Shown here: positions 1 to 50,819 of the stretch, one piece after another
Position numbering within the stretch: position 1 is the stretch's first letter
Layout: each line of letters starts with the position of its first letter
Source: Candidatus Woesearchaeota archaeon
Lineage (GTDB): Archaea; Nanobdellota; Nanobdellia; Pacearchaeales; GW2011-AR1
DNA length: 50,819 bases
Assembly (NCBI GenBank): GCA_964603295.1
Contig: CAZRUG010000005.1
Span: 1 to 50,819, forward strand
Reading direction: 5' to 3'
Translations under genes and position numbers: made by a program
Notes under the pieces: generated by a model
The model's input: the letters and a program-made list of their open reading frames with translations, nothing else
Told to the model about the DNA's origin: nothing
The model's database searches: none

Positions 1-2
1 TA

Positions 3-134
3 ACTTATGTTCCAGAGAGTATTGGAAATTTACAATCATTAAGAAAATTGGATTTAAGAAGTAATCAATTAAACAAAGACTCTTACAAGATAATAGATGA
101 ATTAAAGGCAAAAGGAGTATCTGTGGATGTTTAA
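3..134 (+). CDS. C-terminal fragment of a leucine-rich-repeat (LRR) protein; 5' end lies outside the window
   Basis: The frame is open from the window edge to TAA at 132-134. The translation TYVPESIGNLQSLRKLDLRSNQLNKDSYKIIDELKAKGVSVDV shows the LxxLxLxxNxL LRR pattern. Confidence 0.5.
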   Translation, partial: TYVPESIGNLQSLRKLDLRSNQLNKDSYKIIDELKAKGVSVDV

Positions 135-200
135 AATGCCTAATCCAAGATTTTTAAAATCAACGCAATCTTTATAATAAGTATTTTTCTTATATTATTA

Positions 201-671
201 ATGTCAAAAGAGAGTTACAAAGTTAGAGCTTCAAGAAAAATATACTGGCCATTTTATTTAATGGCTTTGGTAATTGCTTTAATATTAATTATTTTCTATA
301 TCAAAGGAAACGAAATTCATTCAGTTGCATTTTGGTTAGCAATTGTATTTATCATTTTAACAATAAAATACACTGAACTAAATAGATTAAATGATTTTTA
401 TGAAATAAACCCAATGTCTCTTATTCATTGTCATGGTTTAATTAACAAAAAAATTAAAAGTATTGATTACTTTGCTATAAGTGATTTAGATATTGACCAA
501 TCTCTAACTCAAAGAATGATGAACATTGGAAGTGTAAACATTAGACTATTTTCAGAAGACAGCACAACATCAGTAAAAAACATTCCTCATCCAGAAAAAT
601 TTGCTCAGGAACTTGAAAAAACAATAATGAAAAAAAGGAGGAGACTTCAAGAAAAAAATGGAAACTTATAA
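201..671 (+). CDS. Membrane protein with a bacterial-type PH (bPH_2, YdbS/YdbT-like) domain
   Basis: From the ORF track. Two N-terminal hydrophobic helices are followed by SIDYFAISDLDIDQSLTQRMMNIGSVNIRLFS...IPHPEKFAQELEK, which matches the bPH_2 pattern from memory. Confidence 0.55.
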   Translation: MSKESYKVRASRKIYWPFYLMALVIALILIIFYIKGNEIHSVAFWLAIVFIILTIKYTELNRLNDFYEINPMSLIHCHGLINKKIKSIDYFAISDLDIDQSLTQRMMNIGSVNIRLFSEDSTTSVKNIPHPEKFAQELEKTIMKKRRRLQEKNGNL

Positions 672-1344
672 AGAAAAAAAACCAATAACAAGAAAACACT
701 ATAAGGCAGCAGTATTTGTTGCATTTCTTGGAATTATCACACTAATTATTTTAACTTCTTTTGATGGAACCACAACAACAGGAAATACAGTAAAAGAAAA
801 TTTTCAAGAACAAAAACCAATAAACCTAAATGCTGAATTGATGCCCCTCCCTGATATTGAACTAAAAGGAGATTTTGAGTTAATATCAATACAGGGAAAT
901 TCAAACTCTTCTTTTTATGTAAGAGATCAAAAATTCTCCTTTGCAGAATATTCAGATAATTATATTACAATAAAAAAATTTGAAGGAGATTTAAACTTTA
1001 ACAAAGACCAAATTACAGAACTAAATGGAAGAGCAAATTCAGTAATAATCAATGGTGTTGAATTAACTTCAAAAGACACAAGAAAAATAAGAGTTTACTT
1101 TGAAGAACCAGTTCAATACAAATATATTGAAACAATTAATGCTCCCGAAATAAAAGAAATTAATTCAATTTCTTCTGGAAGAATTAGTTTAGATAATGAA
1201 AAAAGAATCTTTAATTTAAATCAAGAGAAGACAATAATTCAAGGATTTAAGGGAAACATTAAAGTAAATGAAAAACTTAAACTAAATGGAAATTTTGATT
1301 CATTAGAAATAAGTGGAGATACAAATATTTTAGTAAAAAACTAA
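658..1344 (+). CDS. Membrane-anchored hypothetical protein with a beta-rich ectodomain
   Basis: From the ORF track. The start overlaps the upstream stop by 14 nt, so the two genes look operonic. There is a single N-terminal TM helix (AAVFVAFLGIITLIILT). I do not recognise the family. Confidence 0.5.
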   Translation: METYKEKKPITRKHYKAAVFVAFLGIITLIILTSFDGTTTTGNTVKENFQEQKPINLNAELMPLPDIELKGDFELISIQGNSNSSFYVRDQKFSFAEYSDNYITIKKFEGDLNFNKDQITELNGRANSVIINGVELTSKDTRKIRVYFEEPVQYKYIETINAPEIKEINSISSGRISLDNEKRIFNLNQEKTIIQGFKGNIKVNEKLKLNGNFDSLEISGDTNILVKN

Positions 1345-1853
1345 ATCTTTCTAGAATCATAAGCCCAATTCAAAAGAGCCTGTCTTTGTTTTTTTCTGCA
1401 TTCAAAATCTTTTTTACTGCAATTCTTTTTTAGTTGTGCAAGATGTCTCTTAAAAGCTTTCCATCTCTTAATTTGTCGAGAATCATCTTCATGTCTCCGC
1501 CCCATATAATAACGACAATACCACTGAAACCACCCACGAGGATCATCTTTATGAATCCACCCTTTCTTTTTCCAATAAGACAAAGGCATTGAAGCATTAA
1601 TTTCAAAATAATTTAACTCAGGTAAATGTTTCTTAACATCTCTGGGAGCAAACTTAGCTTTAGCAAACCAAGATTTAGGAAATTCTTTCAAACAATCTCT
1701 CATATAAACCCCTCCAAAAATTCCTATTTCAAGCATCTCTTTAGGAGTCAACTCTGGATTAAATTCAGAATCAAAATTCTTTCCAGTAGATTCAGTTAAA
1801 TAATAAACATAATTCTTTTGCATTAAATCATTCACAACAACCTTCTTTTTCAT
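1341..1853 (-). CDS. Conserved-looking hypothetical protein (W/R-rich core DPRGWFQWYCRYYMGRR...RQIKRW)
   Basis: From the ORF track. TTTATAAA at 1875-1882 lies 22-29 nt upstream of the ATG at 1853. I do not recognise the family. Confidence 0.6.
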   Translation of the reverse strand: MKKKVVVNDLMQKNYVYYLTESTGKNFDSEFNPELTPKEMLEIGIFGGVYMRDCLKEFPKSWFAKAKFAPRDVKKHLPELNYFEINASMPLSYWKKKGWIHKDDPRGWFQWYCRYYMGRRHEDDSRQIKRWKAFKRHLAQLKKNCSKKDFECRKKQRQALLNWAYDSRKI

Positions 1854-1927
1854 AAAATATCAAGGAGTTCCGAGTTTATAAAATATCTCAACAAAGCTCT
1901 TAAAAATACTAATAACTAATTAATTCT

Positions 1928-2224
1928 ATGAGAAATTATTCAATTTCAGAAATACAAAAACAATATGACTTGCAATTAGAAAAGGTTACTGAGAATATTA
2001 AAAAAGAAAAAGCAAAATTAGTTTTACTTCAATTTGCAGACGGATTAAAACAATATGCAACAACTATTGTAGATTATCTTAGAGAACAAACAAATGCAGA
2101 ATTCTTAATTTGGTTAGACACTTGCTATGGGGCTTGTGACACACCTGTTTTAACAAAAGAACTCGAGAACAAAATTGATTTAATGTTTCAATTTGGACAT
2201 AATGATGTTATGCCTTCGTACTAA
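1928..2224 (+). pseudogene. dph2: Truncated diphthamide synthase Dph2; only the N-terminal ~85 residues are present
   Basis: AKLVLLQFADGLKQYA...CYGACD...LMFQFGH aligns by eye with the start of archaeal Dph2 (..VLIQSPEGLRREA..NYGACD..LIHLGH). Full-length Dph2 is about 330-350 aa. This frame ends at 2222-2224, overlapping the stop of the convergent gene. A TATA-like CTTAAAAATA sits at 1899-1908. Confidence 0.6.
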
Positions 2225-3531
2225 TCCTTAAATTTAATCTCCTTATCTGGGCGGGGAACTTTTCTTAATTTAACACCAGCTTCATACAAGAATTTCATTG
2301 CATCTTTATCAGAATAGTCATGATAACTCACAACTTCTTTAATTCCAGAATTTGCAATCAACTTAGCGCAAACACCACAAGGAGTATGAGTGCAATACAT
2401 TGTAGCTCCAGAAACATTTACTCCATGAATTGCTGCCTGAATAATTGCATTTTGCTCTGCATGAATTGCCCTACAAGTTTCATGTCCATAACCAGAAGCA
2501 ATATTTTGCTCATCCTTTAAACATCCAATATCACAACAATTTGGCATTCCAGATGTAGCACCATTATAACCAGTTGTTAAAACTCTTTTATTCTTAACAA
2601 TAATTGCCCCAATATGATGTCTTAAACAAGAACTTCTTTCAGCAACTAATGCAGTTAATTTCATAAAATATTCATCCCATAAAAGTCTTCCAGAAACTTT
2701 CTTTTCTATAACCTCTTCTTTAATTTCTTCTCTTTGAACTTCTTCTTTCTTAACTTCTATCTCCCTCTCTTTAACATTTTCTTCTTTGTTTTCTAAAACA
2801 GCATCTTCTTTTTTTTCAATCAATTCACTACTTTCTCTTCCAGAAACCTCATTATTCTTAACCTCTTCAGCAGGAATAACTCCTCTCTGCCTCATCATCT
2901 CAATCAGTTGAGTGCCCTTGGCCACATTATCATCTCTTTGAACTTCCTTAGCCTGAATAGCCTCGTGCTTTGCCTTTTCTTTTTCCAAAATATCAACATA
3001 AACTTCTTTAATCTTCTTATATAACTCCTGAAAATCTTTATCATTTTTAATTACATAATCAGACATCTCAATACACTTAGATAAATTCTGCTTATTTGGA
3101 TTTTCATTTTCAAATTCTCTTTCTTCATTTTCCAAAAATTCTTCATAAGAAATATTATCTGTTTCACTTTGTCTAATTAAAACACGCGAGTAACGCACTT
3201 TTGCATCTGCATCAACAGCAATCAAATAACCACCTTTTTGTTTAATTGTCTCTGCTTCTCCAACAGTTCTAATACTTTCAATAATCACATCACCCCCAAC
3301 TGCTTTAGCCTTATCTATTAATTCTCTAATAATATAATCTGAAGAATTTTTTTGTCTTAAATCATTTGCAACTTCAACCATTGAATCTCTATTAACAGGC
3401 AAACCTCTTCGCTGAATCTCTTCAATTAAATAAGCACGAACTGAAAAATGTTTAAAACCCCCTTTTTCAACAAGATACTTTACAACACTTCCTTTTCCAG
3501 CACCTAAAGTTCCAGTTATTCCAATAATCAT
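2221..3531 (-). CDS. Fusion protein: P-loop nucleotide kinase (UPF0200/dephospho-CoA-kinase-like), an E/K-rich linker, and dCMP deaminase (ComEB-type)
   Basis: The N-terminus has MIIGITGTLGAGKGSV and IESIRTVGEAE..RYSRV. The linker is about 100 aa of E/K-rich sequence. The C-terminus has HAEQNAI...PCGVCAKLI, the deoxycytidylate deaminase zinc motif. Confidence 0.8.
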   Translation of the reverse strand: MIIGITGTLGAGKGSVVKYLVEKGGFKHFSVRAYLIEEIQRRGLPVNRDSMVEVANDLRQKNSSDYIIRELIDKAKAVGGDVIIESIRTVGEAETIKQKGGYLIAVDADAKVRYSRVLIRQSETDNISYEEFLENEEREFENENPNKQNLSKCIEMSDYVIKNDKDFQELYKKIKEVYVDILEKEKAKHEAIQAKEVQRDDNVAKGTQLIEMMRQRGVIPAEEVKNNEVSGRESSELIEKKEDAVLENKEENVKEREIEVKKEEVQREEIKEEVIEKKVSGRLLWDEYFMKLTALVAERSSCLRHHIGAIIVKNKRVLTTGYNGATSGMPNCCDIGCLKDEQNIASGYGHETCRAIHAEQNAIIQAAIHGVNVSGATMYCTHTPCGVCAKLIANSGIKEVVSYHDYSDKDAMKFLYEAGVKLRKVPRPDKEIKFKD

Positions 3532-3581
3532 ATAAGAAAAAACAAGAGACTCTTTTTAAGCATTTATGAGATAAAAGGAAA

Positions 3582-4289
3582 CTATATCCAACCACCAAGT
3601 AAACTAACTCCAACTAAAAACAACAAAATACCTGCAATTAAATGCAATCTTCGAATATTTCTTTCTTTCCAACCAGAAACATCTTCAACTTTTTTAAAAC
3701 CAAAATAAATTCCAAAAACAATCAAAGCCATTGGCAAAACAAAAAGAACATTATAATAAATTAACCAAGGCAATGCTTTAATTAAACCAATTTCAGACAA
3801 CAAACCTGAAACAATCACATATGGACCAATTGTACAAGGCAACAAAAACACAGTAACTAAAAATCCAATAATAAAAGCTCCTTTTGGAGAAGTTATTTCA
3901 CCAATAATTTTCTTTGCTTTAGGTCGCATCCACAAAGGCATTTCAGTTGCAATTCCTCCTGGCTTATAAACAAAATAATCCTTAATTTGCAAACCACCAA
4001 TTATCATTGCTAAAACAGCAAGGCCATTATAAAAATAACTTGAATAACCAGAAATAAATTCATTAACAGAATTAAACAAATAAACCATTATAATTCCATA
4101 AAAAATATATCCAATAAAAACAGAAGAAATAAAAGCCATTCCAGAATAAAAAACTTTTTTTGTTTTCTTTGGATCTTGCGAAGACATAACAGCAACAATA
4201 ACCATTGTTAAAACAGCAATTGCACACGGATTCACTGCATCAGCTAATGCCAAAGCTGTAATCCTCGCTAAACTAAAAACTTCTTCCAT
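3582..4289 (-). CDS. ccdA: CcdA/DsbD-family thiol-disulfide electron transporter (membrane)
   Basis: The protein is polytopic and carries the two signature cysteines in ADAVNPCAIAVL and LLPCTIGPY. Confidence 0.8.
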   Translation of the reverse strand: MEEVFSLARITALALADAVNPCAIAVLTMVIVAVMSSQDPKKTKKVFYSGMAFISSVFIGYIFYGIIMVYLFNSVNEFISGYSSYFYNGLAVLAMIIGGLQIKDYFVYKPGGIATEMPLWMRPKAKKIIGEITSPKGAFIIGFLVTVFLLPCTIGPYVIVSGLLSEIGLIKALPWLIYYNVLFVLPMALIVFGIYFGFKKVEDVSGWKERNIRRLHLIAGILLFLVGVSLLGGWI

Positions 4290-4290
4290 T

Positions 4291-4632
4291 TTAACAACCA
4301 GTTAATTCTTTTAATTCTTTAATAGACATAACCCCTGCATAAGTTGTTCCCTCAATTTCCCAAGCAGGAGTTCCTTGAATATGTCCACACTTAGACCAAT
4401 CAGTATTACAAAGAAAAATATTTAGGTATTCTGTATTATTTCCAAACATTGCTTCTTGATCTTCACAATGATGACAACCAATTTGTGTATAAAGAATAGA
4501 ATTTTCTCCAATACATTTTGCTGTTTCAACATCAGCATCAACACTTTTTGGCCAAAACATAATTACTAAAGCAATAACTAAAATTAATACAATAATTCCA
4601 ATTGTTAAATATTGTTGACCTCTCTTTTTCAT
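4291..4632 (-). CDS. Membrane-anchored thioredoxin-like CxxC oxidoreductase (VKOR-associated Trx-like type)
   Basis: An N-terminal TM helix is followed by GCHHCEDQEAMFG...GTPAWEIEGTTYAGVMS. This resembles the Trx-like domain fused to bacterial VKOR (WCPHCQDQKELFG..YPTWIINGRTYTG). It ends 1 nt before the ccdA start. Confidence 0.7.
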   Translation of the reverse strand: MKKRGQQYLTIGIIVLILVIALVIMFWPKSVDADVETAKCIGENSILYTQIGCHHCEDQEAMFGNNTEYLNIFLCNTDWSKCGHIQGTPAWEIEGTTYAGVMSIKELKELTGC

Positions 4633-4656
4633 TTTATAACTAAATAAATTATCTTT

Positions 4657-4971
4657 TTAAAATTTTTGTTGTTGCAATCCCTTATTTTTTTCTAATATAG
4701 AATCAGCTACTTTTTTAACCAAAACATTTTCACCTTTTAAAGAAATCTCTAATTCAGAAATATCAGTATGATTTTCTCCCCGACTAATTCCTTTAGTAAT
4801 TTCAATACAAAATTTTTTTCCAGAATAATATTCTTTCATACCTTCATCAGAATAAACTGCCTGAGCACTTCCAACTAAACCAGCATCTTGCAATTTTGCA
4901 ACTTCTTTATGCACACCCCTCACTAAACAACTATAATTATATTTCTTATTTGGAACCAAATAAATTTCCAT
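4657..4971 (-). CDS. Hypothetical small protein (possible paralogue of 4996-5298)
   Basis: From the ORF track. It shares YSGK...LxGxxxLVxxVxxxIxEK spacing with its neighbour. Confidence 0.45.
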   Translation of the reverse strand: MEIYLVPNKKYNYSCLVRGVHKEVAKLQDAGLVGSAQAVYSDEGMKEYYSGKKFCIEITKGISRGENHTDISELEISLKGENVLVKKVADSILEKNKGLQQQKF

Positions 4972-4995
4972 CAGAACAAGAAACTCGCTTATCTT

Positions 4996-5298
4996 TTAAA
5001 TCTTACTAAACTTTTCCTCAATATCTTTGCAAACCATTTCAACCAAATCTTTTTTCCCTAAAAAATCTGTTCTAACTTGCCAAATTCTTGAACCGCCATT
5101 TTTTCTAACTAAAGAAACAACTAACTCCTTTCCACTATAAAAACAAGTTAATTGATTAGGACCTTCTCTTTGCTCTAAATCCTTTTTTATAATCCCAAAT
5201 TTTACTAAGTCATTAAAATATTCAATAAGATTAGAATACAAATCAGAATAATCTTTATCAGGATTTTGAGTAAAAAATCTTTTTGAACAATAAGTCAT
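4996..5298 (-). CDS. Hypothetical small protein (possible paralogue of 4657-4971)
   Basis: From the ORF track. It shows weak similarity to the neighbouring ORF. Confidence 0.45.
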   Translation of the reverse strand: MTYCSKRFFTQNPDKDYSDLYSNLIEYFNDLVKFGIIKKDLEQREGPNQLTCFYSGKELVVSLVRKNGGSRIWQVRTDFLGKKDLVEMVCKDIEEKFSKI

Positions 5299-5338
5299 TA
5301 AAACCCCTTAATTCAGATTCTTTTTAAAGTTTTACTAA

Positions 5339-5626
5339 TTAATAATCTGGAAGTTCTTCATTAGAATTATCTTTTGGTTCTGCAGGAGCATCTGAAGCCT
5401 TTAAATCAGAGTCATTAATCGAATTAATCATTTCCTTAAACTTTGCAAAAGCTTCAGCAGGGATTCTCAAACCTTTTTTTGTTGGTCCAGAATACTTCTC
5501 ACTTTCAACAAACTCTCTGATATCAACACCAACTTTGCCATTGTATTCTCTTATTCCAATAACAATATTTGTTGTTGTTCCTTGAAATTCTCCTTTTTCT
5601 ATTTTACCAATGTCTTTTTCTGCCAT
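5339..5626 (-). CDS. PC4/Sub1-like ssDNA-binding protein (transcriptional coactivator p15 fold)
   Basis: NIVIGIREYNGKVGVDIREFVESEKYSGPTKKGLRIPAEAFAKFKEMINSIND aligns well by eye with the human PC4 C-terminal domain [44 protein letters not shown]. Confidence 0.75.
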   Translation of the reverse strand: MAEKDIGKIEKGEFQGTTTNIVIGIREYNGKVGVDIREFVESEKYSGPTKKGLRIPAEAFAKFKEMINSINDSDLKASDAPAEPKDNSNEELPDY

Positions 5627-5656
5627 AAAAACCTAAAGAATAAGTCTTTTATAAAT

Positions 5657-5847
5657 TTATTGCCTATCTTTATCATCAGAATTAGAGAGCAAACCTTCTA
5701 ATTTAGTCTGAGAATATGCAGTCATAAAAATTCCAGCTCCACTTAAAATAAAATCATATAAAGAAACTTCTCTCGAAAATACTGATACCCCGTATGCAGT
5801 TAAAGTAGCTCCTAAAAGCCATGTTGTTTGATAAAAATCTTTTCCAT
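5657..5847 (-). pseudogene. Small (~64 aa) membrane-protein gene interrupted by a frameshift, or carrying a homopolymer miscall
   Basis: The ATG at 5845-5847 has CTTTAAAT 20-27 nt upstream. That frame (MEKIFIKQHGF*) stops after 11 codons. The -1 frame continues as WLLGATLTAYGVSVFSREVSLYDFILSGAGIFMTAYSQTKLEGLLSNSDDKDRQ*. One extra T in the T5 run would join the two frames. Confidence 0.3.
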
Positions 5848-5908
5848 AAGGTTTCTATTTCTTTCCATTTAAAGCCGATTTAAAGACAATATTTAAAACT
5901 TTCCACAA

Positions 5909-7633
5909 TTACAATTTATTATTATCTTTCAAAAACTCATTAAGAAAAACAAAATAATCTGTCTTTTCATTCATTGCCATTTTTTCCACAATTAATTCAG
6001 GTGTTGAATTTGCTAATCTGCCTAAAACAGGATTATGGTCAACAATTAATTCAAAGTTTTCATCCAGACCTTTTGCTTCAATTCCATCAATTCGAGTTCT
6101 TTTAGGAAGTATTTTTTTAATCTCATGACCCAAATGAGTTGCAATAATTAAAAAGCAGTTCTTTTGAATATAATAATTTGCAGTAGCAGCAATAATATTT
6201 CCTGCAACACCTGGTTCAGTAACAGCCTCAATTTCATCTGCTAAAATTAAGGTCCTTTCACCAGGATTAATTCCAGACATTTGATTCAATAAATTCTCAA
6301 AAGCACCTTTGTTCATTGCACCCTTATTCTTAGCAAAATAATAAACATCTGTAAACAAAGGAATCTTAACATTACCAAAAACAGGCAAACCAATCTGCGA
6401 CAAAGAAATCAATTGAATCACATGTTCAATCAAAGTTGTCTTACCTCCAGAATTTGCACCAGTTAAAACAGAACATTTAATCTCTTGATTTAAATGAAAA
6501 GAAACAGGTTCTGCATTATCAATTAATAAATTTTTTGAAATATAAATTTGCAATTCATCTTCAATTAAAGGAAACTTCATTTCCCCTTCGACAAATTTAG
6601 AAATACCTGCAATAAAATCAAAAAACAATAATTCATTTTTTAAACTATCTAATTGATTAGGAATTTTCATTAAATCATTTGAATGCATTTTAATTTCTTC
6701 AGCAACTTTAGAAAATTTATTTGAATTATAATCCTTAATGTATTTATTTAACTCAACTTCATCAATTGAAACAGGAATTTCTAAATTTAAAACTTGCTTA
6801 GGTATTTTACTTTCAAAAACAGCTTCTTCAATAACTTGTTTAAGTTGCTCTGGAATTGCTTTTTTATTCAAAAGCGCAACAACAGATTCACCAGAAATTG
6901 TCAATTGTTTAATTTTCTCATTTATTTTTTCATTAATTTCCTCGACCTTTTTTTCAACTTCATCATAACTTAAATCAACAATCTCATCTTCAGAAATTAA
7001 ATTAAACATTGAAAAAAGTTTTTTCACAATATCTTGAATATCTTCTAAAACATCATTATTTTTTAATAATTGAATATTAGTTTTCCACGAAGACAAAATC
7101 TCCAAATACCTCTCTAAATAAGCCTCATCAATTGAATTCAAAAAAACAGCTTGAGGCAATTGCTCCAAAGCCAAGGCAAACTCATTGCATTCTAAAACTT
7201 GAACTAAATCAATTTCTTGCAAACTCACTATATCATTTTCAGAAACCAATAATTTGCAAGGACAACCTTTTGATTTTAATTCATTAAAAATATCTGAATC
7301 TTCTGTAACAACTAAAACATCATACTTTGGAGACCAATTTTCTCTTGGAAAATTAAGCTCCTTTAAAAAATTATTTTCAAATTTAGAAATTGATTTAAAA
7401 AATTCTTGTCTTTTTTTCAAATATTCAAACCCAACACCCAAATAAAAATAATTAAATAAATTAGAAGTATCTGCAAATACAAAATTCTGTGCAATCTTTT
7501 GAAGCAATTTATTATGAACAACCTTTGCATCACGAGTTTTGTAAATTGTTTTTAATGATTTTAAAGAAGTCTTTGTTTTATTAAATGGTGATAATTCATT
7601 CTCTTCAATAAACTGCATTAATTTTACTTTCAT
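5909..7633 (-). CDS. MutS-family ATPase lacking a recognisable mismatch-binding domain (MutS2/MutS5-like)
   Basis: It has a Walker A motif (VLTGANSGGKTTL) and LILADEIEAVTEPGVAGNII, as in MutS domain V. I do not recognise the N-terminal 380 aa. CTTTAAAA lies 22-29 nt upstream of the ATG. Confidence 0.7.
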   Translation of the reverse strand: MKVKLMQFIEENELSPFNKTKTSLKSLKTIYKTRDAKVVHNKLLQKIAQNFVFADTSNLFNYFYLGVGFEYLKKRQEFFKSISKFENNFLKELNFPRENWSPKYDVLVVTEDSDIFNELKSKGCPCKLLVSENDIVSLQEIDLVQVLECNEFALALEQLPQAVFLNSIDEAYLERYLEILSSWKTNIQLLKNNDVLEDIQDIVKKLFSMFNLISEDEIVDLSYDEVEKKVEEINEKINEKIKQLTISGESVVALLNKKAIPEQLKQVIEEAVFESKIPKQVLNLEIPVSIDEVELNKYIKDYNSNKFSKVAEEIKMHSNDLMKIPNQLDSLKNELLFFDFIAGISKFVEGEMKFPLIEDELQIYISKNLLIDNAEPVSFHLNQEIKCSVLTGANSGGKTTLIEHVIQLISLSQIGLPVFGNVKIPLFTDVYYFAKNKGAMNKGAFENLLNQMSGINPGERTLILADEIEAVTEPGVAGNIIAATANYYIQKNCFLIIATHLGHEIKKILPKRTRIDGIEAKGLDENFELIVDHNPVLGRLANSTPELIVEKMAMNEKTDYFVFLNEFLKDNNKL

Positions 7634-7733
7634 AAAAAACTTAACTAAAATGAATTTTAAAGCTTATTGCATTACTTTAGAGTTATAGTCCATTACAATA
7701 ATCTTTATTAATCAGTTATTACTAAAACTTTCA

Positions 7734-8024
7734 ATGTATCATGGGGTAACAGGAGTTCAAACACCTTCTCAAGCTTTTCAAGACTATCAAAATATATTTC
7801 TTAGTTTTATCTATGCATTACAAAACCCTCAAATAATAAACAAAATAGGTGAGATTTCTTTTCAAAAAAGATATCCTCATGTCTCTCTAAATAATTCGCA
7901 AAAAACAAAAGCAAGAAAATTAGAAAAAGAAGTAAAACAAATTTGTATACTATTTTGTTCAAATAACCCAGATAAAGATTTAGTTTTAGCATTAGTTGAA
8001 AATGCCAAAAAATATTGTCATTGA
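7734..8024 (+). CDS. Hypothetical protein (weakly supported)
   Basis: From the ORF track. TTATTAAT at 7705-7712 lies 22-29 nt upstream of the ATG. I see no recognisable domain. The 3' end overlaps the convergent cyclophilin stop. Confidence 0.3.
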   Translation: MYHGVTGVQTPSQAFQDYQNIFLSFIYALQNPQIINKIGEISFQKRYPHVSLNNSQKTKARKLEKEVKQICILFCSNNPDKDLVLALVENAKKYCH

Positions 8025-8572
8025 TTCAAAATACTTGCTTTGATTATCTTAACTTCTTCCAAGGGTTTATCATTTGCATTTGTTTCAACTTTTGCAATTG
8101 CATCAACAACATCCATTCCTTCAATAACTTTTCCAAAAGCAGGATGTTTAGAATCCAAAAAATCATTATTTTTAAGATTTATAAAAAATTGCGAACCTCC
8201 TGAATTTGGTTGTCCAGTATTTGCCATTGAAATTGTCCCTCTGTCATTTTTATTTCCCCCAGCATGAGTAAATTCATCTTCAATTGTATAACCAGGACCG
8301 CCACTTCCAGTTCCAGTTGGATCACCACTCTGAATCATAAAACCATCAATTACTCTATGAAAAATAACACCGTCATAAAAACCCTCTTTAACAAGTTTTT
8401 CAAAATTTCCAGTAGTAATTGGCATATCAGAATATAAATTAATAACTATGTCCCCTTTTGTTGTCTCTAATTTAACTCTTGTTCCCATGTCTTGATTATA
8501 TTGATACCAAATTCCCCCTACTAAAAGCAAAATAATTGCAGTTATAAAGATTACTAAATTAATTCTTTTCAT
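8018..8572 (-). CDS. Cyclophilin-type peptidyl-prolyl cis-trans isomerase with an N-terminal membrane anchor
   Basis: It contains FHRVIDGFMIQSGDPTGTGSGGPGY...GTISMAN..PNSGGSQFFI, the classic cyclophilin core. The N-terminus has a hydrophobic helix. Confidence 0.9.
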   Translation of the reverse strand: MKRINLVIFITAIILLLVGGIWYQYNQDMGTRVKLETTKGDIVINLYSDMPITTGNFEKLVKEGFYDGVIFHRVIDGFMIQSGDPTGTGSGGPGYTIEDEFTHAGGNKNDRGTISMANTGQPNSGGSQFFINLKNNDFLDSKHPAFGKVIEGMDVVDAIAKVETNANDKPLEEVKIIKASILNQ

Positions 8573-8608
8573 AAATTAAAAAATAAAAAGAGGTTTATAA
8601 AATTATAT

Positions 8609-9313
8609 CTAAAATCTTTCAGAAACATAATTCCAAACTTCTTCATGAATATCTTTAGGAGTTCTCATCACACCTTCGGGAGCACATTTAATGACTTTCC
8701 ATCCAAATCTTTCAGCAACTTCTAAGTAAGCTTTTTCAGCTCTTTGAATATGTTCAATATCAACTTCGTGCATATCTAATTTTTCACTTGTTTCTCCAGA
8801 AAACTTCTTTTTCAATTCTTGTGCAACTTGCCACGGAGTATAAAGAAAAAGAACATCATCTTCTTTGTGAACACCCAAGACATTAACCTCATAATTATCT
8901 AACCAATCAACAACTTTAACTCTCTCAGCAGAATCCCTAATCTTTCCAGCTTGATGTCCCATGTTTGATTGACGATATCTATCTAATAAAACAAACTTTC
9001 CTTGAGCAAGTGCATTTTCAATTTCAGGTTTTGCAGCCAATCTATCAAGAGCATAAAGTGTTGAAGCAATTTTCCAATGAACATCATCTGCCTTGCCAAA
9101 CCAACCAGAATCCCCTTTCCAATCATAATAATCAACATCTTTTCCCAAATAACATTGTCCAATCATTCTTCCAGTTGGAGTGTCATAACAAGGAAAACTA
9201 AATGATTCAACATCTCTTCCAGAAGAAATCAATCTCTTTTCAAGTAAACCAACCTGAGTTTGCTTTCCAGAACCATCTGTTCCCTCAACAACAATTGAAA
9301 ATCCTTTTTTCAT
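8609..9313 (-). CDS. tmk: Thymidylate kinase
   Basis: It has the P-loop VVEGTDGSGKQTQ and the LLDRYRQSNMGHQAG (DRY..S) motif. It sits adjacent to the thyX-like gene. Confidence 0.8.
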   Translation of the reverse strand: MKKGFSIVVEGTDGSGKQTQVGLLEKRLISSGRDVESFSFPCYDTPTGRMIGQCYLGKDVDYYDWKGDSGWFGKADDVHWKIASTLYALDRLAAKPEIENALAQGKFVLLDRYRQSNMGHQAGKIRDSAERVKVVDWLDNYEVNVLGVHKEDDVLFLYTPWQVAQELKKKFSGETSEKLDMHEVDIEHIQRAEKAYLEVAERFGWKVIKCAPEGVMRTPKDIHEEVWNYVSERF

Positions 9314-9325
9314 TTTAATAGAAAT

Positions 9326-10552
9326 TTAAACTAATCTCTCAAGAGCTTTTTTTCCAGTCCAGACACAAGCTGAAGGACATTTAATTCCTTGCAAACACTT
9401 TGGCTTCAAAGCATTCTCACCATATTTATCTTGAAAAGCCCCATACTCTTGAGAAGTCTTTTTTGTTTGATCCATAATTTCCCATTGAGCATGACCACAA
9501 TTTCTTAACAATGTCTTAGAACGAAAATCTTCAATCATACCTCTTTCAGTAACATTGATTAATTGAGCTTGAGGAAAATCATAGGCTGTAACAGATTCAA
9601 CATCTTTCATCCATTCACTAACCAAATAATCCTTGCCCTCCAAAATAGGTGGAACAAAAAGACCTTTGTCAGCACCTAATTCAAGACCACCATTAATATT
9701 ATAGTTAATTGTTCTATGCCTATGCTCTTGAGCTAAACCAGCAAAACTTATGTCATAATCAGTAGAATAAACACTTTCACCAAAATGATTCTCTGAAACA
9801 GCTGGCTGAAACAAAGACAAATGCCGATCTGTTTGATTATCCATTCCTTCAACTTTTAAACCAGAAACCATTCTATTAAATAATTCCATATATGGAATTA
9901 ATCTTTGCGCAAATTCATTAGAGCAATTTCTCTCTTCAGAACCTTCAGCAAAACCCTTAAATCTATTCATTAAAAAATTCAATTGCCTCCAATTAACAGT
10001 ATGAACCATTTTTGTAGCAGTAAAAACACTTGTCATATAACGAGCATTTTCTTGAGCTAATTTCTTAATATTTGCTTCTCTTGCATTTGAATCTCTCATT
10101 TCAGGATAAACCCTATCAATTTCAGGGATTAAAAGACCCATCCATTTATCATAAAGTTCTTTTTGATGTTCCTCAACATCACTCATTTGAGTATACCTTG
10201 CAGATTTTTCAGAAGTTGCATATTGCTTTTCATTATTAAAGACCATTGCCAAAATCTTAGGCAAACCCCTAAAATTAAAATTAAAATTAATATGTTCAAA
10301 AACACTATGGTGTCCAGAATTAATTAATCTCTCTAAAAGTTTCTGATTCGGTGCTTCAGTTAAAAGCTCATTAAAATCTTTTTCAGTATAACAAACTCTT
10401 GCGCAATTTTGAGAAAACTTTTGCATTTCATGAATTATTCTATCTCTATCTAGAGAATCTTCAACAGAAGCTTCAATATCTTTTAAAGAAACATCCACAA
10501 AATTATTTGTAGAACCAATCAGCTGAACATCAAATCCATCTTTATTTAACAT
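9326..10552 (-). CDS. thyX: Flavin-dependent thymidylate synthase ThyX-like, double-domain (pseudo-dimeric) form
   Basis: The N-terminal half has GHHSVFEHINFNF, SEKSARY and HTVNWRQLNFLMNRF. The C-terminal half has YDISFAGLAQEHRHRTINYN and LLRNCGHAQWEI. I compared these from memory with T. maritima ThyX motifs (GHETPFEH, RHRIASYNELSGRY, TVNARSLMNFLNLR, SHAQWEI). Confidence 0.6.
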   Translation of the reverse strand: MLNKDGFDVQLIGSTNNFVDVSLKDIEASVEDSLDRDRIIHEMQKFSQNCARVCYTEKDFNELLTEAPNQKLLERLINSGHHSVFEHINFNFNFRGLPKILAMVFNNEKQYATSEKSARYTQMSDVEEHQKELYDKWMGLLIPEIDRVYPEMRDSNAREANIKKLAQENARYMTSVFTATKMVHTVNWRQLNFLMNRFKGFAEGSEERNCSNEFAQRLIPYMELFNRMVSGLKVEGMDNQTDRHLSLFQPAVSENHFGESVYSTDYDISFAGLAQEHRHRTINYNINGGLELGADKGLFVPPILEGKDYLVSEWMKDVESVTAYDFPQAQLINVTERGMIEDFRSKTLLRNCGHAQWEIMDQTKKTSQEYGAFQDKYGENALKPKCLQGIKCPSACVWTGKKALERLV

Positions 10553-10718
10553 AAATTAATTCAAATCAAAACTCTTTATAAAAACTATTGCACTCAAAAA
10601 TATATATTAAAATTATTTAATCTTTCGTTATTCATGTTTCTATTATGGTTAGGATATAATAAAGACTTTAATCTTTCATATTCGAGTGTCTGCGACTACG
10701 AGAATACCATAAAAGACA

Positions 10719-11027
10719 TTAGTCTTTCATTTCTATCTTAATATTAACATTCTTAGGAATCTGCATTCTCATAATATGATGAAGAACTCTTTCATTTGCA
10801 GGCAAGTCAATCAATCTTTTATGAATACGCATTTCATATCTATCAAAAGTAGCAGTACCATCACCACATGGAGACTTCCGAGTAGTCACTTTAAGTTTCT
10901 TAGTTGGAAGAGGAATCGGTCCACTAATCACAATCCCAGACTTCTTTGCTAATTGTCTTATATTCTCACAAATATTATTTAACATATCAATATCTGTGCT
11001 ATTTAATTTAATACGTACTTTTGGCAT
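10719..11027 (-). CDS. rps10: 30S ribosomal protein S10 (uS10)
   Basis: MPKVRIKL...ISGPIPLPTKKLKVTTRKSPCGDGTATFDRYEMRIHKRLIDL is a typical uS10 sequence. Confidence 0.95.
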   Translation of the reverse strand: MPKVRIKLNSTDIDMLNNICENIRQLAKKSGIVISGPIPLPTKKLKVTTRKSPCGDGTATFDRYEMRIHKRLIDLPANERVLHHIMRMQIPKNVNIKIEMKD

Positions 11028-11066
11028 ATAAAACTGACTAAATTTTGGTTTAAAAATGTTGTTGTT

Positions 11067-11390
11067 CTAAACTAATCCAGGATTTTCTTTAAATAAATAA
11101 TCTATTGGAGCACAAAGATAAATTCTTCTATTCTCAGTCTTTCTACCTAAACTCAAATCAATTTTGTTGCCTGTTTCAGTAACTAAAATATATCCCTCAA
11201 AAAAAGGAAATTTCTTAATTCTTGCATATTCTCCCAAATTTTCTCCATTAACAGAAAAAATGTTTGGAGAGATTGCAGTAAGTTCCTCTAAAGTTAACAC
11301 CTTATCCACCCCTTCAAGATTACATAATACAAAGACTCTCTTATCTGCCATGAGCCAAACAAAAAGAAAATTCATTTTAAATTTTTTCAA
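11067..11390 (-). CDS. Hypothetical protein (the true start is probably Met14 at 11351)
   Basis: From the ORF track. A TATA-like TTTAAAA around 11376-11383 fits the internal ATG better than the ORF-track start. Confidence 0.45.
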   Translation of the reverse strand: MKKFKMNFLFVWLMADKRVFVLCNLEGVDKVLTLEELTAISPNIFSVNGENLGEYARIKKFPFFEGYILVTETGNKIDLSLGRKTENRRIYLCAPIDYLFKENPGLV

Positions 11391-11433
11391 AACATTTTTA
11401 TAGGATTTTTTGTTAACATATTAAAAGAGAAAA

Positions 11434-13137
11434 ATGTCAAACATATTTACCAATCTTAGTTTAATTATTCTTATTGCAGTAATCATAGCTGGATTGATGA
11501 GAATTTTTAGACAGCCTCTCTTAATTGGATATATTTTTACTGGGATAATTGTTGGACCATATGTTCTTAATCTCTTATCTGAATCACCGACTTTCGGAAC
11601 CTTTTCTCAAATTGGGGTTGCCTTACTTTTATTTACTGTGGGATTACATTTAAATCCAAAAGTTATTAAAGAAGTTGGAAAAATTTCACTTATAACAGGT
11701 ATTGGGCAAGTAATGTTCACTTCAATTTTTGGATTTTTAATTGCAAGTCTCCTTGGATTTTCTATAATTTCTTCCCTCTATATTGCCATAGCCCTTAGTT
11801 TTAGTAGTACAATTATAATTATGAAACTGCTCTCTGATAAAGGAGATGTAGATAGCCTATATGGAAAAATTTCAATTGGTTTTCTAATTGTGCAAGATTT
11901 AATTGCAGTTGCAATATTAATGATTATTTCTTCCACTTCTGGAGAGGCCTTTGCCCAAAATTTATTTTTTAAAGCTATTTTAATTGGAATATTTGTATTA
12001 TTTGGTTTGTTTTTATTTAGTTGGAAATTGCTTCCTTCGATATTAAAAGTAGTTGCAAAATCTCAAGAATTTTTATTTTTATTTTCAATTGGTTGGTGTT
12101 TAGCACTTGCAAGTTTATTTGAAATCTTAAATTTCTCTTTAGAAATTGGTGCATTGCTTGCAGGAATTGCAATTTCAATAACTCCTTATGCTCATGAAAT
12201 TAGTGCAAAAATGAGGCCATTAAGAGATTTTTTTATTGTTTTATTTTTTATTGTTATTGGTTCTCAAATGATTATCGGAGATATCTCTGTTAATCTTATT
12301 CCAATAATAATTTTTTCTTTGTTTATTTTAATTGGTAATCCTTTGATTGTCATAAGCATTATGTCTATTATGGGTTATACAAAAAGAATTGGATTCTTGT
12401 CAGGATTAACAGTTGCCCAAATAAGTGAGTTTTCAATCATCCTTGCAATGTTAGGTGTTTCTGTTGGACATTTAAACCAAGAGGTTTTATCTTTAATAAC
12501 AGTCATTGCTTTAATAACAATTGCAGGCTCGACCTATTCAATTACTTATTCAAAAAAATTATATCCAAAAATTTCAAGATTTATCCCTTTTTCTGAAAAA
12601 AAGAAAAGAAATAATTCAAAAAAAATAAAAAACTATGATGCGATTTTATTTGGATACAATAGAATTGGTTTTAGTATTTTAAATTCTTTAAAAAAAATAA
12701 AGAAAAAATATTTAGTTATTGATTTTAACCCAGATACAATTTCTAATTTGCAAAAATTTAGAATTCCTTGTTTATATGGGGATATTGAAGATATTGAATT
12801 ACTAAATGAATTACCTTTAAACAAAATTGAAATAGCAGTGTCTACTATCCCCGACTATGAAACAAATGAAATATTAATTGAAACAATAAGAATGGTTAAT
12901 AAGAAAGCAATTATAATTGTAAGAGCCCATCATTTAAATGATGCATTGGAACTATATAAAAAAGGGGCAGACTATGTTCTTACTCCTCATTTCCTTGGGG
13001 GAGAATATGTTGCTAAAATGATTCATAAAATTAAAACAAGTGAAAAAGGTTATCAATCAGAGAGAGAAGAACATATTAAAATGTTAAAAAAAAGACTCGG
13101 AGCAGACCACAAACATCCAGCAATAGAAAAAGGTTAG
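11434..13137 (+). CDS. CPA2-family cation:proton antiporter (Kef-type) with a C-terminal RCK/TrkA-N domain
   Basis: About 12 TM segments are followed by ILFGYNRIGFSIL...DIEDIELL, a Rossmann-like RCK domain. Confidence 0.85.
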   Translation: MSNIFTNLSLIILIAVIIAGLMRIFRQPLLIGYIFTGIIVGPYVLNLLSESPTFGTFSQIGVALLLFTVGLHLNPKVIKEVGKISLITGIGQVMFTSIFGFLIASLLGFSIISSLYIAIALSFSSTIIIMKLLSDKGDVDSLYGKISIGFLIVQDLIAVAILMIISSTSGEAFAQNLFFKAILIGIFVLFGLFLFSWKLLPSILKVVAKSQEFLFLFSIGWCLALASLFEILNFSLEIGALLAGIAISITPYAHEISAKMRPLRDFFIVLFFIVIGSQMIIGDISVNLIPIIIFSLFILIGNPLIVISIMSIMGYTKRIGFLSGLTVAQISEFSIILAMLGVSVGHLNQEVLSLITVIALITIAGSTYSITYSKKLYPKISRFIPFSEKKKRNNSKKIKNYDAILFGYNRIGFSILNSLKKIKKKYLVIDFNPDTISNLQKFRIPCLYGDIEDIELLNELPLNKIEIAVSTIPDYETNEILIETIRMVNKKAIIIVRAHHLNDALELYKKGADYVLTPHFLGGEYVAKMIHKIKTSEKGYQSEREEHIKMLKKRLGADHKHPAIEKG

Positions 13138-13298
13138 AAAATCTTAAAAACCCAAAAAACCATTATTCAATATCTGTTTTATTTTCATTATCAGAGTGTG
13201 ATAAAATATCACATTCTTTAGAGTTATTTATTAAATAACTTGTTTCCAAATTACTCATATAACCACAAAGTATCAAGACCTTATAAATTTATTTCATA

Positions 13299-15089
13299 AT
13301 GGATTTAGAAGAAAAATACAAAATTAATTTTAAGTATAACATTAATGAATACTGGAAGTTACTAAAAAAACACAAAAAAACATTTACTCTACTTATCTTT
13401 ATCACATTATTCATGAATGCTTTAGCAATAGTTGATAAATTCTTATTTAAAAGAATTATTGATGACGGAGCATTATTTTTAGATGGAAGTCTTGCACAAA
13501 ATATTTTTATTCAAACACTAACAATAATTGCAATAATCTACCTAAGTGTCTCAGTTGGCAGAACTATTTTTAGATGGTTATATATTCATTTTATAAATGT
13601 ATTAGATGCAAAACTAATCTTAGATTTAAAAACACACTATTTTTCACATATAATAAAACTCTCGCAAAAATTCCACACAACACACAAAACAGGTTCTCTA
13701 ATCTCACGATTAGGAAGAGGTTCAAACGCAGTAGAAACAATGACAGATGCAATAATCTTTCATTTCACACCACTACTATTTAATTTAATTATTGTTGGAT
13801 TTTCTTTAGCTTATTTTAGTATAAAAACAGCAATTGTTGTTGTAATAATGTCAATAATTTTCATTTCATATAGTTGGAAAATCCAGCAAAAGCAACAAAA
13901 ATATAAAATACAATTTAATGCTGCAACAGATACAGAAAAAGCTTATGTAGCAGATATTTTCACAAACATAGATACAATAAAATATTTTGGAAAAGAAAAA
14001 TTAATTGACAAAAAATACAAAGCACTTTCCACAGACACAAATAACAAATTCCTAATTTACAATGGATTTTATCGTTGGTTTGATGCAGGACAATTATTTA
14101 TTATTGGTGTGAGTTTATTTTTCCTAATCTACTTTCCATTACAACAATTTTTAGCAGGGGAAATGACAATTGGTACTTTAACATTTATCTATACAGCATA
14201 TAGTCAAATAACAATGCCTTTATTTGGATTTGTTTGGGGATTAAGAAGCTTTTACAGAGCAATGGCTGATTTCCAAGATTTATTTGAATATGGAAAAATT
14301 GAAAATGATATTAAAGACAAAAAAAATGCTGAACAGATAAAAATTCAAAAAGGCGGAATAGAATTCAAAAATGTATCATTTAATTATGGAAAAAGAAAGG
14401 CATTTAGTTTAAAGAATTTTAATCTAAAAATAAAACCAAATGAAAAAGTAGCTTTTGTGGGACATTCTGGTTGTGGAAAAACAACATTAGTAAAACTTCT
14501 ATATAGATTATATGATGTTCAAAAAGGAGATATAAAAATAGATAATAAAAAGATAACCGAAGTTAAACAAGAATCATTAAGAAGTGAAATGAGTATTGTT
14601 CCACAAGAAGCAATTTTATTTGATGATACAATCTATAATAATGTAAAATTTGCAAATCCTTCTGCAACAAAAAAAGAAGTTATGCAAGCAATAAAATATG
14701 CTCAACTTGATAAAGTGATTAATAAACTTTCTCAAAAAGAAAAAACAATTGTGGGTGAAAGAGGAGTCAAACTTTCAGGAGGGGAAAAACAAAGAGTTTC
14801 AATTGCTCGAGCAATTTTAGCAAACAAAAAAATATTAATCTTAGATGAAGCAACCTCTGCATTAGATTCAGAAACAGAACACGCAATTCAAGAAGCACTT
14901 CAATATTTATTAAAAGGAAGAACATCAATAATAATTGCGCATAGACTTTCAACAATTATGAATGCAAACAGAATCATTGTTATGAAAAATGGTGAAATCA
15001 TTGAGCAAGGAACACACAATGCACTAATCAGAAAGAATGGAGAATATAAAAAGCTCTGGAAGATGCAAAAAGGTGGTTATATAAAATAA
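13299..15089 (+). CDS. ABC exporter, fused permease and ATPase (ABCB/MsbA-like)
   Basis: It has a six-TM N-terminal domain, Walker A GHSGCGKTT, signature LSGGEKQR and Walker B ILILDEATSALD. Confidence 0.9.
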   Translation: MDLEEKYKINFKYNINEYWKLLKKHKKTFTLLIFITLFMNALAIVDKFLFKRIIDDGALFLDGSLAQNIFIQTLTIIAIIYLSVSVGRTIFRWLYIHFINVLDAKLILDLKTHYFSHIIKLSQKFHTTHKTGSLISRLGRGSNAVETMTDAIIFHFTPLLFNLIIVGFSLAYFSIKTAIVVVIMSIIFISYSWKIQQKQQKYKIQFNAATDTEKAYVADIFTNIDTIKYFGKEKLIDKKYKALSTDTNNKFLIYNGFYRWFDAGQLFIIGVSLFFLIYFPLQQFLAGEMTIGTLTFIYTAYSQITMPLFGFVWGLRSFYRAMADFQDLFEYGKIENDIKDKKNAEQIKIQKGGIEFKNVSFNYGKRKAFSLKNFNLKIKPNEKVAFVGHSGCGKTTLVKLLYRLYDVQKGDIKIDNKKITEVKQESLRSEMSIVPQEAILFDDTIYNNVKFANPSATKKEVMQAIKYAQLDKVINKLSQKEKTIVGERGVKLSGGEKQRVSIARAILANKKILILDEATSALDSETEHAIQEALQYLLKGRTSIIIAHRLSTIMNANRIIVMKNGEIIEQGTHNALIRKNGEYKKLWKMQKGGYIK

Positions 15090-15755
15090 TTATTCTTCTT
15101 CAGGTTCATCTTCTAAACCAAACAAGTAAAAAATAAAATCAAAGAATCTTAATAAAAATTCTAAGATTAAAATAAATAAAAGATACTGAAATGCATGAAC
15201 AAAATAAGAAGGTAGTTCAGCCAATCTTCCAATAAAAACACTAAAAAAGTTTTCATTAAAAAAACTTGGTGTTAAAATTGCAGAAGTTAAAAGCATTAAA
15301 GGAAAAATCTTTGCAACATCTTGAGATAATTTTTCTCCATAACCAGGAAGATAAGCAATCATTCTAATTGCAGCGATAATTGCAGCAGACACCAAAAGAA
15401 TTGTATTTAAATCCACAATATTCTCTATTAATGCAATTAAGAAAAAAGTTAATACAATAAACCATAAGAAAATTAAAAATGGTGAAATAAGCAAATATTC
15501 AAAAAAATACAAAATACCTGCAAACAATTTTTCAAAAAAGACATTTTCAGATTTATTATATTGTTTGAGATTTAGATCAAGAACATTCTTTTTTGAAATA
15601 AAAGTATAAAACTTCCATACAAAAATAGAATAAATAACAATCAATAAAACCAAAACAAAAAGATTAACAAAATTTTGCGCCCAAGGAGGGATAAATGATA
15701 CTAATGAATTATATATCCCAATCAAAGAACTTGTAATACTTGACATCACCTCCAT
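15090..15755 (-). CDS. Polytopic membrane protein, unknown function
   Basis: From the ORF track. It has multiple hydrophobic helices and an acidic C-terminal tail. TTTAAAAA lies 22-29 nt upstream of the ATG. Confidence 0.6.
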   Translation of the reverse strand: MEVMSSITSSLIGIYNSLVSFIPPWAQNFVNLFVLVLLIVIYSIFVWKFYTFISKKNVLDLNLKQYNKSENVFFEKLFAGILYFFEYLLISPFLIFLWFIVLTFFLIALIENIVDLNTILLVSAAIIAAIRMIAYLPGYGEKLSQDVAKIFPLMLLTSAILTPSFFNENFFSVFIGRLAELPSYFVHAFQYLLFILILEFLLRFFDFIFYLFGLEDEPEEE

Positions 15756-15790
15756 ATAATTAATAAAAATCTCTTGTTTTTAAACATTTT

Positions 15791-15806
15791 CAAAAAGTTT
15801 AAATAG
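15791..15806 (+). promoter_or_regulatory. BRE/TATA-like promoter for the Ser-rich mini-ORF
   Basis: In CAAAAAGTTTAAATAG, the TTTAAATA octamer lies at -29..-22 from the ATG at 15827. The same octamer sits at the same distance before serS. Confidence 0.45.
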
Positions 15807-15826
15807 TTTAAAACATTAAAAAAATA

Positions 15827-15877
15827 ATGAAAACTAGATTAACTTTAATTTCAGCAAGTTCTTCTAGTTCCAACTAA
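15827..15877 (+). CDS. Candidate 16-codon Ser-rich mini-ORF (MKTRLTLISASSSSSN) upstream of serS
   Basis: I translated this by hand. Six of the 16 codons are Ser, and five are consecutive. The promoter sits at canonical leaderless spacing. The ORF is too short to score as coding. Confidence 0.3.
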   Translation: MKTRLTLISASSSSSN

Positions 15878-15878
15878 A

Positions 15879-15899
15879 TCAAAACTCTAAGAGTTTTGA
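15879..15899. promoter_or_regulatory. Perfect 21-bp palindrome TCAAAACTCTAAGAGTTTTGA (hairpin or operator)
   Basis: I verified it base by base. It starts 2 nt after the mini-ORF stop. A T-run follows at 15910-15913. Confidence 0.6.
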
Positions 15900-15914
15900 G
15901 ACAGAATTCTTTTA

Positions 15915-15925
15915 ACTCTAAGAGT
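15915..15925. promoter_or_regulatory. Second copy of the 11-bp palindromic core ACTCTAAGAGT, abutting the serS promoter
   Basis: The core is identical to that of the first palindrome. The two centres are 31 bp apart. Confidence 0.5.
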
Positions 15926-15940
15926 AAACTTTAAATAAAA
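15924..15940 (+). promoter_or_regulatory. serS BRE/TATA-like promoter
   Basis: In GTAAACTTTAAATAAAA, the TTTAAATA octamer lies at -29..-22 from the ATG at 15959. Confidence 0.5.
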
Positions 15941-15958
15941 CAAAATACAAAAAATAAA

Positions 15959-17251
15959 ATGATTGACATTCAATTAATCAGAGATAATCCTAACCTTGTA
16001 AAGGAAAATATGAAAAAGAAATTTAGAAAAGATTTACATCTTGTTGATGATTTAATAAAGCTCGACGAAAAATGGAAAAAAATCAAGTATGAAGAAGAGC
16101 AATTAAGAAAAGAAAGAAATAAAGTTTCTAAAGAAATTAGTGAAGCAAAAAAATCAAAGGACGAAAAAAAAGCTAAAAAATTAATGAAAGATGCAAAAGA
16201 AATTCCTAAAAAAATTGATGAATTAAATGAAAAAAGAAAAAAACTTGAACAAGAAATTTTTAACACACAAGCAAAAATTCCAAATATAATGTCTAAAAGA
16301 GTTCCAATTGGAGAAGATGATTCTAAAAATGTTGATGAAAAACATATTGGGGAACCAAAAGAATTGGGATTTGATCCAAAAAGTCATGTAGAAATTATTG
16401 AGAATTTAGGTCTAGCAGATTTTGATTCTTCAGCAAGAGTCTCTGGAAATGGATTCTATTATATAGAGGGTGATTTAGCACTTATGCAATCAGCATTGAT
16501 AAATTTTGCAAGGGACTTAATGATCTCAAAAGGATTTAATTATGTTGAAACACCTTATTTACTAAGAGAAGAAATTATTGATAAAGTTACTGACTTAAAT
16601 GATAAAGAAAACCAAATCTATGTTGTTGAAGATTCTCCAAAAATGGCTTTAATTGGAACATCAGAACATTCTTTAATTAGTCGTTATGCAGGGCAAGAAA
16701 TTGATGAAAAGAAATTACCAATTAAACAAACAAGTTACTCAATGTGTTTTAGAAAAGAAATCGGGGCCCATGGAATTGATGAAAAAGGTTTATTTAGAAC
16801 ACACCAATTTAATAAAATTGAAATGGTTGTTATTTGTAAACCAGATATAAAAGAATCAGAAAAATTTTATCGAGAAATGCAAGACATAACTTTAGAAATT
16901 TTTGAAAAAATAGAAATTCCAGCAAGAGTATTAACAATATGTTCAGGAGATTTAGGTGATCTAAAATATGAACAAATAGATGTTGAAGCATGGTCTCCAA
17001 GAAGAAAAGATTATTTTGAAGTTGGTTCATGCTCTAACCTAACAACATCTCAGGCAAGAAAATTAGGGATCTCTACAAGAATAAAAAATGAAAGGGTAAT
17101 TCCACACACATTAAATAACACAGCCATTGCAACCTCACGAGCCCTAGTAGCAATTATTGAAAATAACCAAACAAAAGAAGGAACAATAAAAATACCAAAA
17201 GCTCTTCAACCATATATGCTTGGAAAAAAAGAAATCAAACCAAAAAAATGA
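15959..17251 (+). CDS. serS: Seryl-tRNA synthetase
   Basis: An N-terminal coiled-coil arm precedes a class II core (FRKEIGAHG, FRTHQFNKIEM, GSCSNLTTSQARK, LNNTAIATSRALVAIIENNQ). Confidence 0.95.
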   Translation: MIDIQLIRDNPNLVKENMKKKFRKDLHLVDDLIKLDEKWKKIKYEEEQLRKERNKVSKEISEAKKSKDEKKAKKLMKDAKEIPKKIDELNEKRKKLEQEIFNTQAKIPNIMSKRVPIGEDDSKNVDEKHIGEPKELGFDPKSHVEIIENLGLADFDSSARVSGNGFYYIEGDLALMQSALINFARDLMISKGFNYVETPYLLREEIIDKVTDLNDKENQIYVVEDSPKMALIGTSEHSLISRYAGQEIDEKKLPIKQTSYSMCFRKEIGAHGIDEKGLFRTHQFNKIEMVVICKPDIKESEKFYREMQDITLEIFEKIEIPARVLTICSGDLGDLKYEQIDVEAWSPRRKDYFEVGSCSNLTTSQARKLGISTRIKNERVIPHTLNNTAIATSRALVAIIENNQTKEGTIKIPKALQPYMLGKKEIKPKK

Positions 17252-17496
17252 ATCATTCAGATTATTTAATTTTTGTACAACAATGTGAAAAAGACATAAG
17301 AGATCACGCAAAAAATATTATAGACAAAGTTAATTTGAATCCTGAAAAAAGATTTTCAAATACAAAATATTTGGAGCACATAGCCTATGTTGGAGGTATA
17401 AATGCAGCAGTTTCACATTTAGCAAAAAAGTATAATTTTTCTTATAGGCCACTAAGCCCACAATTTACTCCCTGGAAAAAAGTTTTAGAAGCATAA
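17248..17496 (+). CDS. Hypothetical protein, translationally coupled to serS (ATGA overlap)
   Basis: From the ORF track. It overlaps the serS stop by 4 nt. Confidence 0.5.
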   Translation: MNHSDYLIFVQQCEKDIRDHAKNIIDKVNLNPEKRFSNTKYLEHIAYVGGINAAVSHLAKKYNFSYRPLSPQFTPWKKVLEA

Positions 17497-17526
17497 TTAT
17501 TTAAATTAAAACATCTTTGTCTTATT

Positions 17527-17536
17527 AAGGAGGTGA
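17527..17536 (+). promoter_or_regulatory. Shine-Dalgarno site AAGGAGGTGA
   Basis: This is strong anti-SD complementarity 4-13 nt before the ATG at 17540. It contrasts with the many apparently leaderless genes here. Confidence 0.6.
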
Positions 17537-17539
17537 AAA

Positions 17540-17830
17540 ATGACCAAAAAGAAAACTGCAAAAAAAGTTGTAGACAAAACCCAAAAACTAAATCCTATTA
17601 AGTTCGGGCTTTCGCTTTCTATAATTTGTGGAGTATTTATGTTAGTTTTAGGAATAGCTTATTACTTTGAATACTTTGCTTTATGGACTGCTTTAATGTA
17701 TGACGCATACGGGAAGTTTGGATATTCTCCAGTAACTATTCTTGGAAACATCTTAGGAATAATTTACGGAATGATAGATGGATTTATAACTGGATGGGTT
17801 TTTGCATTTATTTACAACAAACTTAGTTAA
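17540..17830 (+). CDS. Small membrane protein (2-3 TM), unknown function
   Basis: From the ORF track. It has a strong SD site and hydrophobic helices. Confidence 0.6.
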   Translation: MTKKKTAKKVVDKTQKLNPIKFGLSLSIICGVFMLVLGIAYYFEYFALWTALMYDAYGKFGYSPVTILGNILGIIYGMIDGFITGWVFAFIYNKLS

Positions 17831-18087
17831 TTTTTAAATTTCATTACTTTTGTATTTTTTAATAAATGTAGCTTTGGCTCTACTTCTTTATACAAACTTT
17901 CAAGTTCTTCAGGAGTTAATTCAATAATTCCAGAACTATTTTTACCCCTAAAACACACTGCGATTGAAGCATCTTTTGGATTCAAGAAATCTTCATTAAT
18001 AATAATTTCTCTTATGTTTCCAGCAGTCTCAAGCCGAACAATCCCATCAGAATTCTTCTTCTTAGTCTTAATTTTCATAAAAAACAA
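17827..18087 (-). CDS. Hypothetical protein (the likely true start is the ATG at 18078)
   Basis: The ORF-track start is a TTG. TTTATAAG at 18100-18107 lies 22-29 nt upstream of the ATG at 18078. Confidence 0.5.
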   Translation of the reverse strand: MFFMKIKTKKKNSDGIVRLETAGNIREIIINEDFLNPKDASIAVCFRGKNSSGIIELTPEELESLYKEVEPKLHLLKNTKVMKFKN

Positions 18088-18124
18088 AACACTTCAAAGT
18101 TTATAAGAATTTATGAGATAAAAA

Positions 18125-19276
18125 CTAATCATTATAATATGCATAAAGATCTTCAACTTCCTGATCTGTTAATTGCCTGTCCCAAATTGCAAATTCATCT
18201 AATTTACCATTTAAGAAATATCTTTCATTATCCTGCCCTGCACAAGCCCCCCATCCACCTAGATTGTTATCTTGAATAAAATTTAAATTACCCTGGCCTG
18301 TATGAGAAGAATTAATTACATCAAGACTCCCATTAAGATAAATTTTTTGTCCTTCATCCCCCCACGCATAAGTTACATAATACCATTGTCCTTTGTTTAT
18401 ATTACTAGAAGAAATAGTTTCTTTGTTTCCATTTTTATCTCTATAATAGCCAATTAATCTATCTGACTTATAAACTAAATAATCATAAGATGTTGCACAT
18501 TGCCCATTAGTTGTTATCCAAATATATCCACTATAATCTTCATCCTCATCAACATAAACCCATGTAGAAAGAGTTCCTTGTCTAGGAGGCAAAACATCTA
18601 AACCTAAATCAACATAGTCATTTGTTCCATCAAAACTAAAAGCATTTTCTATTTTACCTGTTACTCCTCTTGTAGCCCCCTCATTTGTTCCATTGTTTGT
18701 TCCTTGAGAATCCACAACTTCTCCAGAAATTTCATCTAAAGCATAATAAGCAACCAAACCATCCATTGCAAGAGGGTCAAAACTTGGCTCATCAGAAGAA
18801 TCATCATTTGATTCACCTTGAATTGGTTCAGAATTTTTAACTTCATATTTATCATTAATTTCTCCAGGAATTTCTTTTCCAGAATCAGAAGTAAAAACAG
18901 GTGCAACAGACACAGAAACAACATCCTCTGGATTAAGATTATCCAAAGTTAAAGTCCAAGTTCTTTTTTCTAAAGCATTTAATTGAATATCACTAATTTC
19001 AAAAACCTCTGAATCTGTTTCAGAACTAATTGCAAAAATCAAACCAGTTAAATTTGCTTGTCCAGAAGTCCGTTTTACAGTTGCTTCAACACTTCCATTA
19101 GAATAAACTAAAACTCTTTCAAGATCAACTCTACTATTCACAGCATCTAAAGACAAACCTTCTGTGCTTTCAGTAACCAAATTCTGAATAAAAACCCAGA
19201 CAATTGTTATAGCAACTAAAGATAGTGCAATCAACACAACAGTTGTAATAATTCCTGAAAGACCTCTTTTATCCAT
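18125..19276 (-). CDS. Archaeal type IV pilin-like protein with a C-terminal LamG/concanavalin-A-like lectin domain
   Basis: It has a class III signal peptide, MDKRGLSGIITTVVLIALSLVAITIVW. The C-terminus has LNGKLDEFAIWDRQLTDQEVEDLY, which is typical of Laminin_G_3 domains. Confidence 0.7.
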   Translation of the reverse strand: MDKRGLSGIITTVVLIALSLVAITIVWVFIQNLVTESTEGLSLDAVNSRVDLERVLVYSNGSVEATVKRTSGQANLTGLIFAISSETDSEVFEISDIQLNALEKRTWTLTLDNLNPEDVVSVSVAPVFTSDSGKEIPGEINDKYEVKNSEPIQGESNDDSSDEPSFDPLAMDGLVAYYALDEISGEVVDSQGTNNGTNEGATRGVTGKIENAFSFDGTNDYVDLGLDVLPPRQGTLSTWVYVDEDEDYSGYIWITTNGQCATSYDYLVYKSDRLIGYYRDKNGNKETISSSNINKGQWYYVTYAWGDEGQKIYLNGSLDVINSSHTGQGNLNFIQDNNLGGWGACAGQDNERYFLNGKLDEFAIWDRQLTDQEVEDLYAYYND

Positions 19277-19307
19277 AATAGATTTAGATTTATCTAATTT
19301 ATAAATT

Positions 19308-20192
19308 TTACATTCTTTTTAATGCAGCAATTCTTTTTTCAATTGGAGGATGTGTGCTTGCTAATTCTTTGAAAGGACTTGCAAAAAACAGCGGAGCAAC
19401 AGCCTTATTTGCATTTTTCTTACTATTAACTCCTTTCTTATAATCGCCCTCAATCTTTTCCAAAGCACTAATTAAAGCATCTGGATAACGCGTGAACTTA
19501 ACAGCAGAGGCATCTGAAGTATATTCTCTTTTTCTTGAAATTGACATCTGCACAAAGTAAACAACAATCGGAGCCAAGATTGCCAAGACAATTCCAATTA
19601 CAATTAAAACCCCTTTGCCTTTATCATTATCTGATTTAAACCATAAACTTCTTAAAAAAATCTCTGAAACAATTGCAATCATTCCAACCATAACAGTTAC
19701 TAACGTCATGTATCTAATATCATAATTACCAATATGCCCAAGTTCATGCGCTAAAACAGCTTCTAATTCTCTTCTGTTTAGTTTTTCTAAAGCACCTGTT
19801 GTTACACAAATCACAGAATGTTCAGGATCTCTTCCAGAAGCAAAAGCATTAATTTGTTTTGATTCCATTACATAAAGTTTTGGCATTGGCAAACCAGAAG
19901 CAACAGTCAAACCCTCAACAAGCCTATAAAAATCAGGAAACTTTGCACGCGAAGCCTCTTTAGCTTTAACAGAAGCAACAGCAATTTCAGCAGACTTGTA
20001 ATAGGTTCCAAGAGTATAAGTTAATGAAAAAATAATTGCAATAATCATTATAATAAAAAAATAACCCTCATAAATTAAAGCAATAACATAACCCAATGCA
20101 ATTAATAAAATAAATATAAAACTAATTAAGAACAATGACTTTCTCTTATTTCGCACAATTTGATCTCGAAAATCAACTCTCACAGGTTCCAT
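19308..20192 (-). CDS. htpX: HtpX-family M48 zinc metalloprotease (membrane)
   Basis: It contains HELGHIGNYD (HExxH), TM helices and the overall HtpX layout. Confidence 0.9.
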   Translation of the reverse strand: MEPVRVDFRDQIVRNKRKSLFLISFIFILLIALGYVIALIYEGYFFIIMIIAIIFSLTYTLGTYYKSAEIAVASVKAKEASRAKFPDFYRLVEGLTVASGLPMPKLYVMESKQINAFASGRDPEHSVICVTTGALEKLNRRELEAVLAHELGHIGNYDIRYMTLVTVMVGMIAIVSEIFLRSLWFKSDNDKGKGVLIVIGIVLAILAPIVVYFVQMSISRKREYTSDASAVKFTRYPDALISALEKIEGDYKKGVNSKKNANKAVAPLFFASPFKELASTHPPIEKRIAALKRM

Positions 20193-20210
20193 AAAGAAAA
20201 ATGTATTTTC

Positions 20211-20231
20211 AAGTATATAAATTTTTATAAA
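20211..20231. promoter_or_regulatory. Back-to-back TATA boxes for divergent htpX and the 20253 ORF
   Basis: TATATAAA at 20214-20221 lies 22-29 nt from the htpX ATG. TTTTTATAAA at 20222-20231 lies 22-31 nt from the ATG at 20253. Confidence 0.5.
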
Positions 20232-20252
20232 TATGTGATATTTAATACAAAT

Positions 20253-20519
20253 ATGAAATTAAATGTTGTTGTTCTTGAAAAAAGTGATGCTGAGGGCATA
20301 AAAAAAAGATTAGATTCATTGCAAAACGCAAAACCTGAAATTCCTGTCCAATATGCTCTTGCACCAAATTTTGAAAGGGAGACATGGAATCATCAATTTC
20401 CTTTTGTTTTCTTAAATAATTCCAAGGGAGAACAATGCAAAAGAGCTTACGGAGTTGAAGATGCCTCTTTATTAATTAGTCATATCATTGAAGGCAGATA
20501 TGATCATTTGGGAATTTAA
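20253..20519 (+). CDS. Hypothetical protein (88 aa; start moved to the promoter-supported ATG)
   Basis: The ORF-track frame is 20160-20519. The internal ATG at 20253 has a TATA at canonical spacing and avoids overlap with htpX. Confidence 0.45.
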   Translation: MKLNVVVLEKSDAEGIKKRLDSLQNAKPEIPVQYALAPNFERETWNHQFPFVFLNNSKGEQCKRAYGVEDASLLISHIIEGRYDHLGI

Positions 20520-20533
20520 AGGTTTTGATTGGT

Positions 20534-20692
20534 TTAGAGTTCTTTTAATTTTGTTAATGCTTCTTCAACATTTCCATTATGGACTAAGAAAAAGTGTAGG
20601 TTTTTATTCATTGATTCCCAAATCTTTCCAATTTCTTCTTTATATTGTGTGTCTTCATTGCTTACTCTATCTTCTCCTTTCCATTCTTTCAT
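20534..20692 (-). CDS. Possible small soluble protein, or a frameshifted C-terminal continuation of 20667-20873
   Basis: The internal Met of the 74-aa ORF overlaps the end of the upstream ORF by 26 nt. I see no recognisable domain. Confidence 0.25.
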   Translation of the reverse strand: MKEWKGEDRVSNEDTQYKEEIGKIWESMNKNLHFFLVHNGNVEEALTKLKEL

Positions 20693-20873
20693 CAACAATC
20701 CTCTCTTTCTTTGAAATAAACTGAATTGATATAATTGCAAAAATAACAAACCCAACATAAATCATCCAAGAACCAACTGATTCAAATCCCAAAAAATCAC
20801 TTCCAATTCCAAGATAATTAAAAACAATTCCTGCTACAAGCAAAATAAATGCAAAACTATATCGCCATGCCAT
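20667..20873 (-). CDS. Small 2-TM membrane protein with a C-terminal DER motif
   Basis: From the ORF track. It has two hydrophobic helices followed by KKERIVDERMERRR. It lies downstream of the XRE regulator. Confidence 0.5.
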   Translation of the reverse strand: MAWRYSFAFILLVAGIVFNYLGIGSDFLGFESVGSWMIYVGFVIFAIISIQFISKKERIVDERMERRR

Positions 20874-20900
20874 TTTGCTTTTTTGTAAACATTTTTTTAT

Positions 20901-21095
20901 TCATTTTAATTTAAATACATCTTCTATTTTCTTTTGTTTAAGTGCTTTTGTAATTTTATATGCCAACTCAAGAGAAGGATTGTATCTTCCTTGCTCCAAT
21001 GCATTAATTGTCTGTCTTGTAACTTCTACAGCCTGTGCCAACTCTTCTTGAGTAATTCCCAATTTCCTTCGATAAAAATTTATTTTTGTTTTCAT
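20901..21095 (-). CDS. XRE-family helix-turn-helix transcriptional regulator (64 aa)
   Basis: [37 protein letters not shown] is a canonical HTH_3 sequence. Confidence 0.85.
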
Positions 21096-21103
21096 TTATC
21101 ATT

Positions 21104-21532
21104 TTAATCCTTTCTATCTAAATAAATATTTGTGATTGCTTTAACAATAACTCCGAAAAAAAGTGCTAAAACAATAAACCAATCAACTTTAAGTGAATTA
21201 TTCAAAGCACTTGTTATAACCTGATATAAAATACCTAATACTAACACAAACATCATTGCCCAAAGCGCATTTCTTTCAGCAAAAGCCTCGTGAATTCTCT
21301 CTCTTTCATCTTGCTTCATTCTTGCCATTGCACTAAAAATATCAATACCTAAAAAAGCAATCCAAACTCCAGTAACAATTAATCTTAATTCAGTAGACCA
21401 ATAAGGCAATGCCTGAAACACAATAAAGGGCAACATTACTGCAACCAAATAAACAATGCCCCTCCAGTCTTTTGGATGAACTCCCCATCCTCCATACTTT
21501 CTTCTCTTAAACCATTCAGGATGAGCAATCAT
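21104..21532 (-). CDS. 4-TM membrane protein with a DERERIHE loop motif, partner of the XRE regulator
   Basis: From the ORF track. It is tightly linked, lying 8 nt upstream of the HTH gene. Confidence 0.65.
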   Translation of the reverse strand: MIAHPEWFKRRKYGGWGVHPKDWRGIVYLVAVMLPFIVFQALPYWSTELRLIVTGVWIAFLGIDIFSAMARMKQDERERIHEAFAERNALWAMMFVLVLGILYQVITSALNNSLKVDWFIVLALFFGVIVKAITNIYLDRKD

Positions 21533-21705
21533 TTCTTTCCTTCCCTAACAGGTATAAAATAAATAAACCAGAGAACCCACACAAACCAAACAAGCATTAT
21601 TTTATTGTCAGTAACAATTCCATTGATTCCCAATAAAGCAAAAAACCCAAAAAAACCCATTTGCCAATTTTCTCTCATTTTTGTTTTAGTATTTTTATTT
21701 GTCAT
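21529..21705 (-). CDS. Small 58-aa membrane protein (not in the ORF track)
   Basis: Hand translation gives MTNKNTKTKMRENWQMGFFGFFALLGINGIVTDNKIMLVWFVWVLWFIYFIPVREGKK. It has an ATGA overlap with the next gene. A TATA-like TATTTAAATA lies about 23-32 nt upstream. Confidence 0.5.
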   Translation of the reverse strand: MTNKNTKTKMRENWQMGFFGFFALLGINGIVTDNKIMLVWFVWVLWFIYFIPVREGKK

Positions 21706-21811
21706 GTAAGAAATATATTACATATACTATTTAAATATTTCTATTTTTGTAAAAAATATGTTGCATTGAAAAAAAAGAAATTAATTTAAATCAAAACTTC
21801 TAATATAAAAA

Positions 21812-22158
21812 ATGTCAAAAAGAAAATCTATTTTAGAAAAATTAGAACAATTGCCCAAAAACTTACTTTTTTTAATTCAAAAAGAGATTTGCCTGAACAA
21901 GGCATTATTCCAAGGTTTATAGCAGAAATAAGATTTAATGAAAATACAATTTACAAAGAGGGAATTTATATTGTAGCAGGATTAAATCAAATGTCTGAAT
22001 TAAAATATAATCTAATTGCACTTCCTTTAGAAGACTCAGAAGAAAGACTCTTTCCACAAGACAATATTCCCCTTGATTATCTTACCCAATACAATCATTA
22101 TAGTCCTTCATTACAAATGTTAACTTATCTTCACACACTTTCCTATCTAAAGAAATGA
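21812..22158 (+). pseudogene. Hypothetical gene split by a frameshift at a T7 run (U UUU UUA)
   Basis: The ATG at 21812 has ATTTAAAT 21-28 nt upstream, and its frame stops after 36 codons. The 89-aa ORF (TTG at 21889) is open upstream in the -1 frame back through the T-run at 21867-21873. Confidence 0.4.
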
Positions 22159-22304
22159 ATCAGCAAAAACTACTTCCACCTCCAAAAGACACAGACCAAA
22201 AATCTTAAATACCCTTAATAATACTTGTTCTTGTAGTTTTGCTTATTGCTAATTCTGGTTAAAAAAGGTAAGAAATAAATCAAGATTTTAGAGGTGTCCT
22301 GCAA

Positions 22305-24947
22305 ATGACTAAAGTTTTGAAAGCTAAATCATACAATAAAACAGAAATAAAAAAAGAACTTCACCCACTTATTCGTGAATGGTTTTTCAAAAAGTTTGAA
22401 GATTTCTCTCCAGCACAAAAATTCGGAGTTCCAGCAATTCACAAAAAACAAGATATAATTATTTCAGCACCAACAGGAGGAGGAAAAACCCTAACAGCAT
22501 TTCTATCAATTCTAAATAATTTAGTTAGTTTAGCAGAAAAAGACAAACTCGAAAACAAAGTTTATGCACTCTATTCTTCTCCATTAAAAGCTCTTTCAAA
22601 TGACATTCACAAAAACTTAATTGAACCACTAAAAGAAATCAGAGAACTTGCAAAAGAAAAAAATATCAAACTTCAAAAAATAAATGTAGGTTTAAGAACA
22701 GGAGACACAACTCAATCAGAAAAAGCCAAAATGACAAAAAATCCTCCGCATATTTTAATTACAACCCCAGAATCTCTTGCAATTATGTTAACAACAATAA
22801 AATTCAAAGACCATTTAGCAAAAACAGAATACTGCATTGTCGATGAAATTCATTCATTAGGAAACAAGCGAGGTGTTTATCTAAGTTTAAGTTTAGAAAG
22901 ATTAAATGAACTTTGTCCAAAACCACCAACAAAAATAGGATTAAGTGCAACAGTTGAACCCTTAGAAGAAGTTGGAAAATTTTTAGTTGGAATAGATAAA
23001 AATAGATCAATTAGATTAGCAAAAGTTGGAGCAAACAAAAAACTTGACATCCAGGTCTTAAGCCCAGTTGAAAATTTACTAGACCACCCAAATCCCCACA
23101 AACCAATGTATGATTTAATGAATAATTTAATTGAACAGCACAAAACAACATTAATATTCACAAACACCAGAGCAGCAACAGAAAGAGTAGTTAATCACTT
23201 AAAATACAAATTCCCAACAGCCTATACAGATTCAAACATTGCTGCCCATCACTCTTCATTAAGTAAACCATTAAGATTCAAAATTGAAGAAGAACTCAGG
23301 CAAGGAAAATTAAAAGTCGTTGTATGCTCAACCTCATTAGAACTTGGAATTGACATTGGCTATATTGATTTAGTAATTTTATTAGGAAGTCCAAAAGCAT
23401 CTTCACGAGCATTGCAAAGAATTGGCAGAGCAGGACACCAACTTCATGAAACAGCAAAAGGAAGATTCATAATCTTAGATAGAGACGACTTAGTTGAATG
23501 TTCAGTAATTCAAAAAGAAATGCTCGAAGGTAAAATTGACAAAATCCAATTTCCAAAAAACGCGCTTGATGTTTTATCCCAACAAATTTATGGAATGACA
23601 ATCAATCGTCCTTGGAAAATAAATGAATTACTTTCAACATTAAGAAAAAGTTATTGCTATCAGACTCTAAGCAAAGATGACTTTATGTCAGTAATGAGTT
23701 ATTTATCAGGAGAATACGGATTAGAAAAAAACTGGGTTTATGGCAAGATTTGGTATGATAAAGAAGAACAAATAGTTGGAAAAAGAGGAAAACTTGCACG
23801 AGTAATTTATTTTACAAACTTAGGAACAATTCCTGAAGAATCCTTTGTTGATGTAAAACTAGTAAAATCACGAGACAAAATAGGAGTAATTGATGAGGCC
23901 TTCTTAAGCAGAATGAAAAAAGGAGATGTTTTTGTTTTGGGTGGAAGCAAATATCAATTTCAATATACAAGGGGAATGAACCTTTATGTTAGAGCAGCAC
24001 CAGAAAGAAAACCAACAATACCCTCGTGGTTTTCAGAAACACTTCCATTAAGTTTTGACTCTGCTTTAGAAATTAATGAATTTAGAAAAAAATTAAAACA
24101 AATGTTTGAAAAAAATAAAACACAAAAACAAGTAACAAACCAAATAAAAAAATTAGTTTATGTAGATGACAAAATTGCAAAAGAAATTTACACATATTTT
24201 CAACAACAATACAAATTCTCTGAAATTCCAGACACAAACACACTAACAATTGAAAAGTACATTGACGAAAGAGAAAACAAAAAATACATTTTAGTAAATT
24301 CAATGTATGGTCGAAGAGTAAATGATGCATTATCAAGAGCATTAGCTTACTTAATTGGAAACACAAAAAAAAGAGATGTTGAAATTGGAATCACAGACAG
24401 GGGATTTTATTTAGCTTCACAAAATCTTGACATTGAAAAAGCATTTGAAAAACTAAACTCAGAAAACTTAGAAGAAATTTTAAAAGAAGCAATTGAAAAA
24501 ACAGATATCTTAACAAGAAGATTCAGACATTGTGCAACTCGTTCTTTAATGATTTTAAGAACTTACAAAGGACAAAGGAAAAATGTAAAAAAACAACAAA
24601 TGAAATCTCATTTCTTAATAGCCGCAGTTAAAAAAATAAGTGAAGAATTTCCAATATTAAAAGAAGCTAAAAGAGAAGTTCTTGAAGATTTAATGGATAT
24701 TGAAAATACAAAAAAAGTTCTAAACAGGATTGAATCAGGAGAACTTGAAATCAAAACAGACCACTCAAGATTACCCTCTCCTTTTGCATTGCATTTATTG
24801 CTCGAAGCCCACATGGATTTAATGAAAATTGAAGACAAACAAGATTTTTTAAAAAGAATGCATCAAGTTTATCAAAATGAAATTGACAAAAAAGGAATTA
24901 TTGACTATGATGCACTTTGGGAAGATTTTGAACAAAGCCAAAAGTAA
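22305..24947 (+). CDS. lhr: Lhr-family (Lhr-core) superfamily 2 DNA helicase
   Basis: It has SAPTGGGKT, DEIH and SATV motifs, a helicase C domain and a DEAD-associated C-terminal region. GAGGTG (SD) lies 8 nt before the ATG. Confidence 0.9.
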   Translation: MTKVLKAKSYNKTEIKKELHPLIREWFFKKFEDFSPAQKFGVPAIHKKQDIIISAPTGGGKTLTAFLSILNNLVSLAEKDKLENKVYALYSSPLKALSNDIHKNLIEPLKEIRELAKEKNIKLQKINVGLRTGDTTQSEKAKMTKNPPHILITTPESLAIMLTTIKFKDHLAKTEYCIVDEIHSLGNKRGVYLSLSLERLNELCPKPPTKIGLSATVEPLEEVGKFLVGIDKNRSIRLAKVGANKKLDIQVLSPVENLLDHPNPHKPMYDLMNNLIEQHKTTLIFTNTRAATERVVNHLKYKFPTAYTDSNIAAHHSSLSKPLRFKIEEELRQGKLKVVVCSTSLELGIDIGYIDLVILLGSPKASSRALQRIGRAGHQLHETAKGRFIILDRDDLVECSVIQKEMLEGKIDKIQFPKNALDVLSQQIYGMTINRPWKINELLSTLRKSYCYQTLSKDDFMSVMSYLSGEYGLEKNWVYGKIWYDKEEQIVGKRGKLARVIYFTNLGTIPEESFVDVKLVKSRDKIGVIDEAFLSRMKKGDVFVLGGSKYQFQYTRGMNLYVRAAPERKPTIPSWFSETLPLSFDSALEINEFRKKLKQMFEKNKTQKQVTNQIKKLVYVDDKIAKEIYTYFQQQYKFSEIPDTNTLTIEKYIDERENKKYILVNSMYGRRVNDALSRALAYLIGNTKKRDVEIGITDRGFYLASQNLDIEKAFEKLNSENLEEILKEAIEKTDILTRRFRHCATRSLMILRTYKGQRKNVKKQQMKSHFLIAAVKKISEEFPILKEAKREVLEDLMDIENTKKVLNRIESGELEIKTDHSRLPSPFALHLLLEAHMDLMKIEDKQDFLKRMHQVYQNEIDKKGIIDYDALWEDFEQSQK

Positions 24948-24978
24948 ATTTTATCAAGCAATCATTCTTTAAAATAAA

Positions 24979-25710
24979 ATGAAAACACCAAACCCAAAAT
25001 TCATTTACAAAACACTTTATTTTCCAGAACAAGAAATACTTGCAATTGGAGATTTACACCTTGGATATGAAGAAATGTTCTTAGAACAAGGAATTGTGCT
25101 TCCATTTAAACAATTAGAAAAAACAAAGCAAGAAATAAAAGAAATAATTAATAAAATTAAGGAACAAGGAAATAAATTAAGCAAAATCATCCTATTAGGA
25201 GATATTAAACATTACTTTAGTTTTCAAAAATACGAAAGCTTTGCAGTAAAGGATTTTTTTAAATTTTTAGAAACATTTGTTGCAAAAGAAAATATAATAA
25301 AAATTAAGGGAAACCACGATAAAATACAAATTGGTTCAGAAGACTACAAAAACTATTACTTTGATTCAGGAATTTTATTTATGCACGGAGACAAAGAATA
25401 TCTTGGATTAGATTTCTATGACAAATCAATAAAATTAGTTGTAATCAGCCACATTCATCCAGCAGTCATTTTAAAAGAAGGTGTAAAAAAAGAAAAATAC
25501 AAAACATTCTTAGTTGGAAAATACAGAAGCAAAAAAACAATAATTGTTCCAAGTTTTTTTCCAATAATTCAAGGAACTGAAATAAATGAAGAATACTCTG
25601 AAAAACCCAATTGGTCAATATTAACAAAAAAACAATTACAAAATTTCAAAGCATTTGTTATTGGAGAAGACAAACAAGTTTATGAGTTTGGAAAATTAAA
25701 AGATATTTAG
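24979..25710 (+). CDS. Calcineurin-like metallophosphoesterase (Lhr-associated MPE type)
   Basis: The motifs GDLHLG, GDIKH, GNHD, HGD and SHIHP occur in canonical order. It lies immediately downstream of lhr. Confidence 0.8.
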   Translation: MKTPNPKFIYKTLYFPEQEILAIGDLHLGYEEMFLEQGIVLPFKQLEKTKQEIKEIINKIKEQGNKLSKIILLGDIKHYFSFQKYESFAVKDFFKFLETFVAKENIIKIKGNHDKIQIGSEDYKNYYFDSGILFMHGDKEYLGLDFYDKSIKLVVISHIHPAVILKEGVKKEKYKTFLVGKYRSKKTIIVPSFFPIIQGTEINEEYSEKPNWSILTKKQLQNFKAFVIGEDKQVYEFGKLKDI

Positions 25711-25744
25711 AAACCTTTATTAAATTAAATAACAAATAAAGATT

Positions 25745-27181
25745 ATGCAAAAAGAGGAAAAGAAATTTAAAACCTTATTTAATGAATCTCTTACAAGTAT
25801 GATTCTAATAGATAAAAAAGGAAAAGTTCTTGCAATCAATAAACCTGCACTAAAAATAAACAAAACACTAAAAAATTCTAATATAAAAGAACACTATCCT
25901 TTTAGAGATAAAAAAATACAAAAATATGTTTTAAATTCAAAAAAACAATGTAAAGAATTTGATTTAAAAGATAGAACATTTTTAATTAAGAAAATTCCTT
26001 TAGAAAAAAATATCATTCTTAACCTTGAAGTAAAGAAAAACACTTCTGAAAAATTATTTGAAACTCTTGCAGAAGATTCACCAAGTGCAGTTTTTATTGG
26101 AAAAGAAGGAAAAATACTTTATGCAAATGCAAAATGTGAAGAGATAACTGGTTACAAGAAAAAAGATTTTTACTCAGCCAAATTTAGTTTTTTATCAATG
26201 GTTGATGAAGATTCACTTGATCAAGCAGAAGCACAACTAATGCCAATTGATTCAAGAAAAAAATTAGAAATTACTCCCTCAACAACCCCCTATGAATATG
26301 GATTAATCACAAAACAGGGTGAAAAAAAATGGATTTTAATGTCAACAAGAATAATCCAGTATGATAATGAAACCGCAGTCTTAGGAATTTTAACAGATAT
26401 TACAGATAGGAAAAAAATAGAGGAAAAAATAAAAAAAGCAAATGAAGAATTAAAAAATGTTGATAAAATAAAAAACGAATTAATGAATGTTGTTGCACAT
26501 GAACTCAAAACTCCTTTAGCCCCAATACTTGGTTACACAGATATGATTCTCAAAGACAAAACATGCAAATTAGGAAAAGAACATAAAGAAGAAGTAAAAA
26601 TAATTCAAAGAAACGCAAAGCGATTAGAACTATTAGTTAAAGATGTTTTAGATGTTTCAAAAATTGAAACAGGTGCAATGAAATTCCAAAAGCAAAAAAT
26701 AAATATTTCAAAGTTAGTTAAAGATGTTGTAAAAGGAATGCATCCCAAGGCAAAAAAACAAAATATAAAACTAATTTCAAAAATAAAAAAAACAGATAAC
26801 ACAGTTGCAGACCCTTATCGACTAACACAAGTTGTTTCTAATTTAATAGACAATGCATTAAAATTTACAAAAAAAGGCTCAATCAAAGCAATTGTTTCTC
26901 AAAATAAAAAACAAATAAGGGTTGAAGTAAAAGATACTGGTTCAGGAATAAAAAAACAAGATATATCTAAATTATTTAAAAAATTTTCACAATTAAATTA
27001 TGATCCTGAAAGAAAATCAAAAGGAACTGGTTTAGGCTTAGCAGTTTCAAAAGGAATCATTGAAGGTCATAAGGGAAAAATATGGGCAGAAAGTGAATTT
27101 GGCAAAGGCAGTTCATTTATTTTTACTATTCCAATAAAAAAGAAAGGTTTAAATAAAAAAGTATCTTCTAAAAAATCATGA
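25745..27181 (+). CDS. Cytoplasmic PAS-domain sensor histidine kinase
   Basis: It has the H-box VVAHELKTPL, the N-box NLIDNALKF, and the G-boxes DTGSGI and GTGLGLAVSKGIIEGHKGKIW. PAS-like repeats lie upstream. There are no TM helices. Confidence 0.9.
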   Translation: MQKEEKKFKTLFNESLTSMILIDKKGKVLAINKPALKINKTLKNSNIKEHYPFRDKKIQKYVLNSKKQCKEFDLKDRTFLIKKIPLEKNIILNLEVKKNTSEKLFETLAEDSPSAVFIGKEGKILYANAKCEEITGYKKKDFYSAKFSFLSMVDEDSLDQAEAQLMPIDSRKKLEITPSTTPYEYGLITKQGEKKWILMSTRIIQYDNETAVLGILTDITDRKKIEEKIKKANEELKNVDKIKNELMNVVAHELKTPLAPILGYTDMILKDKTCKLGKEHKEEVKIIQRNAKRLELLVKDVLDVSKIETGAMKFQKQKINISKLVKDVVKGMHPKAKKQNIKLISKIKKTDNTVADPYRLTQVVSNLIDNALKFTKKGSIKAIVSQNKKQIRVEVKDTGSGIKKQDISKLFKKFSQLNYDPERKSKGTGLGLAVSKGIIEGHKGKIWAESEFGKGSSFIFTIPIKKKGLNKKVSSKKS

Positions 27182-27537
27182 AAAAGAATGTGCTTGTAAT
27201 TGACGATGAAAAAGATTTTGCAAATCTTCTTAAAAAACAGTTAGAAAAAGAAGATTATAATGTTAAAGTCCAAAACACAGGCCAAAAAGGACTTGATTAT
27301 GCAAAAAAAAATAAACCAGATATAATTTTATTAGATATTATGATGCCAAAAATGTCTGGATGGGAAGTCTGCAGTAAACTTAAAGACGACGAAGATACAA
27401 AAAATATTCCAGTAATATTCTTAACAGCAAGGACAGACGATGTATCAAGATCAATGGGTATGAAAGGTGCAGATGAATATATTGAAAAACCAGTTGATCC
27501 AATTGACTTATTTAAGAAAATAAAAAAACTAACATAA
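27178..27537 (+). CDS. Single-domain CheY-like response regulator
   Basis: It contains VLVIDDE, DIILLDIMMPKMSGWEV and PVIFLTA. It overlaps the kinase stop by 4 nt. Confidence 0.9.
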   Translation: MKKNVLVIDDEKDFANLLKKQLEKEDYNVKVQNTGQKGLDYAKKNKPDIILLDIMMPKMSGWEVCSKLKDDEDTKNIPVIFLTARTDDVSRSMGMKGADEYIEKPVDPIDLFKKIKKLT

Positions 27538-27538
27538 A

Positions 27539-28171
27539 ATGAAAACTCTAATTAGGAGATATAAAGAAATATTACTTTCCCTAAGTGCAATAGTCTTTGC
27601 TATTTCATTTATCTTAATCCTTTATTCAGCACATTTAGTTGGAGGTTTTAATACAATACTTGCAGATTCTGGATTTTCAAATTTAACTTCAACACAAAAA
27701 ACAATCTTTATTGGGGCAATTGCGATATTTGTTTTAAATTCTATGTTCATCTTAATGCTTTTACTTGCATCTAAATCAGAAGAATCTTTAATTGGTAAAA
27801 AACCAAAAAAATACACAAATAATCAAAAACTTGTCAAAGGATTTATACAAGCAATTACAAAAGTTGGAATAAAAACAACAAATAATGAATACACCCACCA
27901 TTTATTTAAAAAACTTAAAACAGAAAAATCAAAATCTTATACAACTTTAAAATACATTACACTAAAGAAAAAAGGAAAAAAATTAATAGTAAATGTTGAT
28001 GCAAAAATTAATAACTTATCAAATGCAGAAATTGCAGATACAATGCAATTAATTGTAGATTCCTTCAGCACTTCAGACGATGAAGAAGATCCATTTAAAA
28101 CAATGCTTCTAAATACAATGGATAAAGAACTAACAACATTAATAGTTCAAAGAGGAGTTGTGTTGGATTAA
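27539..28171 (+). CDS. Membrane protein (2 TM plus a soluble C-terminal domain), last gene of the two-component operon
   Basis: From the ORF track. It starts 1 nt after the receiver stop. Confidence 0.55.
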   Translation: MKTLIRRYKEILLSLSAIVFAISFILILYSAHLVGGFNTILADSGFSNLTSTQKTIFIGAIAIFVLNSMFILMLLLASKSEESLIGKKPKKYTNNQKLVKGFIQAITKVGIKTTNNEYTHHLFKKLKTEKSKSYTTLKYITLKKKGKKLIVNVDAKINNLSNAEIADTMQLIVDSFSTSDDEEDPFKTMLLNTMDKELTTLIVQRGVVLD

Positions 28172-28303
28172 TTCTGAAAAGAGAGAAGGAGAATATTTTT
28201 TGGATGGATTATGCATTAAAAAAAGCCTACTATTTTTGTTTCTTTTTTTCTAAAAAGAAGATAAAATAATCTTTTTTGTGAAGAAAATTTATTGAGAATC
28301 TCT

Positions 28304-28882
28304 TTAGTAATCAAGATACATTAAAATATCTTCCGGATTATAAGTTTCATTAATAATCTTTACTTCTTTTGTTCCCAAGTCTAAAGAGAGTTCATATTCA
28401 GTATAATTTTGTTCTTGTAAAATATTGCTAAATGAAAAAAGAGTAGGCTCTCCAAAAGCCTTAAAACTTTCTTCAATAGCCTCTATTTGCCTATACCCAT
28501 ATTCTCTTATCACATAATTAGTATCCATCTGAAGTGCCATTCTAACTTCATTATTAGTAAAGTCAAAATTTGGATTAGATGAATCAATTTTGACAATCAA
28601 CAAATCTTTATTGACTAAATCAGAAGTAAAATAACAAAAATCTATACTACTATTTTCTATATGCTCTATCTGAACAGATTTTTCTGATTCTGCCATGTTC
28701 ACAAAAAAATAATTATCTCCTAATTTATCTCCATTCATAGATAGTTGTGTATTGTAACAAGTTAGAGGATAATCCTCATTAAGTAATAATCCTGTTGGAC
28801 AACAAGTCAACCACTTGTAAATAAAAAATCCTGCAACAACTAAAACAAGGATTATAATTCCAATCCAATTTTTTTTGTCCAT
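28304..28882 (-). CDS. Membrane-anchored extracellular hypothetical protein
   Basis: From the ORF track. It has an N-terminal TM helix. Confidence 0.55.
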   Translation of the reverse strand: MDKKNWIGIIILVLVVAGFFIYKWLTCCPTGLLLNEDYPLTCYNTQLSMNGDKLGDNYFFVNMAESEKSVQIEHIENSSIDFCYFTSDLVNKDLLIVKIDSSNPNFDFTNNEVRMALQMDTNYVIREYGYRQIEAIEESFKAFGEPTLFSFSNILQEQNYTEYELSLDLGTKEVKIINETYNPEDILMYLDY

Positions 28883-28940
28883 ATTAAATTGATAAAAATA
28901 TTATATATAAAAGTATTGTTAAGTTCAAAAAAAATTGAAG

Positions 28941-30146
28941 TCATTGTCTTTTTGTTACAGAATAAATAATTAATATAAAAAGAATCACTACGACAATTAT
29001 TCCAATAAACCAATAAATTAAAGTTGGGGGCTTATTTTCTCCACATTTTCCATTTTGACAGATATTTGATTTACATTCAAAATCATTTTTACAAGAAGTT
29101 CCTTCAATCTTTTGGTCAATTAATTTATATTTTGAAGAACAATATTTTCCTATTTTTCTTAAACCGATTTGCTCACATTCTTCCTGAGGTTCTGGAGAAT
29201 TTTTACATTCATCACTTGGAGCACAATTAACCCCTTCAAAAGGTTCGCAATAACTTTGTTCTGTTCCTGCGTTTCTACATCTTTGATTCATATAAGGAAT
29301 ACATAATTCATCACCTTCACAATAAGGTTGCCCTGTTCCATCAACCCAACAGTCATCATCAGAATAACATTCTATATCTGGAGTTGGTGCAAAACAAGAT
29401 TGAGATTCAACCGGTTTATTTTCAGTAGTTCCACATAAATTAGAATCTGTGCAAGTTCTTGTTTGTTGGTTGTTTGTGCAAGAACTCCAATTTGTACAAG
29501 ACCAATCTTCAATACATTCTTCACTAATATTTACTTTGTAAGCTAAAATAACTTCTGCCTTATGTTCTCCTCCAACATAACCTTGATAAACTATGTTGCT
29601 GACAATTAAATCTAAATTATCTATTTTGTCTGCATCATCATAGGGATAGAATTGGTAAGGAGAATTTTGTTCAGAAAGAGACTTTGTATTTTGATTATTT
29701 ATAACAAATTTCGCGTTGCTAGAATCAATAAATGAAAGAGAAACATTATATTCTTCTCCATTTAAATTTATTTTAAGAGGAGAATCGCCCTCACTAATAT
29801 TTACCTTGTAAGCTAAAATAATTTCCGCTGTTTTTTCTCCTCCAACATAACCCTGATAAATTATGTTATCCACAAGGATGTCTAAATTTTCTATTTTGTC
29901 TGCATCATCATAGGGATAAAATTGATATGGTGAATCCTGTTCAGAAAGAGATTTTGTGTTTTGATTGTTTACAACAAATTTAACATTACTAGAATCAATA
30001 GATAAAAGTGAAACATTATATTTTTTGTCAAGATTTATATTTACAACATTTGCACTAACTAAAACAGAAGTAAATAAAATTATTGAAAATACTAAACAAA
30101 TAAATGTAACCTCCTTTCTCATTTTATTAAAAAAAGATCGACTCAT
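28941..30146 (-). CDS. Surface protein: signal peptide, two 90-aa tandem repeats, a Cys-rich module and a C-terminal TM anchor
   Basis: The internal repeat reads ..YNVSL..IDSSN.KFV.NNQNTKSLSEQ.SPYQFYPYDDADKI.NLD..V.NI.YQGYVGGE..AE.ILAYKVNISE. The motif WSCTNWSSCTNNQQTRTCTDSNLCGT resembles a thrombospondin-type-1-like pattern. There is a C-terminal hydrophobic helix. Confidence 0.65.
   Translation of the reverse strand: MSRSFFNKMRKEVTFICLVFSIILFTSVLVSANVVNINLDKKYNVSLLSIDSSNVKFVVNNQNTKSLSEQDSPYQFYPYDDADKIENLDILVDNIIYQGYVGGEKTAEIILAYKVNISEGDSPLKINLNGEEYNVSLSFIDSSNAKFVINNQNTKSLSEQNSPYQFYPYDDADKIDNLDLIVSNIVYQGYVGGEHKAEVILAYKVNISEECIEDWSCTNWSSCTNNQQTRTCTDSNLCGTTENKPVESQSCFAPTPDIECYSDDDCWVDGTGQPYCEGDELCIPYMNQRCRNAGTEQSYCEPFEGVNCAPSDECKNSPEPQEECEQIGLRKIGKYCSSKYKLIDQKIEGTSCKNDFECKSNICQNGKCGENKPPTLIYWFIGIIVVVILFILIIYSVTKRQ
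29521..30045 (-). repeat. Tandem direct repeat, 2 x 270 bp, in frame within the surface-protein gene
   Basis: TCACTAATATTTAC(T/C)TTGTAAGCTAAAATAA occurs at 29521 and 29791, giving a period of 270 nt. High identity continues through most of the unit. Confidence 0.85.
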
Positions 30147-30243
30147 TTAAAAATCTATCTTTTTTAAGACAAACTCTCAATTAAATATCACAATCAAACC
30201 AAACCCCAAAAATCCTTAAAAACCTTTATTTCTTAAAATATTT

Positions 30244-33102
30244 ATGACTTATGTAAAAAGATTGGTGATGCAAGGTTTCAAAAGTTTTGTTAAAAAAACA
30301 GAACTACCTTTCACAGAGGGAATTAATGTAATCTTAGGTCCAAACGGTTCTGGAAAATCAAATGTTTCTGATGCACTATGTTTTGTTCTTGGTCGTTTAA
30401 GTATAAAATCAATGCGAGCAGCAAAAGCATCAAACTTAATCTTCATGGGTTCAAAAGCAGCAGGCCCAGCAAAAGAAGCATCAGTAGAAATTGTATTTGA
30501 CAATGAAAACCAAACATTTAGTTTAAACAGCAAAGAAGTTGGGATCAAAAGAATAGTAAGAAAAAACGGACAAAGCATTTACAAAATAAATAATGAAACA
30601 AAAACAAGACAAGATGTTTTATCTCTTTTAGCTCAAGCAGGAATAGACCCAAACGGCTTCAATATTATCCTTCAAGGAGAAATCCAAAACTTTGTAAAAA
30701 TGCACACAGAAGAAAGAAGAAAAATAATTGAAGAAGTTTCAGGAATATCAATCTATGAATCAAGAAAAGAAAAAGCACTCAAAGAATTAAACAAAACAGA
30801 TGAAAAACTAAAAGAAACAACAGCTGTCTTAAGAGAAAGAACCTCTTATCTAAACAACTTAGAAAAAGAAAGACAACAAGCACTCAAATACAAAAAACTT
30901 GAAGAAGATATTAAAAAATTTAAAGCAAGTATTATTTACTCAGACTTAACAAAGAAAAAAAAAGAAGCTGAAGTAACTGAAAAGGAAATTGAAAAAAAGA
31001 ATAAGGAAATTGAAAAAGTAAAATCAAAAACAAAAGAAATTGAACAAGAAATAAAAAAATTAGAAAATGAGATAGATGAAATAAACAAAAAAATACAAAC
31101 TTCAACTGGATTAGAACAAGAAAAACTTAATCAAGAAATTGCAAATCTTAGAGCAGAGCTTGCAGGAATGAAAGTAAGATATGAAAATCATGAAAAAAAG
31201 TTAGAATCATTTGAAAAACAAAAAGCAGAACTAAATGAAGCAATAAATAATCAAAACCTATTATTAAAAGAATTAAAAAAAGAATCTCCCGCAGTTGCAA
31301 AAAAAGAAAAAGAATTAGAAATAAAGAAAAAAGAAATTGAAAAATTAGAACAAGACAGAAAAAAATTCTATACAATAAAAACAGAAATCAAGTCAATAAA
31401 AGACAGGCTTCAAGATAAATACAATCTTTTAAACAAGTATCAAAATGAATCAGACTTTTTATTGCAACAAATACAATCTCTTTCAATAGAATTATTTGAT
31501 AAAAAAACAAATAAAGAAAAACTTCAAGAACTTAAATCAAAGCTCGAGGAAAAAAGAGCAATGCTTAAGAATTTTGAGCAAAGAGAAAAAGATTTAGAAA
31601 AACAAGCTTTTGCAAGTGAACATGAGATTAATGAACAAAAAAAAGTAATTGAAAAAATTGAAGAACTAGACATCTGTCCATTATGTAAAAACAAAATAAC
31701 TGCATCACATATTAACTCAATCCACGACGAAATCAAACCAAAAATAGATGAATTAAATAAAACAATTAACAAATCAGATAAAGAACTAAATGATATTTAT
31801 AATAAAAAACAAATGCTTGAAACAGAAATTGAACAAATTAGTTCAGAAGTTTCAAAAAGAGAATCAGATTTAATAAAACTTGCAAATATCAATGACAAAA
31901 ATACCCAAATAAAAGTTCTTCAAGAAAGCATTAACAACATAAAAAATGAAATTCAGGAACTAGAAAAAAGAAAGAAAAACCTTGAAAAAAACTTTGATGA
32001 AAATTCAAATATTGAACAAAAATACGAAACAGCACAAATAGAAGTCAGAGAAATATCATTAAGAAGCGAGGAAAACATTAATTCAGAGATTTCATTTAAA
32101 CAAAGAGAAATAGAAAGAATGGAAATTTCATTAAAACAAGTTCTAAGAGATGAAGAAGAAATCAAAGAAGAGATAAAAGAAATTAATAAAAATATTCAAT
32201 CAAAAGAAGAGCTACTAGAAAAATCAAGAAAACAAGAAGAAACATTATCTAAAAAATTCCAGGCACAAATTGAAAAAAGAGATTTAATGCAAAAGCAAAT
32301 TAGAGAAAAAGAAAATGAATTAATTAATAGACAACACGAAATACACAGAATTGAAGATATGACAAATAATTTCAAAATCGACAAAGCAAGAATTGGTGCA
32401 GAGATTGAAAACTTAGAAATGGAAATGCTTGAATTTCCAAATATAGAATTAATTAAAACAAATAAAGAATCTCTAAAAGAAAAACTTCACAAAGCACAAG
32501 ACACATTATTAAGAATTGGTTCTGTAAATCTTCGTTCACTAGAAGTTTATGATGAAGTTAAAAAAGAATATGATACAATAAATGAGAAAGTTGAAACAAT
32601 TTCTAAAGAAAAAGAGGGAATATTAAAAATAATTCATGAAATTGACATAAAGAAAAAGAAAACATTCCTTAGAACATTAAATGAATTAAATGAAATCTTT
32701 TCTAGAAACTTTTCACAACTTAGCACAAAAGGCCAAGTTAATTTAGAACTTGAAAACAAAAAATCACCTTTTGAAGGTGGCGTAAACATTATTGTTAAAA
32801 CAGGGCATGGAAAATATTTTGATGTAACCTCTCTTTCTGGAGGAGAACAAACACTTGTAGCACTTTCATTAATCTTTGCGATCCAAGAACTAAATCCCTA
32901 TTGTTTTTACATCTTAGATGAGATAGACGCTGCATTAGATAAAAGAAATTCAGAAAGACTTGCAAATCTATTAAAAAAATACATGCAAAAAGGTCAATAC
33001 ATTGTAATTACCCACAACGACGAAATTATAAGCAATGCAACAAACTTATATGGAGTTTCGATGCATGATGGAATAAGCAAGGTAACAAGTTTAAAGCTAT
33101 AA
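30244..33102 (+). CDS. smc: SMC-family chromosome ATPase with a central CxxC (zinc-hook-like) motif and no recognisable hinge
   Basis: The heads are SMC-type: GPNGSGKSN, QGEIQNFVKMHTEERRKIIEEVSGI, LSGGEQTLVALSLIFAIQ and YILDEIDAALD. The protein is 952 aa. CPLC lies at residues 478-481 (nt 31675-31686). Confidence 0.85.
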   Translation: MTYVKRLVMQGFKSFVKKTELPFTEGINVILGPNGSGKSNVSDALCFVLGRLSIKSMRAAKASNLIFMGSKAAGPAKEASVEIVFDNENQTFSLNSKEVGIKRIVRKNGQSIYKINNETKTRQDVLSLLAQAGIDPNGFNIILQGEIQNFVKMHTEERRKIIEEVSGISIYESRKEKALKELNKTDEKLKETTAVLRERTSYLNNLEKERQQALKYKKLEEDIKKFKASIIYSDLTKKKKEAEVTEKEIEKKNKEIEKVKSKTKEIEQEIKKLENEIDEINKKIQTSTGLEQEKLNQEIANLRAELAGMKVRYENHEKKLESFEKQKAELNEAINNQNLLLKELKKESPAVAKKEKELEIKKKEIEKLEQDRKKFYTIKTEIKSIKDRLQDKYNLLNKYQNESDFLLQQIQSLSIELFDKKTNKEKLQELKSKLEEKRAMLKNFEQREKDLEKQAFASEHEINEQKKVIEKIEELDICPLCKNKITASHINSIHDEIKPKIDELNKTINKSDKELNDIYNKKQMLETEIEQISSEVSKRESDLIKLANINDKNTQIKVLQESINNIKNEIQELEKRKKNLEKNFDENSNIEQKYETAQIEVREISLRSEENINSEISFKQREIERMEISLKQVLRDEEEIKEEIKEINKNIQSKEELLEKSRKQEETLSKKFQAQIEKRDLMQKQIREKENELINRQHEIHRIEDMTNNFKIDKARIGAEIENLEMEMLEFPNIELIKTNKESLKEKLHKAQDTLLRIGSVNLRSLEVYDEVKKEYDTINEKVETISKEKEGILKIIHEIDIKKKKTFLRTLNELNEIFSRNFSQLSTKGQVNLELENKKSPFEGGVNIIVKTGHGKYFDVTSLSGGEQTLVALSLIFAIQELNPYCFYILDEIDAALDKRNSERLANLLKKYMQKGQYIVITHNDEIISNATNLYGVSMHDGISKVTSLKL

Positions 33103-33235
33103 GATTGTTTTACAAAAAATTTTACATATAAAATTCTCAGTTTATCATAAACCTCATATGATTGTCTTATTTTTGCCTAAAGCTAACGCTAGGATATAAA
33201 AAATGTAAATAAAAAAAATAAAAATAAATTAAAAA

Positions 33236-34444
33236 TTAGTAATAACTTTCACCAAACTCTTCTTCTTTTTCTGGTTTTCTTCCAAGCAATACAATTAAGA
33301 TTACTAAAAGCACCACAAGAACAATTACTAAAACAATTGTCCAAAGAACTGGTGAATCAACATTAACAGATGTACCTTCAACATCAAGAGTTAATTGCTT
33401 AGACTCAACAACAACGCCTGCAGTTACAAAATTAGTAGTGAAAACTTGTTCACCTTCTTCACTAGATTCAGCTGTAATAACAACATTTCTAGTAGAACCA
33501 GCAGGAACACTTACAAGATTTGAGTCGGCACTTGAACTAAGGTATTTTGTGTTTTCAGTAACCACTTCATAAACTTTTAAGCTATTTGTAGGGTTTGCAA
33601 TAAGCAAAGTAAACTCAGCTTCTTCACCCTTAGCTACGTTTTTCTTAGTACTAGTTGCAATTACTTTTTCAGGGAAGTCATTTTCAACAACAATTTGCTT
33701 AGTCATAGACTCAACAATATCGTCGTTTTCAACTTCTACTTCAAGGCCATAAATACCTGGAGTAGCGTCATAAGGAACAGTCAAATAGATAGTTCCTCTA
33801 ACTGTGTCTTCCGCTTCATCGCAATCTTCTTTGCACTCAAGAGAAACAAGGTCACCAAAATACCCATTCTTCTCAATGTTTAAACTAGGAACTTTTGCAG
33901 TTACATACAAGTCATCAAGATCACTATAACCAGTGTTCTTCAAAACAATATCTACTGGATAAACTTCACCTGCTGTAAAAACAGAAGAAGTACCAACAGA
34001 CATTAAATTTACATTATATGCAGGTCTTTGAACTCTTAAAGTATAACTGTCATCAGACTTATACTCACTGTTCCAAATCTTAATGTTAAGCTCTAAATCA
34101 TCACTTACATTGTCTTTAAGTTCATAAGGAATTTTTACTCTAAGTGTTTTTCTATACTCTTGTCCAGCTTCAACAACAAAAGGACCAACAGTATTTTGTT
34201 CACTTATTTTTTCCCCATCAACTTCAGCTCTAATCTTAAGATCTTCTGCATTATGGTCTGCAGTAAATCTAACAACTATAACAGCTGTTTGTCCTGCATC
34301 AATTGCAACATTGTCCCCAGAAACATATACATCGTTAACCTCTACATTAATTTGGCTAGTAATCTCTTCTGTAGCTGCACTAACATTTGCTACTAAAACA
34401 ATCACTGCCATTGCAAGGAAAACCATAAGGTTTCTTAACTTCAT
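33236..34444 (-). CDS. Cell-surface (S-layer-like) protein with a signal peptide and a C-terminal TM anchor
   Basis: It has an N-terminal signal sequence and beta-rich repeats of the CARDB/COG1361 style. The C-terminus reads VLWTIVLVIVLVVLLVILIVLLG followed by a charged tail. Confidence 0.6.
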   Translation of the reverse strand: MKLRNLMVFLAMAVIVLVANVSAATEEITSQINVEVNDVYVSGDNVAIDAGQTAVIVVRFTADHNAEDLKIRAEVDGEKISEQNTVGPFVVEAGQEYRKTLRVKIPYELKDNVSDDLELNIKIWNSEYKSDDSYTLRVQRPAYNVNLMSVGTSSVFTAGEVYPVDIVLKNTGYSDLDDLYVTAKVPSLNIEKNGYFGDLVSLECKEDCDEAEDTVRGTIYLTVPYDATPGIYGLEVEVENDDIVESMTKQIVVENDFPEKVIATSTKKNVAKGEEAEFTLLIANPTNSLKVYEVVTENTKYLSSSADSNLVSVPAGSTRNVVITAESSEEGEQVFTTNFVTAGVVVESKQLTLDVEGTSVNVDSPVLWTIVLVIVLVVLLVILIVLLGRKPEKEEEFGESYY

Positions 34445-34584
34445 TTTGGGTTTTGTATAATTTATTTACTTGCGCAAAATCTTTGACTTTGCTTATTTTT
34501 CTATATACAAAACTCTTTATAAACTTTATGGTGACAACAAATTAAGGTAATTCTCAAGTTACACTAATTGTAACTCACAATTAG

Positions 34585-35367
34585 TTATTTTTTCAAACCC
34601 TTGTGCAAAACATCCAATCCAGCAACACTATCTTCAAAAGGATTTGGGCCCTCATTTATTATAACATATTCTTTTGTCTTCGATAAATTATCAAATAGTT
34701 TTTTCCAATAAAGTTTTTCAGTTGTAATATGTTTTTTCTCTCCTTTCTCTCCATACTCAATTCCAGAAAAATGACAATGCCATTCTTTTTGTTTAAACAA
34801 TTTTTCAATTTCATCAAACTGATATTTTCCATAACGAGCAAGAACATGAGCAAAATCAATGCAAAAACTACAACCAGTGTCATTAACTAAACTACTAATC
34901 TCTTCTAAAGAACCAAACACATTTATCTTCCCCATTGTCTCAGGAGCTAATTCAGGCATATACTTCTTCTCCTTTCGAATCTTTTGCAAATCAATAATTA
35001 CATTCTTAATATTTTCATAACTTTCTTTTTTAGACATCTTGCCATAAAAACCAGCATGAAAAACAACTTTCCTTGCATTTAACCAAGTTCCAACTTCAAG
35101 ACATTTTAAAATTCTTTTTTTACTTGACTCAACTTTTTCTTTTTCAATAGAATTCAAATTAATCCAATAAGGTGAATGAATACTTAGACTAATATCAAAC
35201 TTCTCAGCAGCTTTTCTAACTTTTTCAGCAGTCTTCTCATCTCTAATAAAGATACTATAAGTAAAAGGAATCTCAGCAGCCTTAATCCCAACACCAGCAA
35301 ACTGCTCAAAAGTATTTTCAATGTCCTTCACAGAACCAACTCCAGAAGGACCTAATCTAATTTTCAT
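34585..35367 (-). CDS. nfo: Endonuclease IV-family AP endonuclease (xylose-isomerase-like TIM barrel)
   Basis: The metal-ligand motifs occur in order: IHSPYWINL, VFHAG, APETMG, CIDFAHV, HCHFSG and INEGP. Confidence 0.7.
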   Translation of the reverse strand: MKIRLGPSGVGSVKDIENTFEQFAGVGIKAAEIPFTYSIFIRDEKTAEKVRKAAEKFDISLSIHSPYWINLNSIEKEKVESSKKRILKCLEVGTWLNARKVVFHAGFYGKMSKKESYENIKNVIIDLQKIRKEKKYMPELAPETMGKINVFGSLEEISSLVNDTGCSFCIDFAHVLARYGKYQFDEIEKLFKQKEWHCHFSGIEYGEKGEKKHITTEKLYWKKLFDNLSKTKEYVIINEGPNPFEDSVAGLDVLHKGLKK

Positions 35368-35401
35368 AAGAATAAAAAGAAAAACTTAGTTATAAAATTA
35401 A

Positions 35402-36553
35402 TCATAAACTCAACAATTTAATGCTTGTATCTGTTGTTGCAAAGTTTCTTCCGATAATTAATAAAACTCCAACTTCTTCAGAAGCACTCACAATAGATTT
35501 TGTAATAGTCCCATCAACAACTAAAACACTTGGTGTGTTCTTTGATCTTTTCAAAGTTGAAGCAACTGCTTTTGTTGAAATTGTTTTCATCTCATTTAAT
35601 GAACCATCTAAAAAAACTGTTTTTTCTTTTCCATCTAAATCATCAAGTAATTTAGACATTTTATTTTTATCTTCATCACTTAATTCAATTTCTTTTATTT
35701 CTTTAGTTTTTGTTTTATAGTTTTGAGTATGAGAAGAGCCCTTTTGGGCAAAGAACTCTTCTGGAGTAACCTTTTTTCTAAGAGCTTGCAAAATTTCTTT
35801 ACTTGTTAATTCTTCAACTTCCTTTCCTTCAGGAGCCATTGCAATGTATTTTACATTAGCATTTTCAACTACATTTTGTGCAATTAAAATCCCTCCCCTA
35901 TCTCCATCAACAAAAAGAGTTAATTCTTTTTCTTCACCCAATTGTTTGATTTCATCAGGAAGTTTTGTTCCATTCATGCCAACAACATTATCAACATGAT
36001 TTCTTAACATATTTACAACATCTGCTCTACCTTCAACTACAATAATTTCTTTACCAGATAAATCCCCACAAGGAAGTTTATTCTTACCATATTCTTGTAT
36101 TAAAGACGCTCTTGCAGAATACTTGATTTCTTGTGAAATTTCTCTTGAACTAGTATCTCCAAACTGACCCATAAGTTTCTTAGCTCTTTCAAGGATATAA
36201 TCTCTTTTACTTCCTCGAACATCCTCTATTTTTTCTACTTCAATTTGTGCATCAGTTGGACCAATTCTATCAATAGTTTCAATTGCAGCTGCAATTAATG
36301 TTGTTTCAGATTGATCTAAGGCAGTTGGAATTGTGATTTTCCCAATTGTTCGTTTATCTTTTTTTTCAAGATCAACTTCAATTCTTCCAATCTTTCCTTC
36401 TTTTTGCAAGTCCCTCATTTCAAGGTCAGCTCCAAGCAAACCTTCTGTTTGACCAAAGATAGCTCCAATTACATCTGGTTTTTCTAAACCACCTTCGCCA
36501 ACAAAGTTCGCATGAATCATATACTTAATTGATACTGGACTTATTTTTGCCAT
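35402..36553 (-). CDS. dnaG: Archaeal DnaG primase-like protein (TOPRIM)
   Basis: It has the N-terminal IKYMIHANFVGEGGLEKPDVIGAIFGQTEGLLG signature and a TOPRIM domain (IIVVEGRADV...FVDGDRGG). Confidence 0.9.
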   Translation of the reverse strand: MAKISPVSIKYMIHANFVGEGGLEKPDVIGAIFGQTEGLLGADLEMRDLQKEGKIGRIEVDLEKKDKRTIGKITIPTALDQSETTLIAAAIETIDRIGPTDAQIEVEKIEDVRGSKRDYILERAKKLMGQFGDTSSREISQEIKYSARASLIQEYGKNKLPCGDLSGKEIIVVEGRADVVNMLRNHVDNVVGMNGTKLPDEIKQLGEEKELTLFVDGDRGGILIAQNVVENANVKYIAMAPEGKEVEELTSKEILQALRKKVTPEEFFAQKGSSHTQNYKTKTKEIKEIELSDEDKNKMSKLLDDLDGKEKTVFLDGSLNEMKTISTKAVASTLKRSKNTPSVLVVDGTITKSIVSASEEVGVLLIIGRNFATTDTSIKLLSL

Positions 36554-36575
36554 TTTCTTATCTCCATTTAATTTG

Positions 36576-36593
36576 TGAAATCGAAAGATTTCA
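36576..36593. promoter_or_regulatory. Inverted repeat TGAAATC-GAAA-GATTTCA upstream of dnaG; contains the recurrent CGAAAGATT motif
   Basis: It has 7-bp perfect arms and lies 23-40 nt upstream of the dnaG ATG, where a TATA box would be expected. Confidence 0.4.
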
Positions 36594-36966
36594 ATTAGAA
36601 AAATATCTACTAAGACTCATTTGCAACAAGCCAAGTGAATGTGAAGTGATAATAATATGATATTTCTCTAACAAAATATTAAAATAAATTTAGTTTTTAA
36701 AGTTTTGCCAATCTTTCTTTTGGCTCCATCCTGTAACTTATCAACATAAGTTTTACTTACATCTTTCAATAAAACGCATTTCATCTTCAGTCGAAATAGA
36801 ATAAGCAATAACACAATGAGAGTAAAAAAACAAATTATTCTTCATTACAACAATATCCTCATTTAATTCAAATTCTAAAGGACATAAAAAACAATAATCT
36901 CGTCTAAATATTTAAAAGGAAAAATAATAAGAAATTTTATAAAAATTATTGTGATAAAAAGAAAAA

Positions 36967-38253
36967 TTAACTTTTTTGTTTAGTGATTTCCATACACATT
37001 CCAGCAGCAACAGTTGCACCAGCATCTCTGATTGCAAATCTTGACATATGTGGATTTTCCTTTTGAGTTTCAATAGCTAAGTTTCCTTTTGGTTGAAGTC
37101 TAACTTTAGCAGTATCTCCATTCTTTAAAAAATCAGGATTTTGCTTAATAACTTGGCCTGTTGCAGGATCAATTTGTTCAATTAATTCTACAAATTGGCA
37201 AGGAACTTGCGCTGTATGAACATGAAATACAGGAGTATATCCTTTTGCTAAAACAGTTGGATGATTAATTACTGTAATTGTAGCAATAAATTCTTCAACA
37301 ATTGGAATTGGTTTATCAGCAGAACAAATAACATCTCCACGAGCAATATCTTTTTTACCAACACCACGAATATTCACACCAACATTCATTCCAGCTGGAG
37401 CTTCTGGATGAGTTTCATGGTGAGCTTCAATTGTCTTAACTTCTCCACTAATTCCTGAACCAGTTCTACCTGGAAGAACAACAACTTTTTGTCCAACCTT
37501 CATAACACCAGTTTCAATTTTACCAACAGGAACAGTTCCAATACCAGTAATATCATAAACATCTTGAACCGGCATTCTCATTGCATATTCAGTTGCTGAT
37601 TCAGGAGCAGGGAAAATATCAATTTGCTCTCTAATTGTTGGCCCTTTATACCAAGACATTTTATCAGATTTTTTTACAATATTATCTCCTTGTAAACCAG
37701 AACAAGCAATAAATGCAGTATTATCTGGATTAATTCCAACACCTTTTAATAATTTACCAACATCTTCTTTAACTTTATTATATTTTGCTTCATCGTAATC
37801 TACAGCATCCATTTTATTCACAGCAACTGCAATATTCTTAACACCCATTGTTCTTAACAACCATAAGTGTTCTGTAGTTTGTGGTTGAACCCCCGAAGGT
37901 GCAGCAATAACTAAGAAAGCAGCATCAGCTTGTGAAGCCCCAGTAATCATGTTCTTAACAAAGTCTCTGTGACCAGGTGCATCAATAATTGTGATTTCAT
38001 ATTTTTCAGTTTGTAATTTTTTATAAGATAAATCAATTGTAACTCCTCTTTCTCTTTCTTCCTTAATATTATCCATAACATAAGCAAATTCAAAACCAGC
38101 TTTACCATGCTTTTCAGCTTCTTCTTTAAGCTTTTTCATTTGTTGTTCAGGCACAGCACCACCATCAAACATCATTCTACCTACGCAAGTAGATTTTCCA
38201 GCATCTACATGCCCTACAAATACAACATTCATGTTTGGTTTATCTTTAGCCAT
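36967..38253 (-). CDS. tuf: Translation elongation factor EF-1 alpha
   Basis: It contains [17 protein letters not shown] and NKMD, and is similar to aEF-1alpha along its full length. Confidence 0.97.
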
Positions 38254-38303
38254 TTTCGTTTTATCATTAAATCTTTTTAGATGATTAGTTAAAAAAAAAT
38301 TAG

Positions 38304-38318
38304 TTTATAAATCTTTCG
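38304..38318 (-). promoter_or_regulatory. BRE/TATA-like element CGAAAGATTTATAAA (minus-strand reading) upstream of tuf
   Basis: It lies 51-65 nt upstream of the tuf ATG. The 9-mer AATCTTTCG recurs at three other intergenic sites. Confidence 0.45.
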
Positions 38319-38400
38319 ATATTTTAGAATATATTTTCTTTCAAGATTTTCCTCGACGAGAAAACACAAGATTTTTAATCTATATAATGATTAAAACCAT

Positions 38401-39201
38401 ATGTTAACTATACTTCAACAAATTATCCTCGGAGCAATTCAAGGAATAACAGAATGGCTTCCAATTAGTTCATCTGCAATGATTGCTCTTGTAATGTCAA
38501 ACTTCTTTAATATAACAAACATTGATTCAATTCTCAAGGGAGCTTTATTTTTACACCTCGGAACACTTTTAGCAGCAATAATTTATTTTAGAAAAGATAT
38601 ATTAAATTTAACAGAGACTTCATTAAAATACAAATATTCCGACGAGAAATCAAAAAAAACATTGCGATTTATTATTATAACAACTTTAATCAGTGGATTA
38701 ATAGGAGCAACATTATTATTTACAATATCAAACCTTGCATTAAATTTTGAAACAACTGGAAAAACAATTACTTTTTTTGTAGGAGTTTTTTTATTATTCA
38801 CAGGAATTATTCAAATTAAAATAAATAAAAGAGGATTGAAACAAGAAAGAAATATCAAAGACAAGGATTCGATTCTTCTTGGTATTGCACAAGGTTTTGC
38901 ATCTCTTCCAGGAGTTTCTCGTTCAGGAATCACAGTTTCAACACTTTTACTTAAAAAATTCGACGACACAGTTGCACTAAGACTAAGTTTCCTTATGAGC
39001 ATCCCTCTTGTTCTAATAGCAAACATTATTCTAAACTTAAATCAATTCACATTTACAAACACAGCACTTTACGGCCTTGCAACAAGTTTTGTCTTCGGCA
39101 TTTTAACAATTCATGCCTTAATGAAATTCTCAAAAAAAATAAACTTTGGCTGGTTTGTCTTAATCTTCGCTGTTTTAATGTTGGGAAGCTTGTTAATTTA
39201 A
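38401..39201 (+). CDS. uppP: Undecaprenyl-diphosphate phosphatase (BacA/UppP)
   Basis: It contains GAIQGITEWLPISSSAM and PGVSRSGITVS and is polytopic. TTTTTAAT lies 22-29 nt upstream. Confidence 0.9.
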   Translation: MLTILQQIILGAIQGITEWLPISSSAMIALVMSNFFNITNIDSILKGALFLHLGTLLAAIIYFRKDILNLTETSLKYKYSDEKSKKTLRFIIITTLISGLIGATLLFTISNLALNFETTGKTITFFVGVFLLFTGIIQIKINKRGLKQERNIKDKDSILLGIAQGFASLPGVSRSGITVSTLLLKKFDDTVALRLSFLMSIPLVLIANIILNLNQFTFTNTALYGLATSFVFGILTIHALMKFSKKINFGWFVLIFAVLMLGSLLI

Positions 39202-39255
39202 AAATTCTTGAAAAATTTCTGTATAAATAACAAAAGAATAAAATTAAATTTTCAA

Positions 39256-41412
39256 TTATTGATTTTCACTCAAACCTTTTCTATCACGAATCTTCTTAAT
39301 TACATCGTCTTGCATTGCTGTAGGAATCTTTTCAAATTGCTGTTCAAGAAGAGAACTTGTTCCACGACCTTCTGTTGCACTTCTCAAGTCATTTGACCAA
39401 CCAATCATTTCAGCAACAGGAATCTTTGCCTTTAATTCAGCAGCACCATTTTCTTGTTTCATATCAAGCATTTGACCCCTCTTACTACTTACAAGTTTTG
39501 TAGCTGCTCCCATAAAGTCTTCAGGAACATCAATAACATGAATCTGTAATGGTTCTAAAATTGCGGGCCCCCCTTCCTTCATTGCTTGCTTAATTGCATC
39601 TCTAACAGCAGGATAAATCTGTGCAGGACCTCTGTGAATAGCATCTTCGTGAAGTTTAATATCAGCCAAAGTAACTTTCATTTTCATACAAGGCTCACGA
39701 GCCAAAGGACCTTCATTCATAACCATCTCAAAAGCATCTAAAACCATTTCAATAACTTCTCCAATATGAACTTCTCCCCGAGTTTCATCAAAAAACATGT
39801 TTCCTTTGTAAATATGCTTAACATCCCTAATCTCATCACTACCCCATCCTTGTTCAGAAAGATATTTTGTTACTGCATCAGATTTTTTCTTAATTCTTCC
39901 TTCAGGTAAATCCCCACTTCGAATTGCCTCAAATAATTCATCTTCCAAAGGTTCAACTTTAATAAAGAAACTATTATGCTTATTTGGTGAACGTCCTTCT
40001 CTAACAGGCGATTCCTTTGAAGCTGTTTCTCTATAAACAATAATTGGTGCAGAAGTTCTAACTTCTAAACCTTTTTCAGTCTTAATTCTATTTTCAATAA
40101 TTTCCAAGTGCAATTCACCCATACCAGAAAGTAAGGACTCCCCAGTTTGTTCATTAATTTGAACTTTAATAGAGGGGTCTTCTTTAGCAACTTGTTTTAA
40201 AACTTCAACAAGCTTTGGCAAATCAGCAGCTTTAGTTGCTTCAATAGATTTTGTAACAACAGGCTCAAACAAGTGAGTAATTGCTTCAAAAGGCTCCATC
40301 TCATTCTTAGAAACTGTTTCACCAGCAACAACATCTTTCAAACCTACAACTCCTACAATATTACCTGCAATAGCTTCTTCAACAGTAATTCTTTGAGCAC
40401 CTTTGTAAATTGAAACTTGTTGAACACGAACTTTTTGTTTTGCAATATTCATATAAACATCATCACCTTGTTTTAAACTACCTGAAAATAAACGTCCAGC
40501 AGCAACTTCTCCAGCATGTTTATCTACAACAATCTTAATTGGAATAAAAACAGGTTCTCCATCTGGATTACAATTCATTAAATCTTTTCCAATCTCAGAA
40601 TTTTCATCTCCTTTCCAGATTTTAGGAATTCTATATTTCTGAGCATCAACAGGATTTGGATGGTGCTTAATGCTCATGTTTAAAACAACTTCATGAATTG
40701 GAGCTTTCTTTGCTAATTCCTTATGATTATCATTTTCATAAGCTTCAATAACATCTTTAAAAGTAATTCCATTTGCTTTCATATAAGGAAAACTCAATCC
40801 CCAATTATGAAAAGCAGAACCAAAAGCAACAGTTCCATCCTGAACAGACACTTGCCATTTTTCCTTATAACCTTCTGGAGCAATTTGTGCAATTAAATTA
40901 TTAACATGATCTATAATTTTAACAAAACGAGCTTGCATATCTTCAGGAGTTAATTTAACTTCTTTAATTAACCTATCAACTTTATTGATAAATAAAACAG
41001 GTTTAACTAATTCTTTTAATGCTTGTCTAAGAACAGTTTCAGTTTGGGGCATAACACCTTCAACAGCACATGATAAAACAACGCATCCGTCTACTGCACG
41101 CATCGCACGAGTAACATCACCTCCAAAATCAACATGCCCAGGAGTATCAATTAAATTAATTAAATAATTCTCTCCACTTAATTTATGAATCATAGAAACT
41201 GAAGCTGAATCAATTGTAATTCCTCGAGAAGCTTCATCTTCGTGAAAATCCAATGCTCTTTGTTTACCTGCTGTTTCTGAAGACAACATTCCAGCACCAG
41301 CCAAAAGATTATCTGAAAAAGTAGTTTTACCATGGTCAATATGCGCTGCAATAGCTATATTTCTAATTCTATCTTGCTTCCTCATTAAATCAACAACTTT
41401 AATTTCGCTCAT
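39256..41412 (-). CDS. fusA: Translation elongation factor EF-2
   Basis: It contains AHIDHGKTT, DTPGHVDF and NKVD. The diphthamide-site motif HEDAIHRGPAQ is present, with the His593 codon at 39634-39636. Confidence 0.97.
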   Translation of the reverse strand: MSEIKVVDLMRKQDRIRNIAIAAHIDHGKTTFSDNLLAGAGMLSSETAGKQRALDFHEDEASRGITIDSASVSMIHKLSGENYLINLIDTPGHVDFGGDVTRAMRAVDGCVVLSCAVEGVMPQTETVLRQALKELVKPVLFINKVDRLIKEVKLTPEDMQARFVKIIDHVNNLIAQIAPEGYKEKWQVSVQDGTVAFGSAFHNWGLSFPYMKANGITFKDVIEAYENDNHKELAKKAPIHEVVLNMSIKHHPNPVDAQKYRIPKIWKGDENSEIGKDLMNCNPDGEPVFIPIKIVVDKHAGEVAAGRLFSGSLKQGDDVYMNIAKQKVRVQQVSIYKGAQRITVEEAIAGNIVGVVGLKDVVAGETVSKNEMEPFEAITHLFEPVVTKSIEATKAADLPKLVEVLKQVAKEDPSIKVQINEQTGESLLSGMGELHLEIIENRIKTEKGLEVRTSAPIIVYRETASKESPVREGRSPNKHNSFFIKVEPLEDELFEAIRSGDLPEGRIKKKSDAVTKYLSEQGWGSDEIRDVKHIYKGNMFFDETRGEVHIGEVIEMVLDAFEMVMNEGPLAREPCMKMKVTLADIKLHEDAIHRGPAQIYPAVRDAIKQAMKEGGPAILEPLQIHVIDVPEDFMGAATKLVSSKRGQMLDMKQENGAAELKAKIPVAEMIGWSNDLRSATEGRGTSSLLEQQFEKIPTAMQDDVIKKIRDRKGLSENQ

Positions 41413-41445
41413 TTTTTCCTCGAATATTAATTAATTGAAAAATTA

Positions 41446-41459
41446 GTTTTTAAACTTTG
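41446..41459 (-). promoter_or_regulatory. fusA TATA-like element (CAAAGTTTAAAAAC on the minus strand)
   Basis: It lies 34-47 nt upstream of the ATG. It resembles the elements before rps12, nusA and rpoH. Confidence 0.4.
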
Positions 41460-41464
41460 TTATA

Positions 41465-41875
41465 TTAATTAATCAAATGTCTTTGCACCAAATCTTTAAT
41501 AGAATAAATTCCTTCTCTTTGACATAAAGAAATATAATCAAATCTTGTTAAAAAAGCTTCTACAATATTTGTTGGTTCTAAATCTCCAAAAGCTCTTAGA
41601 GGAGTATGATGCAAAATATCATTACAATTTTTAACTTCATAAGCTTCTGTATTCAAACCACTAATAACAGACCAACAAGCTCGATGTTTTCCATTAAGAA
41701 TATATCCTTTATCTGTAATTAAAATTCCTTCTGAAGACATAACAAACTGAGATTTATCAAAATTACTTTTTCTTGTCTTAACCCTCCCCAATTGATTTAG
41801 CTTATTCATATCAAGTTCGTACCAGTGTGGAATTAACTTTTCACATTCTTCTGATGTTAATACTAACTTTCTCAT
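41465..41875 (-). CDS. Hypothetical protein with a possible ParB/sulfiredoxin-fold nuclease-like motif (ILNGKHRACW)
   Basis: From the ORF track. TTTATAAA at 41897-41904 lies 22-29 nt upstream. GYILNGKHRA resembles the DGHHR motif of ParB-like nucleases. The domain call rests on pattern matching only. Confidence 0.4.
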   Translation of the reverse strand: MRKLVLTSEECEKLIPHWYELDMNKLNQLGRVKTRKSNFDKSQFVMSSEGILITDKGYILNGKHRACWSVISGLNTEAYEVKNCNDILHHTPLRAFGDLEPTNIVEAFLTRFDYISLCQREGIYSIKDLVQRHLIN

Positions 41876-41905
41876 TAAAAATTCAGAAAGAATTATTTTA
41901 TAAAA

Positions 41906-41938
41906 TTAACGCACAACATCAGCTTGTTTTTCTGCTTT
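41906..41938 (-). pseudogene. rps7: Duplicated remnant of the rps7 3' end (encodes KAEKQADVVR-stop)
   Basis: 26 of 33 nt are identical to 42121-42153, including the 16-nt core CATCAGCTTGTTTTTC. It is in frame and keeps the stop codon. The upstream frame is closed by TGA after 5 more codons. Confidence 0.6.
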
Positions 41939-42103
41939 ATGCGAGCGACTGTGTCAGCGAGTATCCGCAGATTTATCGAGGACTTTCAAAATTTTATATT
42001 TTGATTTATGCGAGCGACTCATTAAAATGACATTGTCGATTTTGATGAATGAGAAGTTTACTTCGCTTTGTGTCAGCGAGTATCCGCAGATTTATCGAGG
42101 ACT
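41936..42103. repeat. GC-rich direct-repeat block: a 15-nt repeat x2 and a 35-nt repeat x2
   Basis: TTTATGCGAGCGACT occurs at 41936-41950 and 42005-42019. TGTGTCAGCGAGTATCCGCAGATTTATCGAGGACT occurs at 41950-41984 and 42069-42103. An AT hairpin (TCAAAAT-TTTAT-ATTTTGA) lies at 41986-42004. Confidence 0.85.
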
Positions 42104-42120
42104 ATAGGCGGAAAACAGGC

Positions 42121-42738
42121 TTACCTTGCAGCATCAGCTTGTTTTTCAGCTTCAACTTTTTTTCTTAAAGCAAGACTATCTTGGTTTTCTTCATAAGCCA
42201 TAACAATCTCATCTGTTAAAGCTTGATGCAAAGATTTCTTTTTACCAAAAGATTTATCAGAAGCACCATGTGCAAGATTTTTTAATGCAATATTCACTCT
42301 TCTAAGAGGCGCAACTTCTGCAGCCTGAGGATAACGAGCACCACCATATTCAACAACAGTAACTTCATCACGAGGAGCAGAATTCTCAATTGCTTTGACT
42401 AAAACAGCAACAGGATTTTTTCCAGTTTTCTTTTCAACAAGTTTCAAAGCATCAAGAACAATAGTCATATTCTTTGTATATTTACCAGTTGATTTTTTTT
42501 GAATTCTATGTTTTTTACCTCGATGACCTGCAACAGAAAGTTTATTCATTAATCTCTCCACAACATTAACTTTAGTTTGTCCAAACCTCTGAACATTTCT
42601 ACCATGACTTTTAACTGCTAATTGGGGATTTAAATTAATTACATTTTTTAATCCAGGATCTTCAATAACAATCTCTTTAACACCCCATAAATCAAATAAA
42701 TTAAATTCAGTTGCTGTTTCTTGTTTTTGTTCTTCCAT
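42121..42738 (-). CDS. rps7: 30S ribosomal protein S7 (uS7)
   Basis: Typical archaeal uS7 sequence (e.g. VVEYGGARYPQAAEVAPLRRVNIALKNL). Confidence 0.95.
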   Translation of the reverse strand: MEEQKQETATEFNLFDLWGVKEIVIEDPGLKNVINLNPQLAVKSHGRNVQRFGQTKVNVVERLMNKLSVAGHRGKKHRIQKKSTGKYTKNMTIVLDALKLVEKKTGKNPVAVLVKAIENSAPRDEVTVVEYGGARYPQAAEVAPLRRVNIALKNLAHGASDKSFGKKKSLHQALTDEIVMAYEENQDSLALRKKVEAEKQADAAR

Positions 42739-43160
42739 TATCTTCTACCTTTCTGAATCTTACCTTGAACTAATCTTGCCAAGGGTTGATCATTTACTTT
42801 AATTACCTGAAATCTAACACCAGGAATATCACCTTTAGAACGACCCTGTTTTCCACCAATTCTTTCAATCATAACTTCATCATGTTCATCAACAAATTTC
42901 TGAGCAAGATTACCTGGAATAAAAGCAGTTACTTGTTTTCCATTTTTCTTTAACTGAACTCTACAACATTTTCTCATAGCTGAGTTTGGCTGTTTAGCTT
43001 CTTTTTGAACTTTTTGAAGAACAATTCCTTTTGCTTGTGAAGCTCCCTCTAATGGATCTGACTTTGCATATAAATCCAAAGTTCTAACTTTATAAGCTCT
43101 ATCTTTCCAACGAAATTTTTTCCGTTCCTTTATTTTTTTAAATGCATTTTTTAATCCCAT
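42738..43160 (-). CDS. rps12: 30S ribosomal protein S12 (uS12)
   Basis: [28 protein letters not shown]...[14 protein letters not shown] is a typical uS12 sequence. Confidence 0.95.
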
Positions 43161-43195
43161 TTTACAATTACTAATATTAAATAAGAAGAAAATCG

Positions 43196-43210
43196 CTTTA
43201 TAAAGTTTTG
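43196..43210 (-). promoter_or_regulatory. rps12 TATA-like element (CAAAACTTTATAAAG on the minus strand)
   Basis: It lies 36-50 nt upstream of the rps12 ATG, just past the nusA stop. Confidence 0.4.
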
Positions 43211-43211
43211 C

Positions 43212-43637
43212 TCAAACAATCTTAAATTCCTTTCCAAAAAAATTCTTAATTATTTTTTGCATCTCATTTAATCGCCTTTTATTTCTTCCAATTAATGCAG
43301 CTTTACTTTGTCTTCCGGCTGTTAAAATAACTTCTTTATCAGTTACTTCAAGTTCATTAAACTCAACTGGATTAACAATTGCTTGAATAAATTCTTTAAT
43401 ATGCTGGTCTCCCAAAGGAATTGGAACAACCCTAACTCTCTTCCCAAGAATACTACTAAGTTTTCTTAAATTAGATGCCTCTTTTCCAAGTGCTTTATTA
43501 ATCATTTGTTTGGGAACTAAAAAATACATAATTTCATTATACATAAAACAATGTCTCGTCGGTATTTTAGTAATTTTAGCAAAAAGATTAAGATACCTCA
43601 TATCCTGCATTTCAATTGTTCCCGTCGCCATTATCAT
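43212..43637 (-). CDS. nusA: Archaeal NusA-like KH-domain protein
   Basis: It is about 140 aa with two KH-like segments (INKALGKEASNLRKLSSILGKRVRVV; ALIGRNKRRLNEMQKII). It sits between rpoA and rps12. Confidence 0.85.
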   Translation of the reverse strand: MIMATGTIEMQDMRYLNLFAKITKIPTRHCFMYNEIMYFLVPKQMINKALGKEASNLRKLSSILGKRVRVVPIPLGDQHIKEFIQAIVNPVEFNELEVTDKEVILTAGRQSKAALIGRNKRRLNEMQKIIKNFFGKEFKIV

Positions 43638-43658
43638 TAAAGTCCTAAAATATAATTA

Positions 43659-43674
43659 GTTTATAAAAGTATTG
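43659..43674 (-). promoter_or_regulatory. nusA TATA-like element (CAATACTTTTATAAAC on the minus strand)
   Basis: TTTATAAA lies 23-30 nt upstream of the ATG at 43637. Confidence 0.45.
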
Positions 43675-43692
43675 TTACTTAAAGAAAAAGTA

Positions 43693-46600
43693 TTATTTAT
43701 TTGTCTTCTCAACAGTTTTTGATTCAGCTGTTTTTTTCTGTGAATCTGGTTTTGTCAATGGACCTACAACTTGCACAGCTAATCCAGGAAGACCAGTGCC
43801 AACAGGAACAGGTTGATTCAAAATAATATTTTCAATAACACTTGCTAATTTATCTTTACTTCCTTTAATTGAAGCATTAATAAATTGTTTGTCTGGTATC
43901 TCAAAAGTTGCTCTTGCTAAAATCGAAGACTTTTGTGCAATAATACCCATACGAGTAACACCTTTAACATCACCAGTATTTGTCATTGCATCTGCAGCTA
44001 ACTTCAAGTGTCTCTTATCAATTGTAATCCCCTGGCCACCAATTGTTTCTTGAATTTCATTAATAATTAATTGACGAGCAGCTTCAACACCAAAAATCTT
44101 TGAAACTTCATGTAAATCATTAGACAATAATTTATCTGGATTAACTTCTTCATAACCAAGCATTTTCTTTAAGTTAGTTCCAAGAGTAATAATTACATAA
44201 TCCTTATCTCTCTTTACAACCAAAACTTGTTTAATTCCTTTTACACCAGAAATAATTGTTGCTTTTAATTTTTCCTTAAGTTTATACATTTCCTTAAATT
44301 CAAATTTACTTGCATCAAGAATAATTGTGTCACCCTTCTCTTCTAAATCAAACCCGGCTTTATTTAATCTTTGAACAACTTTCTTTAATGTAACTTGTAA
44401 TCTCTTTAATGCAGATTTATCAATTCTAATTTCAATAGATTTTTCACCAAAGTCTAAATTAATTTCAGAAGAAATTTCTTTAAGAGTTACTTCCTTAATT
44501 CTTTCAGCAAGAGATCTTGCACCTTCTTCTGTATTAAATTCTTTTTTCAAATAAATCTCCATCTTAGGTGAAGAAGGATTTTTACGAGCATCAAAGATTT
44601 CAATCATCCTCGGTAAACCAGTTGTAACCTGCATTTCAGCAACACCTGCCATATGAAAAGTTCTCATAACCATCTGTGTTGAAGGTTCACCAAAAGACTG
44701 AGCAGTTACTAATCCAATTGCTTCACCCGGTTGAACTTTTTCTTTTTTATGAAGAGTTGTAACATCAATTGCATCATCTCCATAAATAAACTGAATAATA
44801 TTATTATTACTATCTCTAACTGTTCCGTCGTATTCAACACGCATATCTTGAATTGCATTTGATAATCTTCTATACAAGTAACCTGATTTTGGAGTTCTAA
44901 GAGCTGTATCCATTAATGAATCTCTACCAGTAATAGCACCAAAGAAAAACTCATCTGGCCTCAAACCTTTAATAAATGAACTCTTAATAAAACCTCTTGC
45001 TTCCATAGATAAATCTTCTTTTTCAAAAAAAGACAAAGTTCTGTTAACATAACCAAAGTCAATTCTTTTACCACTTAACTGCTGCTGACCAACAGTATTT
45101 GCCATCTGAGTAATATTCAAAATCTTACCTCCACCTCCAGATTTCATCATAAAATTCAACTGATTAGTTTCAGGGAACTCTTTTTTAACAATTGAACCAA
45201 TCTTAGTTCTAACATCATTTAAAACTTGAAGAATTCTAATTTCTCTTGACTCAGCCATATCTTTTCCAGGAAGTAATTCAATTGTTCCATCTTCAAATGA
45301 TTGAATAATCTCATCAACTTTCTTTCTTGCATTTTCAATAACATCATTACCTTTTTTAATAACAGCATCGTCTAAATCAAAATCTTCAACTGATAAAGAC
45401 AATCCATGAGTATCAAGATAACTTCGACCAATACTAAAAGCATCTTGAATTGTTTTAAATACAGTATATCTATCAAACTTTTTATCAAGTTCTTTAATCA
45501 ATTGACCTCCTTCATCTCCAAATACAGTTTTATCAATAATTCCTTCTTTAATTTTTCCCCCTTTAATTTCTAAAGAATCATTCTTAAAATCAATATCTGG
45601 AAGAATTTCTGAAAATACTTCATTACCTGAAACAGTTTTCTTTGAAAAATTAGAAATCACATTACAAGAAGAATAAAGTAATTGTTGTGCTTCAGATTTA
45701 TCAAAATCATTTGTTCCAACAAGATAATCTCCTGTAACAGCATCCTTAATACATCCAATAAAATTTGTATTATTTTTAGGAGAAATTAAATTTGATTTAA
45801 CATCTAATAAAATCTTTGCTTCAGCTCTTGCTTCTTCTGTTTGAGGGGAATGAATATTCATCTCATCACCGTCGTAATCACCAGCATAAGGCATTAACAC
45901 AGATGGGTGAACTCTAAAAGTTCTTCCAGGGAAAACCTTTACGAAGTGGGACATTAAACTTCCTTTATGCAATGATGGATGACGATTAAACAATACAACA
46001 TCTCCATCCTGCAAATGTCTTTCAACTTTATAACCTGAAACAAGCTCTGCAATAATTTCTTCTTTTAATTCTTCTGTAATTTTCTTTCTCTTTCCATCAG
46101 GCCTAATAACATAATTAGCACCAGGATATTCAGAACCTTTTTCAACAAGTTTTTTTAATTTTTCAATATTCAAATCATTCACTGTTTCTGCAACAGTAAC
46201 AATCTTTGCAATTTCATAAGGAACCCCAATTTCATTAATTGCCATATAACAATCCGGAGAAATAACAGTACGTGCAGAATAATTAACACGCTTACCAGCC
46301 AAGTTCTTTCTGATTCTACCTTCTTTGCCTTTAATTCTTTCAGTAATTGTTTTCAAAGGCTGACCACTTCTATGTCTTGCAGGAGGAATTCTTGCAACTG
46401 AATTATCAAAAAAGGTTGTAACATGAAATTGTAATAAATCCCATAAATCTTCAATAATAACTTCGGGTGCACCAGCATTTAAATTCTCCCAAAGTCTTTG
46501 ATTAGCTCTAATAATATCTGATAACTTATGAGTTAAATCATCTTCTGATCTTTCACCAGATTCTAAAATAATTGAAGGCCTAACAGTTACAGGCGGAACT

Positions 46601-47184
46601 AACAACGATGTTAAAATTGCCCACTCAGGACGACAAGTTCTTGCATTAACTCCAATCTTTTTTAATTCTTCATCCGGAATTTTAACTAAAATTTCTCGAA
46701 TATCAATTGGGAAAAGTCTTTTTCTTCCAATATAAAAACTAGTTGGTTTATCTAACTTAACTTTTTCATTTGCAACACCACAATGCGGACATTTTGCCTT
46801 GTCTTTTGCTTTTTTAGCTCTTTCATTTGGAGAATATTTTTCTAAGTATTTATCTTCAAGCATTAATTTTCCACAATCTCTACAAAAACATCTTAATCCT
46901 AATTCAACTAAGGGAATATATTTCAAATGCATAAGTGGTCTTGCTAATTCAATATGTCCTGGGTGACCTAAACATTCTTTAATTCTCCCCCCACAAGTCC
47001 GACATCTAACACCTGGATCAACAGCACCCATTCTTAAATCCATTAAACCACCGTCGACAGGATAACCATCCATATCATAAAGTTCAGGTGTAACTATCTT
47101 TGCAGCTGAAATTGATTTAATCTGTTCTGGATTAAATAGGGAAAATCTTAACTTTCCAACTTTTTTACTAATTGCTTTATTCAT
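43693..47184 (-). CDS. rpoA: DNA-directed RNA polymerase subunit A, with A' and A'' encoded as one 1163-aa polypeptide
   Basis: The zinc-binding N-terminus, the YAGDYDGDEMN active site, the bridge helix (GAITGRDSLMDTALRTPKSGYLYRRL) and the A''-type trigger loop (PGEAIGLVTAQSFGEPSTQMVMRTFHMAGV) all lie in one uninterrupted frame. Confidence 0.95.
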   Translation of the reverse strand: MNKAISKKVGKLRFSLFNPEQIKSISAAKIVTPELYDMDGYPVDGGLMDLRMGAVDPGVRCRTCGGRIKECLGHPGHIELARPLMHLKYIPLVELGLRCFCRDCGKLMLEDKYLEKYSPNERAKKAKDKAKCPHCGVANEKVKLDKPTSFYIGRKRLFPIDIREILVKIPDEELKKIGVNARTCRPEWAILTSLLVPPVTVRPSIILESGERSEDDLTHKLSDIIRANQRLWENLNAGAPEVIIEDLWDLLQFHVTTFFDNSVARIPPARHRSGQPLKTITERIKGKEGRIRKNLAGKRVNYSARTVISPDCYMAINEIGVPYEIAKIVTVAETVNDLNIEKLKKLVEKGSEYPGANYVIRPDGKRKKITEELKEEIIAELVSGYKVERHLQDGDVVLFNRHPSLHKGSLMSHFVKVFPGRTFRVHPSVLMPYAGDYDGDEMNIHSPQTEEARAEAKILLDVKSNLISPKNNTNFIGCIKDAVTGDYLVGTNDFDKSEAQQLLYSSCNVISNFSKKTVSGNEVFSEILPDIDFKNDSLEIKGGKIKEGIIDKTVFGDEGGQLIKELDKKFDRYTVFKTIQDAFSIGRSYLDTHGLSLSVEDFDLDDAVIKKGNDVIENARKKVDEIIQSFEDGTIELLPGKDMAESREIRILQVLNDVRTKIGSIVKKEFPETNQLNFMMKSGGGGKILNITQMANTVGQQQLSGKRIDFGYVNRTLSFFEKEDLSMEARGFIKSSFIKGLRPDEFFFGAITGRDSLMDTALRTPKSGYLYRRLSNAIQDMRVEYDGTVRDSNNNIIQFIYGDDAIDVTTLHKKEKVQPGEAIGLVTAQSFGEPSTQMVMRTFHMAGVAEMQVTTGLPRMIEIFDARKNPSSPKMEIYLKKEFNTEEGARSLAERIKEVTLKEISSEINLDFGEKSIEIRIDKSALKRLQVTLKKVVQRLNKAGFDLEEKGDTIILDASKFEFKEMYKLKEKLKATIISGVKGIKQVLVVKRDKDYVIITLGTNLKKMLGYEEVNPDKLLSNDLHEVSKIFGVEAARQLIINEIQETIGGQGITIDKRHLKLAADAMTNTGDVKGVTRMGIIAQKSSILARATFEIPDKQFINASIKGSKDKLASVIENIILNQPVPVGTGLPGLAVQVVGPLTKPDSQKKTAESKTVEKTNK

Positions 47185-47187
47185 TTT

Positions 47188-50100
47188 TTATTCGTACCTG
47201 TTTTTTAATTCAAAAGAAGTAAGGATGTGAAGTCCTTGCAATTCTTCTAATAATAATTTAAATGCATATGAAACCTCAATAGGTTCATTTTCAGTGCTTG
47301 CACAAATTGGACAAACAACTTTATTTCTTATTGAATCTTCAATTCCAATTGAACCGCACTTAGTGCAAATTGGTAACACTACTTTATCTGAATCATATCT
47401 TTCTTTTAAAAGTAATGATGCACCATGAGCAACTAATGCTTGCTGTTCCATTTCACCTAATCTCAAAGCACCTCCACGAGCACGTCCTTCAACTGGCTGT
47501 CTTGTTAACAATGCAACCTTACCAGATGCACGACCATGAATCTTATTTGCAACCATATACTTAAGTTTAAGATAATAAAGATTACCAACAAAAATCTTTG
47601 TCTTAATTCTTTTACCACTAATGCCATTATACATTGTTTCTTTACCATCAAATCTAAATCCTAACTCAACTAATTGTTTTTCAAGTTCATCCTTACTTGT
47701 ACCTGAAAAGGGGGTTCCATCGACAACATTACCTCTTAAAGCACCAACTTTACCTGCAAGTAATTCTAATAAATAACCAACAGTCATACGCGAAGGCAAA
47801 CCATGAGGATTAAACATTACATCTGGCTTAATTCCACTTGAAGTAAAAGGAATATCTTCTTCAGGAACAATTGCTCCAATAACACCTTTCTGACCATGAG
47901 AAGTTGCATACTTATCACCTAATTCAGGAATTCTCTGGTCTCTTGTTTTTGCTTGAACAATTTTATTTCCTTCTGAATCTTCTGTAATAAAAACACTATC
48001 AATAATTCCTTCTTCTTCTTGCCTTAAAGAAATACTTGATTCTTTCTTTGTTCTAATTGAAATCTCTCTTGCTTCTGACAAGAATTTTGGAGGCGAAACC
48101 TTTCCAATCAAAACCTCCCCTTCTTTAACATCTGCTTCAGGATAAATGACTCCGTCATCTTCTAAATGCCTATAACTTGATTCAGTTTTATAGCCAACAG
48201 TATCTTTATCAACAATACCAATTTCATCTTTTAATCCACCTGCATAATTCATTTCAACAGCAGAATAAGGCCTATAATAGAAACTTCGTCCAACACCTCT
48301 ATCCAGACTACCTTTATTAAAAACCAATGCATCCTCAATATTATAACCATCATAACCCATAATTGCAACAACTAAATTTTGTCCAGCTGGATAAGTTTCC
48401 AAAGTATCATAAACAAAACTTCTTACAATTGGTTTTTGAGGGTATTGTAATAAACTAACATCAGTATCTAATCTAACATGATAATTTGAAGCATATAATC
48501 CAAGTGCCTGTTTCTGTGTCTTTGAACCTCTATTAAGTCTCGCACTCTGATCATGATTTCCATACGGAACTAATGAAGTAACAACACCAAGTAAATCCAT
48601 TGCATCAATTTCTAAATGAGTATGTTTATCAGTAACTTCTTCCTTATATAGGGCGACCAAAGAATTTTCTTCTTCAGCAGCATCAAGATATTCAATAATT
48701 CCTTTATTAATCAAATCACTCCATTTTAATTCTCCTTGTTCTAATTGAATCATATGTTCATTTGTTAATCTTGGATTTCCATTATCAAGAATAATTAAAG
48801 GTCTTAAAACTCTTCCAGGTTCTGTTGAGATCAAAACCATTCCTAAATTTGGCGCATTTCGAATATTAAGTTGCAAAGAAAGATCTCCTGTCCTTCTTCT
48901 ATCTCTAATTTTTTGAGTAAAATCTTCTGGGTTTTTAACAGAACCAATAAACATACCATTAAAGAAAACATCTGCACCTTCATAACCCTCTTTATCTAAA
49001 CCTTCTTCTTCAAGTTCTTTAAAGAATTTTTGTTCATCCATTCTAATTCTTGTAGAAACCTTACTTAAAATAGCAAGATTTTTTCTTAAACCAATTTCAG
49101 TTCCTTCAGGAGTTTCAATTGGACAAAACCTACCATAATGAGTTGGATGCAATGTTCTTGCTAAAAAGTTTTCTTGGTCTGAAGACAACATTGAAGAAAC
49201 CCTCTGTAATTGAGAAATTGTATCTAAATAATTTGTCTTTTGCATATTTTGTGTAACACCAGTTCTTTCACCAGTCCACGAACCAGTTGCAATTGAAGAC
49301 TCAACTCTATGAGAAAATAAAGTAGATTTAGCTAAAACCTTAATTGAAAAGAATTTCTTTCTCTTTGAAGATTTCTGTAATGAATATTGTAAATCTCTAA
49401 TCAAGATTCCTAAATTAACTCTAAATAAACTTGCTAACAAATCACCAGAAAGTCTAACTCTCTTATTAGCATAATGGTCTTTATCAGTTCTCCATTCAGG
49501 ATTTCTTTTAGCAACTAAAAATTGCTTAACTAATTTACAAAGAGTAATTGCTTTTTTCATTCTCAAATCTTTTTCAACCCCAATATGTGGGAAAAGATAA
49601 GAATCAATTCTTTGATTAACTCTTTGAAGAATTTCTTTTGGAGTTCCTTGAAGATTAAGTTTTTCAGCAATATACATCATTGCATCTTCTTGAGTTTCAA
49701 GATTAACATATTCATATAAATTAACAATTACACTATCTCTGTCTTCACCAAAATATTTTGCCATATCTGATTCTTTTGTTAAACCTAAAGCTTTCAAAAC
49801 AACTACTACTGGCAAGCTCTTGAATCTACTAAAAGAAACTTCAAAAACACCATCTTTAGCTTCAGTAATTAAAGTAGGAATTCTATAAGTTCCTTTCAAA
49901 GAGAATAATTTTAAATTAAGATTTCCTTTATTATCGTTTTCAATAAAAGGTTGGTTTTCTGCCAAGTCTTCAGCCATAACCATTACTCTTTCATTTCCTT
50001 TAATAATAAAATAACCTCCAGGATCTTTTGGGTCAATATTGTTTTCAACCAAAGCCTTATCATCCATTCCATAAGTATTACAAACTTTACTTTTAACCAT

Positions 50101-50442
50101 TACAGGAATCTTACCAATTTCTACAATTTCTGAATCAACCTGATCATCTTTTTTAACAGTTAATTCTAAAGTCACAGGAGCAGAATAAGTTAAGTTTCTA
50201 ATTCTTGCTTCAGCAGGAGTTAAAATAGAAGAGCTTCCATCAGCCTCTATAACTTTTGGTTGACCAACCTCAATTTTTCCCAACCTAATTTCAAAATCTT
50301 CATTGTCCAACCCTTCAGAAATTTCATCAACAATTTCTTGCATTCGAAAATCTAAGAAATTATTAAATGAGGTTACATTTGATTCTACAAGAGAATGCTC
50401 TTCCAAATACTTTTTAATAATTAAATGATTTTGATTTGCCAT
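47188..50442 (-). CDS. rpoB: DNA-directed RNA polymerase subunit B (unsplit)
   Basis: It is similar to RpoB along its full length (e.g. GDKYATSHGQKGV, GEMEQQALVAHGA, C-terminal Cys4 zinc ribbon). Confidence 0.97.
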   Translation of the reverse strand: MANQNHLIIKKYLEEHSLVESNVTSFNNFLDFRMQEIVDEISEGLDNEDFEIRLGKIEVGQPKVIEADGSSSILTPAEARIRNLTYSAPVTLELTVKKDDQVDSEIVEIGKIPVMVKSKVCNTYGMDDKALVENNIDPKDPGGYFIIKGNERVMVMAEDLAENQPFIENDNKGNLNLKLFSLKGTYRIPTLITEAKDGVFEVSFSRFKSLPVVVVLKALGLTKESDMAKYFGEDRDSVIVNLYEYVNLETQEDAMMYIAEKLNLQGTPKEILQRVNQRIDSYLFPHIGVEKDLRMKKAITLCKLVKQFLVAKRNPEWRTDKDHYANKRVRLSGDLLASLFRVNLGILIRDLQYSLQKSSKRKKFFSIKVLAKSTLFSHRVESSIATGSWTGERTGVTQNMQKTNYLDTISQLQRVSSMLSSDQENFLARTLHPTHYGRFCPIETPEGTEIGLRKNLAILSKVSTRIRMDEQKFFKELEEEGLDKEGYEGADVFFNGMFIGSVKNPEDFTQKIRDRRRTGDLSLQLNIRNAPNLGMVLISTEPGRVLRPLIILDNGNPRLTNEHMIQLEQGELKWSDLINKGIIEYLDAAEEENSLVALYKEEVTDKHTHLEIDAMDLLGVVTSLVPYGNHDQSARLNRGSKTQKQALGLYASNYHVRLDTDVSLLQYPQKPIVRSFVYDTLETYPAGQNLVVAIMGYDGYNIEDALVFNKGSLDRGVGRSFYYRPYSAVEMNYAGGLKDEIGIVDKDTVGYKTESSYRHLEDDGVIYPEADVKEGEVLIGKVSPPKFLSEAREISIRTKKESSISLRQEEEGIIDSVFITEDSEGNKIVQAKTRDQRIPELGDKYATSHGQKGVIGAIVPEEDIPFTSSGIKPDVMFNPHGLPSRMTVGYLLELLAGKVGALRGNVVDGTPFSGTSKDELEKQLVELGFRFDGKETMYNGISGKRIKTKIFVGNLYYLKLKYMVANKIHGRASGKVALLTRQPVEGRARGGALRLGEMEQQALVAHGASLLLKERYDSDKVVLPICTKCGSIGIEDSIRNKVVCPICASTENEPIEVSYAFKLLLEELQGLHILTSFELKNRYE

Positions 50443-50648
50443 TATACAACAACCCTATAATATAAATTTAATTCTCCCTCGTCCTTTCTTTCAATTTTAA
50501 TAACATCTCCGACTTTACAATCTTCAGAAAGAGCGGGATCACTTGAAAGAATTTTTGGTAATTGGGTTCGAGATATATTTAATTTAGATAAAAGTTCTTC
50601 AGTTTCTTTTTCATTTAATTTGGTGTGTTTTGCTTGTAGAATGTGCAT
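50442..50648 (-). CDS. rpoH: DNA-directed RNA polymerase subunit H (Rpb5 C-domain)
   Basis: It contains QLPKILSSDPALSEDCKVGDVIKIERK...YYRVVV. It overlaps the rpoB start by 1 nt. Confidence 0.9.
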   Translation of the reverse strand: MHILQAKHTKLNEKETEELLSKLNISRTQLPKILSSDPALSEDCKVGDVIKIERKDEGELNLYYRVVV

Positions 50649-50662
50649 GTTATTGAGCCTCT

Positions 50663-50680
50663 GAATTTAAAAAGTTGCAC
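50663..50680 (-). promoter_or_regulatory. rpoH-operon TATA-like element (GTGCAACTTTTTAAATTC on the minus strand)
   Basis: The TATA segment lies about 16-27 nt upstream of the rpoH ATG. A second CGAAAGATTTAAAAA element lies at 50739-50753. Confidence 0.45.
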
Positions 50681-50819
50681 AGTTTTAACCAATTAAAACA
50701 TTAACAACTTGATAATAATAAAACAAACAAAAATTTGGTTTTTAAATCTTTCGTCCATAGTGCATTGTTACCTTAAAGGTTGGTAAGATACTATATTTTA
50801 AATTTTATTTAATTTTTCT

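Follow-up and report, generated by a model that had tools for sequence, protein, structure and literature searches.

A lineage-specific segment at the serS start codon of a DPANN archaeon follows an inherited leaderless start and contributes a serine-rich mini-ORF and a pair of candidate operator palindromes

The stretch of DNA analysed here, called the window throughout (50,819 nucleotides, or 50.8 kb), is chromosomal DNA of a DPANN archaeon with a GC content of about 29%. A Pfam scan of its 48 ORFs characterises it as a housekeeping segment encoding RNA polymerase subunits, the ribosomal proteins S12, S7 and S10, EF-2, EF-1alpha and the seryl-tRNA synthetase SerRS, whose gene, serS, is the only aminoacyl-tRNA synthetase (aaRS) gene present. 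The closest relatives of this SerRS are found in Pacearchaeota, Woesearchaeota and Nanoarchaeota, placing the window in DPANN, and the protein is 45-49% identical to the enzymes of Firmicutes. The genome is compact, with spacers elsewhere mostly 60-170 nt long. The region comprising serS and a divergent membrane-protein gene contains the following features:

15090-15755, minus strand: divergent membrane-protein gene, about 220-221 aa, syntenic beside serS in many relatives
15777-15784, minus strand: TATA box TTTAAAAA of the membrane-protein gene, at -29..-22 of its ATG
15798-15805, plus strand: P1 TATA box TTTAAATA, in the ancestral serS promoter position, at -29..-22 of the mini-ORF ATG
15827-15877, plus strand: mini-ORF MKTRLTLISASSSSSN of 16 codons plus stop, with ATG at 15827 and TAA at 15875-15877, read directly from the sequence
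15831-15925, plus strand: core of the insert, 95 nt with 28% GC, the flanking promoter segments having 9-11% GC; no detectable homologue
15832-15869, plus strand: hairpin H1, located within the mini-ORF and pairing its arms 15832-15845 and 15856-15869 at 12 of 14 positions, -9.5 kcal/mol, z = -3.1
15879-15899, no strand: perfect 21-bp palindrome containing the 13-bp site A, AACTC-TAA-GAGTT (15883-15895; 13/13 positions palindromic)
15893-15913, plus strand: two T4 tracts within 21 nt (15893-15896 and 15910-15913), a possible archaeal U-tract-type terminator signal for P1 transcripts
15914-15926, no strand: site B, AACTC-TAA-GAGTA, 12/13 positions palindromic, ending 3 bp before the P2 TATA box, over the BRE position
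15930-15937, plus strand: P2 TATA box TTTAAATA, predicted leaderless promoter of serS, at -29..-22 of the serS ATG
15959-17251, plus strand: serS, seryl-tRNA synthetase, 430 aa, with Pfam domains Seryl_tRNA_N and tRNA-synt_2b

The TATA-to-ATG distance that an earlier note on this DNA had described before many genes is a general property of the window: the octamer [TC]TT[AT][AT]A[AT]A begins exactly at -29 from the ATG at 17 of the 48 gene starts, and a TATA-like octamer lies 1-2 nt off this position in another four. GGAGG-like Shine-Dalgarno sequences precede about 10 of the 48 genes, eight of which have no TATA box, and this distribution, taken together with the -29 boxes, indicates that the first genes of transcription units are leaderless. 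By raw count TTTAAATA is not enriched in the window (15 seen vs 19 expected); the promoter signal is positional. A box at -30..-28 is found before 31 ATGs, of which 21 are gene starts and four are intergenic orphans, the mini-ORF being one of the latter; other orphan units of this kind, with TATA at -29 and an ATG, are located at 5868 and 21705, both on the minus strand.

The two identical boxes P1 and P2 each lie at -29..-22 from their own ATG, as previously described. Box P2 has a counterpart at the identical distance before serS in the relatives, and no Shine-Dalgarno sequence was found upstream of serS. With this canonical leaderless promoter and start of its own, 34 nt downstream of the palindromes, serS is probably transcribed from P2 as its orthologues are from the equivalent box. 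A transcript reading through from P1 would also offer serS no Shine-Dalgarno sequence for its translation.

The mini-ORF controlled by P1 agrees in its coordinates and composition with the earlier description: six of its 16 residues are Ser, five of them consecutive, and the Ser codons are, in order, TCA, AGT, TCT, TCT, AGT and TCC. Its ATG is in frame with that of serS at a distance of 132 nt (44 codons), with two stop codons intervening.

Comparison with related genomes reveals the origin of this start. The start codons of the membrane gene and the mini-ORF are separated by 71 nt, and the corresponding spacer between the membrane gene and serS measures 71 nt in the related locus L164 and 72 nt in L081. 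The MAFFT alignment of the window with L164 is free of gaps from the divergent TATA box through TTTAAATA to the ATG, and the similarity ends directly 3' of this codon. The P1 TATA box is collinear with the serS TATA boxes of L164, L081, L162 and L165, the divergent TATA box being likewise aligned in relatives, and the ATG(A) of the mini-ORF is the counterpart of the ancestral serS start codon. Compared in register over -60..-34, P1 is identical at 18/27 positions and P2 at 11/27, and a 14-mer, AAACATTTTCAAAA, is common to the window and L162. The collinearity of both TATA and ATG with those of serS in the relatives implies that the start of the mini-ORF descends from that of serS. A direct repeat of 37 nt with 73% identity, covering both promoter cores and the ATGA 132 nt apart, was also considered as proof of a duplication and rejected: at 27/37 it is the highest value among the 153 promoter pairs compared, and barely exceeds the other, unrelated pairs, which reach 26/37.

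In the relatives, the membrane gene and serS are typically separated by 71-83 bp (L164, L081/L198, L162, L163, L165 and L003), with a single serS TATA box at -29; by eye, the spacer of L004, L007 and L008 is likewise short, at roughly 80-95 bp. The additional 132 bp, located at the serS start codon, is specific to the lineage studied here. Conservation at related serS loci had been proposed earlier as a check, and the outcome was negative: neither the Ser run nor the palindromes occur at any of the approximately 35 archaeal loci examined (SerRS identity 47-76%). Searches with SerRS for closer relatives gave best matches of 74% in genome contigs and of 78%, over a partial match, in metagenome contigs, none carrying the insert; among 5.8 billion proteins the best match was 76%, and the insert is not shared there either. 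An identical-protein look-up returned no record. The feature itself is real and is carried by a single genome, and the synteny on both sides of the insert argues, from the sequence, against a chimeric assembly.

Searches with the insert itself gave a consistent result. Its 21-mer palindrome has no match in 596 Gb of genomes, while a pattern of two cores separated by a variable gap has six, all bacterial and unrelated. A blastn-short comparison of the insert with the rest of the window and with all fetched loci revealed nothing significant, and no homology was found to the inserted gene of L199 or to the long spacer of L200. Matches of a 17-mer in viral contigs were judged coincidental, the contigs being unrelated and mostly GC-rich; in one jumbo-phage contig the 17-mer is a multi-copy intergenic motif. 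Several identities for the insert were rejected. It is not a tandem duplicate of the 5' end of serS, the in-register identity of 15831-15925 with 15963-16057 being 24%, below the shuffle mean. Terminal inverted repeats and target-site duplications of the MITE or IS type were not seen by eye with either set of boundaries, and no tRNA, split tRNA or known RNA family was detected. Rfam gave no match at gathering score across the window, and only noise in 15700-16000 at E-values up to 10.

The same spacer has been altered repeatedly in other genomes. In L199 it contains an inserted gene of 98 aa, driven by the upstream promoter, with the serS TATA box retained; in L200 it is a non-coding spacer of 268 nt; duplications of 45, 23 and 22 nt are present in L006, L161 and L001, respectively; and L002 and L003 differ by an indel of 32 nt. 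Judged from these sequences, this spacer is a hotspot of insertion within the clade. Taken together, it is very probable that P1 and its ATG were inherited from serS, that the 132 bp was inserted at an indel hotspot in this lineage only, and that serS now uses P2.

The most conspicuous elements of the insert are its palindromes. The perfect 21-bp palindrome reported earlier (10+1+10) was recovered at its described position, and a second core, ACTCTAAGAGT, does lie at 15915-15925, the exact repeat being one nucleotide longer than the 11 originally given: a 12-mer, AACTCTAAGAGT, occupies 15883-15894 and 15914-15925. The core centres at 15889 and 15920 are 31 bp apart, equivalent to three helical turns, as stated before. 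In an information-weighted test, a repeat of this quality was equalled in one of 2000 dinucleotide-preserving shuffles of the spacer, while the plain length test gave 63 of 1000, a figure inflated by A-runs. The sequences flanking the two 12-mers agree at no more than 2 of 19 positions and are thus unrelated, so that the pair is not a 31-nt tandem duplication. The palindrome taken alone is unexceptional, as perfect palindromes with a stem of at least 10 occur twice in the window vs about 1.5 times expected.

Both sites have the format of archaeal Lrp/FFRP-type binding sites, namely 13-bp (semi-)palindromes of the form 5-3-5 with an A/T centre. Archaeal Lrp regulators bind as dimers to 13-bp palindromic sites, which cluster at centre-to-centre distances of two or three helical turns (PMC2995911), and the SELEX optima of these regulators likewise have a 5/6-3-5/6 format (PMC2715240). 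The position of site B agrees with this layout, since it ends at 15926 and the P2 TATA box begins at 15930; the activators Ptr2, LysM and Ss-LrpB have a dimer site within a few bp of the BRE (PMC2995911). Several observations speak against an operator. The motif is conserved in no relative; the extension to a 21-bp palindrome is confined to site A and better suits an RNA hairpin; and the centre triplet is TAA vs the AAT/ATT preferred by characterised FFRPs (PMC2715240). No other promoter within the 50-kb window carries the motif, all other sites with 0-1 mismatches being inside genes. A Pfam search of the 48 window ORFs found no Lrp/AsnC domain in any of them, and no regulator gene could be identified among them near serS, the sole HTH protein being a 64-aa XRE-type one located 5 kb away. 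Operators of a dimeric regulator, with the mini-ORF as a chance ORF or decayed gene start, had been offered earlier as the alternative interpretation; the collinear TATA and ATG and the Lrp-like site layout now favour it, the palindromes standing as candidate sites of unproven function.

The inserted sequence is also predicted to form structured RNA. The run of Ser codons is the 3' arm of hairpin H1, a 14-nt inverted repeat, and an RNA spanning 15827-15913 (87 nt) folds into H1 and hairpin A with -18.8 kcal/mol (z = -3.0). RNA folding bears out the suggestion that the half-sites pair both within a copy and between copies: hairpin A alone has -8.8 kcal/mol, the inter-copy structure at 15884-15925 has -15.8 kcal/mol (z = -3.3), and in a transcript reaching 15925 the inter-copy structure displaces hairpin A. 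The Ser codons pair inside the ORF in all folds, and the structure at 15884-15925 forms independently of them.

The T-run noted earlier is present as TTTT at 15910-15913, and an additional TTTT is located at 15893-15896, within the 3' arm of the palindrome. In Methanococcus, hairpin-free U4 tracts define terminators together with aCPSF1, two tracts giving high efficiency (PMC8716108). Of all 24-nt windows on the plus strand, just 2.9% contain at least two T4 tracts, and 2-4 tracts are present at many ends of transcription units in the window. The two tracts could therefore terminate P1 transcripts, a weak call given the abundance of T4 in such AT-rich DNA. A bacterial-type terminator was considered and rejected, since the only pattern match is on the minus strand at the palindrome, where no gene ends; on the plus strand no hairpin followed by a U-run precedes serS.

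The Ser run itself is rare. Five runs of at least five Ser occur in the six-frame translation of the 50.8 kb, the other four being antisense to genes. The possibility that such mini-ORFs are common by chance, which would have made this one trivial, was not borne out: among the 356 mini-ORFs of 10-30 codons in the window, this is the only one in which more than two Ser are consecutive, and a Ser run in one given ORF has a chance of roughly 1 in 1000. The window holds no other aaRS gene at which cognate-rich mini-ORFs could be compared. Two Ser-containing ORFs at other loci were judged to be due to chance: a 20-codon ORF with six scattered Ser beside the palindromic TATA of the divergent gene in L001, and an MSSSSS ORF without a promoter upstream of serS in L025.

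From the Ser run the earlier note had inferred a control of read-through into serS by sensing of Ser-tRNA. The analysis gives no support to this proposal, as the pairing partners of the Ser codons are codons 2-7 of their own ORF, and it is further weakened by the lack of a hairpin and U-run before serS, the presence of the P2 promoter and the absence of a Shine-Dalgarno sequence. Among the hallmarks of a leader-peptide attenuator, the codon cluster is present, while overlapping alternative structures, an apparent dependence of gene expression on read-through and conservation are missing. The rarity of the Ser run prevents the attenuator idea from being wholly dismissed, and we consider it unlikely.

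The following scheme accounts best for these data. A segment of about 132 bp probably entered the compact bidirectional promoter at the serS start codon, so that the original serS promoter P1 and ATG would now provide the start of a 16-codon ORF whose sequence comes from the insert, and serS would be transcribed leaderless from the proximal P2, as in its orthologues. Transcripts from P1 would most likely stop at the U4 tracts in 15893-15913, before P2, giving a short RNA of approximately 70-90 nt that plays no part in serS expression. The part of the insert likeliest to be functional is the identical pair of 13-bp (5-3-5) palindromes, of which the proximal one adjoins the BRE/TATA of P2. We infer protein binding here, and a direction of regulation, in that a dimeric regulator with an Lrp/FFRP-like site layout would occupy the palindromes and control P2; once bound, it could, as a side effect, block elongation from P1, and possible roadblocks of this kind to upstream transcription are described for archaeal Lrp regulators (PMC2995911). 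The Ser run would be incidental, as the 3' arm of a hairpin with a composition that resembles the antisense strand of Glu/Leu/Lys-rich coding DNA. Hairpin H1 and this composition explain the run only partly, and its rarity is left as a coincidence. The joint proposal of a regulator-binding module at P2, formed by the palindrome pair, and of a short terminated transcript from P1 is put forward tentatively.

A rather unlikely, though still substantial, alternative is that the 132 bp is a neutral relic of insertion, gene decay or repair at the indel-prone spacer, with P1, the mini-ORF, the hairpins and the palindromes unselected and serS using P2. The lineage-specific character of the segment, the failure of the searches to find a homologue, and the independent insertions and duplications in the same spacer of L199, L200, L006, L161, L001 and L002 are all consistent with this origin, as are the near-background similarity of P1 and P2 and the expected frequency of 10-bp-stem palindromes. 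The 12-mer pair with unrelated flanks is improbable by chance, however, and its phasing at three helical turns, with one copy abutting the BRE, speaks against a relic, as does the perfect consensus TATA kept at P1; a genome as compact as this one would be expected to lose useless DNA.

It is improbable that P1 belongs to an independent small gene, producing a small RNA of about 70-90 nt with two hairpins and a U-rich tail, or a 16-aa peptide, unrelated to serS. The consensus promoter, the stable fold of the 87-nt RNA, the terminal U4 tracts and a GC content matching coding or structured sequence rather than spacer agree with such a gene; the two other orphan promoter-ATG units of the window provide parallels, and L199 shows that a gene can be inserted at exactly this site. 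Against it stand the absence of any Rfam match even at E-values up to 10 and of any homologue in 596 Gb (21-mer) or at any fetched locus, and it leaves the second identical palindrome against P2 unexplained.

A similarly low probability is assigned to a Ser-sensing leaderless leader peptide, in which stalling at the five Ser codons would alter the fate of P1 transcripts and hence the output of serS. Stalling could act through an altered hairpin A or inter-copy structure, changing the access of a termination factor to the U tracts, or through uncoupling of the ribosome from RNA polymerase, and serS would change via read-through or via relief of transcriptional interference at P2. This reading draws on the fact that SSSSS uses both Ser codon boxes (AGY and UCN) in a run unique among the 356 mini-ORFs, directly 5' of the cognate synthetase gene, the only aaRS gene of the window; that the ORF begins exactly at the predicted leaderless start position; that the downstream RNA has two mutually exclusive folds; and that leaderless Cys-rich uORFs exist in mycobacteria (PMC4633059). 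It conflicts with the absence of the element from every orthologous locus examined and with the pairing of the Ser codons upstream, inside the ORF, instead of with the downstream segment. The promoter and ATG are explained by ancestry rather than by design, no hairpin-then-U-run or sequestered start signal lies before serS, and serS possesses a separate promoter and lacks a Shine-Dalgarno sequence; in the open-access literature no archaeal precedent for leader-peptide control was found. Stalling that promotes termination also has the wrong sign for simple read-through, so that an extra interference step is needed, and the version in which stalled ribosomes uncouple, hairpin A stays open and the U4 tracts are exposed to aCPSF1/FttA, P1 transcription thus stopping before it occludes P2 and serS rising when seryl-tRNA is scarce, is very improbable.

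If the palindromes are operators, as in the preferred reading, they would represent a rare dedicated transcriptional control of a synthetase gene in a reduced DPANN genome, acquired by an insertion that rewired a leaderless promoter. To our knowledge, translation-coupled amino-acid sensing has not been demonstrated in Archaea so far; if the Ser sensor were true, such sensing would exist there, and the locus would be the first leader-peptide-type control of an aaRS in this domain, built from a leaderless start, U-tract termination and promoter interference. What the locus mainly illustrates is that an insertion at the start codon in a leaderless genome automatically creates a promoter-supported mini-ORF, and secondly that the spacer between the membrane gene and serS behaves as an insertion hotspot.

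Among known systems, the T-box riboswitch of Firmicutes is a cis element before serS that senses the charging of tRNA-Ser. The segment described here shares with it the cis-acting position before a bacterial-type serS and differs in having no Rfam match, in being far too short and in lacking a specifier loop and a T-box sequence. The leader-peptide attenuators of bacteria, such as trpL, hisL and pheM-pheST, are similar in that a short ORF with tandem cognate codons lies 5' of the gene and is followed by structured RNA. In the archaeal locus, however, the regulatory codons do not fall in a segment with a downstream pairing partner, an intrinsic terminator before serS is lacking, serS is served by a promoter of its own, the host has leaderless mRNAs and U-tract/aCPSF1 termination, and the element is not conserved.

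The closest true analogue of an attenuator at this locus is provided by the leaderless Cys-rich uORFs of mycobacteria, which likewise place a leaderless ORF with clustered relevant codons at the 5' end of the transcript (PMC4633059). The mycobacterial uORFs are conserved and occupied by ribosomes, with the downstream cysteine genes on the same transcript (PMC4633059), whereas here nothing is conserved and serS is under a separate promoter. The aCPSF1/FttA U-tract terminators (PMC8716108) resemble the 3' part of the insert in having two U4 tracts within about 21-23 nt, 3' of the stop codon, with no hairpin required; the differences are that one of the tracts lies within a hairpin arm and that T4 is frequent in this AT-rich genome.

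The palindrome pair, as a candidate operator, is best compared with the archaeal Lrp/FFRP sites, such as those of Ptr2 at fdxA/rb2, of LysM at lysW and of Ss-LrpB. It differs from them in that no Lrp-like gene is present in the window, the centre is TAA, and the motif occurs at no other promoter of the window and in no relative. It shares with them the 13-bp palindromes with 5-nt arms and an A/T triplet, and the arrangement of two sites on one face of the helix, 31 bp apart, with the proximal one a few bp from the BRE/TATA. Regulators of the Lrp/FFRP family are commonly amino-acid sensing (PMC2995911, PMC2715240), a property that would suit the control of a synthetase gene.

The spacer between the 221-aa membrane gene and serS, the seryl-tRNA synthetase gene, is an insertion hotspot. 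The Pacearchaeota relative L001 carries an insert of about 170 nt 5' of serS (2795-2965), which is GC-richer and structured, with a folding energy of -48.4 kcal/mol (z = -2.85) and no significant match in Rfam. A 20-codon ORF adjoins this insert, and its six Ser residues are scattered. Two other relatives contain short tandem duplications located immediately 5' of the TATA box of serS, or spanning it: in L161 (948-993) the repeated unit is 23 nt long, and in L006 (2902-2967) it measures 45 nt and bears a degenerate second TATA.

Independent enlargement of the same spacer was observed in the relatives L199 (891-1187) and L200 (933-1200). The former contains a 98-aa gene, driven by the upstream promoter, with no Pfam match; the latter comprises a non-coding stretch of 268 nt. 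An ABC transporter gene (13299-15089) separates the Na+/H+ exchanger from the membrane gene in the window, the two are directly adjoining in L162 and L164, and an extra small ORF lies between them in L165.

The 17-mer AAAACTCTAAGAGTTTT, matching the perfect 21-bp palindrome of the window (15879-15899), occurs in many copies in the 197-kb phage contig IMGVR_UViG_3300037042_004723 (about 60% GC; L189, L190, L193 and other loci), every one of them as a gGAAAACTCTAAGAGTTTTCc-like intergenic site. It is present also in a second large phage contig. This 17-mer is likely to be a regulatory motif of phages, and that it matches the window palindrome is probably a coincidence. Within the window, the half-site AAGAGTTTTGA of the palindrome recurs at 10566-10576, immediately past the TATA box of a thyX-like gene (9326-10552, minus strand), a weak match with an E-value of about 0.06-0.9.

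Another spacer, 41876-42120, has an unusually high GC content (36% vs. 12-29% in other spacers). It contains a perfect 35-nt direct repeat, TGTGTCAGCGAGTATCCGCAGATTTATCGAGGACT, with copies at 41950-41984 and 42069-42103, and a 21-nt unit present three times; neither an Rfam match nor a convincing ORF was found in it. An orphan promoter unit at position 5868 (minus strand), consisting of a TATA box at -29 and an ATG that starts the 18-codon ORF MERNRNLMEKIFIKQHGF, is located in a 282-nt spacer with 29% GC (5627-5908).

Three small genes below an 80-aa cut-off lie in the region 20667-21705 (minus strand):

20667-20873, minus strand, membrane protein of 68 aa
20901-21095, minus strand, XRE-type HTH protein of 64 aa
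21529-21705, minus strand, DUF3796-like protein of 58 aa

These genes are similar to the HTH_3 and DUF2178 pair found 3' of serS in L164.

The window also encodes a PAS histidine kinase (478 aa) overlapping a receiver-only response regulator of 119 aa (25745-27537). Reduced DPANN genomes do not commonly have two-component signalling. Subunits A' and A'' of archaeal RNA polymerase are usually split; the presence of Rpb1 domains 1 to 5 in a single 1163-aa ORF (43693-47184, minus strand) suggests that they are fused here.

Follow-up and report, generated by a model that had tools for sequence, protein, structure and literature searches.

A duplicated rps7 end and a dispersed repeat at a candidate recombination scar in the rps7-EF-2 spacer of a DPANN archaeon

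Homology-facilitated illegitimate recombination was reportedly described in naturally transformable bacteria by de Vries and Wackernagel in 2002, and it is not known to have been shown experimentally outside bacteria. In fungal mitochondria, mobile ORFs mediate the replacement of C-termini, for example in atp6 of Allomyces and in atp6, atp9, cox2 and nad3 of Glomus; the gene core is followed by the foreign C-terminus, the endonuclease ORF and the native C-terminus, and the LAGLIDADG or GIY-YIG endonuclease ORF between the two ends drives the event (PMC3630166). Casposons of Thaumarchaeota integrate most often at the 3' end of ef-2, where tandem integrations have also been described (PMC6563490). 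A family 1 casposase integrates DNA of 7 nt to about 4 kb at a target of leader plus repeat, with a 13-bp duplication (PMC8464041).

The locus compared here with these systems lies in a stretch of 50,819 nucleotides (the window, GC 0.30) whose host is an AT-rich Pacearchaeota/Woesearchaeota-type archaeon (DPANN). The features described below are on the minus strand of the window unless mentioned otherwise. The rps7 (uS7) gene at 42121-42738, taken from the ORF list, codes for 205 aa (Pfam Ribosomal_S7, E 1.9e-30) and is 55-72% identical to the rps7 of 80 Pace/Woesearchaeota MAGs, while the gene of aEF-2, the archaeal fusA homologue, occupies 39256-41412 (718 aa; Pfam GTP_EFTU, EFG_III, EFG_IV and EFG_C). 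A previous reading of this DNA from the sequence alone (the sequence-only reading) had located the rps7 stop codon at 42121-42123 and the fusA start at 41412, with 708 nt in between, and all of this was found. Its premise that the two genes are normally adjacent was wrong, as the gap ranges from 5 to 2544 nt across 63 relatives and is larger than 300 nt in 43 of them; moreover, EF-2 has its own conserved promoter-like box (AAAGTTTAAAAACTAATTTTTCAA, 41435-41458), which is matched with at most 6 mismatches and at the same distance in 8 of the 20 relatives examined. The rps7-EF-2 spacer is a hot spot throughout the lineage. In the window it holds a 136-aa gene (ORF136, 41465-41875) with the TATA-like box that had been assigned to it, TTTATAAA at 41897-41904, which is -29 to -22 from its ATG (41875). 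Judged by sequence only, the position of this box suggests a leaderless ORF136 transcript, for which it would serve as promoter. Similar boxes are located immediately 3' of the rps7 stop in relatives.

The coding end of rps7 is present twice in the window. The end in use, T1 (42121-42153), is in frame with rps7 and reads E-AEKQADAAR-stop, and the displaced end, T2 (41906-41938), reads K-AEKQADVVR-stop. The two are identical at 26 of 33 nt with a 16-nt perfect core, GAAAAACAAGCTGATG, and the stop codon is in register, just as the sequence-only reading had reported. Over the last 30 nt the match is 24/30, above the maximum of 22/30 that was attained twice in a control with the reversed query on 968 ORF ends. 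This duplication, with the upstream copy in frame, supports the previous suggestion that a segment entered at the rps7 3' end. The codon differences include two synonymous ones, AGG<->CGT, which is a two-step change, and GCT<->GCA, together with two Ala->Val replacements, and T2 taken alone could be an in-situ duplicate that has since drifted. T2 abuts the TATA-like box of ORF136, as ordinary rps7 ends abut the next promoter in relatives, and between T1 and T2 there is only 183 nt of non-coding repeat with no ORF.

The contig is derived from a metagenome, and two relatives (L035 and L058), which like the other relatives are MAGs, have N-gaps exactly in such scars, so an assembly artefact (a chimera of strains, or a repeat that was collapsed or expanded) has to be considered. 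The check for mis-assembly across 41.8-42.2 kb, which had been proposed earlier, was run on the Logan unitigs, an independent k=31 assembly, of the sole run holding the sequence, a microbial-mat metagenome. The unitigs span every junction at a uniform 114-122x, crossing both T1-linker-repeat and repeat-T2-ORF, and the 35-mer described below is at 249x, equal to two copies. The sole path through all the unitigs is the assembled arrangement, with no alternative joints at comparable depth. Two joints ('skips 953/959') considered as an empty-site allele came from low-depth contigs of other organisms. The same scar architecture was also obtained in independent studies with different assemblers, including a single-cell genome (L054). 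An artefact is very improbable on this evidence, and the arrangement is upheld.

The 215-bp block at 41906-42120 is a two-unit array of a repeat, M1-M2, in which M1 is a small variable hairpin and M2 is the 28-nt motif following it. After the rps7 stop there is a 17-nt linker (42104-42120) that supplies the 5' arm (UCCGC) of the M1 hairpin. Unit A starts with a 35-mer (42069-42103) containing the M1 hairpin region and the 5' half of M2 (GGATACTCGCTGACACA), and the 3' part of this 35-mer matches the M2 5' half of other contigs. The M2 of unit A is split by a 49-nt insert (42020-42068) and ends with a 15-mer (42005-42019), which is the M2 3' half (AGTCGCTCGCATAAA) and an invariant block in the M2 alignment (A2). 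Comparison of units A and B with 13 intact M2 copies places the insert after GACACA and before AGTCGC, where the intact copies have the ACA loop; L056 has a 23-nt insert at the equivalent position, and a search for sequences similar to the 49-nt insert elsewhere found none. The units are separated by a spacer (41985-42004) with an AT hairpin and T-run (UCAAAAUAUAAAAUUUUGA), the hairpin UCAAAAU/AUUUUGA being at 41986-42004, and in unit B (41936-41984) M1-M2 is intact, with the 35-mer and 15-mer contiguous. A third M2 3' half with the hairpin exists elsewhere in the genome, in a 49-nt unitig (112x) that equals 41986-42019 with 1 mismatch and continues into a variant M2 5' half. As a side observation, plus-strand 42104-42119 is an exact inverted 16-mer of the conserved rps12 'IGGKQG' codons in L005, a match without extension (E about 0.004 in a 0.7-Mb set) that may be due to chance.

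Both repeats are exact, the 35-nt one at 41950-41984 and 42069-42103 and the 15-nt one at 41936-41950 and 42005-42019 (extending to 21 nt at 90%). Each occurs twice in the window, and 0 of 100 shuffles produced a match; in copy B the two repeats share 1 nt, and in copy A 49 nt separate them. These repeats and the AT hairpin are located where the sequence-only reading had put them. Its description of the block as GC-rich is valid when compared to the window and to the neighbouring spacers (0.37-0.45 versus 0.30 and 0.20-0.29) but not in absolute terms. The MITE-like interpretation is abandoned because there are no terminal inverted repeats; an inverted repeat bounding the block or its units was sought, and only small internal hairpins were found.

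The GC-richer repeats belong to a genuine dispersed repeat family. M2 exists in at least 7 other AT-rich DPANN contigs from several metagenomes, with at least 20 copies in 8 contigs and 3 copies seen in this genome. When copies of the 35-mer and 15-mer were searched for in 85 related loci, as had been proposed, none was found as such, and the M2 junction alone is conserved. Unit B has 90-97% identity over 29-40 nt to copies in L086, L088, L094 and L097, alignment A2 (13 copies) has 20 invariant columns, and M2 is 94% identical over 32 nt between genomes with an EF-2 identity of only 63.7% (aa) or 69.5% (nt). M2 is located 2-40 nt past a same-strand stop codon in 8 of 10 sites, and forms tandem arrays of 2 units in L088 and 4 units in L097. 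It follows stop codons with no gene-end duplication in L086, L088 and L097, while in the window, L056, L058 and L094 it is followed by a copy of the end of the upstream gene. The M2/gene-end junctions lie in microhomology (AAAG, ATGAAG or TAG); for example, the T2-M2 tail joint in the window runs through the ambiguous stretch AAAGCAGAAA, the M2 tail at other loci being AAAGAAGAAA. L056 contains serial end copies that are progressively decayed, with T1 intact, T2 intact as a peptide and both T3 and T4 degenerate, and L058 contains three identical units of end and repeat.

The hairpin and T-run led us to guess that M1-M2 might be a 3'-end module ending or stabilising the rps12-rps7 transcript, in which case ORF136 and EF-2 would be transcribed from their own promoters. 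RNAalifold gives only an invariant 4-6-bp stem for M2 with no covariation, and the folding energy of the 226-nt block is no better than that of shuffles on either strand (z -1.3 and -2.0). Rfam 15 gave no match in the window at the gathering score (at permissive thresholds, only chance-level ones within the region, E>1), and no match on six M2-bearing loci except one ordinary tRNA; a tRNA search with ARAGORN found none. A search for RNA-seq runs containing the region likewise gave none. Two M2 patterns were searched against IMG/VR, and BLAST was run against phage and plasmid collections, with no match to viruses or plasmids. Several identities of the repeat were rejected. A C/D-box sRNA was dismissed as the C-like box in the window consists of rps7 Asp-Ala codons and is absent in relatives, and by eye no boxes are conserved across copies. 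A CRISPR array was rejected because the 'spacers' of L097 and L088 recur as well, and the two units in the window are unevenly spaced. A role as parS-like site for ORF136 was also discarded, with no ORF136 homologue in the M2-bearing loci and no M2 in 44.8 kb around seven homologues.

ORF136 is a real gene. It belongs to a small family that is confined to DPANN and has a predicted ParB/Srx-like fold. A word-indexed protein search gave no homologue, and the exhaustive HMMER scan alone found them, yielding 39 cluster representatives. Within the core ILNGKHRA, G62 and R65 do not vary among the 38 sequences of alignment A1 and I59, N61 and H64 are conserved in at least 90% of them, and there is also a family-specific N-terminal PHW...ELD segment. 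The AlphaFold2 model has a pLDDT of 97.5 (41 for the single-sequence model), and ILNGKHRA sits at strand 58-61 and helix 63-72. In the ParB/Srx fold, the canonical position of the (D/G)GxxR-type motif is the N-terminal end of the helix that follows the central strand. Like members of this superfamily, ORF136 has a conserved Gly-x-His-Arg at the strand-to-helix turn, comparable to the DGxHR and GxxR motifs and of the (D/G)GxxR type; unlike them, it has Asn for the usual Asp, and no helix-turn-helix or dimerisation domain was identified. The top 10 Foldseek matches in PDB are all ParB/Srx folds but weak (E 0.076-1.3, TM 0.32-0.46), the best being Atu1540 (2hwj), the pNOB8 ParB N-domain (5k5d), sulfiredoxin (7lj1, 3hy2) and Caulobacter ParB (7bm8), and those in BFVD are mostly phage 'ParB/Sulfiredoxin domain' proteins (E 3e-3 to 0.1, probability up to 1.0). 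The DGHHR-like segment pointed out by the sequence-only reading is the conserved core of the family with ParB/Srx as its best fold match, but the match is weak and has no counterpart at the sequence level: none of the 38 members has a Pfam match at E<=1, ParBc included, and a profile search of PDB sequences with the family returned nothing relevant.

On the other hand, the same reading had treated ORF136 as the agent or cargo of the insertion and as part of a nuclease cassette, and neither role was borne out. The gene lies downstream of T2 and not between the two ends, and no match to homing-endonuclease, integrase, phage or defence families was found in Pfam, PHROGs or PADLOC. Its homologues appear in five or more unrelated contexts with no M2 or gene-end duplication nearby, and in one subclade the synteny ArgRS-ORF-300 aa is kept in three genomes, like that of an ordinary gene. 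We take ORF136 to be an occupant of the hot spot in its own right, either older than the scar or independent of it.

Gene-end duplications recur among relatives, in about 9 of 76 loci at rps7 and 9 of 58 at EF-2, with others at rps12. The duplicates vary from 12 to 51 nt, the joint is confined to the last 6-17 codons of the gene, and the inserts range from 0-9 nt up to 2.1 kb of cargo genes. Some duplications have no M2, either with 0-78-nt inserts or with cargo genes. The cargo ORFs are a hydrolase, a radical-SAM protein, an ABC transporter and unknowns; for example, L003 has the radical SAM, L071 the hydrolase and a 476-aa ORF with three end copies, and L023 and L062 have small ORFs. No integrase, casposase, homing endonuclease or terminal inverted repeat was found inside any scar examined, and neither Cas1 nor a family B polymerase was found in the L003 and L071 inserts or in the window scar. 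The end copy further downstream is the resident one in L035 and L074, because it keeps the native tight junction with the ATG of the next gene. The differing codons of T1 and T2 in 7 relatives are 38 synonymous versus 1 non-synonymous (P about 1e-25), including switches of Ser TCN<->AGY and Arg CGT<->AGA; some pairs were found by peptide pattern, which inflates the synonymous share, and the pairs from the nucleotide scan only give 24 versus 0. With 38 of 39 differences synonymous, both copies therefore evolved as working gene ends. The pattern points to DNA having arrived from another lineage with its own gene end, and to the two end copies in relatives being often of different lineages. The identical copies in L057, L058, L003 and L071 fit target-site duplication as well as the route proposed below.

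We lean towards considering the block at 41906-42120 as a genuine recombination scar, where a foreign gene end and repeat were joined onto the resident rps7. A short incoming DNA would have brought an rps7 end of its own, stop codon included (T1), as well as the donor sequence after the stop, namely the two-unit M1-M2 array proximal to the stop codon. This piece may have joined the resident rps7 about 10 codons before the stop, at a microhomology with the M2 tail, leaving rps7 intact and displacing the resident end (T2) to a downstream position, still directly next to the promoter of the following gene. T1 would be the foreign copy if the window follows the pattern of L035 and L074. In Pace/Woesearchaeota, the terminal 15-40 nt of the rps7, EF-2 and rps12 genes would recurrently act as a joint for adding DNA of any length, with new material entering next to the gene and older ends decaying further downstream. 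The likeliest route would be recombination that uses the conserved gene as its anchor and a microhomology to close the far end, comparable to homology-facilitated illegitimate recombination or to Campbell-type insertion via short gene-end homology. Two features look too site-specific for plain illegitimate recombination: the narrow position of the joint, and the right boundary, which coincides with the M2 tail in four loci. Neither an empty-site allele nor a donor was found. As scars of this kind recur at rps7, EF-2 and rps12 ends in many relatives, the uptake of foreign DNA with the essential genes unbroken seems to follow a regular route in these cells, one not described so far.

The scar can also be read as the work of a trans-acting site-specific integrase (a tyrosine recombinase or a casposase of the Cas1 type, with its gene elsewhere in the genome or on an element since lost) that inserts at the gene end. 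The duplicated end would be a target-site duplication or att site, M2 a recognition or arm site, and the arrays would grow gene-proximally as at the CRISPR leader. The target preference and tandem integrations of thaumarchaeal casposons (PMC6563490) agree with this, a family 1 casposase accepts 7 nt to about 4 kb (PMC8464041) and the inserts here run from 0-9 nt to 2.1 kb, and the narrow stop-proximal window of the duplicated ends, the four loci with identical copies and the polar decay in L056 are as expected. M2 also always abuts the downstream copy in its four loci, and is invariant across deep lineages as a protein-binding site would be. Nevertheless, no insert examined contains Cas1, PolB, an integrase or terminal inverted repeats, the duplicate length is not fixed, many scars are without M2, and M2 exists after stops with no duplication. 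Synonymous-only divergence is unlike a target-site duplication followed by neutral decay and would require later allele replacement. We regard this reading as unlikely, though it deserves some weight. A bolder proposal is put forward only tentatively, as a long shot worth keeping in view: an undescribed recombinase-guided insertion system of Pace/Woesearchaeota, in which the last 15-40 nt of rps7, EF-2 or rps12 are a re-usable docking site, M2 is the recognition element, and the incoming DNA brings a replacement end.

Purely local events need no foreign or mobile DNA: replication slippage or unequal crossing-over would have duplicated the rps7 end and repeat, and the copy drifted. Tandem repeat arrays (L097, L088) and the three identical units in L058 are compatible with this, and the two Ala->Val of T2 are C->T-type changes expected from decay in an AT-biased genome. 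However, the spacing differs among the three repeat pairs (215, 119 and 69 nt) and their order is not a simple tandem, Arg is kept across the two changes of AGG<->CGT, almost all codon differences in relatives are synonymous, the same 28-nt motif exists in deeply divergent genomes, and cargo genes lie between copies. These make a local origin doubtful. We give equally little credence to the remnant of a homing-endonuclease cassette of the 'mobile ORF' type, whose endonuclease gene was since deleted or is ORF136 itself. The order of foreign then native end with synonymous-only differences is the layout of Allomyces and Glomus (PMC3630166), some members of the ParB/Srx superfamily resembled by ORF136 are nucleases, and a LAGLIDADG-like ORF is present in the rps7-EF-2 gap of L018. 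That ORF is not flanked by rps7-end copies, however, and the cargo of the relatives' scars (hydrolase, radical SAM, unknown ORFs) is not endonucleases. In the window, only the non-coding repeat separates the ends, and ORF136 is outside both with its own promoter, has homologues unconnected with duplications or M2, and matches nothing in Pfam, PHROGs, PADLOC or PDB sequences.

The genomes of DPANN archaea are tiny, and their routes of gene gain are little known. On the reading as a recombination scar, the spacers after rps7, EF-2 and rps12 would be a lineage-wide entry point for DNA, from a few bases to a two-gene cargo, with the essential gene preserved by the second end copy, and the scar offers a searchable sequence signature for mapping horizontal transfer among uncultivated archaea. 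If the recombinase-guided system were true, housekeeping genes would carry gene-proximal polar arrays of 'gene end + insert', built of miniature elements without integrase, in formal resemblance to leader-proximal spacer uptake in CRISPR or to cassette capture in integrons. In addition, the conservation of the 28-nt M2 exceeds that of even the most conserved proteins in these organisms, and a protein family of small size with a predicted ParB/Srx fold is restricted to DPANN.

When compared to homology-facilitated illegitimate recombination, the scars share the anchor in a conserved gene, the join at a microhomology of a few bases and the addition of arbitrary foreign DNA beside the anchor, but that process predicts neither the narrow stop-proximal joint nor the recurrent M2-tail boundary. 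The repeat is a short extragenic hairpin unit in multiple copies, single or in tandem. It resembles the REP/BIME repeats of bacteria in its length (about 50-nt units), in its position just past stops in sense orientation, in occurring singly or clustered, and in a plausible action on the mRNA 3' end. REPs differ from it in being species-specific, high-copy and linked to RAYT transposase with no gene-end duplication association, whereas M2 is low-copy, near-invariant to 64% EF-2 identity and has a core without compensatory changes.

The elements and casposons of Thaumarchaeota (PMC6563490; PMC8464041) likewise target the ef-2 3' end, have flanking direct repeats and re-use the site in tandem; in one case the stop-codon region is replaced by element-derived sequence, and in vitro the inserts start from 7 nt. 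Their several-kb size, Cas1/PolB or integrase, terminal inverted repeats and fixed 13-15-bp duplication were not found here, where the duplicates are variable in length, some of foreign coding type, and rps7 and rps12 are also targets. Gene-end direct repeats flank the insert as in integrative elements, but neither the window scar nor the cargo of relatives encodes an integrase. When the fungal mobile ORFs are considered, the tandem of putatively foreign and native 3' ends is shared, but an endonuclease ORF between the copies, of a known family, is not; in its place the window has a non-coding repeat of 183 nt and relatives have 0-78 nt or ordinary cargo genes, and the duplicated piece is much shorter (about 5-17 codons) and on an archaeal chromosome. 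In both, an incoming foreign 3' end would preserve the reading frame of an essential gene, with the native end left as an unexpressed relic downstream, the ends differ mainly synonymously, and a horizontal origin is the likely reading. The scars link casposons that target ef-2 in Thaumarchaeota with mobile ORFs that replace C-termini in fungal mitochondria.

The window has a GC content of 30% and comes from an AT-rich DPANN archaeon, and its rps7 is 55-72% identical to the rps7 of 80 genomes labelled Woesearchaeota, Pacearchaeota or Nanoarchaeota. The minus-strand order is RNA polymerase subunit A, a NusA-like gene, rps12, rps7 (42121-42738), a 708-nt spacer and aEF-2 (39256-41412, with its ATG at 41412). 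In operon sense (minus strand), the rps7 end in use with its stop (T1, 42153-42121) is followed by a 17-nt linker (42120-42104), copy A of a 35-mer (42103-42069), a 49-nt segment (42068-42020), copy A of a 15-mer (42019-42005), an AT hairpin with a T-run (42004-41985), copy B of the 35-mer (41984-41950) and, overlapping it by 1 nt, copy B of the 15-mer (41950-41936). A second rps7 end with its stop (T2) lies at 41938-41906, followed by TTTATAAA (41904-41897), a 136-aa ORF (ORF136, 41875-41465) and a promoter-like box (41458-41435).

Both repeats are exact; each occurs twice in 50.8 kb, and neither was found in 100 shuffles. T2 and T1 agree at 26 of 33 positions; a core of 16 nt is perfect, and the stop codons are in register. 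For the final 30 nt the score is 24/30. As a control, the final 30 nt of each of 968 ORFs, reversed, were compared with the 500 nt downstream, and the highest score was 22/30, which occurred twice. The assembly was checked with independent k=31 unitigs from the one public run containing the sequence, a microbial-mat metagenome. They span every junction at 114-122x, and the 35-mer depth of 249x corresponds to two copies. Since the assembled order is the sole path that uses each unitig once, mis-assembly is very unlikely. In an extra 49-nt unitig (112x), the 15-mer and the AT hairpin (1 mismatch) run into a variant start of the 35-mer, and therefore at least one further repeat copy exists elsewhere in this genome. 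The scar described by the sequence-only reading (block 41906-42120) is thus confirmed by the exact repeats, the T2 score above control and the independent unitigs. Its coordinates and counts were all correct; for the block that it called GC-rich, GC is indeed raised, but the enrichment is only modest (0.37-0.45).

The linker itself holds ATAGGCGGAAAACAGG (window 42104-42119, plus strand), 3' of the rps7 stop. Inverted, this sequence is identical to the conserved IGGKQG codons of rps12 in the relative L005; the same codons read ATTGGTGGAAAACAGG in the window's own rps12. The match has no extension (E ~0.004 in a 0.7-Mb set); it may be filler DNA that was captured, a partner for long-range pairing inside the rps12-rps7 transcript, or a chance match.

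Duplicated gene ends recur among the related loci compared with the window (L numbers). After the rps7 stop of L056 come three units containing the 28-nt motif M2, each directly followed by a copy of the rps7 end; the first copy still encodes the intact peptide (KKNEAEKQADSAR*), and the second and third are increasingly degenerate. L058 carries three identical units of EF-2 end, 14 nt and M2 after EF-2, and L094 has EF-2, M2 and a decayed EF-2 end. Systematic nucleotide scanning, a search by peptide pattern and a long-range scan turned up further cases, without M2, for rps7 (L003, L035, L054, L057, L058, L063, L064, L071), EF-2 (L007, L009, L023, L024, L049, L057, L062, L066), rps12 (L074) and a 442-aa ORF (L070). 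With the M2-bearing cases included, duplications occur in about 9 of 76 relatives at rps7 and about 9 of 58 at EF-2. The insert between copies ranges from 0-9 nt up to cargo genes. For example, a 585-aa radical-SAM gene lies between identical 16-mers in L003, and small ORFs lie between the copies in L023 and L062. L071 contains a serine hydrolase, a 476-aa ORF and three rps7-end copies (4374-4393, 5021-5040 and 6516-6535), and the promoter-like 23-mer 3' of the rps7 end is duplicated too; together, the copies and cargo ORFs form a cassette-like array. Both cargo ORFs terminate within or right at an rps7-end copy, the first in frame (...RDSAR*). In L035 and L074 the stop of the downstream copy still lies tight against the ATG of the next gene, as in the native state, and so this copy is the resident one there and the new material was inserted upstream.

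A homologous 22-25-nt insert, CTT(C)GCC(C/G)AAGCGT(G/C)GTC, lies between the rps7 stop and an rps7-end copy with synonymous changes only in L054 (4592-4613) and L063 (4619-4643), which are unrelated genomes, one of them from a single cell; it is a second small insert type distinct from M2. Runs of N marking scaffold gaps fall exactly within the scars of two MAGs (L058:7351-7448 and L035:4605-4700). Assemblers break there, and therefore gene-end scars are probably under-counted in MAGs.

The way in which the two copies differ bears on their origin. Among seven relatives with differing copies, 38 of 39 differing codons are synonymous, including switches between Ser TCN and AGY and between Arg CGT and AGA, when 21% would be expected by chance (binomial P ~1e-25); this count is biased by pairs found by peptide pattern, but the pairs that nucleotide identity alone detected still show 24 synonymous and no non-synonymous differences. 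Neutral drift of a relic copy cannot yield the near-all-synonymous pattern in the relatives. Both copies were selected as gene ends, which points to one of them having come from another lineage. The evidence from the window is weaker, with two synonymous differences, one a two-step AGG<->CGT, and also two Ala->Val changes that look like decay.

When the 15-mer/35-mer junction was used as a scan pattern on public metagenome contigs, it recurred in AT-rich contigs of several other metagenomes. High-GC matches had no extension past the pattern. A profile search of all loci gave further M2 copies, two of them among the rps7 relatives. In operon sense the core reads GAT(A/G)CTCGC(C/T)GAC-ACA-GTCGCT(T)CGCAT(A/G)(A)(A), with 20 invariant columns in 13 copies from 7 contigs. 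It is preceded by a small hairpin, M1, whose sequence varies among copies while the pairing, as seen by eye and without statistics, is kept (CCAC/GTGG, CTGC/GCAG, TTGGAA/TTCCAA, UUUC/GAAA, and UCCGC/GCGGA in window unit A). M1-M2 sits 2-40 nt 3' of a same-strand stop codon at 8 of 10 sites, is often followed by a T-run, and forms tandem arrays of 2 units in L088 and 4 in L097. Window copy B is an intact unit, and in copy A the M2 is split at its ACA loop by 49 nt, as is one in L056 by 23 nt. M2 with AAAGAAGAAATAA as its tail is seen again at unrelated loci in two genomes (L086 and L088), and therefore M2 is carried along with part of its 3' flank. Over 32 nt, the M2 copies of the window and L094 are 94% identical, and their EF-2 only 63.7% in protein and 69.5% in DNA. 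Since M2 shows no compensatory changes, matches no Rfam family and is absent from viral contigs, phages and plasmids, what is conserved is the sequence itself, which would fit a protein-binding site or an element that spread recently.

Several inserts open with bases complementary to the gene's last codons, so that a hairpin encloses the stop codon by eye; these include the EF-2 ends of L009, L066 and L024 and the L086:3201 region, where it reads GAGGGAGT-N13(TAA)-ACTCCCTC. A 67-aa GTG ORF on the plus strand (window 41827-42030) crosses both repeat units and reads …LYASDCVSEYPQIYRGL…; it is most likely spurious, because the M2 copies differ by a 1-nt indel (TCGC vs TTCGC).

The spacer had been regarded as an exception to adjacent rps7 and fusA genes. 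Its length is not exceptional, because the distance ranges from 5 to 2544 nt in the 63 relatives with both genes and exceeds 300 nt in 43 of them; in L067 the spacer is 3.7 kb with an ABC transporter cassette. The spacers hold many unrelated small ORFs, mainly on the same strand (39 of 67 are singletons), and EF-2's own conserved promoter-like box is present in the closer relatives and the window. Across L001-L080, the spacer varies from 5 nt to more than 3.7 kb and marks a gene-gain hot spot inside a core translation operon. Larger cargo includes an adenylate/guanylate cyclase domain (L077), DUF6498 (L032), the ABC transporter (L067), the radical-SAM protein (L003) and hydrolases (L071, L080). 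In L018, from a Pacearchaeota MAG, a 315-aa ORF (6174-7121) with a WhiA-type LAGLIDADG domain (E 1e-5) lies in the gap directly upstream of EF-2, with no rps7-end copy flanking it; it may be a free-standing homing endonuclease. L021 and L077, deposited as 'Patescibacteria group bacterium' and 'bacterium', encode an archaeal rps7 and aEF-2 that are 64-80% identical to the window's, and the bacterial titles are probably a binning or labelling error.

ORF136 is a genuine gene. HMMER, run exhaustively on 1.84 billion representatives, gave a full-length alignment of 39 family members, the named ones from Nanoarchaeia and Pacearchaeota MAGs, with the pattern PPIL...ILNGKHRA and invariant G62 and R65. 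No match was found in Pfam, PDB sequences, PHROGs or PADLOC. For the AlphaFold2 model from this alignment (pLDDT 97.5), ParB/Srx-fold proteins rank top, weakly, in both Foldseek libraries: the best PDB match is 2hwj (E 0.076, TM 0.46), and BFVD matches, from E 3e-3 upward, are mainly 'ParB/Sulfiredoxin domain' proteins. The ParB-like assignment of the sequence-only reading probably holds, and we conclude that ORF136 is a stand-alone, probably ParB/Srx-like protein predicted to bind nucleotides or nucleic acids. Its proposed tie to the insertion event was wrong: homologues occur after ArgRS (synteny kept in three genomes), between NUDIX and RuBisCO, beside a Cas4-like nuclease, between PPDK and a Fic-like gene, and after an M50 peptidase, and neither M2 nor a gene-end duplication was found near them in these contexts. 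None of the 67 spacer ORFs of the relatives is related to it. We conclude that ORF136 occupies the hot spot and is not part of the scar. In L101, a 396-aa PD-(D/E)XK/Cas4-like nuclease (3485-4675) lies on the same strand 35 nt downstream of the homologue; no other context hints at a partner in DNA processing.

The original proposal holds in that a segment entered at the rps7 end, which was regenerated; the MITE reading of the repeats fails, as no terminal inverted repeats bound the block or its units. Where M2 meets a gene-end copy, the joint falls in a few bases that the M2 tail has in common with the gene: AAAG.AGAAA (window), AAAG (L058), ATGAAG (L056) and TAG (L094). Because the inserts examined contain no integrase, Cas1, polymerase, recognisable endonuclease or terminal inverted repeats, we favour recombination of incoming chromosomal DNA. 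Such DNA would be anchored in the conserved gene, and either joining at microhomology or a crossover in short homology within the gene end would close its far side. Only products in which the gene and the downstream promoter both stayed intact would survive selection. The joints are confined to a narrow zone and the M2 tail is used repeatedly; this route explains neither, and because of both a site-specific enzyme acting in trans may be involved instead.

More broadly, gene ends in DPANN genomes are recurrently duplicated, with divergence of the coding type, and these genomes also carry a deeply conserved 28-mer close to stop codons; we found no earlier description of either. Among known systems, thaumarchaeal casposons target the 3' end of ef-2 (PMC6563490), and a family 1 casposase inserts DNA of 7 nt to ~4 kb and thereby duplicates 13 bp (PMC8464041). 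The most similar architecture on record is that of fungal mitochondrial genes, in which a foreign C-terminus, a mobile ORF and the native C-terminus follow one another, but there an endonuclease gene lies between the two copies (PMC3630166).
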